Shown piece by piece: positions 1 through 64,000 of a stretch of DNA of 64,000 bases (positions within the stretch are counted from its first letter, which is position 1; the number at the start of each line of letters is the position of its first letter). Position numbers and translations under genes: made by a program. The DNA is from Selaginella moellendorffii. Lineage: Eukaryota; Plantae; Lycopodiophyta. The stretch is taken from contig NW_003314369.1 in NCBI RefSeq assembly GCF_000143415.4, positions 248,001-312,000 of the forward strand. Direction: 5' to 3'. Under the pieces are notes generated by a model that saw only the letters and a program-made list of their open reading frames with translations, was not told the origin of the DNA and searched no databases.

Positions 1-1079
1 AGTAGAGAGCTTGTCCAAAGTGAGGCATCCGAACTTGGTGAGCCTCCTGGGCTACTGCCAGTCCTTTGAGGGTTATTACCTCGTGTATGAGTTTTGTGCC
101 AACGGGAACCTGTGGCAATGGCTATTTGGTAAGCTACCTTTTTTCATGGATCGTTTGCTGATTATTTTGCGCAGGAGACAGACCTCCTCTGACATGGGAA
201 GAACGTCTCAATATTGCTCTCGGAAGTGCTCGAGGACTGTTTTTTCTTCACACCAACGTGGGAGGAGCAATTATTCATCGGGATGTCAAGGTTTGGAACC
301 TTCTTCTTTGTAGCTTTTGCGAAAAGAGCTCATATTTGCTTCTTCTTTTTCTATGCAGCCAACCAACATACTTCTCAATGACAATATGGAAGCCAAACTC
401 TCTGATTTTGGTTTGTCAAAGTTCATAACGATGGAGGAATCGCACGTTTTCACAGAAGTCAAGGGAACATCTGGCTATCTGGATCCGGAGTACATGTCAA
501 GGGGGCAGCTCACGCTGGCGAGCGATATCTATAGCTTCGGAATCGTTCTCCTCCAGCTTGTTTCCGGAAGAAAGCCGATTGACTTTAATCTACAACACCG
601 TTACTCACTCGTCAGAGCTGTAAGTGGAAACCACTTCACGCAAAGTTCGTTACCTTTTCTTCTTTCTCAGGCCCAAAGAGTTGCCGAGAGAGGATCAGAC
701 ATCCACAAATTCGCTGACCCGCTGATGGATAGGAAATTCTCAGCCGCCGCAGCTCTAAAAATCGTGGAGATCGCCGTGTTTTGTACCGCCCAGAGCAGCA
801 ACGATCGTCCAACCATCAAGGAGATCAACGAAACGCTCGAGGCAGCCGTGGAAACATCGAAGGCCGGCTACGTGAGTAGAAGTTTTAGCTCTTTGCTTGA
901 TTTACATAAGCGGTTTTCTCTCTTCCAGGAGCCGCAAGATAGCAGCAGGACGCATTCATCACCGTCTAGGACAACTCTCCCTCTCCCTCCAAATCGAGTT
1001 CTTCCGAGGTAAGCGCCATAGATCTCCTTCGCATTCCCAGTATCTTTTGCTCCCATTTTTGTACAGGTTAACGATCTAA
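1..1079 (+). CDS. Receptor-like Ser/Thr kinase, 3' part (5' end outside the window), multi-exon
   Basis: Spliced motifs VRHPNLVSLLGYC, IIHRDVK|PTNILL, SDFGLSK, GTSGYLDPEY, SDIYSFG. The last intron (1009-1066) gives ...LPR-LTI-stop at 1079. Confidence 0.9.
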
Positions 1080-1370
1080 TAAGAGTTTCCTACGTAGCGC
1101 AAAGATACCGTACCATGTGGGGGAATAGTCTAAGAATCTATTGCAGAGGTCGTGGGTTCGAATCGCATCGTGGCGAGGATCTGGGCGATTGATTTGCTTG
1201 GGCCCAGGGGGGAAAGGCATAAGCTAGAGAGAAATCCCATCTCTAGGCCTTCGATCTTGGCACGATCGAGCCACAAAGAGGGTCCCAATTACAGCGTTTT
1301 CTCTCGCGACGTGGAGATTTCCTTTGAATCTTTCTATTGAGCGCAAAGTCAATATACGTGTTGTGAGGTC

Positions 1371-1371
1371 T

Positions 1372-1402
<31 letters not shown>
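1371..1402 (+). repeat. (CT)n microsatellite upstream of the DUF3511 gene
   Basis: ctctctctct run seen directly. Confidence 0.9.
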
Positions 1403-1453
1403 CCCTATATTTCTTCCATTCCTCTTCTAATCCTCGATCGTCCCACTCGATCG

Positions 1454-1786
1454 ATGGGGGCTATGGATGTCCAGCCTTACGCGCCAGAATCCAGCTACAA
1501 TTACCCGCGGCACTACTTGCCCAATTCGCATTCCTATTCCTATGGCTATGCCGGCGACGACGCGGACGATCACGGGCAATCCAAGAGGGCGGCCAAGACG
1601 AAGAGAGGCGGATCCCTGCGGCTTGCGAGCCTGGGGTGGAATTCCAGCGATCCGGAGGCAAAGAGGAAGCGGCGCGTCGCGGCGTACAAGCGATTCGATT
1701 CCAGGAGGCGAGTGGGCGATTCGGTGAAGAGGGGCGTGCGGTGGATCAAGATTAGATGTTTCCGCCTGTGCTACCGCTGGTGGTGA
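1454..1786 (+). CDS. DUF3511-domain protein, single exon
   Basis: C-terminus DPEAKRKRRVAAYK...SVKRGVRWIK matches the plant DUF3511 signature. Confidence 0.8.
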   Translation: MGAMDVQPYAPESSYNYPRHYLPNSHSYSYGYAGDDADDHGQSKRAAKTKRGGSLRLASLGWNSSDPEAKRKRRVAAYKRFDSRRRVGDSVKRGVRWIKIRCFRLCYRWW

Positions 1787-2278
1787 TCGAGCGAGCGAGC
1801 GGGCGAGCGGGCGAGCGAGAGCTAGAGAGAGAAGGAAGAACCCTAAAAACAGAGCATCCGCGAAAACGAAATGTAAAGACTCTAAAATAAAATGTGAAAA
1901 GCTTTTAGGGCTTCCTAATGTCCGAAAATTAGATAAACAAACGATCAGCATGTAAGCCTTGTTAAGAGATCCAATCGGATAGAGCTTTTTTCCTTTGGTT
2001 GTAGGCTGGTAATCGATCGATCCCATAATTCGCTATGGATTCGATCCCAGCAGTATAAACTTGCAAAACTTGTGTGTTCTAAGGGATATTTGCCGCGAGG
2101 CGAGATAGCAGTAGCTTATCATCGAGCTTGGAACTTCGAAGTCATTGATCACATTGATAAGTTCTTCTTTTTTCCCCTTTTGTGAAAACAAATGTTCTAT
2201 AAACATCTCTGTAGTTAGAAATATCTACATGAAAACTCATCGTTTTGCGATATTTATGATTGACCCTGCTGATCTTCT

Positions 2279-4068
2279 TCACCCGGTTCGATTTTGAAGC
2301 CTTTGTTTCACCAGTGGTGCCAGCGACTGCACCACATCGATCATGAGCGGCCGATAGTCCGCCTCCGGTTGTATGCACATCGCAGCAATTGCCGCCACCT
2401 TTACGTAGCCACACAACAAAATCAAAACCTTGTCAAGGTATTCTTTATCGACAAATCACCTGGATGAGTTCTTTCATGGAGTACTGCCCTGCCAGAGCCT
2501 GATCCACCATGCCCACCAGCTTATCCCTGTCCGTCAACCTGGGAAGCGCCTGCAAAGTTCCACATAAAATGTGATGCAAATTGCTCGAGTTTCATATCGA
2601 GAACCTACCCAAGAGACAAGCACGCCTTCCCCAGCAGGTCGTTTCATATCGACTGGCACACGGCCAGTAAGAATCTCGAGCAACACAACTCCAAAGCTAT
2701 AAACATCAGATTTCGTTGTCAAGTGTCCTGTCAACACATACCTGGACAAGACAAAATCACCCAAGTGAGAAAAACTAGTGAAAACACAATGGAAGAATGC
2801 TCCAGTTCATACTCTGGAGCAACGTAGCCATGGGTTCCGAGAACCCTGGTGGAGACATCGCCGTTCACTTTGTTGGATCCCACTTTGGCGAGCCCAAAGT
2901 CCGAGAGTTTCGCGTTGAGCTTGTCGTCGAGGAGGATGTTGCTACACTTGAAATCCCTGTGGATTATCGGTGGGGTGACGAACTCGTGCAAGAACTCGAG
3001 ACCCTTGGCGGCATCCAAGGCGATCTTGAGCCTCGTCGTCCAGTCGAGTGGAACAAAGCCATGGTCATCCTCTGATAGAAAGAGAGATCAAAGAATGAAA
3101 GCTAAGTTCACGCACTATGTACCGTCCGGATAGAGATGCTGCTGGAGATTCCCTTTGGCCATGTATTCGTACACGAGGAGCCTGTGCTCGTTCTCCGTGC
3201 AGTAGCCCAGCAGCTCCAGCAGCTTTGGAGCTTGGACTCGGCTCAGCATCTCGATCTGGCAAAACCCATCAGTTTCTTTGGCATGAATTCCATGATCGAT
3301 CGATGAGAAGATTGAGTACGTAATGGATGATTCAAGCACGAAGAATGTGGGAAGAATGTGATATACCTCGACACAGAATTCCTCCTCTCCCTGCTTGCCC
3401 TCGAGATCGAGCTTCTTGACCGCCGCCACCCTCCCATCCGCGAGGATTCCCCTGTAGACGCAGCCAAATCCACCGCGGCCGATGATGTTGCGCTCGCTAA
3501 AGCTGTTCGTGGCGATCTGGAGCTGGTGGAGGGAGAAAGGCTGTGGTCCAGGCCGCTTGATGGCGATGTGATCGCGCTCCTCTCCTCCGGCACCGGAGCA
3601 ATTGTTTGGAGGAGGGGAGATTTGGAGAGTTAGCAGCGATGGAGGCGGCAAAACGGGACGAGGAGTTGGGGATGGCGAGCTGTAGGAATTATTGGAGGAG
3701 TGATTCATGAGCATACACTCTGTGGTGCTCTTGTCCGACCCTGTGGCAAATGCGAACCGATCGATCGATCAAAATCTCTCACGAATTCCTGGAAAGAAAA
3801 ACTCTAAGTACTTACGCTGTGTCATGAAATCCTCTGCCGCAGTGAAATCCCCCCTGCTCGTCCTCCTCCTCTTTCTCCTGTGCGAGATCTTCTGGTAGAT
3901 GAGAAGGAGCAGCATTGCAATGGCGGCGAAGGACGAGATTCCCAGACCCACGGCCAGCATCGTCGTCGTCGTGAACTTCTTCCCTGCTTGGTCGTGAGGC
4001 TGATCATGATACTCCTGCGCTAGATCATGCGAGGATGGACTGATACTAGGACTAGAGCTTTGATCCAT
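2279..4068 (-). CDS. Single-TM receptor-like kinase (At3g58690/PBL7-like), multi-exon
   Basis: TM segment [21 protein letters not shown]. Motifs [56 protein letters not shown]. Last exon [17 protein letters not shown]...TG-stop. Confidence 0.92.
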
Positions 4069-5171
4069 AAATATCAATCCTCCTCCTTCCTCCTCTTCGC
4101 TCCGGAGCAAAGCAATTACGATCAATGCCGCATTCTTCCTCTTCCTCTTCCGTTCGTTCTCAACGTCCTTCCTGGTATGAAAGGGAGAGAGGGGCGAAAG
4201 TGGAAGATGGGCGAGTGCGCAGTGGAGGGAAGAAGGAAGCTCTCCGAAAATTAAATGCGCGAGGTACACAAGGACAGGGCGAGCGTCCAAGTCCACTGCG
4301 GGTTTAAGACTCCAGCCAATTACGCGAAGCAAGAAAAGAAAGAAAAGAAAGCGGCTAGAACGCTCGAGGCAAGGTGGATGGAAGGACCACACGGCGGATG
4401 AAATCCAAATGCTCCAGAGCTAGAGAAAAGAAAGGAAGAGGAGAAGAAAAGGCTGTGGCACTGGCGATCTCTGGCATCGCGAAAGCAACAAGAGCAAGGC
4501 AACAAACTTTTGAGATGGAAGTGACGCTTCTCTCTGTCCTGGTGGAATCGAATTCGAATGGGAAGAGATTTGGAAGCTCTTGGAATTGGATCAAACAGCG
4601 CGAAAATTCTCCTCCATTTTTTACTGCTTTTTTCTTTCTGGCGCTCTTCCCTCCCAGAAGAAAAACACGCCACCATGCACATGGAAGAAAGACGGAAGAA
4701 AGCATATTTAATTTTAAATTCGAATATCCCTGCATGACGTGGCGAGATCTCATTGGGCGAGCCCGATTCGCGGCATATGTCACCGCCGTAAGAACTGGAC
4801 TTCCCACATGCCTCTGGATTGACTCTTCGCATTTCTTCGCGTTTTTTACTCTGGTCTTCGCGGTTTTTTACTCTGGTCTTGCCTCCTCCCAGATATCATA
4901 TACTACTTACAACAAGATTTTTTTGGTTCCATTTTTTTTTCTCTCCTGGGATCTTAGCGCCATCACGTAGCAAAACTGTTACCTTTGACAAGGCAAGCTC
5001 TTGGATCTCACTTCCTCCATTGTTTTCTCGAAGAACTTCGCCATTGTTTTGTCGAAGAACTTCGCTCCTAACATGTGCCCGAGTTGCCTGGCGTCGAGAA
5101 AAGAAGAATGAAAAGAGCTCGCTGCCACTGCTACCACCGCCAGATTCTCCTCCGTGGATTTATACACATAT

Positions 5172-6799
5172 TCAAGTCTTTTGCAGCCTGGTAGAGAATA
5201 TTGTCAGGACGATAGCATAGCTTACAAGGCAAACAGCGCATACCTGAATGACAAGTTCGGTGTCAATGTCCTCTGGAGCTTGGAGCTATCGCCAGAGTTT
5301 CCAGAAAGCGCATCGGAGATGAACTGGAGTTCCTGACGATGGAAGGGCTAAGTAGCAAAGACGGAGGTTTGGATTTTTCTACTCTACCTTCAGTCCTGAA
5401 CCAGTAGCGGATGCCGATCGCTCTAGACGTGCTTTAGGCAGCGGAGGTAGCCCCTGCAACAACGAACGAAAAGAAAAAGTTAGATTCCAGTTACAAAGGT
5501 CCAAGAAAAACCGAATTTTCTTGCCTGTAGAATGCTATCGACACCGCTAGCGGGCTTGGCTTCACCGTTCTGCAAACTCAAGATGGGAGAAATCTAGATA
5601 GAGATGTCATGTCATCCTCGCGCGCAACAGTTTTAAAAAAGGCTACGTACCCCAGGCAGTTCTTGGCGCCTAGTCTCTTCCCATCTCCTTGCAAATTGAC
5701 AAAGCAAGATAATCCCTTGGTTTGTAAAGTCCTATAGATCATACTTTACTATCAAAGAAAACCACGAAGAAAGTGAAAGACAAACCTGCTTGGTTTGTAC
5801 ATCGTCGAGCTGATTGCCCAAGCCCTCGACAATTTGTTGTACAGCTCCAATATCCCCGCCAACACGAGCCACATCTCCACGAATTTCAAACACCTGGCCA
5901 GTAAACTCGTTAGCAAGCTGTGCAAGCTACAAAGGACGCGCTTTCCCAACCTCGTTCTTTATCAATCCCTGAACCGCAACACTGTCGTCCAGAGTTTTCG
6001 AGACCGAATCAATCCGTGAAGTTAGATGCCGTTTCGTTGCCTGTGAGAAAATTATAGAGGGTCACGGACGATCCAAACTTACCGTAACAGCGGCCGAGAC
6101 TTGATCTAGTTGCTTTGACACGCTCGCAACCACATTCGACATGTTTCGACGGGTGACATACATGACATCCGTCCATGACCAGCCCTGCAAGCAAGCAAAG
6201 CTCAATCAAAAGCTTCTTATGCTCGAGAAAGTACTTGCCTTCCACCAAAAGTATCCATATCCAGCAACACCAATGACGAGCGCAGGCATGGCGAGAGAGG
6301 AAAGATTACCTGCATAGAATTCCAAGTTAAAACGCGTGAAAGAAACTACCCTCGATCATACTTGACTGCCCAGAGGTGCCAGGAGCATTCACAACCGTGA
6401 TGTTCCTGGAGCCAGCTAACTGTCTTAGATCGCTGGTCAAGCGCTGGACCTACAGACAGTGGAAAGCATCAGCAAAGAAGATATTTTTCTTTGTCACATA
6501 CTTGCTGTGCCAGCGTTTCCGTCACTTCATCCTTGTCATCCTCTTTCAAGTGCTTCGAGAAAACCTGCGATTGCAAGGAAAAAAGGAAAACACGAATTTG
6601 CCACGCCAATCCACCAAGAACAGCACTAAAAACCTTGCTAAGATCCTTGAAGAAATCCGAGAGCTTCCCATTCTTTATAAGAATCGAGCCAGTCATCCCT
6701 GCCAAAGACGACGAATCAATCAATCGGCCGATCACAGCTCCAGCGCCGGGGCGATCGATTACCTGCTCCAAGGAGAATGATGAGCTTGGATGTCGCCAT
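5172..6799 (-). CDS. DUF1664 family coiled-coil protein, multi-exon
   Basis: Spliced translation: KLIILLGA|GMTGSILIKNGKLSD, GYGYFWWK, MYVTRRNMSNVVASVSKQLDQVS, ATKRHLTSRID. The 3' end was inferred from splice sites. Confidence 0.8.
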
Positions 6800-6838
6800 T
6801 CCGGCCTGCACTGCCATCCAGCAAGGCGCTCGATCGAT

Positions 6839-6847
6839 AAACCCTAA
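6839..6847 (+). promoter_or_regulatory. Telo-box (AAACCCTAA) in the bidirectional promoter
   Basis: aaaccctaa between the divergent ATGs at 6799 and 6927; typical of ribosomal-protein promoters. Confidence 0.6.
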
Positions 6848-6926
6848 ATTGCCATTCGCGATTAGGTCAAGCTAAGAATTTTCAATGCTATCCCCTTCAT
6901 CGTGAGCCGTTCATTGAGCTCTGGCT

Positions 6927-7636
6927 ATGGCGTCGTTAGCCTCCGCCTTCTCGGGCCTCTCTCTCGGATCTTCCCTCTTCTCCGGCAGCGATGGCGCGCT
7001 CCAGCGCAGGAATCGATTCCTCACGGCGCCGGCGAGGCTGCCGCTCTTCATCCACGCCGCGCACAAGAAGGGTACCGGCAGCACCAAGAATGGGCGCGAT
7101 TCGCAAGCGCAGCGGCTGGGCGTCAAGGTGTTTGGCAGCGAGACTGCCAAGCCGGGATCTATCATCATCCGCCAGAGAGGAACTAAGGTAAGAGCAATCT
7201 CTCCCTCGATTGGATTGATTGATGGATTGAGCTCTAGAGAGGAAGAAGAAGCGCTAATTCTGTGTAGGCTGCCAGTTCCATCCAGGCAACAATGTAGGAC
7301 TGGGAAGAGACTACACGATCTATTCCCTGATCGATGGAGTCGTCAAATTCGAGAGGCTCTGGCCTGACAAACAAAAGGTAAGTTCTTCTTCGTCGATTGC
7401 TCGCTCTCGAGGTTCCATAGCTTTTCTTCTTCCAGGTGAGTGTCTATCCCAAGATCGAAGTTCCCGAGAATCCCAACAGCAGGAGAGTGAAGAAGCGCGA
7501 CCACTTTCGAGCGCTTCGCGTGAAGAGGAAAGCGAAAGAGCAAGCCAGAGTTGCGCGGCTCGTCGAGATCTACAAGAGACCAGCTCGATTCGTGCAGCCT
7601 CCGGCGATCGCTGTAACTTCAAAGCAAGACGAGTAA
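6927..7636 (+). CDS. RPL27: Plastid 50S ribosomal protein L27, 3 exons
   Basis: Ser/Ala-rich transit peptide, then [23 protein letters not shown]...RQRGTK|[25 protein letters not shown]. Confidence 0.95.
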
Positions 7637-7803
7637 AGTTCTCACGTAGTTCTTATAAGAAGCTTACCACGGTCACAGTGCCGCGATGTGTACAACCAAC
7701 ATTCCTGGTGGAAAGAAAGGAAGAACAAAAGGAAAAAAATTTGCATCTAGAGATCCTTCTTACAAGTACATGGTTGCCGGATTGACAGTGGTGTTGTTAT
7801 TCT

Positions 7804-9306
7804 TCACGCAGCAGGCTGCCTCTTGGCATTCGTTAAGCGTCGCCGCCTCTCCTTTTTGCGAAGAAGGCATTCTCCACACCAAGCGGAGAAATCTCTCTGA
7901 TATTTTTTGAGCTCGCGGAACTCAGAGCTAGCAGAAAAAACGAACTTTTAGAACACTGCTCGCAGAAAAAACACGTTTTTTTCTTCACTCACCTCCTGCA
8001 CCAAAGGATCAAGTTTGTTCTCTGGCCGGAAGTGATGGCTTTCGCACCGTGTCGATGGCGTCCGGCATGTAGGATTGCTCGGCCGGGGACGTGAGAGTAT
8101 TCCAGCATTTCCTGCGGGTGATGCTCAATCAAAGATATCGAACTCGAGTGAACTCCTCGTACCTCCGAGCGAGCTTCTCCGTTGACGTGAGCATCGCATC
8201 GAACACCGCGGAAGAACAACTCGCCGCCATCGAATTCCTTGCCGAGGCAGACGTTTAGCGTAACTTCGGAGTCGTCCACGTGAAAACCTGAAGCAAGACT
8301 CATGTCACATGCTACAATTCATCACTTTCACTGCTCACCAAGATCGAGATCTCCCCCAATACTGTATTCCACCACAAAGCCATGGTGCGTGTCAAGTGTG
8401 GCACCTCCAACGTTAAAAAAGAGAACTGCGACAAAGACACGACTTAAGAAGACTGTAACCACAAATGTTCCTGACATACGTGCTGCAAACGGACGAATAA
8501 ACTTCATCATCAACTGGTCCAGCATCGTCTCCATGCCGATATCGTCCAGCACAGCTCCATAGTTGTTCATGGTGTTGGGCCGGAGCACACTAACTTTGAC
8601 CTCGTGTGCCCACTTTTCAAAGTGCGCAACCTGCGGAAGAACAAAATTAAGCCGCAACTAAAACGATATGAGGTAAAACACACCTCCTCTAAGACTTTCG
8701 AGCAGAAGCCGGGCTGGAGCATGGTAAACGTAAAAACTCCCGGAGAATGCTCGGTAAGGATCTCCCTCAAGGCCGCCTCGGAGCCATTCTCAACTGCCTT
8801 CCTAAAAGGCTCCACAAAGATTTGATCCGGGTCTAGAGTGTAAAGATCCTCGTGAAGACGCTGCCAGCACAAGCTCAACTTTAGATCTCGGAAAGGACAA
8901 ACAAAAAAGGAACAGTACCTTATACTTATCCTTCACTCTATCCCTGTACTCTCGATGCTTCTGGATAGAATGCTGCGTAAGAAACCACGGAGATGAAAGA
9001 AAAACAGTTTTTTACCCTGGCACGCTCTCCATTGGGACGATACTTGACGAGAACACGATCCATAAACGCGAGCTTCTTGTCCCTGGGAGCCGTGAGCATA
9101 TGCGAAGGGAGGTACTGCTCCATAGTGCTGTAAAGAGAGGGCGGGTACTCGATGTTGACGAGATCATCGTAGTTGTCCGGGGCGTGTGAGAGATTGGGCT
9201 CCTTGAGAAGGCGAGGAATCACTCGCTCCTTGCTCTCGTTGGCCAGGCCATTGGGATTGTGCTTCCTCTTGTTGTTGGGATGGGCATCGGCGGCAGCTTC
9301 GGCCAT
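7804..9306 (-). CDS. 2-oxoglutarate/Fe(II) dioxygenase, PKHD-type (At1g22950 ICU11/CP family), multi-exon
   Basis: RPNTMNNYG, HHGFVVEY, FHVDDSEVTLNVCLG (HxD), HAGRHRHGA, RTNLILWCR. Last exon YQRDFSAWCGEC...stop at 7804. Confidence 0.9.
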
Positions 9307-9643
9307 CTCCCATACAATGCCTCCAAAACCCCAAAACCCTAATGATCGCACAGCGGGAAGATCAAGCCCGACCTAAGGAAGAGGAGGAGGGAGCGCGAGA
9401 GATCTCACCTTCGCACGCTACGCGCGCACGGATTTGAGCTCCAGAAGAGGAGAATCGACCGGAATGCGCGCAATCTCACAGAGCACGCGCCATGTCTGTC
9501 ACCTCCCAAAAAATCCCAAATGCCCTAACCCTAGACACTTAAGAGCTCTGTTTTAAAAGCCACGTGGACAAGGGTCTCGTCTCAACGGTCGGATGGCTTT
9601 CCGTATATTTAGATTCCGACGGCCGTGATCCCCACCGTACACA

Positions 9644-10067
9644 CTAGTCGTCGTCTAGATCAATGTAGTTCGTGTTGGTCGCCACCAGGAACTCGCAGGG
9701 GTTGCCGTGATCGATGAAATTCGGCTCGAGGGCGTGGTGCTGATCGCTAGAATCGGTCTCCAGCAGCGATTCCCCCATGGGCGTGGAGATTTTCTCCAGC
9801 ATTGCCACTCGATCTCTCAAAAATCTGACCAAAACAAGGATGTATCGATCACTCAAATCAAACCAATCGATCTAGCGACAGCCACCTGACTTCCGCCAGG
9901 AGCAATCGCTTGTTCTGCTTGGCGCGGCGGAGGAGCGCAGTGATTTCCAAGCTCTCCTGGGCGATCCATCCAGAATTTCAATGGATTCCATCATCGATAG
10001 CGAAGAAGATCAATCAAACCTTTTGTAGCTCCGCGTACTCTTCCTCCAGCGTCGCGCATTTGTCCAT
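9644..10067 (-). CDS. Small 3-exon coiled-coil protein (LLAEVRFLR motif, At4g30630-like)
   Basis: In-frame joins MDKCATLEEEYAELQK|ESLEITALLRRAKQNKRLLLAEVR|FLRDRVAMLEK...DDD-stop with canonical GT-AG introns. Confidence 0.65.
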
Positions 10068-10143
10068 GGATGGATCTTTTTTTTCTCCCCTTCTCCTTTT
10101 AAAAGCCCTAAAGGTATATGCGCGGGGAATCTAGGGCGGTCCA

Positions 10144-11156
10144 ATGATCGTCTCTCGTCGCCTTGCTTCTTCGTCTTCGTCTCTCCTCCACCAGGTAGGC
10201 GAGAGAGAGGGTTTAGGGTTTATGCTCCATCGATCCATCCATCCATCCATCGCGCTAGCTGATCTACATTTCTCTGTGCCGCTGCTAGTCATGGCGGAGC
10301 GGCGGCGGAGCGAGCGCATTGCAAGCGCGGCATGTGAAGAAGCTCCTCCAGGTCATTCTCACGGAGGTCTGTGCTCGATTCATCGCTCTTCTCCTTCGGT
10401 TTTGAGAGATTTCTTCGATTTGGCAGCCCGTGGATCGGCTGGGAGAGGCTGGAGACATTGTCAAGGTTTCCGCTGGCTATGCGCGGAATTATCTTTGTCC
10501 ACAGCTCAAGGCCATGCCTGCGATCGAGAAATACGTTAACTTGGTCAAGCAAAATCTCAAGGTAGAAGAAGAAACACTGCTCATATGGATTGATCTCTCC
10601 TTTTCTTTTTTCCAGTTCTTTCCACCAACAGTCGCCAAAGAGGACGAAGAACAAGCGGAGAGACAAAAGCAAGACAAGATCCAAAGGAGGGACATCGAGA
10701 GAATGCTCCATCGATTCGATACCCGTGGCCTGGTACATCCACTCTCTCGTTTCCTCATTTCTTTTTGTCTAAATCTTTTCCCAGGTTCTCTACAAAATCA
10801 TCAAGGATCCCACCACACTGCGATTCCCCGTCACTGCTCGCGACTTGGTACCCGAGGTAATCCAAGCACCACTTCCAAAAAAACTCTCATCTAAACCATG
10901 GATGGATCGAAACCAGGTAGCGAGGCAACTCCAGATCGAAGTGGTGGAGCGGCACTTCGATCTCCCGGAGCCGCTCACGCAACTCGGCCACTTCCAAGTA
11001 CCAATCCGGCTACCACCCGACTTGCCACTCCCGGGAGGTAAGCGCACCATGTTCCTCAAAGTGAGAATTCGCAGGAAGAACTACCTCCACGACCGGGTCT
11101 ATCTCCCACCAAAGTATCCAAACGGTGCTCCTCCATCCAAGAAACCCAAAGACTAG
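10144..11156 (+). CDS. RPL9: Organellar (probably mitochondrial) ribosomal protein L9, multi-exon
   Basis: Presequence MIVSRRLASSSS; KLLQVILTE|PVDRLGEAGDIVKVSAGYARNYLCP (bL9 N-domain); C-domain VARQL...LGHFQVPIRLP. Confidence 0.88.
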
Positions 11157-11311
11157 AAATAAGCTCTCTCTCTCTCTTTTCTTCACATAAATCAAACCAT
11201 ATTATTTTGTGATCAAAGCCACAACGTTTACAATGTTTAACGTTTAAGCCTACTATATGTTGATATCATTCATTCTATGATACCAAGCTTTTAGAAACTC
11301 CGAGCCATCGT

Positions 11312-13015
11312 CTAGTATCCCGGACCCGCGACTTCTCCTTCGTTCTCGCCATCGTAGCCGCCACCGCCACCACTGCCCGACCCCGACCCCGACCCGGACC
11401 CGGATCCATATCCACTGCCTCCATTTCCACCATAGCCAGATCCCGAGCCAGTGCCAGAGCCAGAGCCGGAGCCATAGCCACTCCCTCCAGTTCCACCAGT
11501 TCCATAGCCAGAGCCGGAACCAGCGCCGGAACCGTAGCCACTTCCGCCACCATTTCCCCCGCTCCCATAGCCACTTCCAGTTCCAGAACCAGAGCCATGG
11601 CCTTCGCCACCTTTGGCACCTTCGCCATAACCAGAGCCAGAGCCAGAGCCCGAGCCATATCCACTTCCAGCACCGTGTCCCGGAGCATATCCATCGCCAC
11701 CTTTGGCACCCTCGCCGTAGCCAGAACCGGAGCCAGAGCCCGAGCCATATCCACTTCCAGCACCGTGCCCCGGAGCATAACCATCGCCATGTCCCGGAGC
11801 ATAGCCATCGCCATAACCAGAGCCGGCACCAGAGCCCGAGCCATATCCACTTCCGCTTCCAGCACCGTGTCCTGCACCCGCACCAGAGCCATAGCCGCTT
11901 CCACTTCCAGCACCGTGTCCACTGCCACTTCCACTCCCATAGCCGCTTCCACTTCCAGCACCGTGTCCCGCGCCACCTCCATAGCCAGAGCCGGAGCCAG
12001 AGCCACTTCCAGAGCCACTTCCATAGCCGGAGCCGGCGCCAGTGCCTTTACCATATCCCGAGCCACTTCCACTTCCAGAGCCAGCTCCATATCCGGTCCC
12101 AGCACCGTAGCCTTTACCGGCGCCAGAGCCGCTTCCACCACCGTAGCCAACTCCAGCGCCGAGTCCAAGCCCGGCACCCGAGCCACCACCTACGAGTCCG
12201 TCAACCACGTTGCCAACTCCGTTGCCTACATGGCGAGCAATGTCACCGAGCAGACCGTCGGGTTGAACGCCAGCAGTGGAAGCCGGGTGGCCGGGCTCGT
12301 GGTTCTCCGTGTGGATCCCACCAGTGTGACCGGGAATGTGGTTGTCCGTGTGAGCATCACCGTGACCAGGCTTGTGGTGCTTCGACGAGAAGTCCTGATG
12401 ACCAGGCTTGTGGTTGCTTGTCGAAACATCCGCAGCTACAGTGGCAAAAGATTGAGCGACGGCATCACCGTGACCGGGCTTGTGGTTCTCCGTATGAACT
12501 CCACCAGTGTGACCGGGCTTGTGGTTCTCCGTAGAAACTCCACCGGTGTGACCAGGCTTGTGGTTCTCAGTCGAAACTCCACCGGTGTGACCAGGTTTGT
12601 GGTTGTCAGTTGAAACTCCACCGGTGTGACCAGGCTTGTGGTTGTCAACGTGAACTTCTGGCTTGTGATTGTTCGTTGACGCGTCCGAGTGACCGGGCTT
12701 GTGATTTTTCGTTGACATCTCTCCCGCTGTCCAATACGGCGGTATAGCTGCGTCAGGCTTGTGGTTCTCCGTGTGAAACCCACCGGTGTGCCCAGGCTTG
12801 TGATTGTTCGTCGACACGTCCGAGTGGCCAGGCTTGTGATCATCTGGCTGGACCACGCCATGCCCGGGCTTGTGGTTCTTCACGGAGCCTCCAAACTCAG
12901 GGTGATCGTAAGAGTCTGCATTGCCAACCAACGTCTTGTCGCGAGCTTCAGCAACCTGCAGGACGAGGATCGACAAGAGACAAGTTAGCACAACAATCGG
13001 CTTGAGTAGCTCCAT
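11312..13015 (-). CDS. Secreted 567-aa protein: signal peptide, ~15 NHKPGH-type repeats, then a Gly/Ser/Tyr-rich (GSGSGY) domain
   Basis: Single-exon ORF with hydrophobic N-terminus ending VAEA|R, obvious internal repeats and an upstream TATA box. Confidence 0.85.
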   Translation of the reverse strand: MELLKPIVVLTCLLSILVLQVAEARDKTLVGNADSYDHPEFGGSVKNHKPGHGVVQPDDHKPGHSDVSTNNHKPGHTGGFHTENHKPDAAIPPYWTAGEMSTKNHKPGHSDASTNNHKPEVHVDNHKPGHTGGVSTDNHKPGHTGGVSTENHKPGHTGGVSTENHKPGHTGGVHTENHKPGHGDAVAQSFATVAADVSTSNHKPGHQDFSSKHHKPGHGDAHTDNHIPGHTGGIHTENHEPGHPASTAGVQPDGLLGDIARHVGNGVGNVVDGLVGGGSGAGLGLGAGVGYGGGSGSGAGKGYGAGTGYGAGSGSGSGSGYGKGTGAGSGYGSGSGSGSGSGSGYGGGAGHGAGSGSGYGSGSGSGHGAGSGSGYGSGAGAGHGAGSGSGYGSGSGAGSGYGDGYAPGHGDGYAPGHGAGSGYGSGSGSGSGYGEGAKGGDGYAPGHGAGSGYGSGSGSGSGYGEGAKGGEGHGSGSGTGSGYGSGGNGGGSGYGSGAGSGSGYGTGGTGGSGYGSGSGSGTGSGSGYGGNGGSGYGSGSGSGSGSGSGGGGGYDGENEGEVAGPGY

Positions 13016-13119
13016 ATGATCATGCAGAACAGTAGCGCAGCCAAGATGAACGAGAGCCGAATGAATAAAAATGAGACAATGAAACGAGAATGAATGCTAG
13101 AAACCAGCAGCAAGGATAG

Positions 13120-13128
13120 TATATATAA
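13120..13128 (-). promoter_or_regulatory. Probable TATA box of the NHKPGH/Gly-rich gene
   Basis: TTATATATA on the minus strand ~105 nt upstream of the ATG. Confidence 0.5.
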
Positions 13129-13654
13129 GGAAGCAAACCAACTTGCAGAGGAGATCAAGAGCAATGGAGACCCACCACGTAATGCGTGGTCCTTGTCATG
13201 GCCACTAACCGATGCCCAATAAGCAGCAACAGATACACTGCTCGCAATGATAACGGAGAACATCATTTGCTTACACTTGGTGGAAGTGGCTTAGCTCCAA
13301 GTGTGAACGCCAACGTGTTCCAAAGGTCTGCAGACGCAAAAGCTGCAACAGAGTCAGGACCGGTGAGTGGAAAATAGCGAGACCTTACATACCAGTTGCT
13401 TCTTTGACAAAACAAGAGCCACTCTCATCTGCGGGACCCGATGGTCACTTGCGATTGCCCATCTTTTCGTCACGTCAAGTTCTCCCAAAACACGAAATAT
13501 GCGACCATCCAAAACCACTTCGCCATCAGAATCCTCCTCTCCAGCCTGCTTATTTTATAAAGCCGGGATCTTGACCAGATTTGGGGTGCAGGATAGAGCA
13601 CGCAATTACCTGAGCCAACTCGCAAGCTTAAACAACGAGGTTTTTGTTCCCTCA

Positions 13655-14380
13655 TTATTCTCTCCGCGTTGTTGAAAGCCGCTTGTAATCCAAAAGTTGG
13701 GCAGCGAAAGCGAGATCGTCGTTGTGGACGCCAGAAGGTGAGAGGGGAGCCTTGTCACTGCAAAACAGTAGAGCTTTCATCATTGCCACAAGAAAAGAGA
13801 AAAGCAAACCTGTCGCTCTTGTTCCCAGTTTCAAGTGGAAAATAGCTTGGTGAAACCAAGCGTCGGAAAGACTCAAGCATTTCTGGTCGAGCCTGAGATA
13901 TCACGGAAGGTAGAGACGGAAGTTCCAGCGTTTCCATCTCCTCTAAAGAAACTCGATTTAAGAGACAATTATGGAATGAAAATCCAAGCTCACCTCTAAA
14001 CAGTGAAGAGCTCCCGTGGTTATTTGCTGCTTCGTTCTCCTCGAAGTCCAAGTCCAAGTCTTTTGGAAGTGGCAATACCTACAATCAATCCATCCATCTC
14101 CTCCCACCAACACGAAATCTAAACACTCCACTCACCGGAACGACGACACCGCTGGTGAATTGCGATCCCTGGAGCAATTTCCTGCAAAATCTCCTCTCTA
14201 GCAAATCCACAAGAGAACCGTTCGTGAATCGATAACCTCTTCCAGACGGGCGGAGCTGCCAGATCCTGCTCTCGGCGACGCTTGCCGTCATTGCTGGCCT
14301 GGAAATCAGCTACATCAGGGAGGAGAGACAGAGATCGAGCCTACCGGATTGCCAAACGCTCCAAGATTTTGAGGCGCCAT
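13655..14380 (-). CDS. Hypothetical small multi-exon gene
   Basis: A series of GT...AG introns and open segments (MAPQNLGAFGNP; LPLPKDLDLDFEE; ELPSLPSVISQARPEML). Frame joins are ambiguous and no family was recognised. Confidence 0.35.
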
Positions 14381-14624
14381 GCCCAAGAACCCTAGAGTCT
14401 TGGCGGGAAGAAAATTTTAAAAGAGTATAAGAAGAGAATTAGTCACAAACTATCAAAAATATGCTCCACTTTACCACACGTAGATAGCTGTAACAAAACA
14501 AGAAAACTAACTTAAGCATGAAGATAAAATCGGCATAAGAAATTTCACCCACTGGGCTGAGCATCCAATGATCAAAGCTTGAACGAATAAAGAAGAGCTT
14601 GCGGCGCTGTTCAAGAGAAACTCC

Positions 14625-17082
14625 ATGGCGTTCCAGCATTTCTGGAAGATCATCGTCCTCCCAGCGCTCTTGTGTTTGAGCGTCACTTCATCTGGAAGAG
14701 CCTACGATGATCCCACTACCAACGTGAGTAGTAAATTCTCGACTGATAGAAAGAGCGATCGCTTACCTGTGTTGTGTGTTCGTAGACTTATGTTGTTTAC
14801 ATGGGAGGAAAACAAGCCGGGATCGAGCCAGCATCGGTCACTGCAGGACACCATCAAATCCTTGCGCAAGTCTTTGGAAGGCAAGCTAAAGAACTTACAG
14901 ATCGTCGCGATTTTTTGCTTTCTTTCCTCCTGGCTGATTGACGACTTCCTTTTTCTTCATTTCCAGCATGGAGGTGGCAGCGAGCAAGATCCGGTATAGT
15001 TACAACTATGCTTTCAGTGGATTCTCGGCAACACTGACAGCGGATGAAGCTGAAAAGATAAAAGGTGATCAGCTGAGAATACAAAACAAGAGGAGAAAAT
15101 CTCACCTTTTGATCTTGCAGGAATGCCTGGAGTTGTGAGCGTTTTTCGCAGCAGAAACATCCAGCTCCATACGACCAGATCGTGGGACTTTCTAGGCCTC
15201 TCACTGTCCAAACAAGTCCCATTAAATGCATCCTCAGACGTGATAGTCGGTCTACTAGACACTGGTACGTACCTTGGTTCTTGTCTCGCTGGTTTTCTCT
15301 AACTCTGGCTTCGTGAAGGCATTTGGCCGGAATCCAAGAGCTTCAGTGACGCCGGCATGGGACCTGTACCGTCGAGATGGAAAGGACAATGCGTAAACGG
15401 TGCCACTAACGTCTCGGAACAAGTTATATGCAACAGGTACCTCATTCTCTTATTGCATGGCTCCCGTTCGACTTGAAAGGATGTTCTCGCAGGAAAGTAA
15501 TTGGAGCTCGCTACTACGAGCTCGGCGTAAGCGAGAGGAGATATGAATCCGGCAGGGACGAGATCGGGCACGGATCACACACAGCGTCCACAGCTGCAGG
15601 AAGAGAAGTTCCAGGAGCAAACTCAGACGGGACAGCCAAAGGAACAGCTCGAGGAGGCTTACCGGGAGCTCGGATCGCCGTGTACAAAGTCTGCTGGATC
15701 TTCAAAAAGTGTAGCGACGACGGGATCCTGGCTGCCTTTGACGACGCGATAAAAGATGGAGTCGACATCCTGTCCATCTCGCTCGGTGCCGAGACGCCAG
15801 CGTCGTTCGACCAAGACAGCGTTGCGATTGGAACCTTTCATGCCGCTCAACACGGGATCAGTATTTCAACCTCTGCTGGAAACAGTGGTCCGATGATGGG
15901 ATCCATCGCAAACTTTGCTCCTTGGATGTTAAGCATCGCTGCAAGCACTACGGACAGGGGCGATAGCTCTTTGACATCAGAATCGGTATAGTAGCAAGCT
16001 TTTCACTTTGAAAAAAATTTCAGCATGTTTACTTGGAATTTTCTCAGCCCAACCAAGGACTGCCAACTTCAAGCGCACCAGTCATTCCGTATTTCTCAGC
16101 AAGAGGACCTAGCAGATTCAGTCCAAGCATTCTCAAAGTAAGAAGCTGCAAGCTCTCCAAAGCACAAAGTTAACTCAGACCTTTGTTCTTTGCTTTTTTT
16201 CTTGTTCCATGCTCGAAGCCGGATGTTGCTGCTCCGGGAGTTCACATCCTTGCAGCTTGGCCTGACAACATAGCCACCGAGAATGGAGAACTTAACCAAC
16301 AGTTTGGATTTCTTACCGGAACATCCATGGCCTGTCCTCATGCCACGGGAGTCATCGCTTACGTGAAATCGCTCCACCCGAAATGGAGTCCAGCGGCTAT
16401 CAAGTCGGCCATCATGACAACAGGTAAAGCTTTCTTCTTCCCTGCAAACGAAAGAAAAAGAAAAACCGTGAGAACTTGATCTTAAACTTCGCTTGTTCTT
16501 GCAGCAAACAATCTAGACAATACCAAGAAAGTGATGAAGGTCGACTCTGGAGACACTGGAACTCCATTCGACTATGGAACCGGAGAAGTCCAGCCGGTCC
16601 TAGCAGCTGATCCTGGCCTTGTCTACGATCTGGACGTCGCAGACTACGTGACTCACCTTTGCAGCGATGGATTCACCTCGGCCCAGCTGCGAACAATCTC
16701 TGGAAACCCAAACATTACTTGTCCATCGCCCAAGAAGCATCCCCGGCCTCCTCTCAACTATCCCTCTTTCTCCTTCCCGGCGCTCGAAATCGCGGTCCCC
16801 CAGTCATCCCAGCGGACGCTCACAAACGTCGGCCCCGAGAAAGCATCCACCTACACCGCTACCATCACCAATGCCGAGGCTTCCACAGCCGCGTCTATCA
16901 CCGTGGCGCCTTCCAAGCTCGCCTTCACCAAGATCGGCCAGAAACTCGCCTACACGCTCACCGTGAATGCCTCCGCGGCGCCAAGCTCGCCGATCGAGTG
17001 GGCGTTCGCGTGGATCAGCTGGAGCGATGGGAAGCACCAGGTCAAGAGTCCCATCGCCATGAAGATAAACCCTAAATCCTGA
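14625..17082 (+). CDS. Subtilisin-like serine protease (S8A with I9 propeptide and FnIII-like C-terminus), PA domain absent
   Basis: Signal peptide; [12 protein letters not shown]; [11 protein letters not shown]; D in LDTG; H in [11 protein letters not shown]; oxyanion N in AGNSGP; S in GTSMACPH; LNYPS. Confidence 0.9.
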
Positions 17083-17154
17083 CCGGAATGTAGGGTTCTT
17101 TAAAATATTGTAGAGAATATGCCAAATTTGAATTCAAATTTGCCCTAATAATGG

Positions 17155-17395
17155 TAATTCAAGAAGTGGCGATTGGGAGTAAGCAATGTCATGGAACAGT
17201 GCAAACGATGTTATCTTTTTCTTTTGACTCTGAAGATCCAAAACGATGACATGGCAAATACAGCTGAAGTAGAAGTTTTTTCAGTAGCTCCTGCTATTAC
17301 GAAGAAGTTCGCTGGAACCATCTAAAGAGCCGAAAACCCGGGATCTTGATCTTGGATGGCAGATCTAGTTGACCATCGAGCCAAAACCTTCATGA
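17155..17395 (-). pseudogene. Deletion-collapsed copy of the WWE-ART gene
   Basis: Colinear blocks shared with 19550-20477: gcgattgggagtaag, tccaaaacgatgaca, agtagaagt, ctggaacca..aagagccga, gatcttgatcttggatggc. Confidence 0.75.
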
Positions 17396-17504
17396 GAATA
17401 TCAACAATTCCAGCAAGGTGTGAGCTACCTATATGCTACGCATGGGTTTTACTCGAAAACCTTGAACTTGTATGGTTGTCTTGTAAATCAATAACAATTT
17501 ATTA

Positions 17505-17720
17505 ACAGAAAGTAGCGATTTGGAAACGATGCTATCTTTTCTCTGGCTTTGAATATCCTAAACGCAAGAGAGCGGCAATAATGACTTGGAGTCTTGATCT
17601 TGGATGCAGGTCTTCCACTGTCATCTTTTTTCAAGTCGACCACAGTGAGCGCGAGAAGAAGGCGATTTTGGCCGTGCCCGAGCTCTTGGTGGCGAGGATA
17701 CGTCGTTCCATCGTCGCAGC
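17505..17720 (-). pseudogene. Second deletion-collapsed copy of the WWE-ART gene
   Basis: Shared blocks gtagcgattt/gg, gctttgaatatcc, gcggcaataat, cactgtcatcttttt, gagaagaaggcga, cgtcgttccatcgtc; translated remnants DDGTT and LALTVVDLKK. Confidence 0.8.
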
Positions 17721-19286
17721 CAATAAAGAACTTGTTTTGATCGCTTCTTTCACAGCGAAATCGCCCGGCTGTCCTCGTGATCTCCAAATCCCCACGTTGC
17801 GCCTGGGCCTAGATGAGCGCGCAAAATCAATCCAAATCATGCTCTTGTAGCCCAGGAGCTCCAGGCTCTTGAAAATCGAAATTAACCTGGAGCGGCAGAT
17901 CGCGGAGCTCCCCTTCCTTGATTGCGCGAAGAACTCGAGCGCGCGCCCTAACCCTCTCAAAATTTTGGCGCCAAAATCAAATTTGGTGTCATTGCTTGAA
18001 CGTTTTGGAAACAATGATGCTCACAACGTCCTCTTGTCTTGAGGAGCTGAGACATGGTCAAGGTACTTTGCCTTTGTCATCCAAGCGCTATTCTAAAACT
18101 CTACTCTCTGCCAAGAAGTTTTCCCCAAGCCCCTCCAAGGTTTTAGTCAAGAGCCTCCTCTACCTTCCATCAACCATAATACTAGTTTATAAATAGTGTA
18201 ATTTCTGCCCTAAAGTGGAATGTACTCTTTCACCGCTTGGAGCTGTACAAGCCAGGGTGAAAATCAACAGCCTACATATGAACGAGTGTTTGGGAGAAGC
18301 AAGGAGTTTCATAGAAGAAGTTACTAGAGCGATCAACACCAGATGTACACCTGTACAACATGAAGACAGTTCAAAACTGGTCCAAGCTACACGCAGCAAC
18401 GTCGATGGACGTCGGCTAAAGACTTTTTTCTTGATTTCATCAGAGAACATTATGGAGAAATTGCAATTCCGCTCCAATAGTTCTGAATTGGAAGGCCGAA
18501 GACATCTTAAAAAAGATGATATCATGGAAGAACGAGAAGAAACGAAAGAGTGTGTAACAGCAGTAGTAGCAAGGTTTGTTTTTCCACTTATCTATTGTCT
18601 TATTTTATATTAGCAAACAAAGAAAGAGAACCTCATGGAGCCCAGACCAGGCTTATCATCGACAAGTTAGGTATACTTAGTTATATTGCTTCACAGAGAG
18701 CGGCGGATTGAGAACTTGACAGGCCTTGAGAAATTGCAGAAACAGAAAAAGAGTCGCTTTATATGTACATGTTTCCTTTTCAGGAAGGCGGCACACTGGA
18801 CAGACATGCTATTACAAGTAGTGGAGAAGAGTCAAGAACAGAGCGGAGTAGAAACGAAGTACAGTGTTCAAAGACATTGTAAAGATTTCGAATCATCGTG
18901 TGACGCACGCTCGCAAGACACCAACTCCCTCAAAACAAAAGAAAGGAAGGTGATGAAGGTAATGAAGTGTTTGAGCTTCAAGGTGAGCTTGCCTTTGTGC
19001 GGAAAGTAGGTTATACCTCCCACGAGGACATCCTTGATGTGATTAGCAATCTTTGAAATGTTACAAAAAGATTTCTCCTTTCCATAACTTTTTGTGATAG
19101 ATCAAATGCTTGGTTTCCATGAATGGCTGCCTTCAGAATGTTGAGGAAGCCATTGAATCTCACAAAAGCTATAGATTGGTTTATACATTGGTAATGTAGA
19201 ATAGTCTGGAATTATATATTGGAATCAAAGTTGGTTTATACATAGAAAACTAATAAAAAGAACCAATGTAGCCCATCTAAAAAACA

Positions 19287-19303
19287 TGTGTGTGTGTGTG
19301 TGT
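19287..19303 (+). repeat. (TG)n microsatellite
   Basis: tgtgtgtg run. Confidence 0.8.
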
Positions 19304-19549
19304 TTTTGAATTTCTTGTGAAAAGGCATGTCATTTGGTCCAAAAGAGGAAGTAAACACCATCAAGAAGACAGTGATTTTGTTCATACTCACTAAATTACT
19401 TGACCTTAACCCCAGAAGTATATATAAACTTTCATAATCTTCCTCCGTTGATTAGTTTAATTGCATAAGACTAGCATAAGTGATTAGTCTAATTGATTGG
19501 CATATAAGATTAGAAAAAAATGTACTAAAATATCTTCCTGCTCAAAAAG

Positions 19550-20477
19550 CTAAATCCAAAAGGTAGCGATTGGGAGTAAGTAATGTGGTGTCCCGCATGG
19601 AACTACGCAAATGTTGCCATCTTTTGTTTTGCTTTGAATATCCAAAACGATGACAACGCGTGAGAGCTGATGGCCGCGGCGGCAATAATCTCTAGCAAAC
19701 ACGGCCGACCTCGCAAAGTAGAAGTCTGCGTGGCAGCTCTTGCTGAATCCATTGCGAAGAATGGAATCGATGTTAACCTCGGGAGTCCCGTGGAAGCCGA
19801 TGCCAATCGATCCCATCTCCGTTCCTATACTTCCAATTAGATCGCATTGGAAAGAAGATGGAAACTTTACCTCTTTCCGGGTTGTAGAAAGCCTCACAAA
19901 ACTTGCTATAGATCGGATGCTTCTCCCTCTCCCCGGGCGTGACCACGTAAGGATTCAGCTTCATGTCACTCCCTCCATGCACTTTCTCCAGAAACTCCGC
20001 GAGTTTGTTGTCCACGAGCCAGTCCAGCCACTGTTTTCCAGTGAGCTTTGATCCCTCGGAGCACTCGCCGGGCACTGGAACCAGCTGAAGAGCCGAGTGA
20101 TGCCACACCGGCACCGAGTTCAAGAGGATGCGCTGCGAGCTTGCATCTATGGAATCTGGCGAGCTTGCATCCATGGAGTCTGGCGAGGTTGCAGCCATGG
20201 AGTCTGGCGTGGAGCTAGAGTCTGGCTTGGATCCAGACTCTGGCGTGGAGCTAGACTCTGACTTGGAGATCTTGATCTTGGATGGCTTGCGGCCCCAGGT
20301 CTTGGACACTGTCATCTTTTTCAAGTCGACCACCGTGAGCGCCAGGCATCCCGAGAAGAAGGCGAATTTGGTCGTGCCGGAGCTCTTGGCGGCGAGAATC
20401 CTCTCGGACAAGAACTTGGATTCGCACTCCTTCCACGTCGTTCCATCGTCCCTGCTGATCCACACTTGGTCCGTCAT
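19550..20477 (-). CDS. 293-aa WWE-like + PARP-like (ARTD) ADP-ribosyltransferase domain protein, 2 exons (intron 19825-19870)
   Basis: A 46-nt GT-AG intron joins ...NPERG|TEMGSIGIGFHGT in frame. N-terminus has W-x8-W, SERILAA and VDLKKM. Catalytic-type motifs are FHGT, ILRNGF, FYFA, ARDYC and NICVV...YLLP. Confidence 0.75.
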
Positions 20478-20719
20478 ACTACCGCTTTTTAAAATAACCT
20501 AGCTCAAAAATGCCCGTGCCCGCTTTGATCGGCCCCAAAATTCATAGCCGAAAATCAAAATGTTGCGCCAAACTTGCTTATTTCAATCTGTTTTTGGCTG
20601 AATTTTATTAAATGAGAATGCGTACGAAAGTGTAGGATCAGATTCGATCTTGCATGTCCGAGCGCCGGAGGTACCGGCAAAATCATCCGATGCGGTCTTC
20701 TTCTTCTCCTACGCGCTAC

Positions 20720-21160
20720 TGCCACCCCATCTGCTTCCTGCGTGTTCTCCTCCGGGCTTGCCTCTACGATCTCGCGCGAAGAGCTCCTGCCCGAGATGGT
20801 AGTCTTTTCCCTGGCACCTTGCACGGCTTTGGCGACGTCTCGATACCGAGGTGTGTGCAACGCCAAGATCACCGCTCTGTGCAAGGAGGCCTGGCTGGAC
20901 GCTGTTCTTGTGGAGTATGCTGAGGAAGTGGCCGCCACCATCTTCCAGCCATACACGGCCAGGCCCCTGCAAGCTGAAGCGGCTGGAGCAGGCCTTGATC
21001 TCAGGCGATCGATCTCTTGGGGTGCAGTAACAACTCCCAAATGGGAAAGATGGACGAGGCGATGAACCAGCTGGAGAGGATGCCCGAGACTGGAAGCTCT
21101 CCAGACGTGGTTACTTACACCACTCTCATGAATGGCTTCAAGTTGGCAAGGCTGGACGAT
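20720..21160 (+). pseudogene. P-class PPR gene remnant
   Basis: CNAKITALCKEAWLD and GKMDEAMNQLERMPETGSSPDVVTYTTLMNGF-KLARLDDA-stop, broken by frameshifts. Confidence 0.75.
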
Positions 21161-21269
21161 GCGTAGCTTTATGGAGAATGACGCCGTGCATACTCTCGGC
21201 GAGATAAGGAGGAGGAGCTGTTTGTCTTGCTTTACCTCCACTGAGAAGATGAGGTGTCTCTTGAAGCTG

Positions 21270-21745
21270 TAAGCTTTTGAGAGTAATAAAGCATTTCGCT
21301 TGCCTGATGAATCTTCCAGTTCGTCAACAACTAAGTTACAAAAGTGGCTTCAACTAGAGGTCCTTCACAGACAGGAAGTTCAGGCAAGTTTATGAAATGA
21401 CAATGGAGAACTTGGGCTTTTCTTTATCTCAGCTCAACACAATGATCAAGCGCAAAGATCGACCAATCTAGAATCTCCAAACTCCACGAATGGGTTCTTC
21501 CAAGGACGAAGCGCCGGCCTAGAGCATTGAGAATGCAGGGGATGGTGGGTGACATTGACCAAAACGCTATGTATTTTCCAATGATTTAAGTATATGGGAT
21601 GCTATTTTATTATTGGAGCCTGGTTCTGAGAAGCCCTAGTTCTGGTTTACTAGCTCACTAAAAACGCTTAGACCAGTCGATTAAGACCCTGGTCTCCCAA
21701 AGCATAGGTCTGGGGTTCGATTCTTCTTTGCATCTAGATAGAATA
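21270..21745 (+). repeat. ~0.5-kb diverged direct repeat, copy 1, ending in a tRNA-like segment
   Basis: Aligns with 23725-24315 (cagttcgtcaacaa, caagtttatgaaatgacaatggagaa, tagaccagtcg, gggttcgattct). Confidence 0.8.
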
Positions 21746-23724
21746 GAGTGGGAAAATGCGGCAATATGCTTGCAAAGCTTGCCCTAGTTTATTTTTAACG
21801 AATGACAATATCGTCCAGCTCGAGTTCCATCCCGCGCAGCCCTGGCTCGCAGCTGCTCATGGATCTGGCGCCGTCTCGTCTGGGACTGGGAGGTGAGCTG
21901 CTCCTGCTCGGGAAATCGGGAAACCTCACATTCGAGGTTTCTAGCTCCTGTATTTCCTCGTTGTGGAGATCCGGGTAAAATATTTTTGGATGTGTCTCTT
22001 TGATCCACTCTGTTAGATACGAAATTCGTGGAGAAAGGTAACGACTGTGCCAGGGTTCCTTGGTTGTAATAGTGTTCTTCTTCTTTGCCTTGGCAGTGTG
22101 AAGCACATTAGATTTGACGATGATGATGGGTGGTGGACACTCATTCCTCTCCAGCTCAGTTCTCTCCATCCCGTTCTTCGGGTAGCTCTGGCTCCACTCG
22201 AGGCCGACACTTTCTCGTTGTCTGCTGCGAGAACAAAGACATCTTCTTCGATCTCAGCACAGTGCGTGCTCGGCAAACAAATCCTGGAAAACAAAGCGCC
22301 TCTACGGTATGTTTGTGAGCATCATTTCTTTTTTATCTAGCGTCGTCTTGGGTGATGCCAGTGTGGAGTTTCTTCTACGCTTCGCTTGTGGAGTTGGCAC
22401 GGCTTTTATGACGTCTAGCGGGGCGGTAAGTTGAGAGCTCTCGGGTTTTGATAGAGAGCCTAGTTAAATCTCTGAATTTCCAGACGCTTTTGGTGTCCGG
22501 GGCTATGAATGGAATTACTCTTTCCTGATTTGCCTCTGCAGGCTCACGATGGTGGTGTGCACGGTATGGAGATGGCCAAAGTACCAAGGGGACCTCCTCA
22601 ACTTGTAACCAAGATGTCATTGGCCATCTGGGATACCACTTCTTTCAGGGTAAGATACAGGTATTTCAAATTATTGCTGCAGGAACTTTCAATTATTGTA
22701 CAAAGATTTCCTTTCTCTCGAGTCAGTTTGTGTTTGCTGTGAATGTACACCTGACTTTTAGTTTTACCGTGCAGGTGTGTGTTCGTTGATGCGGGGGTAC
22801 GTGCCATTGATGTTGAAAGAAGGAAGAGATGAAAAACCGTGCAGCTCAGGGAGCCTCCATGGCAGATTGCTTTGTTGACTGTGGACACTTCGACCACCTA
22901 TATTACAGGTACGTTGGTTATACGCTTAGAAGTTTGGTAAATTTATTTCTGTCACAGGTTGTCCGGCTCGCTCCATCCCACGCTGCACCTTCAACTGCAC
23001 GGCCTCCGCCAGCCAAATGGATGTGGATGTAGAAGACAAGAAGGTTGCAGGCGTGGCATTGCGATGGGGGAGGCGGCGTTGCTGTAGCAGTATCCAGATC
23101 ACCTATGGAGCACAAGCGTCCTGGAGTCTGAGACGGCGTCCTTTGGATTGTTGACAGGTAACTGGATTACATTCATTTTAACGGAGCATGATCATATGTG
23201 GACGTGCACTTTGTATGACAGGTTCATGGTTTATCCACGGATGTCTTGCTGCTCACGGAGATGTTACGTTGCTAGCGTTGTGAAATGGTATGCTTTACTG
23301 ATTGGTAGTACTTGCTTTACTAGTAGTCCTTGTTTTGCAGAGCTTTCAGGCTTGGACGAGAGCACCATGACGACCTTGCTCAGTTTATACTAGGCATGGG
23401 CTATGCTACTGAAGCTTTACATCTGCTTGGCATTCGGTTTTGTGCTGAGCGAGTTGCTGTTGTATAGGCTGGAGTATGACCTCACAAGCAATGCCAAGCT
23501 GATGCAGTTTGACAACTAAGGAGAAAATAAGCGATGCTTTGTGAAGTTCTCCTGATGAGTTGGTAGATGCTGCTAAAAAACCTGGCGGTCCTGTCGAAGG
23601 GGAATCAAATGAAAATAGTCGAGCGCACATCCAGGTTTGTTTTTCTACATTCATTTGACCCATTGTAACAGCTCGTGCCTATTAGTTTAGATATAACAGG
23701 AGGCCCAGAAACGTTGGTAGTGGT

Positions 23725-24315
23725 AAGCTTTTTAGAGTTACGAAGGATCGGTTGCCTGATGATCACTTGCAGTTCGTCAACAAGTTACAAAGGTGGCTTC
23801 AAGGGATAAAGCAAGTTCAGACAAGTTTATGAAATGACAATGGAGAATTTGGACGATGCCTCTCTTCTTTTTTTCTCAGCTCAACACAACGATCAAGCAT
23901 AAGATCGACCAATCTAGAATCTCCAAAATCCGCGAATGGGTTCTTCCAAGAACGAAGCGCCGGTTTGGAGCATTGTGAATGCGGGGGATGGTGGGTGACG
24001 TCGACCAAAATGTCATGTATTTTCCAAAGACATCCTGCCATATGGTTTAAGTACATAGTATTGTTATTTTATTATTGGAGCCCGGTTGCTGAGAGCATGG
24101 CTATGAGGTAAGTGTAGAGGTAAACCGTTGTAGAAGACCCGGGTTCGATGCCGAAGAGTCCAACCAACAAGGACTTTATGCAAAAGTTTTTTGCTCAATA
24201 AGTAGTCCTAGTTCTGGTTTGCTAGCTCACTAAAAAGCTTAGACCAGTCGCTTAAGGCCCTGGTCTCCCAAACCATAGGTCTAGGGTTCGATTCTTTTTT
24301 GAAGATAGAATAAAG
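23725..24315 (+). repeat. Direct repeat copy 2, with an extra ~110 bp at 24095-24205
   Basis: Aligns with 21270-21745. Confidence 0.8.
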
Positions 24316-25395
24316 TAAGGAATATTCATGGCTAGATGGCTAACCTAGTTTTCCGCTTGTCCAGCAAGATTGCCCCTTGCAAAGTGATCGTCATCAGCAA
24401 CTCTTTCCATCCATGTTTGCTCTCCCAGAGTTTTTACTTCTCATCTTTGCTAGCCTTTTGGCAACCTAGAAGACCATGTTGAACCAGGTGAAGATTAAAA
24501 GTAAATTACATTTTTATTAAGCCTCGCCCTCTGCGATTATAAACTCACCCTTGCCAATTGCTACTGCACAGCAAACCAGTTGGAGGAGGTCCGACAGTTC
24601 GATTTTTCCCTGTTAGACGCATTGTTGGATCCCTTTGCGGGTATCTGATTATCATCTTTTGCTTCTTCTCCAGGAATGTATTCTCGAACGCGGACGGTTT
24701 GCCAGAACTCCACATTCCACAGGGACATGGTTGAAACTCCAGAAAAGATTGAAACCGGGGCTGGAAGTTGAGAAGAGCCTCGATTAGCGTACAAAGTGAG
24801 CCTGGGCTTGAGCCTCACAATTTCTAGAGACAGAAGATCGCCAAATGACAGAATAAACTCAAAGGTCTTTTAGCTTGAAAGAATAAAGTCAAAGGATATT
24901 CCGCTGAATTGGCGCTAAAGAATTTATTGGTATTTACCCAGCAGCCAAATGCAATGAACCTTTTCTACAGGAAGAAATATAATACCTGTTTGATCTGATT
25001 CCAGCTCCCGCGGATTCGCAGTGGAGGTTACAGGAGCATCCGGCAGTGGAAGATTAGACTTAACAAGAACAAAGCGCTAGCGAGCAAAGCAAAACCACCT
25101 TGACTAATCAATCGAATGGCTGCGCCGTCCACAGCTGTGGATCGCGATCCGGAGGGTTAGACGATGCTTGCAAGTGACCAGTTTCAAAGATCGAGCCAAG
25201 CAAGAAAGATCGAGGGTGGTCTTGAGAGGAAAGAAAGAATTTGCAGTCGGCTTGAAGACTCCAAGGGAGCTTTCTTTGCAATTCAAAAGAACACTTCAGA
25301 AGTTAAATTGAGAGACAGATGACTGTGTATGTGTTCGCGTGTCCCAGATACGTCCCCAGCCATGAGTGACAAGAAAGAAAGTGATCTCGGGCTAC

Positions 25396-25605
25396 TTACT
25401 CTTTGGAGGAACCAGTGCCGTGCTGCTCTTCTTTCTTCTTCTGCTCCTCCCGCTTCCACTGCTTGAGGCACGCCGGGCACTCCTCCGTCGTCAGATGCTT
25501 TAACTTGTGAGTGCTACACACCACCTCATGCCGCCCACAATGTAGCACGCCCCCGGTAGTCGCCTTCAAGGTGCCACCACAGGCGAAGCACTTGTTCTTC
25601 ACCAT
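25396..25605 (-). CDS. Small 69-aa Cys/His-rich putative Zn-binding protein
   Basis: MVKNKCFAC...HCGRHEVVCSTHKLKH...CPAC followed by a charged helix; may splice further 3'. Confidence 0.45.
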   Translation of the reverse strand: MVKNKCFACGGTLKATTGGVLHCGRHEVVCSTHKLKHLTTEECPACLKQWKREEQKKKEEQHGTGSSKE

Positions 25606-25833
25606 TTGCAACACTAGAGCTGGAGACTTCGAGCTGGAGCCGTGACAACAAAAGACAGCACTAGAGCTGGAGGTGGTGGGAAAACTAACTCCTGCTGTAC
25701 CAGGGATTCACCAGCAGCCGAGCAATCCATGGACAAAGACAGAAAACAGGCCGTGCGAGGGAAATGGTTAAAGTTTTTACAAAGTTTTAAACCTTACAAA
25801 AGGTGGCAGCCAACAAAGACGTTGAGCTTCCGA

Positions 25834-27294
25834 CTAGGTTTCGTCTTCTCCTGCGCGGCAGGAACTTGATTCCTTCGACCAAGCAGAAGAAGCACTAGGA
25901 CTGCTCTCCGCATCCGAATCCAAATCAAAATCCGTGCTCGACCCGGAGCAAGAAGAGCCTGTTCGCTCATCAGACGATACCGAAGACACGGTGGCGGCCT
26001 TCCCGTCGTCGTCGTCCCCGGAGCTCTCTCCTTCGCCTGAGGAGCTCGGTGAGCGCTCTCCTTCGTCTGACGAAGAACAAGAGCTTGGCCTCCTGCTCCA
26101 AGGCGGGGTCATGCACGCAACCTCCTCCTCACCGCCAACAATTCCCAGCTTCTGCAACTTACCACACAGCCTCTCCACACAAAGCTGCACAGCCTGCACG
26201 TCCCAAGTGCCCATCTCCATCTCCTCCTCGAACAGCACCTGAGGATCACAAGACTCGTGCGACCAGTGCCTCCTCGCATGCCCAGCCAACTCCGGTGCCC
26301 CCCCTCGAATCAGCTGCTGCTTGAAGAAGCCAAACAGCTCCTCGGCCTCCTCCTCATCCTCCTCCTTGTAGTAGGAAAACGGGAGAAAGAAACAAGCGGC
26401 CAAGCTCTGCACGGTCCCCGTCCTGGCCCCGTCCCAGTCCAGAATGCACTGGACGTGCCCCGATGCCGGATCCACCAGGACTTGGCGCGGTCCAAAGTCG
26501 GGGTGGTGAAGAAAAAACCGGCTCCCCCCGCTGGATTCTTGAAACTCGTCCAGCCACCTGAGCAAAATCGCCGCGTTTGCCCGTATCGATTCGCCATACC
26601 TGCGGCTGTTTCCATACAGCAGCACCAGCCCTCCAATGTGGTTCCTCGCGTACTCCTTCCACGACGAGTAAGGCCCGGGGCTGAGAGCCCCCACGTCCAT
26701 CCCGCGCTCCATCGCCTCGGACACCGGACTCTGCGGTACCGGTCCCAGGTGGACAGCCCCGGCACCGTCGGATGCGCCTACCGCCATGCCCCCCATCGAA
26801 TCCAACGGCCGCTGGTAGAGCCGGATGGTGACGTCTGCCAGGCCAGCGAGCACGGTCTTCTTCCACTCCACGGTGGCACCCTTCCTCCACAGCTCCCACG
26901 CCGGCACGCCCTCGGCGACGGGCATGACGGTCAGGTGGGATTTGCCGCGTGGCGTGTAGGGCAGCGGTGGCGATGCCACGCGGACGGGCCCTGCCACGAC
27001 GGTCGGGATGCCCAGCCCCGCCAGGAAGAGCGTCGCGGCGTAGCCCGAATCCGCCACCGGGCTTCTAATGCGGCTCTCACCTCCGAGTGGGAGTCGAATG
27101 GCAACGCGCTCTTCTCGTTTACCTTGATGACTTTGGTGGAGCTGGGCGTCGAGCACAAGATTCCAACTCCCCATACCTAGAATCCCGTTAAATCGAACGG
27201 CGCAACCCAGGATTCTACCCACGATCCTCTCCAGTTGCGCTGGAGAGCACAGAAAGCTTGAAAAGACGGCACTCCGCAGCTCCTTGTCCGCCAT
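25834..27294 (-). CDS. Intronless aminoglycoside-phosphotransferase (APH/choline-kinase-like) protein with Ser/acidic tail
   Basis: GSWN, AIRLP, GIP, AEG...W, GPYSS, FLHHPDFGPRQVLVD, ILDWDGA; telo-box immediately upstream. Confidence 0.8.
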   Translation of the reverse strand: MADKELRSAVFSSFLCSPAQLERIVGRILGCAVRFNGILGMGSWNLVLDAQLHQSHQGKREERVAIRLPLGGESRIRSPVADSGYAATLFLAGLGIPTVVAGPVRVASPPLPYTPRGKSHLTVMPVAEGVPAWELWRKGATVEWKKTVLAGLADVTIRLYQRPLDSMGGMAVGASDGAGAVHLGPVPQSPVSEAMERGMDVGALSPGPYSSWKEYARNHIGGLVLLYGNSRRYGESIRANAAILLRWLDEFQESSGGSRFFLHHPDFGPRQVLVDPASGHVQCILDWDGARTGTVQSLAACFFLPFSYYKEEDEEEAEELFGFFKQQLIRGGAPELAGHARRHWSHESCDPQVLFEEEMEMGTWDVQAVQLCVERLCGKLQKLGIVGGEEEVACMTPPWSRRPSSCSSSDEGERSPSSSGEGESSGDDDDGKAATVSSVSSDERTGSSCSGSSTDFDLDSDAESSPSASSAWSKESSSCRAGEDET

Positions 27295-27550
27295 CCTAGA
27301 AACCCTAACTTTTGTTGTACGGTAGACAACGTTAAAAGAAAAACACTTTTATCTTTTTTGTACGGTAGACAACATTCTTTTTTGTTAAACCTTAAGAACT
27401 TTAACTTACCAGTGTCTGTCAACGAAGTTGCGTGTCACCAAAGAAAACGCGGATGATTCATCGCCCAAATGCTTGGCTTGGTCGCGAAAGATTTTTTCTT
27501 TCTTCTCCTCCTTCCGGGGTACGTAGTAACACCATCCATTTCTCTCGAGA

Positions 27551-28297
27551 TCACGGGCTCATCGTCCTCCAGCAGCACGACCTCGACTTTTGGAGGAAGT
27601 GTGATCCTCTCCGCTCGAACGGATTGCTCGAGCTCTCGGGAGCTCCCAGCGTCCCAATCCTGCGGAGAGGCCAGTAGCGCAGCACCGATCTCCCGAGGAT
27701 GTTCTTCACGGGCAGCGGCCCCCAGTGGCACGAATCGTAGCTCTGGTTGCGGTTGTCGCCCATGACGAACACATGATCCTCGGGAACTAGCACCGGTCTC
27801 ACGTCGCACTGCCGGGGCTCTGCCGTGAAGAACTCGTTCCTGGGGTTACCGTTCACCACAAGCTTGCCATTGAGTACCTGGACGACGTCCCCGGCCTTCG
27901 CCACGATCCTCTTGACGAAGATGTTGTTGGGGATGCCGCTCTCGGAGGATGGCTGGAGGATCGACGCTGGTGGGCGAAAGAAGACGATGTCGTTCACCTC
28001 TGGGCGGACGAAGCAGTAGGAGATCTTGTCGACGAGGATGCGATCCCCGTCCTCGAAGGTCGGGTACATGGACAGGGAGGAGATGTACCTCAGCTCGGCG
28101 ATGAAGATCCTCAGAAAGATGGCGTAGAGTGCGAGAGTGACGAAGGCGGCGGACTTGAGCTTGATCCACGCGAAGATGTAGGAAGCGATCTTGACGGAGG
28201 CGACGGCGGCGCCATGTATTGCCTCGGAAGAGAGGATAATGCTGCTCGCATTCGCCATGCTTCCCCAGTTACAGAATTCCATCTGTAGCGACGACAT
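27551..28297 (-). CDS. Type I signal peptidase (thylakoidal processing peptidase-like, S26A), intronless CDS; start uncertain
   Basis: SLSMYPT (catalytic Ser), [15 protein letters not shown] (catalytic Lys), [16 protein letters not shown]. Confidence 0.9.
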
Positions 28298-29391
28298 TCT
28301 TCTCAGGGATTTCACGAGAGAACGAGATCGAGGCTCTTACCTCGAGCGAGCGATAATCCAGAAACCCTGACCGAGAGCTCCGGCGCCGCCTAAACCCTCA
28401 CCTCCAGACGATCGATCAGCTTAACGCGCCCATTCTGGGATCTGCGGCTTGAATCAAACAAGCCCCTGCTTGGTCGATCGATGGCCGCCGGCGCAGACGA
28501 GCATCTTCCCGAGGGGCGAGAATTTTCGTCCCCCGAATGAACTAGAACCCTAAATCCCAGACGCGTTTCTTTACACACGTGAGAATCAGCCGAATATGCT
28601 GATTTAGAGGATATGCGAATCCAACGGCTCGAATTTGTTCCAATTTGAGATTTTTGCGTTTCAACCGGCACCAGCCGGTGGATCGTAAAGTTGGAGGGAT
28701 CTTACGCCTTGTGGTCACTTGGTGGACATTCCGATCCCGCCAAGGCTTGAACTTCCCTTGCCGCTAACAGCTCTTGTTAGCCTAACCACACCCAGCAGAG
28801 GGAGCGCTCTTACTGGCTTAACTAACCAGACGCCAGTGTGAAACGGCGGTGGGAATATCCGGCGAAGCTTTAGCGCGATGGAATGCCGGAGAGTTCCAGT
28901 GAGAGCAGTGTGGGGGGAGAGCTGGGAGCAGATCCCACTGGCGCTCGCCGGCGCTACGCTGCCGCTCGGGGATTTTCAGCTACAGTGCGCTTCCATGCTC
29001 AAGGTACGTCGATTCCAGCAGGATTCTGGGGTTTCTCTGGTGAATTCGGGGTTTCCTGTAGCTCTTGCGCTCATATCTAGCCGCTGCCGTGCAATGGCAT
29101 GGATTCTAGGCTCGATTTCTCGCATTCTCGGCTGTTTTCGTGCTCCCGAGGGTTTAGTGTGCCGGCATTCTGGCTCTCTCTTGCAAGCAAGCATTTTCTT
29201 AGAATTGCATTTCATCTTCTTGTGTGGGCGAGCCATCTAATGGCGAATTTCTTCTTGGAGCAGTGTTAAGGCGACTAGGAGCAACGCCGACTAGGAGCAG
29301 CCTTTGATCCTGGTAAGGCTGGTCTCTCTCCTCGGACTTTAGCAAATTCGTGCTCCATGGAAACGCACAGTCTCTATAGCTCTTCGGCCCT

Positions 29392-31227
29392 ATGAAGTTG
29401 AAAGCAAGGAAGGCCGGAGTAACACCTTTGGGGGACACTCGTCCCTGCAAAAGGCGTAGAAAGGAGTCTGGGATGTGTGGCAAGGACGGCAAAACCATGT
29501 CTGCGGCGTCCATGATCACGTCCTCTTCTCGCAAGCGCAAAATTGGTAAGCATGCCTCGCTTCGATCAAACTTTTTCTTTTCTTTTCCCTTGAATTCACA
29601 CAAGTTCTAAAACTTACTACTGCTGCTTCGTGCAGAATGCCCGACTTCTCCAGTCACTAAAGCACGAGTAGTCGTCAGTGAAGAAGTAAAAGCCGTAGCC
29701 AACCTCATCACTTGTGTTTCCGAACAGTGTGATGGATTGTTGCCGCCACAGGTATTCTTATGACACTTGAATTCTTCTTTTGTTCACGTCTTACGACTGG
29801 TTTGTATAGGGGGAAGATGATAAGAAGGCCACAGGATTTTTCAGAAGTGCACTAGAAAATCCACCATCGAAGTCCTTATTTTCTCCGACCTTCAATTCAT
29901 CCAAGGGAAGCGCTAGCGAAGGATCAACGAGCTGCAACTCTACTGGTATATCTGCGGGAAGCCTTTTTTCTGTTTTTTTTTTCTTTCCAGTACCATGCCC
30001 ATTGACATTTACCGAATAACCATTGCAGTGGAGCAAGCGGACTGTCCAGATGAAAGCACGGACTCTTCAGAGATGACGACAGTCCGTCTCGGCAGCTCTC
30101 CCCCTCAGGAAAATGCGGCATTGGTTTCGTGCTCAACACTCGCAGAACAATGTACTTCTACGTGTGAAGCCTTAGCTTGCTCAAGCATAATCAGCGTCGG
30201 CGAGGATTGCATACGATGGGTGAATATGGAGGACGCCTCACTCGGCGAGCACAACCAAATAGTTTGCCAGCTCCAGGAAGAGGATGTTGATGTGGACCCT
30301 GCGGCCTTGTTCCTGGCTATGCACCAAACTGTGGAGAAGAGAGAAAAAGAAGCAACCGCAGATGAACCCGACGAGCTCGACAATTTCGATCCTTACCTTT
30401 TCATCAAGCACTTGCCAGATCTCTCGGAGGTTGTGGCTCCTTGTCGCCCGATGCTTTTACCCAAGCAAACGAGACGGTGTCCGCCAGTGACTCTCGTTCT
30501 AGATCTCGATGGTAAGCTTCTGGCAGTTCTGATTTTAATCTTTTCACTAACTCTGTACCTCGATCTGGCAGAAACGCTTGTCCATTCGACGCTGGAGCAC
30601 TGTGCCGACGCCGACTTCAGCTTCCCGGTGTACTTCAATTATCAAGAACACACCGTCTATGTACGCCGGAGGCCTCACCTTCAAGTGTTCCTGGAAAAAG
30701 TAGCGCAGCTCTTCGAGATCATCATCTTCACGGCGAGCCAGAGCGTGTACGCGGAGCAGCTGCTCAACATCCTTGACCCCAAGCGCAAGCTCATCCGGCA
30801 CCGGATCTTCAGAGACTCGTGCGTCTATGTGGACGGCAATTACCTCAAAGACTTGAGCATCCTCGGCCGTGATCTCTCCAAGGTCGCCATTGTGGACAAC
30901 TCGCCACAGGTATTGGCTTTTCCTGGTTTTAGCGTAGGCCGCCTTTGTTAATTCCTTTCTCGGTGGCTGCCTCTCATTATTTCCCGTTTTCCGCAGGCGT
31001 TTGGCTTCCAAGTCGACAATGGAATTCCCATCGAGAGCTGGTTCGACGACCGCTCCGACTGTGCCTTGCTCATGCTGCTGCCATTCCTGGAGACTCTCGC
31101 GACTGTGGACGATGTCCGGCCAGTCATCGCCAAGAAGTTTAACTTACGCAAGAAGATCGCTGCTGCAACGGAGCCAGCGTGCTTGGCCGAAAGGATGTTC
31201 GACCATCCTTGCACGGAAGTTTGCTGA
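29392..31227 (+). CDS. CTD small phosphatase-like (SCP/FCP1, CTDSPL2-like), multi-exon
   Basis: FDPYLFIK, TLVLDLD|ETLVHS (DxDxT), VRRRP, FTASQSVYA, YLKDLSILGRDL, VDNSPQ|AFGFQVDNGIPIESWF. Confidence 0.93.
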
Positions 31228-32923
31228 GAATGCTGCGAAGAACAGCGAGAGAAGAACAAGAAAAGAAAGCAAGAACAGGGAAGGGAAATGATACCAGTGC
31301 TGCTGCCGCCGCTACTCCAGGTGCAAAAGAATGAAGATTTTTTTTCTCAGTTTTGTGCGACGACTTCTAACCGTGGCAAAGCTTTCTCCCTGCTGCTGCT
31401 GCTGCTACTCCGAGAGTTTCCTCCCAGATCCCAGATTTAACTCCTCCTGGTGTGAGTTTCGATCGATCCTCGCGACGGGATGGAATTTAACTCCAGCGAC
31501 ACAAGTGAGAGGTTCTTGGCATGCTAGAACCTCTCGGGTGTTTCGCTAGACTCCAGTGTACCATAGTGTTGTTCTCATATACGTATGAGTTATAGTGACA
31601 AAGCATCAACGGCCAGGAAACGAGACTCGAAGCATCAACGGCCAGGAACCAGACGAGTTTAAATAAAACTTGGCGCCACTGTTTGAATAAGGTTTTAGGG
31701 ATTTTCTAAGCTAACGATCGCCAGATTCGTGTGTGGGGTGCCCGGCGGCATTTCCGTGCTCCAGGCTGAGAAAATCTCGAGCGCTTGTGGCTGGATTGAC
31801 TGGTGACACCGCAGAGGTACCGAAATCTCTCTTTTCTTTGTGAGACTGTGTGCTGGAGATCAGGCATGCAGGAATCTGGTCCTTGCGGGAATTGGAATCC
31901 TCATTGTGAGGGACGACAGCACGGCCGTGTTTGCCATGATCACAACGCGGAGAACAAGTCCGTAGGTACTTCAGTGGTGGATGTGGAGAACTACGACGTT
32001 GTCATCCTCAACTTCGACGCTGTCAAAGACAAGGTGTGTGTGTGTGTGTTTACTTTTCTGTTTGATTCCTCTCTTTTTGTTCTACTTTCTTTGATGCTTT
32101 ACTTTGTGTGTTTCTATTTCTCCCTTCTACACTGTTGGGTTCACGGAGGGAAATCTTTGTCGATTTGCAGACCCATACTTACACTTACAAGGTCCACTTT
32201 TTTTTTGTCACACAATCCGCTTTGTCTTTTAACTTTTTCTTGGCTTGCAGGCTGCGGCGCCCGAGAGTTGTGAGCTTACAAAGAAGTTCCCGAGCTTTAA
32301 GGTAAAACCTTGTTTCCTAGTTCACAATTGGGATACAATGTAAGCATGTAGGACGTATTAAAACTGCCTTCGAAAGAGGATAAGTAAGCTCTTCTTTGCA
32401 ATGCGAGGTAAGGGAAGTTCATGTCGGGCATAACTAGCTCTGTTGGCCAGTCCTAGAAGAATTTGTTCAGGCGACTGGACGCAAGCCGGCCCCGAAAATC
32501 TTCCCCGAACTGCTCGCGTTGCGAACGCAAATGTGCCGCAAGCAGGTGGTGGTGGTTTTCGTGTTTTGCGGAAGCAAAAACTAATCTCCACGATGGTGGT
32601 GCCAGGGTGTGGCCGACTCGTTGATCCCGGAAAGCCTTCTCAGGGGACTGGCTGACGCGGATTCCACCAGTGACTCCCAGGCAAGTCACTCCGCTCTTCC
32701 TTGTTTGCAAAGCGCTAAAAATCGCTGTGTTTTACAGGAAAGTAGTCAAGGCTTTGCCTTGCAAAGGAGAAAGGAGATTGCATTTTCTACTTCGACACGA
32801 ACGACAGTAAAGGAATCATCGAGGAGATAATCAGTTACATAGAGGGAGAGGAAGAAGGAGGAGGAGGCTTGTTGGGTGACAGAAGAAGCGCTGACGAATA
32901 CAAGCGTGGAGGCTACCACCCAC

Positions 32924-33772
32924 GACTGCTGGCAACGACTGCTCATATTGTATATATGAAGCTATATATACACGGGCTGTGGCAACTGCCTAATGCCACA
33001 TCATCCTAACTGCCTAGCTAAGCATCTACCTGAGCATCTACTCTCAACACTCCCACTCAGGCGTGTCTACAAACTGAGACAAAGCCTGAACATAAGATGC
33101 TCAGCATGCATACAACTGACACTGACTCCCACTCAAAGCAACTACATCTTGTTGCTCTAGGGCTTGCTGCCTCTGCCACTCTTGGCTGCTTTGCCATCGC
33201 TCCTTTGGCTGTTGCTGCTCCTCTCTTGGAGCTCTTTTGCCATCGCTCCTTTGGCTCCTCTCTTGGAGCTCTTTTGCCACTGCTGGGCTTCTCAGCCAAC
33301 TCTGCCGCTGCTATCTGCTGCCGCTCACTTGGCTGCTGCTGCTCGTCTCTTCAAGCATCTTGGCCGTTCTGCTTCTCGGCCTGCTGAGTCACTGCTCTGC
33401 TGCTCCTGGGCTTCTTGGCTGCTCTGCTGCTCCTCTCTTGGAGCATATCAGCATCTTCTGCCGCTCCATGGCTTCTGAGTCGGTACTATCTGCCGCTGGT
33501 ACGGCTCTGCCGTTGCTTTGTTGCTGCGCTCTAGGCTACTCTGCTTCTGCCGCTGTTGGCATCTGGAAGCTTCTTCTTCTTCTTCATCCTTCACAGGTCC
33601 TCAAGATCTGTGCTCTGATACCATGATACAAAAGGCAGTGACTAGTGACTGCTGGCAACGACTGCTCATATTGTATATATGGAGCTATATATACACGGGC
33701 TGTGGCAACTGCCTAATGCCACATCATCCTAACTGCCTAGCTAAGCATCTACCTGAGCATCTACTCTCAACA
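32924..33772 (-). mobile_element. TRIM (small non-autonomous LTR retrotransposon)
   Basis: 149-bp LTR at 33624-33772 (TG..CA) and a near-identical copy truncated by 23 bp at 32924-33049. iMet PBS TGGTATCAGAGC at 33612-33623, PPT at 33050-33059, low-complexity interior. Confidence 0.85.
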
Positions 33773-33947
33773 ATAATCAGTTACATAGAGGGAGAGGAAG
33801 AAGGAGGAGGAGGCTTGTTGGGTGACAGAAGAAGCGCTGACGAATACAAGCGTGGAGGCTACCACCCATTCTGCATTGGCGATAGCTTGTCGGGTGCGCG
33901 ATACATCTAGGTGACGGCGTGGCTCCCCTGGGACACCCAGCAAAAGG
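33773..33947 (+). pseudogene. SRPK-like kinase 5' fragment (first 96 bp also at 32827-32922)
   Basis: DEYKRGGYHPFCIGDSLSGARYI, then TAWLPWDTQQK followed by a GT donor. Confidence 0.7.
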
Positions 33948-33976
33948 TTTGTCTTTCCTTGCGACAGTTTGAGTTG

Positions 33977-34026
33977 CCACGCCCACTCTGTGGCGCTCCA
34001 CGTCCACTCTGTGGCGCTCCACGTCA
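33977..34026 (+). repeat. 21-bp tandem repeat preceding an AT-rich block
   Basis: ccactctgtggcgctccacgt x2. Confidence 0.8.
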
Positions 34027-34477
34027 CGCCCAGTCAACTAAAGGTTTAAATTGTTAATGGGTATATTAATGAGTGCTATAATTTATAAGCCTTGTTTTAG
34101 GTTTTTCCTCTGGTTACTTCTTATATTTTAATTATATTTTGTTTCTTGTTTTATTTGGTTACTTCTTATATTTTCTTAATTTTATTTGTTTCATATGCTG
34201 TCCAGTTAGCAACATACTGTTTTTTGAGTGTTATAATTTTATTATATTAAAAACTAAAATTGGAATAGTATAAAAATATATTGTATTCCACTTTAAAAGA
34301 AGAATTTAGGGAAATTATGCCCAGAAAATGTTAGGTGAATACAAAATTCAATTCTTGTAAACTTGATAATATAAATATTTAGAACAAAAATTATATTTTT
34401 AGGCATAAGTAAGAATAAATATTCATTAATAATAATATTAGATACAAATTATATGAGGTTGTGATGTCGAGTTATTT

Positions 34478-34952
34478 TCAACAAATGTGTTGTTGGCAGA
34501 TTGGACATTCATCCTTTGATCCTTTGATAACTTGGAGAAAATGAAGAGAACGATGACCAAAGTTTAAAGTCAAGAGAGAAAAGAGAGATTTTTACCTTCA
34601 GGATACACTGCACGCAAAAGGTATGGCTGCAGTCCAGTTTGGATGGCTCTACGCAGTGCTCTGGACGAAGAACAGGAAGAAACGAAGTAAGCTTGGATTG
34701 TTACAATAATTTGCAAGAGTGGGACTTACTGAGACAAATGCAGCAAATGATGTCGTTGTGCAGCGGTGTGAGGTTGAAAACTTCATTGAGATCCAGCCCC
34801 ATCATCTTATCTTCAATTGACAGAGATGGAGGTTGATCGTGGTGTTCTTCCGGTATGTGCGAGTTGGAAGAGTTCTCGCTGTGATGCGGGCTGGCGAATG
34901 GACTCTCGGGAAGGTTGTGTCCATTCCCATCGGCGCCGCTAGAAGTTTCCAA
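34478..34952 (-). CDS. RING-HC (C3HC4) finger gene or fragment, multi-exon; 5' end unresolved
   Basis: CCICL|KHCVEPSKLDCSHTFCVQCILK|DECPICQQHIC-stop assembled across two GT-AG introns. Confidence 0.6.
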
Positions 34953-35364
34953 AGTGAGTAATCAAGTTCTATTATATGACTGTGACTTATGTCACAAGAT
35001 CTTCGTCGTATTTGTGCGTAGCATCATCGTCAGGAAGTGGATGAAGAGCTTCACTCTCATTGTTCTCTGGAACTGCTGCATATCTGCTTGATCATTTCGA
35101 AAACTTAGCACCAGAGAAGATCCAAACAAAAAAAATCCAACCTTCCAGTGTTAGCACGGCTTCGTTCATCCCATTCCCATGGCTGCTGCTACTGCTACTG
35201 CCACTGTTGTTATGCTCCATGATTCGTGGAGTTCCAGGAACCTTGGGGGAGTCCAAGCTAACGTGAACTCCATTGAGGTTGGTCATGGAAGCAGTGCTGT
35301 TTAGCTTCCTGTCTTGCTCGTCGAGCAGTAGTAACTTTGTGGTTGTCACAGCCTCTGCAGCCCT

Positions 35365-35690
35365 TACCTCGGCAGCACAGGCTCGAAGCGAATCTTGTAG
35401 ATGTGATTGCAGATGTAGATGTTGTCAGGCTTCATGTCCAGGTGAGCGAGGCTGTGCCGAGTGTATGTGCTTCAAAGCGTTTAAGAGCTGCTGTGCATTA
35501 CAAACTAAGAAAATAACACAATTGAGCTGCTTACTTGAAACATCGCCTCAGTCAGCTTCTTCTCCGCGAATGTCCATGCAAGGCTCGTCCTGAAATCACC
35601 TTGTCCCATTTTCTGACAGTGGAGTAAGAATGAAGATCATATAAATTCTACACATCACAAATACCTTGATTTGATGGAACTCCTCACATT
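35365..35690 (-). pseudogene. WEE1-like kinase remnant
   Basis: EEFHQIK|KMGQGDF, then (internal deletion) FAEKKLTEAMFQ|LLNALKHIHS (frameshift) LAHLDMKPDNIYI; no DFG. Confidence 0.7.
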
Positions 35691-36419
35691 AACGCGATGA
35701 AGAGCCAAAAGCAGAGACATATCTTGTATGAGAATACCAAAGTTATGAAAGAAGAATGAAAAATAACAACATACCATACCTAGCTCTCTTGGGTAAGAAG
35801 AACAGAACAAACAAAAGCTGAATGAGTGTTTAAGATTGTCAAATCAAAGCTAGACATACCACTTCTTGGTCTTTTGATCCGTAGAGGCATCAAACCCACA
35901 GGGAATAGCTTTGAGATTTGAGCATCATGGTCTCGTTGCCAATATTTCTCCTGCAGAAAGAAAACCAAAAAAGAAAAGAAAAATGTTAAGTTGAGAGCAT
36001 AAGAAAGTGAAAACTTGCAATGGGGTTCTCAGGAGCAAAGACACCAGTGTTGACACAGCATCTCCAATTTGGATCGCAAATCGGCAGCAGCAGCAGGGGC
36101 TCTCTTGCCATCTCATAAACCCTAGAAAAACATAACAAAACCAATTAGTTCGACAGACCACGACGGTTAACACATTGAATGTGACACGCATCGCTGCGCC
36201 TTCCTCTCCTGCCCCATGTGGCTTGGCTGCCTCCCATTGGCCAGGAGCAAACATCAATGCAATTATTCTCAAACACGTGGTTAAAGAAATAACCCCTTTA
36301 CAATTACCCCCCATCGGACGGCTGCGATTAGCTGGATCCAGCAGCCCAGAAAATTTGGCAACTCCTCTTTATTGTGATAGATGAGCACCACAAGCACCAT
36401 AAGCATCATAAATATCATA

Positions 36420-37150
36420 GAGATGATTGAGTAAATCATTACAGCATATATACTCTTTGCCTGAGCGATGGGAATCTTCTTGTCCAAAATGCTCTCTTTG
36501 CAGCATAGACCATGATTTGTGTTAAATTCAAGGATGTTTCAAAGATGGCATTCCAAACAAAAACAAGTGATTATGAGTTTTTTGTGATGTAGTTTAGTTT
36601 GACAAATGCCCCTATAACTTTTCAAATCAAGTTATATAATTTTTGCTTAGGGAAGTTTGTAATTAATTATTTTAATAATATCCTAGTATTCAACCCTACC
36701 ATGGAGGAATATAACATGCACATGCAAAGCATTTTGCAACTCTTTAGGCACAACAAACTCAACTTGAAATGATCTAAGTGTGAGTTTTCTTAGAGGAAAT
36801 TAGATATTTCAAACATTTAATTTTAGTGCATAGTGTGAGAGATTGTCATTGACTAGCCTATACCTTTGACAATGGATGATCTTTGTAATTTCCTTTGTAT
36901 GGTTAGTTACACCCTTGATTGATCTTCTCTAGAATATATCGATACATGCTATTATTCATGGTTGAAATATAAATGATGTTTCAATGATTGAAGCAATATT
37001 GTGATTTGCTCCCGTAAATGTTAAATGATGTTTCAATAATTGAAGCAAGATTTAGATTTGCTCTCATGTTGAAGGTTTTGGATCTAAGAAGCCTTTTGTG
37101 AGTGACATTGCTATTAATCTAAGAAGCTTTTTGTGAGTGATGTTCTTATT
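36420..37150 (+). mobile_element. Highly degraded Ty3/Gypsy reverse-transcriptase remnant
   Basis: KMAFQTKTSDYEFFVM*FSLTNAPITF, NILVF, *SKCEF. Confidence 0.75.
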
Positions 37151-37429
37151 AAGGCCAAGTAGGGAAAGAATGAAGCTTAGTTCCACTTGGTAAAGTGTAA
37201 CTTAATAAGTTTAGACTTCCAAAGGGATCAAACTAGCCTAGCAAAGAAAGAGTGAAGCTTGACTCCAATTGATATAATATAACCTCATGAGTTTAGACTT
37301 CCAAAGAGATCATCTACCCAATATTATTTGGACTTCCTAGACATTAACCCAATTGTAAGGATCTAACTCTCTAAGGTGTTGTAAGTTAAAGGATCCTTAA
37401 AACCACAATCAGAATGATAAAGTATTAAT

Positions 37430-37790
37430 TGAATGAGATCAACTCCGAGACCAAATTCAAAGCTGAGTCCAAGATCAAGTTCGAGACCAAGTCCAAGATA
37501 TAAGATTAGATCCGAGACCAAAACTGAGATCGAGTCCGAGAACGAGTCTGAGGTCGGGTTCGAGACTGAGTATGAGGTTGGGTTTGAGACTGAGTTTGAG
37601 GTCGGGTTCAAGACCGAGTCTGAGGTTGGCTTCAAAACCGAGTTTGAGGTCAGGTCCAAAATCAAGTATCAAGTTCGAGATCGAGTCCATGGTCAGGTTC
37701 GAGATTGAGTTTGAGGCTGAGTCTAAGATCGAGTCTGAGGCCGAGTTTGAGATTGAGTTTAAAATCAAGTCTAAGACTAAGTATGAATAC
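37430..37790 (+). repeat. Degenerate minisatellite in the old 5' LTR (also 58700-58860)
   Basis: gagactgagtttgag-type units. Confidence 0.8.
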
Positions 37791-38304
37791 TAATATAGGT
37801 TGTGGGGTGAAAGCCTAAAGCATATGTTTCTCGGGGGGGGGGGGGGGGGGGGGGGCGCCTATAGGGGGTTCCAAAAGTATAGTAGGGATAGTGAGGTTCA
37901 AGAACTAGTCTTGAAAGAACTCTTTAGTGGTACTTCTAAATTGACTTGAGGTTGAGATTGGGGGTTAAGGGCCTCAGGTGGGAGTGAGCATGGAGTTGGG
38001 TGGTGTTAAAGAGGCCACCCAAAGAAGTGTTTAAAAGCAACTCCCACTCCCGAAAGAGAAATTGATTGTAGGGCTTTTGGCTCATATGGAATGGTGCCTC
38101 ACTTAAGTATCTTATGACTCATTAGTCCTCACTCCTTCCTAGGGGCTTAGGCCTTCCCTTTTGGATGGAAGTGGGGGAGTAAGGGTACCTATACCAGGTC
38201 ATTATGCCATGGTGTTTCCCTCTAAGGTCTTGAAGCAAGTGATGCACCAAAGGCTTGGGATTTAAAGGGTTTAATGATTAAGTTTTATTATACCAAAAGA
38301 TGTT

Positions 38305-38976
38305 TGTAGCGCACTCTATTTCTCTCCCCTTAAGCCAATTGGAAAAGGGACAATTGCTTGATGAAAGAGCTCTTAGTAACTATTTTATCCCCATTTATCC
38401 CCCAAGATTCTAAGGATCCACAGTGGTAGTATATCCAAATCTCATCTCATGATCACATGGGCTACACTCACCCCCCTTCAGAGATGTCAATGTCCTCATT
38501 GATTATTGACTAACAACCCCTACTGAGCCTAGAGGAACCAACACCTTCATTTCCACACTAAATTTACCAATCCTTCCATTGTGTAGATTAATTATTTCAT
38601 GTGAAGCAATTAGTCATTCATTCGTACTGTAGTTTCATAGTGGATACCTTCGTCCGTGGATGCTCCACCAAGAGGAAGGATGTACACATGGATGCCCAAT
38701 ACATACGATTTTAAATTTAGGGGTAGGAATATACCTTGTTCAAAGGTATATTATATTTTTAAGTAGCCACTAATTAATGGGAATTGAACACATGTCATTT
38801 GCTTCGATACCACATGTAGTGCACCCTATCTTTCTCCTCTTAAGCCAATTAGAAAAGGGACAATTGTTTGATGAGAGAGCTCTTAGTGGTTATTTTATTC
38901 CCATTTATCCCCCAAAGTTCCAATGATCCACAGTGATAATATATCCAAATCTTATCCCATGATTACATACGTTACA
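38305..38976 (-). mobile_element. TRIM inserted in the old 5' LTR
   Basis: 162-bp LTRs at 38305-38466 and 38815-38976 (TGTAG..TACA), PBS TGGTATCGAAGC, PPT GAAGGGGGGTGAG, TSD atgtt/atatt. Confidence 0.85.
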
Positions 38977-39535
38977 ATATTAAAAACGTAGAGGCTTGGT
39001 GTGCTTGGCTGCTTGTGATTGCGGGGAGCGTAACTAAACCTTAAATCCAATTTAACTTGGTGAGGGAGATTGGGAGAGAATTTGGGAATCCGTGGATGGA
39101 TGGTTAATGCTCTGTTATTCGTGTAGTGAGTAGTTAAAACCAAGTAGGACCAAGTAAGAGTTGGTACAATAAGCAAGAACCTTGACAAAAGAACTTAACT
39201 AAGGCCAAAGTAGTGGTGGTTAGATAGACAAGGTAAGATAGTAAATTGGAAAAGAAAAATTTGTGGTTTATAATTTAGTATTGGAGCTTGTTCCTTAGTT
39301 TTAGCGAAGGATAGAGGCGGATTTTTGGGAGATGGCTAAGGCAAGGCATAAAAGAACTAAGGCAAAGACGAAAATTCCTTCGGAGCTAGAGTGTTCGGTT
39401 GAATAAAAAGCTATAGATGAGGAATCTTTGCATGAGGAGGATTCTAGTAAGGAAACTTCCACACAGGAGTTTGGTGGGGAGGTTTAGTTAGCACAAACTA
39501 ATGCTCTACTAGAGACCCTTGTACGCAAGCTAAAA

Positions 39536-40556
39536 TGTGACAAAAAGCAGAAAAAAAAGGTAAAAGATTATAAATTGTCGCGAATGTGACTTCGGGTATC
39601 GAAAGATATTTGTCGACCAGTTCTTATAGACACTCTTTCCTTACTGCCATGATGGCAAGAGGTCGGTATTGCTATACCCTTTATCAGTCCCTCTTGTGCT
39701 AGTGGAGTTAACTGGGCAATTTGAGTGTACTTAGACCGGACGAGCATAAGGACGGAATTCCTACGTGTTATTATCTAAGCATACTTAGCTCAGTAAGGAG
39801 TTCCCATCTCGTTTTGTCTTGCACTTGCTAGTGACAAGAACCCTTGCGTATTGAGACTAGTCCCTCAATATCGCTATATGATATCTTACTGTGTCTGCTA
39901 AACACCCTCGCTATCATACCTTTTGTGTTAGTCTCATTTCAGTCCCAAATGCTATTTATGGAAAGTGTCTAGATTCGCTCATTTGGCATATCTACGGAAT
40001 GTAGAAATCGGCCTGAACACAATAGTGTTCGTCCCGTGTCCAAATTCACAATCTAGCGCCATTCTATAATTAGTAAGTTTTGAGCTTGTCCCAGAGATTA
40101 ACTCCTGATACTAAGGGAGGTGGGTCTAAACCCAAGTTCTATTCCATGTTAGCTGGTGGAGTACTTATGTCCTTGCGTTAGGCCACTGGTATGCTGAAAT
40201 AGCACCAGACTCTGTTTGGCTCTGTTTTGCATACTAGTCCTGGCATTGGGATGCTAGTTGCTCCAGGACTGTTCCAAGCTGCTCCGAGCTCCTGTCCCTT
40301 CGTTCCTTGGGCTGTATGCTCGGGAGTTGCTCCGTGGACCATCACTCCTTGGCTTCATGCTTGGGAATTTGGCACTGTTCCTTTGTTTAGTGGCCCAAGG
40401 CTCTGAACCTCGGGTTCCGCACCACTATCATATGGACACGTGGTATGTGACATGTGGCATGTGTCACATGGCATAAAAAGGGTTTAGGTTCTGCTTCGTG
40501 GTGTTATCCTATGGTAAACCACCATAGGATAAAGGGTAAAAACCACGTGCGCTACA
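39536..40556. mobile_element. Probable solo LTR of another family inserted in gag
   Basis: TG...CA ends flanked by taaaa/taaat. Removing it restores the in-frame gag LVRKLNVGSAEGMDPL. Confidence 0.6.
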
Positions 40557-41209
40557 TAAATGTTGGTAGTGCAGAAGGTATGGACCCTTTGGCGAGGACT
40601 AAAGAGGAATTGAATAATGTTGAACAAATCAAAGTAAAATTAGTCCCTTAAGCAGTTCCTAAATACAAACCAAAAGCCCCATCAATCTTTAAGAGAGTGA
40701 ATAACTATAAAATGGTGGAAGATTAGTTTTACAATATAGAGAATTAGTTTTGAGCGTTGTGGTTACCAAGCTTAGAAAATGTCTCATGTGCAAAACCATG
40801 CTTAGTAAATAATGTTAAGTCTCAGTGGAAAATAACAACTGCTAACGAAGGACCAGTGGCCACTTGGGAAATGATGAATGTGAGGATTTGTGTAATCTAT
40901 ATTCCTTTAAATGCTACTCTACACCTAAGAGATGAGTTGAGTAAACTAAAGCAGACAAGAACCATTTAAGAGTATGTGAATGGGTTTATGGCCAAAAGGA
41001 TCCTTGTCATGGACATGAGTAACATGGATGCATTCCATGCTTTCATATCAGATTTACAAACTTGGGTTCAAAGTAAGGTGATGCATTGGAACTTGACCAA
41101 CTATAAGAAAACATTAGATGCATTTAGTAAGATGCATTTCAATTATAATCTGTGAAAAGGGAACACAATAAGGTCAATTCAACAAAGGAGCTAAACCAAA
41201 GGGGACGTA

Positions 41210-44200
41210 AAAAAAATGATTGGCGTGTTAGGGCATGGAGGAGCATAGCATCCAGCACCATGGCTGCCGTGATCAGAGGTGCGGCCAGAGGAGGGAGAGC
41301 TCAAAGGGGAGAGCGCCCAATCTCCCCACAATTGCTACCGACGGTGGGGGCATCCGTCGTGAGATTCAGGGAAGAATCACTCCAGAATCTCTTTGTTTTT
41401 TGTTTTACCCTGCTTTGTCTAGGATGGAACGTCGTCCAGCACCCAGCAGCAGTGGAGGATGAACCAAGCCCCAGCCATTTGCACCTGGAAGAGGCGCTAG
41501 AGGCTGTGGCCTCAGCATCTGACTGCCCTAGGGAGGGATGCTGAAGGGAAGAGTTGCCAACAACAAAACCCCAATCACTGGAAAGAGGACATCGCTGGGC
41601 TCTCCGGGGACAGTGAGAAGCTAGGTTCAAGTGGCACGGCAGGAAGCAGTGAGCACACTGTCAGTGATCAAACAGGCTCGAGGCAAAAATCACACCACAT
41701 AGAAAGTGATTACCTTGTAGAGTGTGTTGCCGTGGATCTGCATGAAGAGGTCGTGCAGGGTACCAGGGAGATGATGATTAGGGCTCAGCACACTTGTCAA
41801 CTTCTCAAAGAATTGGCAGACACACCAAAGGATATGCTGGAAAAACTAGTCTCACTAGAACAGGATGGTGGTGCACACAGAAGTAGCTTGGCCACCAAGG
41901 AGGAGCCACCAGCACCAAGTACAGTCCTTGAGCCCGGTTCAGGACGTCTTGGGAACCAATAGGAAGAAGAGGAGACATTGGACGAGGTGATCCTACCTGG
42001 AAACACAGGAGTGGTGATGCACAAGTCACTAGAGGAGGAGCTGCGCAAGAGTAGGGACAAAGTAGGAGAGCAGAAGCCTTCAAGGGCACAAGGACCTGGG
42101 CCAGGGACGTCTCAACCAGCCTCACCACCCATGCAGCATAGTTCCCTAGTACAGCAAAGCTGTGTGTTGAACAGAGAAGTACAGGAAGTAAGTGGATTCC
42201 TAGGCTTGGGTGATCTAGCCAGTGGAGACGGACCACGTGAAGAGGTGGCCACAAGCAGAGTTCTGGACTTGAACTTCCTCACCCCCATCACTGAGCGCAC
42301 AGGACTTAGAGTGGCTCTCAACATGGGGAAGATGGAATCCAAGTAAGAACAGGAGCGGCATCACCACTAGGGCAGCAGCAGCAGCGATGAGGGCAGCCAC
42401 GGTTGTGGAGATACTAATAGGTCGTCATGCACAAGAGTCAAGGGTGGATCCAGAAGAAGAGAAGGGCTTGGAGACACCAAACAACCAGATGGGAGGGCAT
42501 AGGGAATCGCCGGAGGTGCACAAGACAGAGGTAGAGGAACAGGTCTAGGGGGAAGAGGTGAGCCGCTGTCTCACTAGGGCCACAAGTGAAAGTCAGGGCC
42601 AGTCCAAGAGGGGGCCACTCAGCTAGAAGTTCGTTCACAGGTGCCTCTGGATCTGACCAACAAGGTGAGAACATCTCTGCTGGGCTCTCCAGTGAAGTCG
42701 GTGGGATCTCAACTCAAGAGTAGGACGTCTCTCAGTCATCACCTTGACTGGGAGCCCTAGCTATTGGTGCTGCAACAATGTATGCCACACTAGACAGAAC
42801 AATGGGACCCCCAAACCTTTGTGAAGGCTTTGCAAGATGCCACTCAGGACGAAGTTCAACTCCACCAAGACATACTCACTGCAGAAGTATGGCACTAGGA
42901 GACGCACCCCAAGGGAGAAGACCGAACTCTTGGCCCTCCTCTCAAGGAGGCCCTCGATCTTGCGACAGAGGCACTAGTGACACCAAGAGCACACAAACAG
43001 CCAGGAGTCCCACCAAACTAAGGTGCAAGAGGAAGTGACAAGCACGTGGAAGAAACAAGAGGAGCAGGAATTGGATCAACAAAGGGACCAAGACAAGGAG
43101 ATCCTAGAAGCCAGCGAACAGGTAGAGACACAAAAGGAGGAATTAATTCTGGGCAAAAGAGAGAAGCCACTGGCGCTACTGTTGGAAGAGCAGGAGGAGG
43201 AGATGAAGCGAATGGGACAGGAGAGGGAAAGAGAGGCCAAAAAGAACAAGATGGAGAAAAAGAAAGAATGCAAGGAGGCGCGCAGGAAATTAAAGTCCCA
43301 AAGTAGCTCAAAGGAGGCCCTCGCATGGGCAAAGGAGGTGGAGGAGTTCCTCCACGAGGAGGAAATGCACTCTGAAGAGGACCAAGGACAGCAGAAGAAT
43401 AGCGCAGCAAAAGGAAAAGCATAGGGAGCCTCGACAGGACGTGGCTGGGAAAAGGTGGAAGACAAGTGTCAGACTGCACCACGCCAAAGCCCGGAGGACC
43501 CAGGAGAGCAAGGTGACTTGGGAAGTGAGCAGGAACAAGAAGCTACTCCACACAAGGAAAGGTGGTAAAGGAAATCCTGCACACAGAAGCCTCTAAGACA
43601 GAGCCTCGCACTGGAGATTCAGGGAAACAAGTTGGAACAGCGCTAGATGCCAAGGTGACAGCAAAGGCACTCAAGCTGGGTGAGACACTCAGCTAGGTGG
43701 CGGCCAGAGAGGAAGAACTACACCATAGGGCAATGATTGCAGTATTCAAGGGGAAGTTTCCCACTGGCCGCATGGCCATGGACTGGTTGAATGCTACGTT
43801 GGAGCAGGGGATTACAATCAAGAACCTACTCCCACACGGACGTGGATGCTACACAATGGTGTTTGAGACGGAGGAGGCGCAAGCTCGGGCAGAGGTGCTA
43901 CATGGACTCATCGATGGTAGCTGGGCGGTGTCCTTTCACCTGTGGATTCCAAGGTTCACGGTAGATGACCATGCACGCCTGAAGGGGGGAAGTGTCCCAC
44001 TTAACATGGCGTTGTGGGACATCCCAATGGAGATGAGGATCAAAGAGGTGATAAGGGAGCTTGTCGAGGGAAGCATCGGGCAAATTGCCTCGGGCCTAGA
44101 CACTGTGGATGTAGAGGGCATCTTGGGCCCTATCAGACTTAAGGTCTTTGTCTCGTCCCCAGCAGAGCTCCCTACGGAGATAGCAGTCCTGGGACAGTAC

Positions 44201-46820
44201 GTTCATATACAGGTGGAAAACGCAGCACCACGCTATGGTTTTTGCCTACAGTCCGGGCATAGCAAGAACGCGTGCAAGACTAAACGTCCCAAGCTTGCTC
44301 TAGGACATCCCTTTGAACTCCTAGAGGCTGTGGAGAAGCAACTAAATCAGCATCCTCTAGAGTAGGCTCCACACATCTGGTTGCCAAGCACACCACCTTT
44401 CTTTGGACCTGATTCACGGCCCAGAATGTTCAAGAGCCCGATTGCTGAAAAAGATGGTGAAGGTTTTCAGCAGGTTCTTCCTCGAACGGTGAACATGGCA
44501 GTCAGATGGATCCCACCCAGGAGAGAACTGACAACCACAGAGGCGGGAGACTGGCTGATGTACCGAGGGCACACGGCTTTCCCAAAGGTCATCACGCTTG
44601 GTGATTACCAGACCCAAATGGAACACGCCATCACGGAGTGGACAGGATTTTCAGAATACGCAGTGCGGGGCTTCTCCTGGACCAAGTGCAAGGGGAGGCT
44701 CACTGCAGTATGGACCATCTCCTCGGAATGGAGGGCTAGGCCTAGCAGCATGGTTTTCTCCTAGAAATATGTTGCCCCATGACTATGCTCACAGTGCTCA
44801 CGTGGAACTGTCGGGGACTTAGCTCCGACGACAGCAGACTCAACAAGATAGTGCAGCTCAAGTCCCACATCGGGGAGATTGGCTTAGAGGGGAGGATCGA
44901 CATACTGTGCATCCAAGAGCACAAGATAGTGAAGGCTCCCGACTTCAACCTGGGCATGTGCGGGAGAATTTGGTGGAATCCGGCCACGCAAGCGAGCCAT
45001 GGGAGGAGGACCCACGGTGGCTCTTCGTAGAAGGACCGACGCAGGTAGTGAGAGGGGGCAACTTCGTCTAGAGCCTTCATCGACTGTGGAGAGCCTTTCC
45101 ACTGGAGCAAACACCACCGACCAAGGCTGAGGAGTGGCTTAACCAACCTCTGTTCTTCAACACACTGTTCAAAATGGGAGGTGTGACATTGGGACGAGAG
45201 ACAAACCACATGATCTGGAGGAAAATGCATGCAAACAGATTCCGGACAATGAAGCAACTAGTGGGAGTGATTGATAGAGATTGGTGGCGAACAAGGAGAA
45301 GGACTCAAGTGTTTGGACCTTGGAAGCGACGTAACATCCTGCTGGATGTTCTGTGACTCCTCCAAGTGGTGAACAACACGAAAGCAGGGATGAAGTGGCC
45401 AAGAAGATGCCTTCAAGCAGGGGACTTTGTGGCGATCCAGCAGCAAACAGAGTGGGAGGAACACGATGTTGTGCGACGTCCGCTGGGGACGTGGACTCGA
45501 GCATTCACCGCGCCTACACCAGTATGGGAAGAAGGGGACGTTGAGGTGTGGTTCATCACCGCACCAGAGCACAACATAGGACTGCTGTTTTGCATCACGA
45601 GAGGAGACACGCTTCTCCTGATGGGTGAGAAACAAGAGATGCCAGATGTCACGGACGATGAGGTACATGGGAGGATTTGTGTGCTTAGGCAATCACCCAA
45701 GAGGCTGGACATGGTGGACTCAGAAGACCTACTGGAGGGCGATGGATCACTGATATGGTGGCGACAGCAGCTACTAGAAGATTTGGACTGGGACCCGGCC
45801 GCATGGCGATGAGGGACGGGAAGCTTTTTCTCCTATGTAGTCAAGGAAGCGCGGAATGGCCTATTGACATCGCGAGAGGAGGCAAGAGAAAAGATTCCAA
45901 AGCTGTGGCAGAAGTGGATAGCACAGGGGGTCGATGCGGAGCAAGTGGTGGACAACACGATTCACTTTTGGAAGTTGCCTATGCAGGAAAAAGTGAAAGT
46001 TACCTCATGGTTGATAGTGAACAACAGGCTTCTAGTTGTACAGCGATTCCAGGACAATGCGAGTCGCAGGTGCAGGGAGTGTGGCGAAATCGAGACAGTC
46101 AAGCATGTGCTGTGGGAGTGTGACACTGCAAAGGAGGTGTGGCGCCAGATTATTAAGGCAGGGAAGGAGCTAGGCGTGACATAGGATTTCGAGGCCTGCA
46201 GTGGGGACGTGCTCCACTGGTTCGAGGAAGCGAGGGGTCTTGCCTAGGGCCCAGCCTTGCGACACATCAGGTGCAGAGGACGACATGGCTAGGGGATTCA
46301 AGTCCGGTGGGACACAACCGGGGTGGAGGTAGGAGTCCCCGTGTGGGAGGCACTTGGCCAAGCTCGATGGGAGATATGGCATGCGACAGGAGTCCAAGCC
46401 CTTTGGGAAGCACGTAACCGAGCGCACTTCAATGGGACACACAGAGTATCACAGGTACTAGTAGAGTGGTGGAGACTTACACTGGTGGCAATACAGCTTC
46501 ACCATGCTATCCTCCGAGACAGGGGGAAGCTCGAGAGGCTCAAGGAGTGGCAGAAAGCATGGCTACTATGTTTTGGTAGAGGAGACCACAAGGATGTTCG
46601 TTGGAGATGGTGCCCCCCGGAGTCAATCTTGTGGTCAGCACAAAGGGGGGATGTGGATCTAGACACGATACGATGGAGACAATCGCAGCCACTTTTATTG
46701 CAAGCCTAGTCTCACTTTAGATGAGGGAGATCCCACTAGGTAGCATGAGATTCGGGCAGCATGCCCGGTTTTTGTATTAGTCCCTACAGGACATTGGGGA
46801 ATGTACATACACGTTTCACC
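41210..46820 (+). mobile_element. L1-like LINE, degenerate, with the RT domain deleted
   Basis: ORF1-like region with degenerate knuckle FCLQSGHSKNAC. ORF2 start LTWNCRGL...ILCIQEHK (APE endonuclease). C-terminal CRECGEIETVKHVLWEC and LWEARN. 17-bp TSD-like pair aaaccaaaggggacgta/aaactaaaagggacata. Confidence 0.85.
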
Positions 46821-47118
46821 AAACTAAAAGGGACATATGGCAAAAGGAAATTCAAGAACAGTTTCTCTAAAAATGAGTCTTTAGTGTTTTGGAAAGGCAG
46901 ATTTAGTGGCTAAAGAGCAAGTATGTGGGGGAGTCAGGAGAAAAGGGACAAATACACTAATAAAAAAATGAAGTTTACTAGCAATATGGGAAACAACATA
47001 TATTTCAATTGCGATGAAGCGGGACACTTCTTAAGAGAATGTCCCTACCCAAAGAAGGCCAAAGTCAATATGACTATTAAATTGGGTGAAATTTAAATTG
47101 AGATATGTGATCCAGTCC

Positions 47119-47218
47119 NNNNNNNNNNNNNNNNNNNNNNNNNNNNNNNNNNNNNNNNNNNNNNNNNNNNNNNNNNNNNNNNNNNNNNNNNNNNNNNNNN
47201 NNNNNNNNNNNNNNNNNN
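47119..47218. other. Assembly gap (100 N)
   Basis: N run. Confidence 1.
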
Positions 47219-50200
47219 GGATTTAACGTGATTTTCAGGATGGATTGGTTCAATCAATTTATAGTATCTTTACATGGACAAGATAGAAACTTTATGGTAT
47301 TGGCAAATGCCTGAGGAGAACGATCCAAAGTGGAGGCCCAGAATCTAAAAGTATAGCAATGTAAGGCTAAAGACTCTTGTTTGAACAAACTCACTAAAAG
47401 AACCAAGGCAATATTTTTGTGTTTACTCTCAATGGGAAGTGACAAAAAGATAGAAATAGAGGAAATACCTTTAGTGATATAGTAGGTGTTAAACCAATTT
47501 TGAGATACTATGCCGGAGGAGTTACTAGTAGAGCTATCCCCCACGTGACCAATAGAACATAAGATCAAGTTAGCCAAGGGTGCTAATGCAATGGTTTATC
47601 CCCCATATTAGTTGAATGAAAAGGAACTTGAGGAGCTCTAGAGAAGTTAATGGATAAAGGGTATATTAGGTTGAGGAAATTGCCATATAAAGCGTCGGTG
47701 TTATTTGTGAAAAAGAAAAATGGCTTTATAAATTATTGGTTGCTTAATAAATATACAAAGAAGAACAAGTACCCTTTATCAAGGATTAAGGACTTGTTCG
47801 ATAGGTTAGGAAAGACAAAATACTTCTCAAGAATTAACCTAACGTTAAAATACTACTAAATTAGGGTAGCAGAGGAAGATGTCAAAAAGACAAATTATTA
47901 GATAAGGTATGAAAGCTTTGAATTTTTAGTGATGCCTTTAGGCTATGCAATGCACCAGCAATGTTCTCGGCACTAATGAACTACATCTTTGTGCCATATC
48001 TGGTCATTTTGTGGTTGTCTACATTAATGACATCCTGATCTATAGCAAAACGCTAAAGGAGCATGCCAAACACTTAACGAATGTGTTTAAAAAACTAAGG
48101 GAACACAAGTTATATGCTAAAGAGGGCAAATGTGACTTTACTCAATAAGAGGTAAAGTTTCTCGGGCATATGCTAGGCAAGGACGAGTTCAAGGTGGACT
48201 CTGAAAAGGTCCAAGCAATTTAGAAATGAGAACGACCATTGAATGTATACGAGTTAAGGGCATTCTTGGGGCTATACAATTACTATCAAAAGTTTATTAA
48301 ACACTATTCGAAAGTAATTTTTCTTTTAACAGATCAAATGTTAAAAAAGAAGATGGTATAGATAGCAAAATGCGAGGTGACATTTGTCCACCTCAAAGGG
48401 AAATTGAAAAAGACTTCCATGTTAACATTACTAAACTTTGGTAAAGACTTTGAGATAGAAACGAATGCTTTAGACTTTGCATTGGGTGTAGTTTTGAAAT
48501 AAGATAACCACCCAGTGGTATTCTTCTTGAAGAAGTTAAACAAAGCTTATTAAAAGTGGTTTGCTCATGAAAAGGAACTGTATACGGTGGTTAAAGCACT
48601 CAAGGAGTGGTGATATTACCTTAGGAGGCACTTCAAAGTTTACACGGATAATGTGGCAACAAAACACCCCTTCCCACAACCCAGCTTGCGAGGAAAATAA
48701 AGTCGATGGGCCAATGCTTTGGCTGAGTTTGATTACAAGATTTTGTATAAATCTGGGAAGAACAACATCATAGCAAATGCTCTAAGTCAGAAAACAAGCT
48801 TGAAGTTAGCGATATCCAATGCAATAACAACCTTTTGAGATGATGTGCGGACAACATATGAAAATGATGGTTTACAAAATAAAGTGTTGCTAAAGAACCA
48901 AGAGGCATAGGATGCTCACCAAGAGGCAAGCTGCATACGAAAGAGAAAACAAGTTATGTGGAACGCAATAGATTTATCTATTATAAATAGATAAAAATAT
49001 ATATTCCACAAGGGGAACTAAAGAAGGTAACCTTAGAAAAGTGTCATAACAAACCTTTTGCAAGAAACAGCAGAGCGCCCAAGATGATGGGTTTACTCAA
49101 AATAAAGTATTACTAGCCAAATATGGCTAAGGATGTCCAGGATTATGTAAAGACATGTCTAACATACCAGTAGGTCAAAGTTATGACTAAGGTTAGTAGG
49201 AGCTTAATTTTGGACCATCTATGGAAATGTTTTATGATGGACTTCATCACGGGACTCCCCTAAGTTAGGGGTTTGATGCAATATTTGTGGTGGTGGACCG
49301 ATTTTCAAAGATGGCACATTTCATACTCACCATAACAGAAGTGGATGTGAAAGGTATGGCAAACCTATTCTTTGAATAAGTAGTTCGAGTGTGGGGAAGG
49401 CCAAAAGAAATTATCTCAGATCGAAATAAGATCTTCACTAGTAGATTCTAGAAAACTCTCTTAAAACAGTATTGCACAAAGTTGAAATTCAACATACACT
49501 TGTAAGCGACTAAATTTTCCATTCTACTTTAGTCACTTAACCACACCTCCGACCACTTAGAGAAGTCTCAATCACAACCTCCATAAGTCCATTTCAGGAC
49601 TTGGGACTTGCTAGCCTCGAGAATGGCATCCATGCCACTCAACATTTGCACTTGGTCCAAGTGCTCCACGTGTCCGATCCCATGATCGACACTCAAAAGT
49701 ACTACCGACATGGCAGCCTGTTACGCTAAGGCCATGCCCAATCACCTTTGCCACACTGGTAGTCCAATACCACTTGTATCACAGTCTTGGGTCTTCAAGA
49801 CTAGGCAAACCATCCATGAGTGGTCATCTCGGATCCACTCCTTAGCATCCTTAGGATGCCCACCGACATGGGGAATAGCCTTCCCCAATATCCCTCTGTC
49901 AATCCCCACTAAGTCCCTTTCTGCCCCTGGCCGTGTTTGCCAACACTGCCACTGGATCGAGGCCCACAGGCCCGACCACTAAGTCCCACGGTCCTCTGGG
50001 ACTTCCTCACCACACGACTGTGTCCTTGGTCACTACCCCAGAGGACTACTCCTCTTCCTTTCCACAGTCTGGGCCTTTGGGACAACATTTCGGAACACCG
50101 TGGCCTTACGCGAGCCACCTGGGTACTCTCCCCGCCTTCCGCCCTTGGGTGCTCTAGCCATGGGCTTAGAGCGAGGTTCCGTTGAGCCACGCCTGGTATC

Positions 50201-50509
50201 CAAGTAGGTAGTGCCACCCACACTTGGACTGGGAGCATCGGCCAGTCGATCTCCCAGGGGAACTAGAGTTGGCTCTTGAACACTTCACCAAGCTACCCCG
50301 CTTGTCGGTTCGTGTTCACTCTAGTCTTGGACTTCCCAGTGGTCAGCTCATCACCCAACACTGGGTCTGGCCTTTCCTGGCCAAACTGGCTCCACTGGGC
50401 TCCAACCCCCACACTCTCCCTACTATACTTTTGGAACCCCCCGCAGCCCCCCCCCCCCCTGGGGGACGATCACTTTGGGCTTTCACCCAACTGCCTGTAT
50501 TAGTATTCA

Positions 50510-51040
50510 GACTCGGACTCGGGCTCAAACTCGGACTCGGACTCGGTCTCGGTCCCGGTTTTGGACTCGGTCTCGGTTCCATCTCGGACTCCATCTCGGA
50601 CTTCATCTCGGGTCCATCTCGGACTCCATCTCGGACTCCATCTCGGGTCCATCTCGGACTCCATCTCGGACTCCATCTCGGGTCCATCTCGGACTCCATC
50701 TCGGACTCCATCTCGGGTCCATCTCGGACTCCATCTCGGACTCCATCTCGGGTCCATCTCGGACTCCATCTCGGACTCCATCTCGGACTCCATCTCGGGT
50801 CCATCTCGGACTCCATCTCGGACTCCACTTCGGGTCCATCTCGGACTCCATCTCGGACTCCATATCGGACTCCACTTCGGGTCCATCTCAGACTCCATAT
50901 CGGACTCCACTTCGGGTCCATCTCGACCTCCACTTCGGACTCCACTTCAGACTCTATATCGGACTCCATATTGGACTCCACTTCAGGTCCATCTCGGACT
51001 CCACTTCGGGTCCATCTCGGACTCCAACTCGGGTCCGCCT
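50510..51040 (+). repeat. 12/11-bp minisatellite (ccatctcggact / ccatctcgggt) in the LTR
   Basis: Tandem array seen directly. Confidence 0.95.
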
Positions 51041-53821
51041 CGTGCTTGCTCCTCGAGCACTTTGTTGGGAGTTCCACTCCCGCTCTCGACCTTCCAAGTC
51101 GGAGCTTTTAGTCCAAACGTGTTATGCTCGTTTGGCTTTTGCTTCGGCCACTACCACGTGTCACCCTTTCTGGCTCCACTTTGGGGCCTAGGGATTTTGT
51201 GTCTCACAACTCCACCACCCATAGACGAAGTTTGATGTCCTCATCGAACGATAAACTATTTTATAAAGTAACACCCGCATGTGTTACCATTTCCATCCTT
51301 GGCACCTAGCCAATATTTGTCAATAGTTTGACATTGAAGGCTCACCATGCCTTCTCCATATTCGTCAATAGTTTGACACCAAAGGTTCACTATGCCTTGC
51401 CCATCCTCTAAGGAGCATAGTCTTTCCAACATAGAGATTTATTCGACCACCTAGGGTGGTTTGCTCCCTTTTATTGGTTTAGTTCTCACTAAACCTGTTA
51501 GAGACATCTTCTCTAACTCAATTCCCACTACCCATTCTCGAGTGGTCTCAGTTCCCATTGATATAACCTTTGCACTTTGGAACTTTGAATTTTGACTTCT
51601 TGGAATCAATTTCCTAGGTGTCTTCGACACCTTGCCTTGCACCTTTTGTGCAACTCCACTTCCCCTCCTAGGAAGTTTTCTACTCGAGGGCCCCATCATC
51701 CTCTCTTCTATTTCGTGCCACCCTGGGGCACTAAGTTCCAGTTATTATACTTTTTGCTAGGGCTGTTCATGGCCCTATCATTTGGCTACCTTACTGCTCC
51801 CTCCCTTGGAGCTTCCCCTTTTGCCAAATCGGAGCAATTCAGAATCCATCCTTGGAAACACACTTCCTTTCCCGCAATTTGTTAGCGTCCAACACATTAG
51901 TGTTCCTCACCTAACTTTGCCACTTAGATTCCTTCCAAGGGATTCCACGGCCCTATTTGGCCACTCATCTTTTGCTCCTATCCATTGATTGTTGCACCAA
52001 GCAACACCGAATCTCTACCTCCCTCCTTGAGGTATTCTTTTGATTCCATAGCAAAGGCTCTACTTTGCCAAAACTCTGGTGTTCACCCCTAGTAAGTCTC
52101 TTTAGCATCTTCTACTGTGAGCTCTATCCATGGCCCAACTTTGTGACCCTCCCATGGGTCTCTTTAGAGACTACTTTCCTTGGACACACTATGCCATCGC
52201 AATGACATAACTCATTTCCCTAAGGTGTTTTTCCCACTTGGTCACCTTGACCAAGCCATACCATCATCAATAGTTTAAATCAACACTTTGAACTAAGAAC
52301 CTTATTCCTTAGCCCAAACAAGGACCTTATCCTTATTTAGCCACAAGATCCCCTAGTGATCTCACCTCGGCACCTTAACAGGTTTGCCAATAGGTACTAG
52401 GTCTTCCAGACCTTTAACTTGTTAACTACGACCCCGGGGGCATCCCCCACACTTGGCGGTGCGCCCAAGCTAGCCCTTCCAGCCAAGGGTCCATAGCAAC
52501 TGAGACTAGGTGTCCCCATCTCATTCACCACGTCATTGGTGCCACTTGCACCAAAGTGTTCAAGTTAGATATGCTGAGCCACACTAAGCAATCTAACCGT
52601 GCATCACGACTCCGAGGCATCCCTCGCTTGGCGGTGTGCCCAAGCCAGTCTCCACACTGAGAGTCCATGACCACCAAAAAATGAGTGTCCTCATATTCCA
52701 AACCATCACCACGCCCTAGTGAGTTGGGACTCGAACCCAAGCACTAGAGGGTCGGGACTCGAACTTAACCTCCGTATATGCATCTACGGACGGCATCACC
52801 CAGGATGCCTAGCGTGACTCCCCACGCCGGTGCACCAACTTATACTCAAAGCGCGCTATAGATCACAGCTTAGGAACCTAGTTCCTCCCCACTGCCAAGT
52901 CTTCTCACTTGACAAGCCTGTGATCATGCATGGACTCCTCCATACTTGGCCCCATGGCCCACCCTTTTTGAAGTTATCACCTTTAACTAGGGTATTTGTT
53001 CCCTTGACTTGCCAATCTCGCTTTGGCAAGTCCTCCGACCACTGTAACACGGTTCCTGCACAAGCGTGAAAGCCCTTGATCATCGACTTTTGTTCAAAGC
53101 CCTCTTTTTGAACACTCGGGAATTACTTCCCTAACCTTGATAGCCTTGCCTCATGGCAAGCTTCAAGACCACACTTCTGCTGCGCCACTCTAATTTCGCG
53201 CGTCCCTTGAACCATTTACACTTGGCCTTTCTAGGTACTAAGCTACCTAGAATCGTCTTTGGGAACCTTGAAGGAACTCTGTCCCTTAGCTTGCTAAGGC
53301 CTCCCTTTTTGCAAGTTTTCCAATTGCCACATAGTCTAACATGGACAATTCCATATTTTAGACTCTCCATGGCATCACGGTTGCTAGCGGCAACACCCTC
53401 GAGCCCCCACTTGATTCTCCACTCCCAGCTGGTATAACCAACCTTGGTTATGCCCTTCGATTTCTATGGCTCGGTTCTATCCTTTTACTTCTTGCTTTTG
53501 GCTTCACACCTTTCCTTCGGTCATTCTCCTCCAGACCAGGAGGATAGCTTTGCACTTTTTATCATGCCTTAGCAAGTATTCTTAGGGATGAACCTACCCA
53601 ATAGCCCAGGGAGTGGTTCCTCAATCCGGGTATGCTCACCTTATAATCCCACACACTGGGATTACATTGTTGCTTATGGGCCTTTACATGCCCATCACTA
53701 ACCTTGCCAAAATTCCATTTTTGGCTTTGTCCAACTCGGGTAGACAGTCTTCTCTTGGACATTTGGATTGCACCTTCTATCCATCATTCGCTAGGGACTT
53801 AGTCCCTTGGGCTGTAAGCTC

Positions 53822-54407
53822 CTGAGTTTGGACTTCCCGGGAGGTCACCCAGCCCAGTACTATTCAAACCCAAGGACACTTAACTCCAATTATCCCAAGA
53901 CCCTTAACCGATTGGAAAAGGGGGTGCACTCTTGTTTATGGGCCCTTTCCCTCTATATTTGAACCCCTATGGATCGTCTCTCGAGTCGTTCCCTCTGGTT
54001 GCTTACAATCCACCACGCTTCCCTGCAAGTTCACGCCCTCGTGAACGGAAGCTGAGAGCCGCAGCTCTCCCAAGAGCCCCGCTCTCTTGACACCCTACCC
54101 CTCGGGTCGAGCCCAGCGGGAGCAAACTGGACCAGCCAGATGTCAATCAACATGTGGTGCGATTCCCCTAGCCAACCAACAGAGTCGGACCCGAGACCCC
54201 TTTGATACCAAATGTAAGCTCTTGAGTTTGGACTTCCCGGGAGGTCACCCAGCCCAGTACTATTCAAACCCAAGGACACTTAACTCCAATTATCCCAAGA
54301 CCCTTAACCGATTGGAAAAGGGGGTGCACTCTTGTTCATGGGCCCTTTCCCTCTATATTTGAACCCCTATGGATCGTCTCTCGAGTCATTCCTTTTGGTT
54401 GCTTACA
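53822..54407 (+). repeat. ~185-bp direct duplication, 400 bp apart, inside the LARD
   Basis: tgagtttggacttcccgggagg...ggttgcttaca at 53823 and 54223. Confidence 0.85.
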
Positions 54408-56914
54408 TGGGCCTTATTTATTACCCTCTCGACATCAAACACCACCTCCTAGTGTTCTAGAGTGTTTGGGTGTCCCAATGATGGCTTCCTTGACAATGAG
54501 TATTTCCTTTTATGACATTGACTTACTATATCGCAACATAAGCAACTTATCCCCCGTAAGGGTACGTCCAATTTCCCTATGCCATTAAGGAGGCTTGGGT
54601 AGCTACCTTCTACTCGTTTAACCAATTATTTTGCATCTCTTGCTTAGTTGCCTCATAGTTGTCAAGTCCTACAACTCATTGCTGGTGCTTCCACACCTCC
54701 ATCATTATCTGGGTCACCACACTCTAACTGCGTGCTCTGCCGCTTAGGCTATGCCATTCCCATTTCCATTGGGATTCCTTTGGCAAGGGGTTCTCATGAA
54801 CCCACCAACATAGCCTCAAGGTATCACACCTTGGCATATTTGGTGTCTTCACACCATCAGCTTCACGAGCTTACCTCTATGACACTTCTTCTTTGTGTCT
54901 AAGTCTTTTGCCAAGACTAATATCGCTCTTTCTCATGCCAACCATCTGTTAGCACTACACCATAGAGGTCACACACAATTTTGTGTTAAAGTTGTTTTCT
55001 TTTTGGGAACACCTTTCCCACGACTTTAGCATGGCACATTTTGCCATCGATGAGATACCCTCTGTTCTCATCCTTGGATCCTATGATCCCCCCCCTATCC
55101 TTTGTGGGGTACAACACACCTTAGTCCAAATGCTTTCATTAGTCCTTTTAGGACCATTTCTTGACTCTACTTAAGTCATCCAGCAGTTTTGGACTTGGTT
55201 AATCCACAAACCCGTAAGGTCCCACTTGTGAGGCATTAGCTCACTGGAATACACTTCTTGCATTCCTGTCCTACTCAGAAGGACTATTTTCACAAGTGTT
55301 ACGCTGACACTTGTTTTTGTTCTCTAGGGCAACCTTTGCCCCTTAGGACTACTTGTCCATGTGATGAGAATACCAACTCATCTCTAAGTACACCCCCCAA
55401 CTCCTTGGGTTGTTCCAGCATTTATTAAAGGTAGCCCTGACTACCATTTCAAGGACTTGAGTCTTCTTCCGTATTTGACCTCCCACGGTCATTACTTCTG
55501 GTCTTACATTCATGAGCACCAACCTCAACTATATGAGGATAATTTTGTGACTCCCTTATTGCTTTGGAGTCTTTATCTTTCCTGTGATCCCAACTTTAGT
55601 TGTTTACCACAACTACATTGGCCATTTACTGAGTCAAACACTCATCTGGATCACATCCTCAAGTCTCTGAGGAAAACTGTATACTGTTCCCAAGATCCCA
55701 AAGTCGTTCCCTTACCGGCCCCTTTTCTATCCACCACATCGCGCCTAAGTCACGCATGAACTTGGGTGGAGAGCCATGTCCTCTCGGCATGCTACTCCTC
55801 AAGGATAAGCCCACTCCTAGGACCTTCCAATGCCAATATCAATGGTGATATACTTGAGCACCAATAAAAGTCGGATTAAGGAACAGCTCCGATACCAAAT
55901 TGTAAGCGACTAAATTTTCCATTCTACTTTAGTCACTTAACCACACCTCCAACCACTTAGAGAAGTCTCAATCACAACCTCCATAAGTCCATTTCAGGAC
56001 TTGGGACTTGCTAGCTTCGAGAATGGCATCCATGCCACTCAACATTTGCACTTGGTCCAAGTGCTCCACGTGTCCGATCCCATGACTGACACTCAAAAGT
56101 ACCACCGACATGGCAGCCTGTTACGCTAAAGCCATGCCCAATCACCTTTGCCACACTGATAGTCCAATACCACTTGTATCACAGTCTTGGGTCTCCAAGA
56201 CTAGGCAAACCATCCATGAGTGGTCATCTCGGATCCACTCCTTAGCATCCTTAGGATGCCCACTGACATGGGGAATAGCCTTCCCCAATATCCCTCTGTC
56301 AGTCCCCACTAAGTCCCTTTTTGCCCCTGGCCGTGTTTGCCAACACTGCCACTGAATCGAGGCCCACAAGCCCGACCACTAAGTCCCACGGTCCTCTGGG
56401 ACTTCCTCACCACACAACTGTGTCCTTGGTCACTACCCCAGAGGACTACTCCTCTTTCTTTCCACAGTCTGGGCCTTTGGGACAACATTTCGGAACACCG
56501 TGGCCTTATGCGAGCCACCTGGGTACTCTCCCCGCCTTCCGCCCTTGGGTGCTCTAGCCATGGGCTTAGAGCGAGGTTCCGTTGAGCCACGCCTGGTATC
56601 CAAGTAGGTAGTGCCACCCACACTTGGACTGGGAGCATCAGCCAGTCGATCTCCCAGGGGAACTAGAGTCGGCTCTTGTACACTTCACCAAGCTACCCTA
56701 CTTGTCAGTTCGTGTTCACTCTAGTCTTGGACTTCCCAGTGGTCAGCTCATCACCCAACACTGGGTCTAGCCTTCCTGGGCCAAACTAGCCTTTCCTGGC
56801 CAAACTGGCTCCACTAGGCTCTAACCCCCACACTCTCCCTACTATACTTTTGGAACCCCCCCCCTCCCTGGGGGACGATCGCTTTGGGCTTTCACCCAAT
56901 TGCCTGTATTAGTA

Positions 56915-57475
56915 TTCGGACTCGGACTCGGGCTCGAACTCGGACTCGGACTCGGTCTCGGTCCCGGTTTTGGACTCAGACTCGGTCTCAGTCTCGGTCT
57001 CGGCCTCGGTCTCGGTTCCATCTCGGACTCCATCTCGGACTTCATCTCGGGTCCATCTCGGACTCCATCTCGGACTCCATCTCGGACTCCATCTCGGGTC
57101 CATCTCGGACTCCATCTCGGACTCCATCTCGGGTCCATCTCGGACTCCATCTCGGACTCCATCTCGGGTCCATCTCGGACTCCATCTCGGGTCCATCTTG
57201 GACTCCATCTCGGACTCCATCTCGGGTCCATCTCGGACTCCATCTCGGACTCCATCTCGGGTCCATCTTGGACTCCATCTCGGACTCCACTTCGGGTCCA
57301 TCTCGGACTCCATCTCGGACTCCATATCAGACTCCACTTCGGGTCCATCTCGGACTCCATCTCGGACTCCACTTCGGGTCCATCTCGGACTCCACTTTGG
57401 ACTCCACTTCGGACTCCATATCGGACTCCATATCGGACTCCACTTCAGGTCCATCTCGGACTCCAACTCAGGTCC
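56915..57475 (+). repeat. Same minisatellite in the second LTR
   Basis: Tandem array with a different unit order. Confidence 0.95.
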
Positions 57476-60331
57476 GCCTCGTGCTTGCTCCTCGAGCACT
57501 TTGTTGGGAGTTCCACTCCCGCTCTCGACCTTCCAAGTCGGAGCTTTTAGTCCAAACGTGTTATGCTCGTTTGGCTTTTGCTTCGGCCACTACCACGTGG
57601 CACCCTTTCCGGCTCCACTTTGGGGCCTAGGGATTTTGTGTCTCACAACGCTATCACCCACAGACAGATATTGGGTATTGAGTCAAATTTGATGACAATG
57701 ACACTTCTTGACAAATGGACAAACAAAGAGGGTGGGTAGGCAGGTGAAGGATTATTTATGATGTTATGTCTCTAGAGACTAAATTGATTGGGTAAATCAT
57801 TTGGGACTTGCAAAAATATGCTATAACAACTCATCACATTCAAGTATTAGAGTGAGTCCATAGGAAGTTATCAATGAGTGAGTTATTGAAGGGTTGTGGA
57901 ACTCGGCATAGCTAAGTATTATGGAAAATTACCCACAGTAAAGGCGTTCACAGTGGAAAGACTCAACATTTGGAATCTAGTGGGGGATTCCTTGGAATGG
58001 TCTTAACAAAGGCAAACCAAATATGCAAATCATAAGTGCTGAGACGTAGAATTCCAACCTAAGGAGAAGATGTGGTAGAACACCAAAAACTTAAGGTTAT
58101 TTAATGGGATCAGTCGGAAGTTGACCCATCAATATAGAAACTAAAGGAGAACCTAATGAATGCATGAGATCTAGTGGAAGAATTTTTGCAAGGTACAACT
58201 CTATATACTTATACAAAGTTCAATTGAAGTATTCATTTATAAAATTGAGCAATGTCATATGTTGGAACCTAAAAGTGCACCAAAGGTAAGCTAATTAGTA
58301 TAAGTTAGCTATGTTGATCAAGTATAGAGAGTTATACCCAACTCCCCATGAGGATGTTAAATCCATAGACATTTTACAAAGGTTGAATTCAAGTCCCAAC
58401 CCTCTAGTAAAGCAAGGTTGGGTTCAAATCCCAACACTATACTAAGGTAGTGAGGTGAGGGGTATAGAAACACCTATATCCCGTTATCATGGGCTCTTAG
58501 CTGAGGAGGCTGACTTAAGCACACCACTAAGTGGGGAGATGCCCTTGGAGACATAGTCAACAAGTTATAAGATTAAAAAGAGATGTTTGATGTGGGCATT
58601 GAATTTCTTCTATGGGTGGTGGAATTATAAAGATCTAACTCTCCTAGGTGTCATAGGCTAAATGATCCATGAAACCACGACTAGAATGATAAAGAGTTTA
58701 TTAGATGAGACCGAGTTTGAGATAGAGTCTGAGACCAATTCTGAGATCGAGTTCAAGACTGAGTGCAAGATCAAGTCCAAGACTGACTCCGAGACTGAGT
58801 TCAAGACTGAGTCCAAGACCGAGTTCAAGACCAAGTTCGAGTATGAGATCAGCCTGAGATCTGATGTGACAAGGGTGAATAGATATAGCTTCAGTGTAAC
58901 AGGCTGATATGTTAGTGGTACCTTTGGGTGTTAGTCATGGGATCAGACACATAGAGCATTTAGACCAAGTGCAAAAGCTAAGTGGCTTAAATGCTATTCA
59001 CAGGGCTAGCAAGTCCCTAAGTTTGAAACAAGACTTATAGAGGTTGTGAGTGAGACTCCTCCAAATGGTTGGAAGTGTGGTAAAGTAACTAAAGTAGAAT
59101 GGAAAATTTAGTCATTTATATCTTCTTATGCTTATTATGAAGTGAGTTATATCTTAGTATAAAAAATGGATTTATGAAGAATCAATTTAATGATCACTTG
59201 TTGTGCATATTTTCATTATCTTTAGCTTTTGCATTGATATAAATTAACTTCTGCATTATGAAATTTTAATTTATGGATGTGTTAAGGAGAATATTGTGGG
59301 TTGTACCATAATTTTCTTATTTGGCATTGAAATTGGTTCATACAAGACTTATTATCATTGTTATGCGAGACTTAGCTATAGATTTTGAAATTTTTAGTTC
59401 TTTGAGTTTTCATACTCATTATTTCATTTATTAGGAGTTGTCAGGAAAAACATTTTAACTCATTAGTTCCAATATTGGAGATGCAGCCTATAAATACAAG
59501 GGCAATTAAGCAAGCTACAACTTGTTTAGTTACCCTATCAAGGTCCAGGAGTTTGTGCAAGTGGAAGTGGAAGGGCTCATCTGCTTCAACTACTTCACCT
59601 TACTCAACAAGAAACATATCACTCAAAAGCATTTGCTCTTTTACTTTCTATGCTGCGAGGAAATTATACCCCCATGCTGATGCTGGGGCCAGATGGTAAG
59701 TAAGAGGTGGATGCAAGCTGTGCCAATTCAGATCTGAAACAAATTTATGCAATGAAGCCTCGGGTATGGTCTCTTTTTCCCATACCAGCCTTTGTGATCT
59801 TATTATAAGTGGACGCTGCCATCTGTTGGAGTGAGTGCTAGCCAAGATGAAGATGATGATGATAATATCCCACTCTTGATGAGGAGGAGGAGGAGCTGTC
59901 ATGGGTGAGCCAAAGAATCAATGATGGATTTACAAGAACAACTTCATGGCATCAACTGCATTAAATACAATGAAAAATCAACTTAGACAATGCCAATAAT
60001 AGTAAATAAAGACCATGATGATGGAGAAATGAATATTAAGTGGAACAAAAGATGAATTCACTAAAAGAAATAATTGGGAAGGTTATAGTGCCCCAACATT
60101 AAGAACTTCCTCTTGCACAAAACTTTAAAAAGTTCAGCTCATCAAATAACACTCTCTCTCTTGAGAAAGGAGTATGATGTAAAATGAGCACCTGACCATT
60201 ATTTGTCACTTCCAAGTTCCATGGCATCTGACATTCCCTCCTCCAAAATGCATGTAGATGCCAAAGGGATTCCTTAAAGCTCTGATCCTTTGTGTTGGTG
60301 CTGGTCATTTGTAGCTAGGCAAGGGATCCAT

Positions 60332-60445
60332 TGTAAAAGTAGTGGAGAAATACAAACATGAACTCTTTGTATTCAATTATATATAGATGGTATATATACA
60401 AGGAAACTACTGCCACTTGGGCACACATCATCTCTACCTCTAACA
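60332..60445 (-). mobile_element. Possible short LTR remnant related to the 33.6-kb TRIM
   Basis: TG...CA with tatatata-x-tatatataca and cacatcatc blocks; weak. Confidence 0.35.
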
Positions 60446-61699
60446 CTCAAGCTTAAATTTAAGCTTGAATTGTGCTTACTTAGTCTAAGATGTTGAGCAT
60501 GAAGAGCTGATGAGAAAAATATATGAAAAATTCATCAATTAAATACCCAAAACTTAGTTCTTGGTCTTGGCCTTGTTTGCTCACACTCTTGCTCCTTGTT
60601 AAGGCTTCAATCTTGCCACTAGCATGTGGTCATGGTTTTCTGATACTACCAGGTATTTAAATCTCCATAAACATCTTTCCCAGTTGCTGGAAATTCCTAT
60701 AAAGAATTATTATACAATATTTTTGAATTTTGACCCAATTCTTGATATAACTTGTTGTTCAACAGCTCTAAAGCATCTAGTGCATCTAACAAAAACTTTA
60801 AGTATTGCAAAAAGGGATTGCAATCAAAGAGCTCATCCTCTTCCTCATCACTAGCCTCCTTGCTAACAAGTGCTATGCCCAAGATCAAAGAGCTAATTGC
60901 TCTAATACCATGAAAGCAATGGAGAAATGCATACATGAGGAGGAAGAACTCTATATTTAACTGCATATAAATGAAAAATATACATGGAAACTACACACAG
61001 CCATAGCAATGGATTTTGGAGTGGAGCCAACACACCAACACTAGTGGCTACTTGGAAGAAGCCCAAGAGGTATTGCAATCCCCAATGTTTTGGACGTGCT
61101 TCCAATATTTACTCTTAGGTAATTGGATGATTTAATCGATTGTAGTGGAGATCATGGTGGACATCAACAGTCTCTTGGCTATCACTAGTGCTGGCATTGG
61201 ATCATTGTCAAGGCAGGTGGAGAATTTGCAGCTCCAATACTAGAATTCATAGGGGGCAATTGCACTTTATTTGGCACCTTAAAACCCCTATTCTGCCAAT
61301 TCTAGGGTCGACTAGCGAGACCAGTCAAGGAGTTCTGCAGATCCAGCAGCTGGTTCTAGTTTAGTTCCTGACACAATAGTTATGAGAGAAATCTCTGTTG
61401 TAGAGAGGGATGAGATGCTGCTCCAAGATAGAAGAGGCAGCGTGGCTCACCATATCTCCACAGGAATCACTTATAGTTGATCAAAGTATGAAGATCACTG
61501 GCGGCTAAAAGTCTGATACCATGATAGAGAAGTCGAGATGCTCATCAAGAGTGCAATAGGTCATGGCCCTGGAGCTGACGCAGCATGAGCCTGGACTCTG
61601 AGTGCGACTACAAATGATGTTGTCATCATGTGCTTCATACTCTAATTCTCTGCTTCTCGGGACCATGATGCTACGTCCAGGGTGACAATCACGTTTGCA

Positions 61700-62320
61700 T
61701 CTGTTTAGACCGCCATAACAGTTCAAATGCAAGGCAGCGTAAGCTTCTCATGTTGCTCCCAAAGCTCGCCACAACGGTCTTCCAAGGCAGAAAAAGAAGG
61801 CCAAGTCCCTGTTTGCACCAGGGATTCCTTTGGTGGTGCAATAGTCGAAGATGGATTGGTACCAAGCACCAGAGCCCACACACCAGAAGTTGCTCTTCCG
61901 AGAACTCACCTCAATAGCATAAATCCTGAAGGCCACCATGCGGTTTCAACTCCAACACCTTGAGGCGATCACCAGCAACACCATCCGAAGGCAAGCGCCG
62001 TATAGCAGTCCCTAAGGCTTCCTACCACACAAATCCCTGTAGCATGCCGGATAGCCAATCGACTCAAAGCTTATTCCGTGCTGTTGCAAGGATCTAGCTA
62101 GGGCTTGAGATAATCTCCTAGAGCATCAACGCTGGCTAGCAGCCATTTGCAGTTTCCTCCCCAATGATCCAATTGGCCAAGGGAATCCACCTTCCATGCA
62201 CGAGACAGCAGAGACCGGTGCCCCGAACTTCGGGTAATCTCTATCCCAGACCAAGAATGCGGACTCGACTCACATTGTCGCTCGGCTCGGCGTCCTCCAT
62301 GAACTCGAGGGCAAGCTCGC
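61700..62320 (-). pseudogene. Decayed paralog of the CR-like NTPase-REase gene
   Basis: ttggtaccaagcaccagagcccaca matches 63698-63722. Translated remnants LGRPLWRA and SIGYP, with stops and deletions. Confidence 0.7.
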
Positions 62321-62535
62321 CGTCACGCGGCCCGTACTATAAACCCCGTATCCAGATCGATCCGGACAATCACGTGATCATTGGTACGTGCCGTACCGTT
62401 GGTCCCAATGACGGAACGAATCAATCAATCCCTTGGTGTGGAGGACACAAAGACGCTATCCAACAATTTCATTTCATATATTGCCCTTGTCATCGACGAA
62501 AGCGTTCCATGAGTAATCTGTCTCCGCCAACAAAA

Positions 62536-64000
62536 CTACAGATAAGTCAGCGGAAGCATGCGTCTCACAATGCGCTGCTCCCCATCGGTCATGTGGAGCA
62601 AGTATTCAGCGCTCCCAACTTTCAACACATCTAGCAGTTTGTCGGCAGTGGCTTGGGTGAGAAACGGAAACAACTCGGAAGATAGCCCATACACGACTAT
62701 GGTCCGGTTGGCAGCACCTTCAACAACGATACGATGCTCAGGGGAGCCGAGCTGTAAAATGATACCGAGCATAAAGTTCACTCCACCAACACCAGCCTCG
62801 AGCTTTCCAACCGCTCTCCTCATCTTTGTGGAGTTGTTGCTTTCCCAGCGCTTCGCCTGAATCCCAATTGGACCGCCAGTGCTTGGGACAATGTTGTCCA
62901 CGGCTTCCTGTCCAGGCTTGCACGTCAGCGCTCGAATGTGCTGCAGGCACTCGTTGATCAGGCCGCGCTCCAAGTTCCTATAAGTTGGCGAGAAGCCGTT
63001 GAAGTTGAGCCCCGCATCAAGGTCCACTGTGCCGGCTAGACCGTGAGGAACTTTTCCCAGCAGTTTTGACAGGAATGCTCCCAGCTTTATCTCTCCCGTG
63101 AACGTGGCATCGCCCGTGTCCCTGCGACACGCTAGCATCGCCAGTAGCAGCAGTAACCTGGTGACAATTTCCCCGCGGGGGCCCCCTGTTACCACTCCTT
63201 CCTTGCACATCTTGGAGAGCTCGCCGAGGACTTCGTTTAGTGTCACCTCCTGAAGCAAAAACCCTGCTGCGGCCGCCGCAAGAACAGGTTCTGCGGCATT
63301 CGAGACATGAAGCCGTCGCCGGTCGTCAGAAATCCAGCAAGCTGTCATCATGTGAGAAGCCACACTCGTCTCCGCTGCTTCGGACCATGACGCAACATCC
63401 AGGCCGATGGTACAGCCGAGAATAGCAATCACGGTTGCATCTGTTACTCCGCCAGAACAGTTGAGCTTGTCCACTGCAAGTAAACGTAAGCCCTTGAAAG
63501 TGTACCCTTTGTCCATAAAAGCTCGCCACAGGGGTCTTCCTAGGCGGAAGACGCTTTCTGGGGATCCGGACGAGAGATCCCCAGGCACAGCAGCAGTGGC
63601 CGTTAGCCAAAACGGCTTGAACAGTTTATAGTCTCGAGCCCGCACCTTTCTGGTGGGATCCATCGCCTTGGATGGCACGAAGTCCAATAGTCGCGAATTG
63701 GTACCAAGTACTAGAGCCCACAGACCAAACTCTGCTTTACCCAGGACCCGCCTCAGCAGTGTAAATGCCGTATCCATGCCACCCTCCAGTTCCAGCTCCG
63801 CCAGCTCGCTAGCCTCGTCAAAACAAAACAGGACCTTGAGGCGTTGATCCGGTCGTTGCGCAATACCATCGAAAGCAATACCATCCAAAGGCAAGTCTCG
63901 GAGAGCAGTCTTTAATGCTTCCCCAACAGCATTGTATGTGTGAGACTCTCTACTGAGGTACTCTGTCGTGCGTCTTTCAAACGTCCTGGGCAAAGCAGCA
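62536..64000 (-). CDS. Intronless Crinkler/CR-effector-like P-loop NTPase + PD-(D/E)xK-fold protein; 5' end outside the window
   Basis: At least 485 aa open. Walker-B-like VLFCFDEA, LGRPLW, ASHM, EPVLA, GPRGE, then AVDNIVP...IQAK (D...QxK). Confidence 0.7.
   Translation of the reverse strand, partial: AALPRTFERRTTEYLSRESHTYNAVGEALKTALRDLPLDGIAFDGIAQRPDQRLKVLFCFDEASELAELELEGGMDTAFTLLRRVLGKAEFGLWALVLGTNSRLLDFVPSKAMDPTRKVRARDYKLFKPFWLTATAAVPGDLSSGSPESVFRLGRPLWRAFMDKGYTFKGLRLLAVDKLNCSGGVTDATVIAILGCTIGLDVASWSEAAETSVASHMMTACWISDDRRRLHVSNAAEPVLAAAAAGFLLQEVTLNEVLGELSKMCKEGVVTGGPRGEIVTRLLLLLAMLACRRDTGDATFTGEIKLGAFLSKLLGKVPHGLAGTVDLDAGLNFNGFSPTYRNLERGLINECLQHIRALTCKPGQEAVDNIVPSTGGPIGIQAKRWESNNSTKMRRAVGKLEAGVGGVNFMLGIILQLGSPEHRIVVEGAANRTIVVYGLSSELFPFLTQATADKLLDVLKVGSAEYLLHMTDGEQRIVRRMLPLTYL

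What the first reader, a model, noticed from the sequence alone, without database searches (positions are those of the whole stretch)
19550..20477. Compact WWE + PARP-like mono-ADP-ribosyltransferase candidate unlike plant PARP1-3 or SRO/RCD1
Seen: two ORFs in different frames are joined by a 46-nt GT-AG intron into a 293-aa protein. It has a WWE-like N-terminus, a Ser-rich repeat linker and FHGT / FYFA / DYC / NICVV motifs with a very short donor loop. Known: ARTD enzymes use an H-Y-E triad, and H-Y-I/L variants are mono-ARTs (animal PARP7/11/12 also carry WWE). Plant WWE-PARP proteins (RCD1/SRO1) have a degenerate triad plus an RST domain. Inference: this protein keeps the NAD-binding H and Y, has I at the third position and lacks RST, so it may be an undescribed lineage-specific mono-ART, possibly in defence.
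Basis: partly seen in the sequence, partly recalled or inferred. Interest (0 to 1): 0.85.

Follow-up and report, generated by a model that had tools for sequence, protein, structure and literature searches.

The report
Spikemoss compact WWE-like plus PARP-like gene
This is a real, spliced, selectively constrained Selaginella moellendorffii gene for a 293-residue protein with a WWE-like head and an unusually small PARP-type ADP-ribosyltransferase domain; it differs from the PARPs and RCD1/SRO proteins described in plants, and whether it is an active enzyme is untested.

Summary
On the minus strand, two exons (20477-19871 and 19824-19550) are joined across a 46-nt GT-AG intron. The 293-aa product is letter-identical to the public Selaginella moellendorffii model EFJ08533.1 / UniProt D8T4A0, auto-named "PARP catalytic domain-containing protein". 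A 934-nt public contig carries exactly the spliced form.

The C-terminal ~150 residues fold as a PARP catalytic domain (Z 12.5-13.1 to RCD1, PARP14, PARP12 and PARP13). They belong to an unnamed compact PARP subfamily known only from protist-like and giant-virus contigs. A family model built without the spikemoss protein scores it at 61.9 bits.

H214, Y238, Y249 and I274 (an H-Y-I triad) are present and there is no RST domain. The protein lacks six loop residues that its relatives conserve, and has Ala where PARPs have the nicotinamide-binding Ser. The WWE-like head rests on predicted structure only; Pfam does not detect it.

The two haplotypes differ about ten times less in the coding sequence than in the flanks, so the gene is constrained.

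My leading reading is a WWE-guided mono-ADP-ribosyltransferase; a non-catalytic pseudo-PARP is nearly as likely. A defence role has no support here. This scan has already noted the same family on other DNA of this genome.

The parts
19514..20493 (-). Transcript extent seen in a public assembled contig (934 nt once the intron is removed)
   Evidence: table 8: pieces 19514-19823 and 19870-20493 belong to one record of run X1
19871..20477 (-). Coding exon 1 (ATG at 20477; 607 nt; ends in phase 1)
19825..19870 (-). 46-nt GT-AG intron
   Evidence: skipped in the contig of run X1 (table 5); identical in both haplotypes
19550..19824 (-). Coding exon 2, stop codon included (19550-19552); encodes the HGT / YFA / Y / NICVV core
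   Evidence: 0 differences in 275 nt between haplotypes
20268..20477 (-). WWE-like N-terminal domain, residues 1-70 (predicted order strand-strand-helix-strand-strand-strand; contains an Asp-box-like SRDDGTTW at 8-15)
   Evidence: ESM Atlas model: TM 0.69-0.78 to ten clusters, nine listed with PF02825 WWE. Secondary structure. No Pfam WWE hit at E<=10
20127..20267 (-). Ser/Pro/Asp-rich repeat linker, residues 71-117; predicted disordered
   Evidence: TRF arrays at 20135-20209 (24 nt x 3.1) and 20203-20268 (18 nt x 3.7). pLDDT 27-38. A 12-nt in-frame indel between haplotypes lies at its end
19553..20045 (-). Compact PARP-type ART domain, residues 145-293 (interrupted by the intron)
   Evidence: AF2 pLDDT 72, pTM 0.69. 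Foldseek finds PARP12/10/14/15/13 at E 2e-5 to 1e-4. VIA Z 13.1 to RCD1 and 12.5-13.0 to PARP14/12/13. Leave-one-out family HMM 61.9 bits
19790..19792 (-). Codon of His214 (HGT motif; triad position 1)
   Evidence: Invariant column; aligned to the HGT/HGS of PARP12 and tankyrase
19718..19720 (-). Codon of Tyr238 (YFA motif; triad position 2)
   Evidence: Invariant column; aligned to the YFA of PARP12/13
19694..19696 (-). Codon of Ala246, at the position where most relatives and PARP12 have Ser (three residues before Tyr249)
19685..19687 (-). Codon of Tyr249 (second, nicotinamide-stacking Tyr position)
   Evidence: Invariant column
19610..19612 (-). Codon of Ile274 (inferred triad position 3; relatives have Val or Ile)
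   Evidence: Family alignment. It is the first residue of strand 274-277 in the model. The equivalence to the catalytic Glu of PARP1 is inferred, not read from a residue-level structural alignment

Best explanation
This is an expressed, selectively constrained two-exon gene of Selaginella moellendorffii. It encodes a 293-aa protein built of three parts: a WWE-like head (residues 1-70), a disordered Ser-rich repeat linker (71-117), and a minimal PARP-type ADP-ribosyltransferase domain (145-293).

The ART domain belongs to an unnamed compact PARP subfamily otherwise seen only in protist-like and giant-virus contigs. This subfamily keeps the HGT ... YF ... Y ... [V/I] core but lacks the long segment that full-size PARPs carry between the fifth strand and the 'catalytic Glu' strand.

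My working mechanism is inferred. The H214/G215/Y238/Y249 pocket binds NAD+. With Ile274 in place of Glu, the protein would transfer single ADP-ribose units to itself or to a partner, as H-Y-I PARPs do. The WWE-like head would dock it onto ADP-ribose-bearing or other partner proteins.

Shown: gene structure, splicing, constraint, the fold, family kinship and the residues present. Inferred: NAD+ binding, mono-ART activity and the role of the WWE-like head.
For: Gene model and expression:
- The spliced product is identical to the public protein P0011.
- The spliced form is present in a public contig that ends near the gene's ends.

Constraint:
- Against the syntenic second haplotype (L012), the CDS has 5 differences in 870 nt and exon 2 has 0 in 275. 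The flanks have 30 in 534, plus 9 indels (Fisher p 5e-9).
- Four of the five coding changes are silent.

Fold:
- AF2 pLDDT is 72.
- PARP catalytic domains fill the Foldseek and VIA lists, with Z 11.6-13.1 over 124-135 residues.

Family kinship:
- Exhaustive phmmer finds relatives only for residues ~160-285.
- Seven of the nine relatives pass Pfam's PARP cutoff.
- A family HMM built without Selaginella scores it at 61.9 bits, against 4.6 bits at most for 1000 shuffles.
- The family profile hits PARP13 at 2.4e-12, PARP12 at 2.8e-8, tankyrase at 1.4e-7 and PARP10 at 4.5e-7.

Residues:
- H, G, both Tyr and the YC pair stay invariant although the Selaginella branch is by far the longest in the family tree (3.04 versus a median of 0.12). 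That pattern fits selection on the NAD+ pocket.

WWE-like head:
- The ESM Atlas model of residues 1-72 matches ten clusters at TM 0.69-0.78. Nine of them, including PARP11 and TIPARP clusters, are listed with the WWE family.
- The whole model aligns over residues 5-293 to a TIPARP cluster.
Against: - The protein itself scores below Pfam's PARP cutoff (15.5-17.9 bits versus 26.7).
- It lacks six residues of the loop before YF.
- It departs from four near-invariant family positions there: R, Q, G and E become H, gap, gap and F.
- Ala246 replaces the Ser that most relatives and PARP12 keep.
- The very long branch could equally reflect loss of the ancestral activity.
- No WWE profile hit exists. 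In my own low-confidence AF2 model (pLDDT 45-55 there), the head matched nothing WWE-like in the wide structural search.
- Three RNA-seq runs gave no reads on the gene, although this was not a valid test.
- No activity data of any kind exist.
Confidence: 0.45

Rival explanations
1. Pseudo-PARP. The domain keeps the PARP fold but no longer transfers ADP-ribose. The protein would act as a scaffold or reader, for instance by binding NAD+, ADP-ribose or partner proteins, as RCD1/SRO, PARP13/ZAP and TASOR do.
For: - Six-residue loop deletion, and loss of four near-invariant family residues next to Tyr238.
- Ser-to-Ala at position 246.
- The longest branch of the family.
- Structural Z values tie with known inactive domains: RCD1 5ngo 13.1, wheat SRO1 7plq 12.5, PARP13 12.5, and the TASOR pseudo-PARP 9.8.
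- The gene is still under constraint, so a non-catalytic function is plausible.
Against: From general knowledge of these families, known pseudo-PARPs have usually lost the His and/or Tyr of the triad. Here H214, G215, Y238 and Y249 all survive extreme divergence. From general knowledge of the fold, diphtheria-toxin-type and Tpt1-type enzymes work without that Ser.
Confidence: 0.38
2. A fast-evolving conflict or defence gene. On this reading it is a member of a birth-and-death family of compact PARP-like genes in the spikemoss, perhaps acquired horizontally from a protist or giant virus, acting against pathogens or selfish elements.
For: - A decayed tandem copy lies 2 kb away, in both haplotypes.
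- The only sequence relatives are on protist-like and giant-virus contigs.
- No annotated homologue was found in any other plant among 1.84 billion representatives.
- First-stage notes of this scan, untested here, report further copies and relics in this genome, some beside NTPase-nuclease genes.
Against: - The neighbours in this window are ordinary genes.
- The two haplotypes show purifying rather than diversifying change.
- The tree does not resolve where the Selaginella sequence attaches, so no donor can be named.
- The gene has a host-type short intron.
- This explanation concerns the biological role and is compatible with either biochemical reading above.
Confidence: 0.12
3. An annotation artefact or dying gene with no function.
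For: It is an orphan. There is a relic copy nearby. Its Pfam scores are below threshold. Three RNA-seq runs gave no reads.
Against: - The reading frame is intact in both haplotypes, and the only indel is in frame.
- The CDS diverges about ten times less than the flanks.
- A spliced transcript-like contig exists.
- Kinship to a PARP subfamily is highly significant.
Confidence: 0.05

Closest known systems
Animal WWE-type mono-ARTs (PARP11, PARP7/TIPARP, PARP12, PARP13/ZAP; 'clade 3E' of Citarelli et al. 2010, PMC2964712)
   Same: A WWE(-like) domain lies directly upstream of a PARP catalytic fold. Ile or Val stands at the third triad position. These proteins give the best sequence-profile hits of the compact family (PARP13 2.4e-12, PARP12 2.8e-8). 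Atlas structural matches of the head and of the whole model fall on PARP11 and TIPARP clusters. PARP11 has the same simple two-domain layout.
   Different: The catalytic domain here is about 120-150 residues instead of about 190. The long segment before the last two strands is missing and the donor loop is 6 residues shorter than in its own relatives. Ser is replaced by Ala246. There is no zinc finger. The paper states that clade 3 has no plant representative. Membership in that clade was not tested by a tree here.
Plant RCD1/SRO proteins (WWE-PARP-RST; clade 2)
   Same: They are plant proteins with a WWE domain followed by a PARP-like fold. The top structural Z scores are tied (RCD1 5ngo 13.1, wheat SRO1 7plq 12.5).
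   Different: There is no RST domain: the protein ends with the last strand of the ART fold, and Pfam finds nothing more. It keeps His and Tyr, which RCD1 lacks according to PMC2964712 and PMC2848248. Sequence identity to 5ngo and 7plq in the structural alignment is only 5-8%. Neither appears among the 60 best sequence-profile hits.
Unnamed compact PARP subfamily from protist-like and giant-virus contigs (P0002-P0010, P0024-P0030)
   Same: Its members have the same domain length and strand order, and the same motifs (FHGTPE.NI, YF, YC, and [V/I]VV followed by LP). The leave-one-out HMM gives 61.9 bits end to end over residues 172-290.
   Different: Identity is only 18-31%. In Pfam scans at E<=0.01, none of the nine members checked showed a WWE domain or any other family besides PARP, apart from UBA domains in P0010 and the PDZ protein P0006. 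P0002 starts with what looks to me like a RanBP2-type zinc finger, read by eye and not tested. The relatives keep the R..GQ..G.GEYF loop, and most keep the Ser that Selaginella has lost.
Tpt1/KptA RNA 2'-phosphotransferase
   Same: It has a comparably small ART lobe with an HGT motif. There are weak hits: Pfam E 0.13, PDB 7kw8 E 0.045, and the family profile at 1e-4.
   Different: These hits are much weaker than those to PARPs, and the structural Z is 5.9 against 11-13. The N-terminal lobe of Tpt1 is absent, and the YF / Y signature is PARP-like.

Membership tests
PARP catalytic domain (Pfam PF00644) | Score at or above Pfam's gathering cutoff (26.7 bits) | tested here: not met
   15.5-17.9 bits, E 0.002-0.013, covering only profile positions 53-112 of 199
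PARP catalytic domain (Pfam PF00644) | Homology traceable through intermediate sequences that are themselves members | tested here: met
   Seven relatives pass the cutoff. An HMM of 19 domain sequences without Selaginella scores it at 61.9 bits. The family profile hits solved PARP13/12/TNKS/10/15/14 at E 2e-12 to 3e-6
PARP catalytic domain (Pfam PF00644) | ART fold of PARP type | tested here: met
   AF2 domain model at pLDDT 72. VIA Z 11.6-13.1, rmsd 2.2-3.4 over 123-135 residues, to many PARP domains. Foldseek E down to 2e-5
PARP catalytic domain (Pfam PF00644) | H-Y-E triad or its H-Y-I/L/V mono-ART variant | tested here: met
   H214 and Y238 align to the HGT/S and YFA of PARP12/13/TNKS. I274 is placed by family alignment and strand position, which is an inference
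PARP catalytic domain (Pfam PF00644) | Nicotinamide-binding Ser three residues before the second Tyr | tested here: not met
   Ala246. Most relatives and PARP12 have Ser
PARP catalytic domain (Pfam PF00644) | NAD+-dependent ADP-ribosyl transfer | not testable with these tools
   Needs a biochemical assay
WWE domain (Pfam PF02825) | Profile match | tested here: not met
   No WWE hit at E<=10 for residues 1-75, exon 1 or the whole protein. No WWE chain in a PDB sequence search at E<=10
WWE domain (Pfam PF02825) | WWE fold (strand-strand-helix-strand-strand-strand half-barrel) | tested here: inconclusive
   For: the ESM Atlas model of residues 1-72 gives TM 0.69-0.78 over 68-70 residues, and nine of the ten rows list WWE. 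The secondary-structure order fits. Language-model neighbours are WWE clusters, but only at 0.81. Against: my AF2 model has pLDDT 45-55 there and found no WWE chain (best Z 5.2)
RCD1/SRO (plant clade 2) | C-terminal RST domain | tested here: not met
   The protein ends at residue 293 with the last ART strand; no RST hit
RCD1/SRO (plant clade 2) | Sequence kinship of the PARP-like domain with SROs | tested here: inconclusive
   5ngo and 7plq are absent from the 60 best profile hits, and identity is 5-8% in structural alignments. No tree with SRO sequences could be built, because none was available by reference
PARP1/2/3 (clade 1) | WGR and PARP regulatory (PRD) domains; Glu at triad position 3 | tested here: not met
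   No such Pfam hits; Ile274. The profile E-value to PARP1 is only 2e-4
Tpt1/KptA | Two-lobed protein with an N-terminal RNA-binding lobe; profile match above the cutoff of 26 bits | tested here: not met
   12.7 bits; Z 5.9, restricted to residues 207-291

The most novel reading that the evidence does not exclude
The spikemoss protein is an active, WWE-guided mono-ADP-ribosyltransferase of a previously unnamed minimal PARP clade shared with protists and giant viruses. On this reading the Selaginella lineage gained or uniquely retained the clade and expanded it as a fast-turnover family. It would be the first plant PARP-type mono-ART outside PARP1-3 and the SROs, and possibly part of a conflict system.
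Probability: 0.15. Interest if true: 0.75.

Novelty: new variant of a known kind. Interest (0 to 1): 0.5.

Why it matters
The plant PARP surveys I read describe only PARP1-3-type enzymes, the largely inactive RCD1/SRO proteins and, in bryophytes, clade 6 PARPs. Citarelli et al. 2010 (PMC2964712) state that the WWE-bearing clade 3 has no plant representative. A 2025 plant-wide survey (PMC12785305) required both the PRD and the catalytic domain, so it could not have seen this gene.

A constrained, expressed WWE-like + H-Y-I PARP-fold protein in a lycophyte would widen the known plant ADP-ribosylation toolkit. The compact domain (about 120 core residues, lacking the long segment full-size PARPs carry before the last two strands) would also be a useful minimal model of a PARP-type fold. 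Its presence on giant-virus contigs hints at a role in host-virus conflict.

If it proves inactive, it is one more lineage-specific pseudo-PARP, and of modest interest.

Tried and rejected
- **41-nt intron.** An alternative intron ending at the first AG (19830) gives an immediate in-frame stop, so it was rejected by reading the sequence.
- **Asp-box / BNR or sortilin reading of the N-terminus.** Only a single SRDDGTTW motif matches, at E 0.01-0.2 and below the cutoffs. I treat it as a motif-level resemblance inside a WWE-like hairpin.
- **Tpt1/KptA reading.** Rejected; see the membership test.
- **Word-indexed searches.** Exon 1 found only the allelic protein. The full-length family alignment added nothing. 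P0004 added seven unnamed relatives.
- **Raw RNA-seq runs X9-X11.** They gave zero reads on the stretch. The tool marks this as no test, so it says nothing about expression.
- **Full-length AF2 model.** It came out at mean pLDDT 49, so I used it only for secondary structure and for the C-terminal domain.
- **Family tree.** It could not place the Selaginella sequence because of its long branch. I name no sister group and no donor.
- **Tree with SRO, PARP1-3 and animal PARPs.** Not built, because no such sequences were available by reference and I did not type them in.
- **Complex prediction.** Not used, because no specific partner is claimed.
- **Literature.** Searches for the locus tags and UniProt accessions found nothing. 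A search for giant-virus PARPs also found nothing.

Full report
**Observation**

The feature lies on the minus strand. ORF 19773..20477(-), 234 aa and starting at an ATG, and ORF 19550..19897(-), 115 aa, are in different frames. Reading the minus strand, exon 1 runs from 20477 to 19871 (607 nt, phase 1). A 46-nt intron, GTAAAG...TATAG, occupies 19870-19825. Exon 2 runs from 19824 to the stop at 19552-19550.

An earlier AG would give a 41-nt intron, but that produces an immediate stop. An in-frame TAG lies 24 nt upstream of the ATG, so the reading frame is closed at its 5' end.

The spliced CDS is 882 nt. Its 293-aa product is letter-identical to P0011 = EFJ08533.1 SELMODRAFT_428872 = UniProt D8T4A0, which one source names "PARP catalytic domain-containing protein" of Selaginella moellendorffii.

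**Expression and splicing**

One 934-nt contig of public run X1 lies on 19514-19823 and continues at 19870-20493. It skips 46 nt with CT..AC ends on the plus strand, which is GT..AG on the gene's strand. The run's kind is only guessed to be RNA.

Two features are what a transcript would give and what genomic DNA would not. The contig lacks exactly the intron, and it ends 16 nt before the ATG and 36 nt after the stop.

Three raw RNA-seq runs of 2026 gave no reads, which the tool itself marks as no test.

**Constraint**

The 289-aa protein P0001 (SELMODRAFT_426614) is encoded on scaffold GL377649.1. Its neighbours are the same as in the window: NIF phosphatase, signal peptidase S26, subtilase and ribosomal protein L9. 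It is therefore the allelic haplotype.

| Region | Differences | Indels |
|---|---|---|
| CDS (870 aligned nt) | 5 | one in-frame 12-nt indel at the end of the repeat linker |
| Intron (46 nt) | 0 | none |
| Exon 2 (275 nt) | 0 | none |
| Flanks (534 aligned nt) | 30 | 9 |

The contrast between CDS and flanks gives Fisher p 5e-9. Four of the five coding changes are silent. The gene is under purifying selection and is not decaying.

**C-terminal domain**

The protein alone is a sub-threshold Pfam PARP hit, at 15.5-17.9 bits against a cutoff of 26.7. It also gives weak Tpt1 hits.

An exhaustive phmmer search of 1.84 billion representatives found its own cluster and nine distant proteins at E 2e-8 to 1e-3. 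Eight of these match residues ~160-285. The ninth, P0006, is a PDZ protein matched only over residues 187-220. Seven of the nine pass Pfam's PARP cutoff.

With further relatives I built a 20-sequence domain alignment (A3). Four results follow from it:
- An HMM of the other 19 sequences scores the Selaginella protein at 61.9 bits over residues 172-290. The best of 1000 shuffles scores 4.6 bits.
- The family profile hits solved PARP13/ZAP (2.4e-12), PARP12 (2.8e-8), tankyrase-1 (1.4e-7), PARP10 (4.5e-7), PARP15 and PARP14. Tpt1 reaches only 1e-4 and PARP1 only 2e-4.
- An AF2 model of residues 145-293 (pLDDT 72, pTM 0.69) retrieves only PARP catalytic domains at the top of the Foldseek list (E from 2e-5).
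- VIA-align gives Z 13.1 to the RCD1 PARP domain, 13.0 to PARP14, 12.8 to PARP12, 12.5 to PARP13, 12.5 to wheat SRO1 and 12.2 to tankyrase-2, each over 124-134 residues.

These Z values are tied, so the fold is PARP-type but structure alone does not assign a clade. A language-model neighbour search agrees, placing PARP clusters at 0.95.

**Residues**

The columns F213, H214, G215, I224, Y238, F239, Y249 and C250 are invariant across the family.

The relatives read [V/I]VV at the start of the penultimate strand, where Selaginella has I274-C-V-V preceded by Asn273. This matches the N-E-Y-I-V pattern of PARP1 as I recall it, so Ile274 is the inferred third triad position.

- The relatives conserve R..GQ..G.GEYF before the triad Tyr. 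Selaginella lacks six of those residues and reads H....ADFYF. This is the "very short donor loop": H-to-Y spacing is 24 instead of 30.
- The Ser three residues before the second Tyr is Ala246 here. Most relatives and PARP12 have Ser at that position.

In the family tree the Selaginella branch is 3.04 substitutions per site, against a median of 0.12, and its position is unresolved.

The whole family also lacks the long segment that full-size PARPs carry between the fifth strand and the strand bearing the third triad residue. Pfam aligns only positions ~45-113 of its 199-position model.

**N-terminus**

No WWE profile hit exists at E<=10. The only sequence-level resemblance is an Asp-box-like SRDDGTTW.

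The predicted secondary structure is strand-strand-helix-strand-strand-strand, which fits a WWE domain.

The ESM Atlas's own model of this protein, restricted to residues 1-72, matches ten clusters at TM 0.69-0.78 over 68-70 residues. Nine of the ten are listed with the WWE family, among them PARP11, TIPARP and WWE-RING clusters. My full-length model aligns from residue 5 to 293 on a TIPARP cluster.

My AF2 model is poor in this region (pLDDT 45-55) and found no WWE chain. I therefore call the head WWE-like by predicted fold only.

**Linker**

Residues 71-117 contain 18 Ser in 49 residues and are modelled as disordered. They are encoded by two DNA tandem arrays.

**What it is not**

- It has no RST, WGR or PRD domain, so it is neither an SRO/RCD1 nor a PARP1-3 type protein.
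- RCD1 and wheat SRO1 do not appear among the 60 best sequence-profile hits and share 5-8% identity in the structural alignments.
- I could not build a tree with SRO sequences, so "does not nest within SROs" rests on architecture and profile ranking.

**Relatives and context**

The relatives are unnamed proteins on short contigs from ENA, Logan and JGI:
- P0003 lies on ~70-kb contigs with two U-box genes and a UvrD helicase. The same contigs are listed in IMG/VR, and a fourth matching contig (L010) is catalogued there as a giant-virus MAG.
- P0030 lies on a eukaryote-like scaffold.
- P0010 carries two compact PARP domains plus UBA domains.

None of the members scanned shows a WWE domain. No annotated plant protein other than the two Selaginella alleles was found.

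In the window the neighbours are ordinary: a subtilase, a PPR fragment, a signal peptidase and a NIF phosphatase. A decayed tandem copy of the gene lies at about 17156-17740(-). It is 75-77% identical in two DNA blocks, carries stops and frameshifts, and has lost most of its middle. It is present in the other haplotype too.

First-stage notes of this scan report further intact copies and relics elsewhere in this genome. One follow-up report describes a "spikemoss-only compact PARP-like gene family" whose fold it could not confirm. I did not test those notes.

**Literature**

Citarelli et al. 2010 (PMC2964712) place plant PARPs in clades 1, 2 and, for bryophytes, 6, and state that the WWE-bearing clade 3 has no plant representative. 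Jaspers et al. 2010 (PMC2848248) list Selaginella SROs only in the RST-bearing group Ic. A 2025 plant survey (PMC12785305) required both the PRD and the catalytic domain. No paper in the library mentions the locus tags or accessions.

**Verdict**

The thing is a real, expressed, constrained gene for a WWE-like + minimal PARP-fold protein with H-Y-I, of a compact PARP subfamily that has no name. Whether it transfers ADP-ribose is open. Retention of the whole H/G/Y/Y set through extreme divergence argues for a working NAD+ pocket. The loop deletion and the Ser-to-Ala change argue against.

I put mono-ART activity at about 0.45 and a non-catalytic pseudo-PARP at about 0.38. A defence role is speculation.

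Noticed in passing
window 17156-17740 (-): Decayed tandem copy of the same gene. DNA is 77% identical over 142 nt (head domain) and 75% over 105 nt (3' end). It has in-frame stops and frameshifts and has lost most of the middle. It is also present in the other haplotype (L012 ~12264-12382).
   Followed up: partly
window ~15428-17082 (+): Subtilase gene fragments (Peptidase_S8, then the fn3_6 C-terminal domain), convergent with the relic and the PARP-like gene.
   Followed up: partly
window 21017-21166 (+): Short ORF with a PPR repeat (PPR_2, E 7.5e-9) just upstream of the gene's 5' end. It looks like a fragment of a pentatricopeptide gene; the rest was not modelled.
   Followed up: no
window 19289-19306: A (GT)n microsatellite in the AT-rich 3' flank of the gene. 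This flank carries most of the indels between the two haplotypes.
   Followed up: no
L004/L005 3001-4095; L007-L010: The compact PARP relative P0003 sits on ~70-kb contigs beside two U-box genes and a UvrD-type helicase. These contigs are listed in IMG/VR, and a fourth matching contig (L010) is catalogued there as a giant-virus MAG.
   Followed up: partly
P0010 (1034 aa, JGI metagenome): One protein carries two copies of the compact PARP domain (residues 37-205 and 582-732) together with UBA domains, which links this subfamily to ubiquitin.
   Followed up: no
window 19928 and 19954 (run X1 contig): The transcript-like contig carries the other haplotype's letters at these two sites. It carries the window's letters at 19992, 19998 and 20397 and lacks the 12-nt deletion. 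It is either a third or recombinant allele, or an assembly mix of both.
   Followed up: partly
window 25834-27294 (-): A 486-aa ORF with only a weak phosphotransferase/kinase-like Pfam hit (APH, E 0.0018, below cutoff). The syntenic gene in the other haplotype (571 aa) has no Pfam family on record.
   Followed up: no
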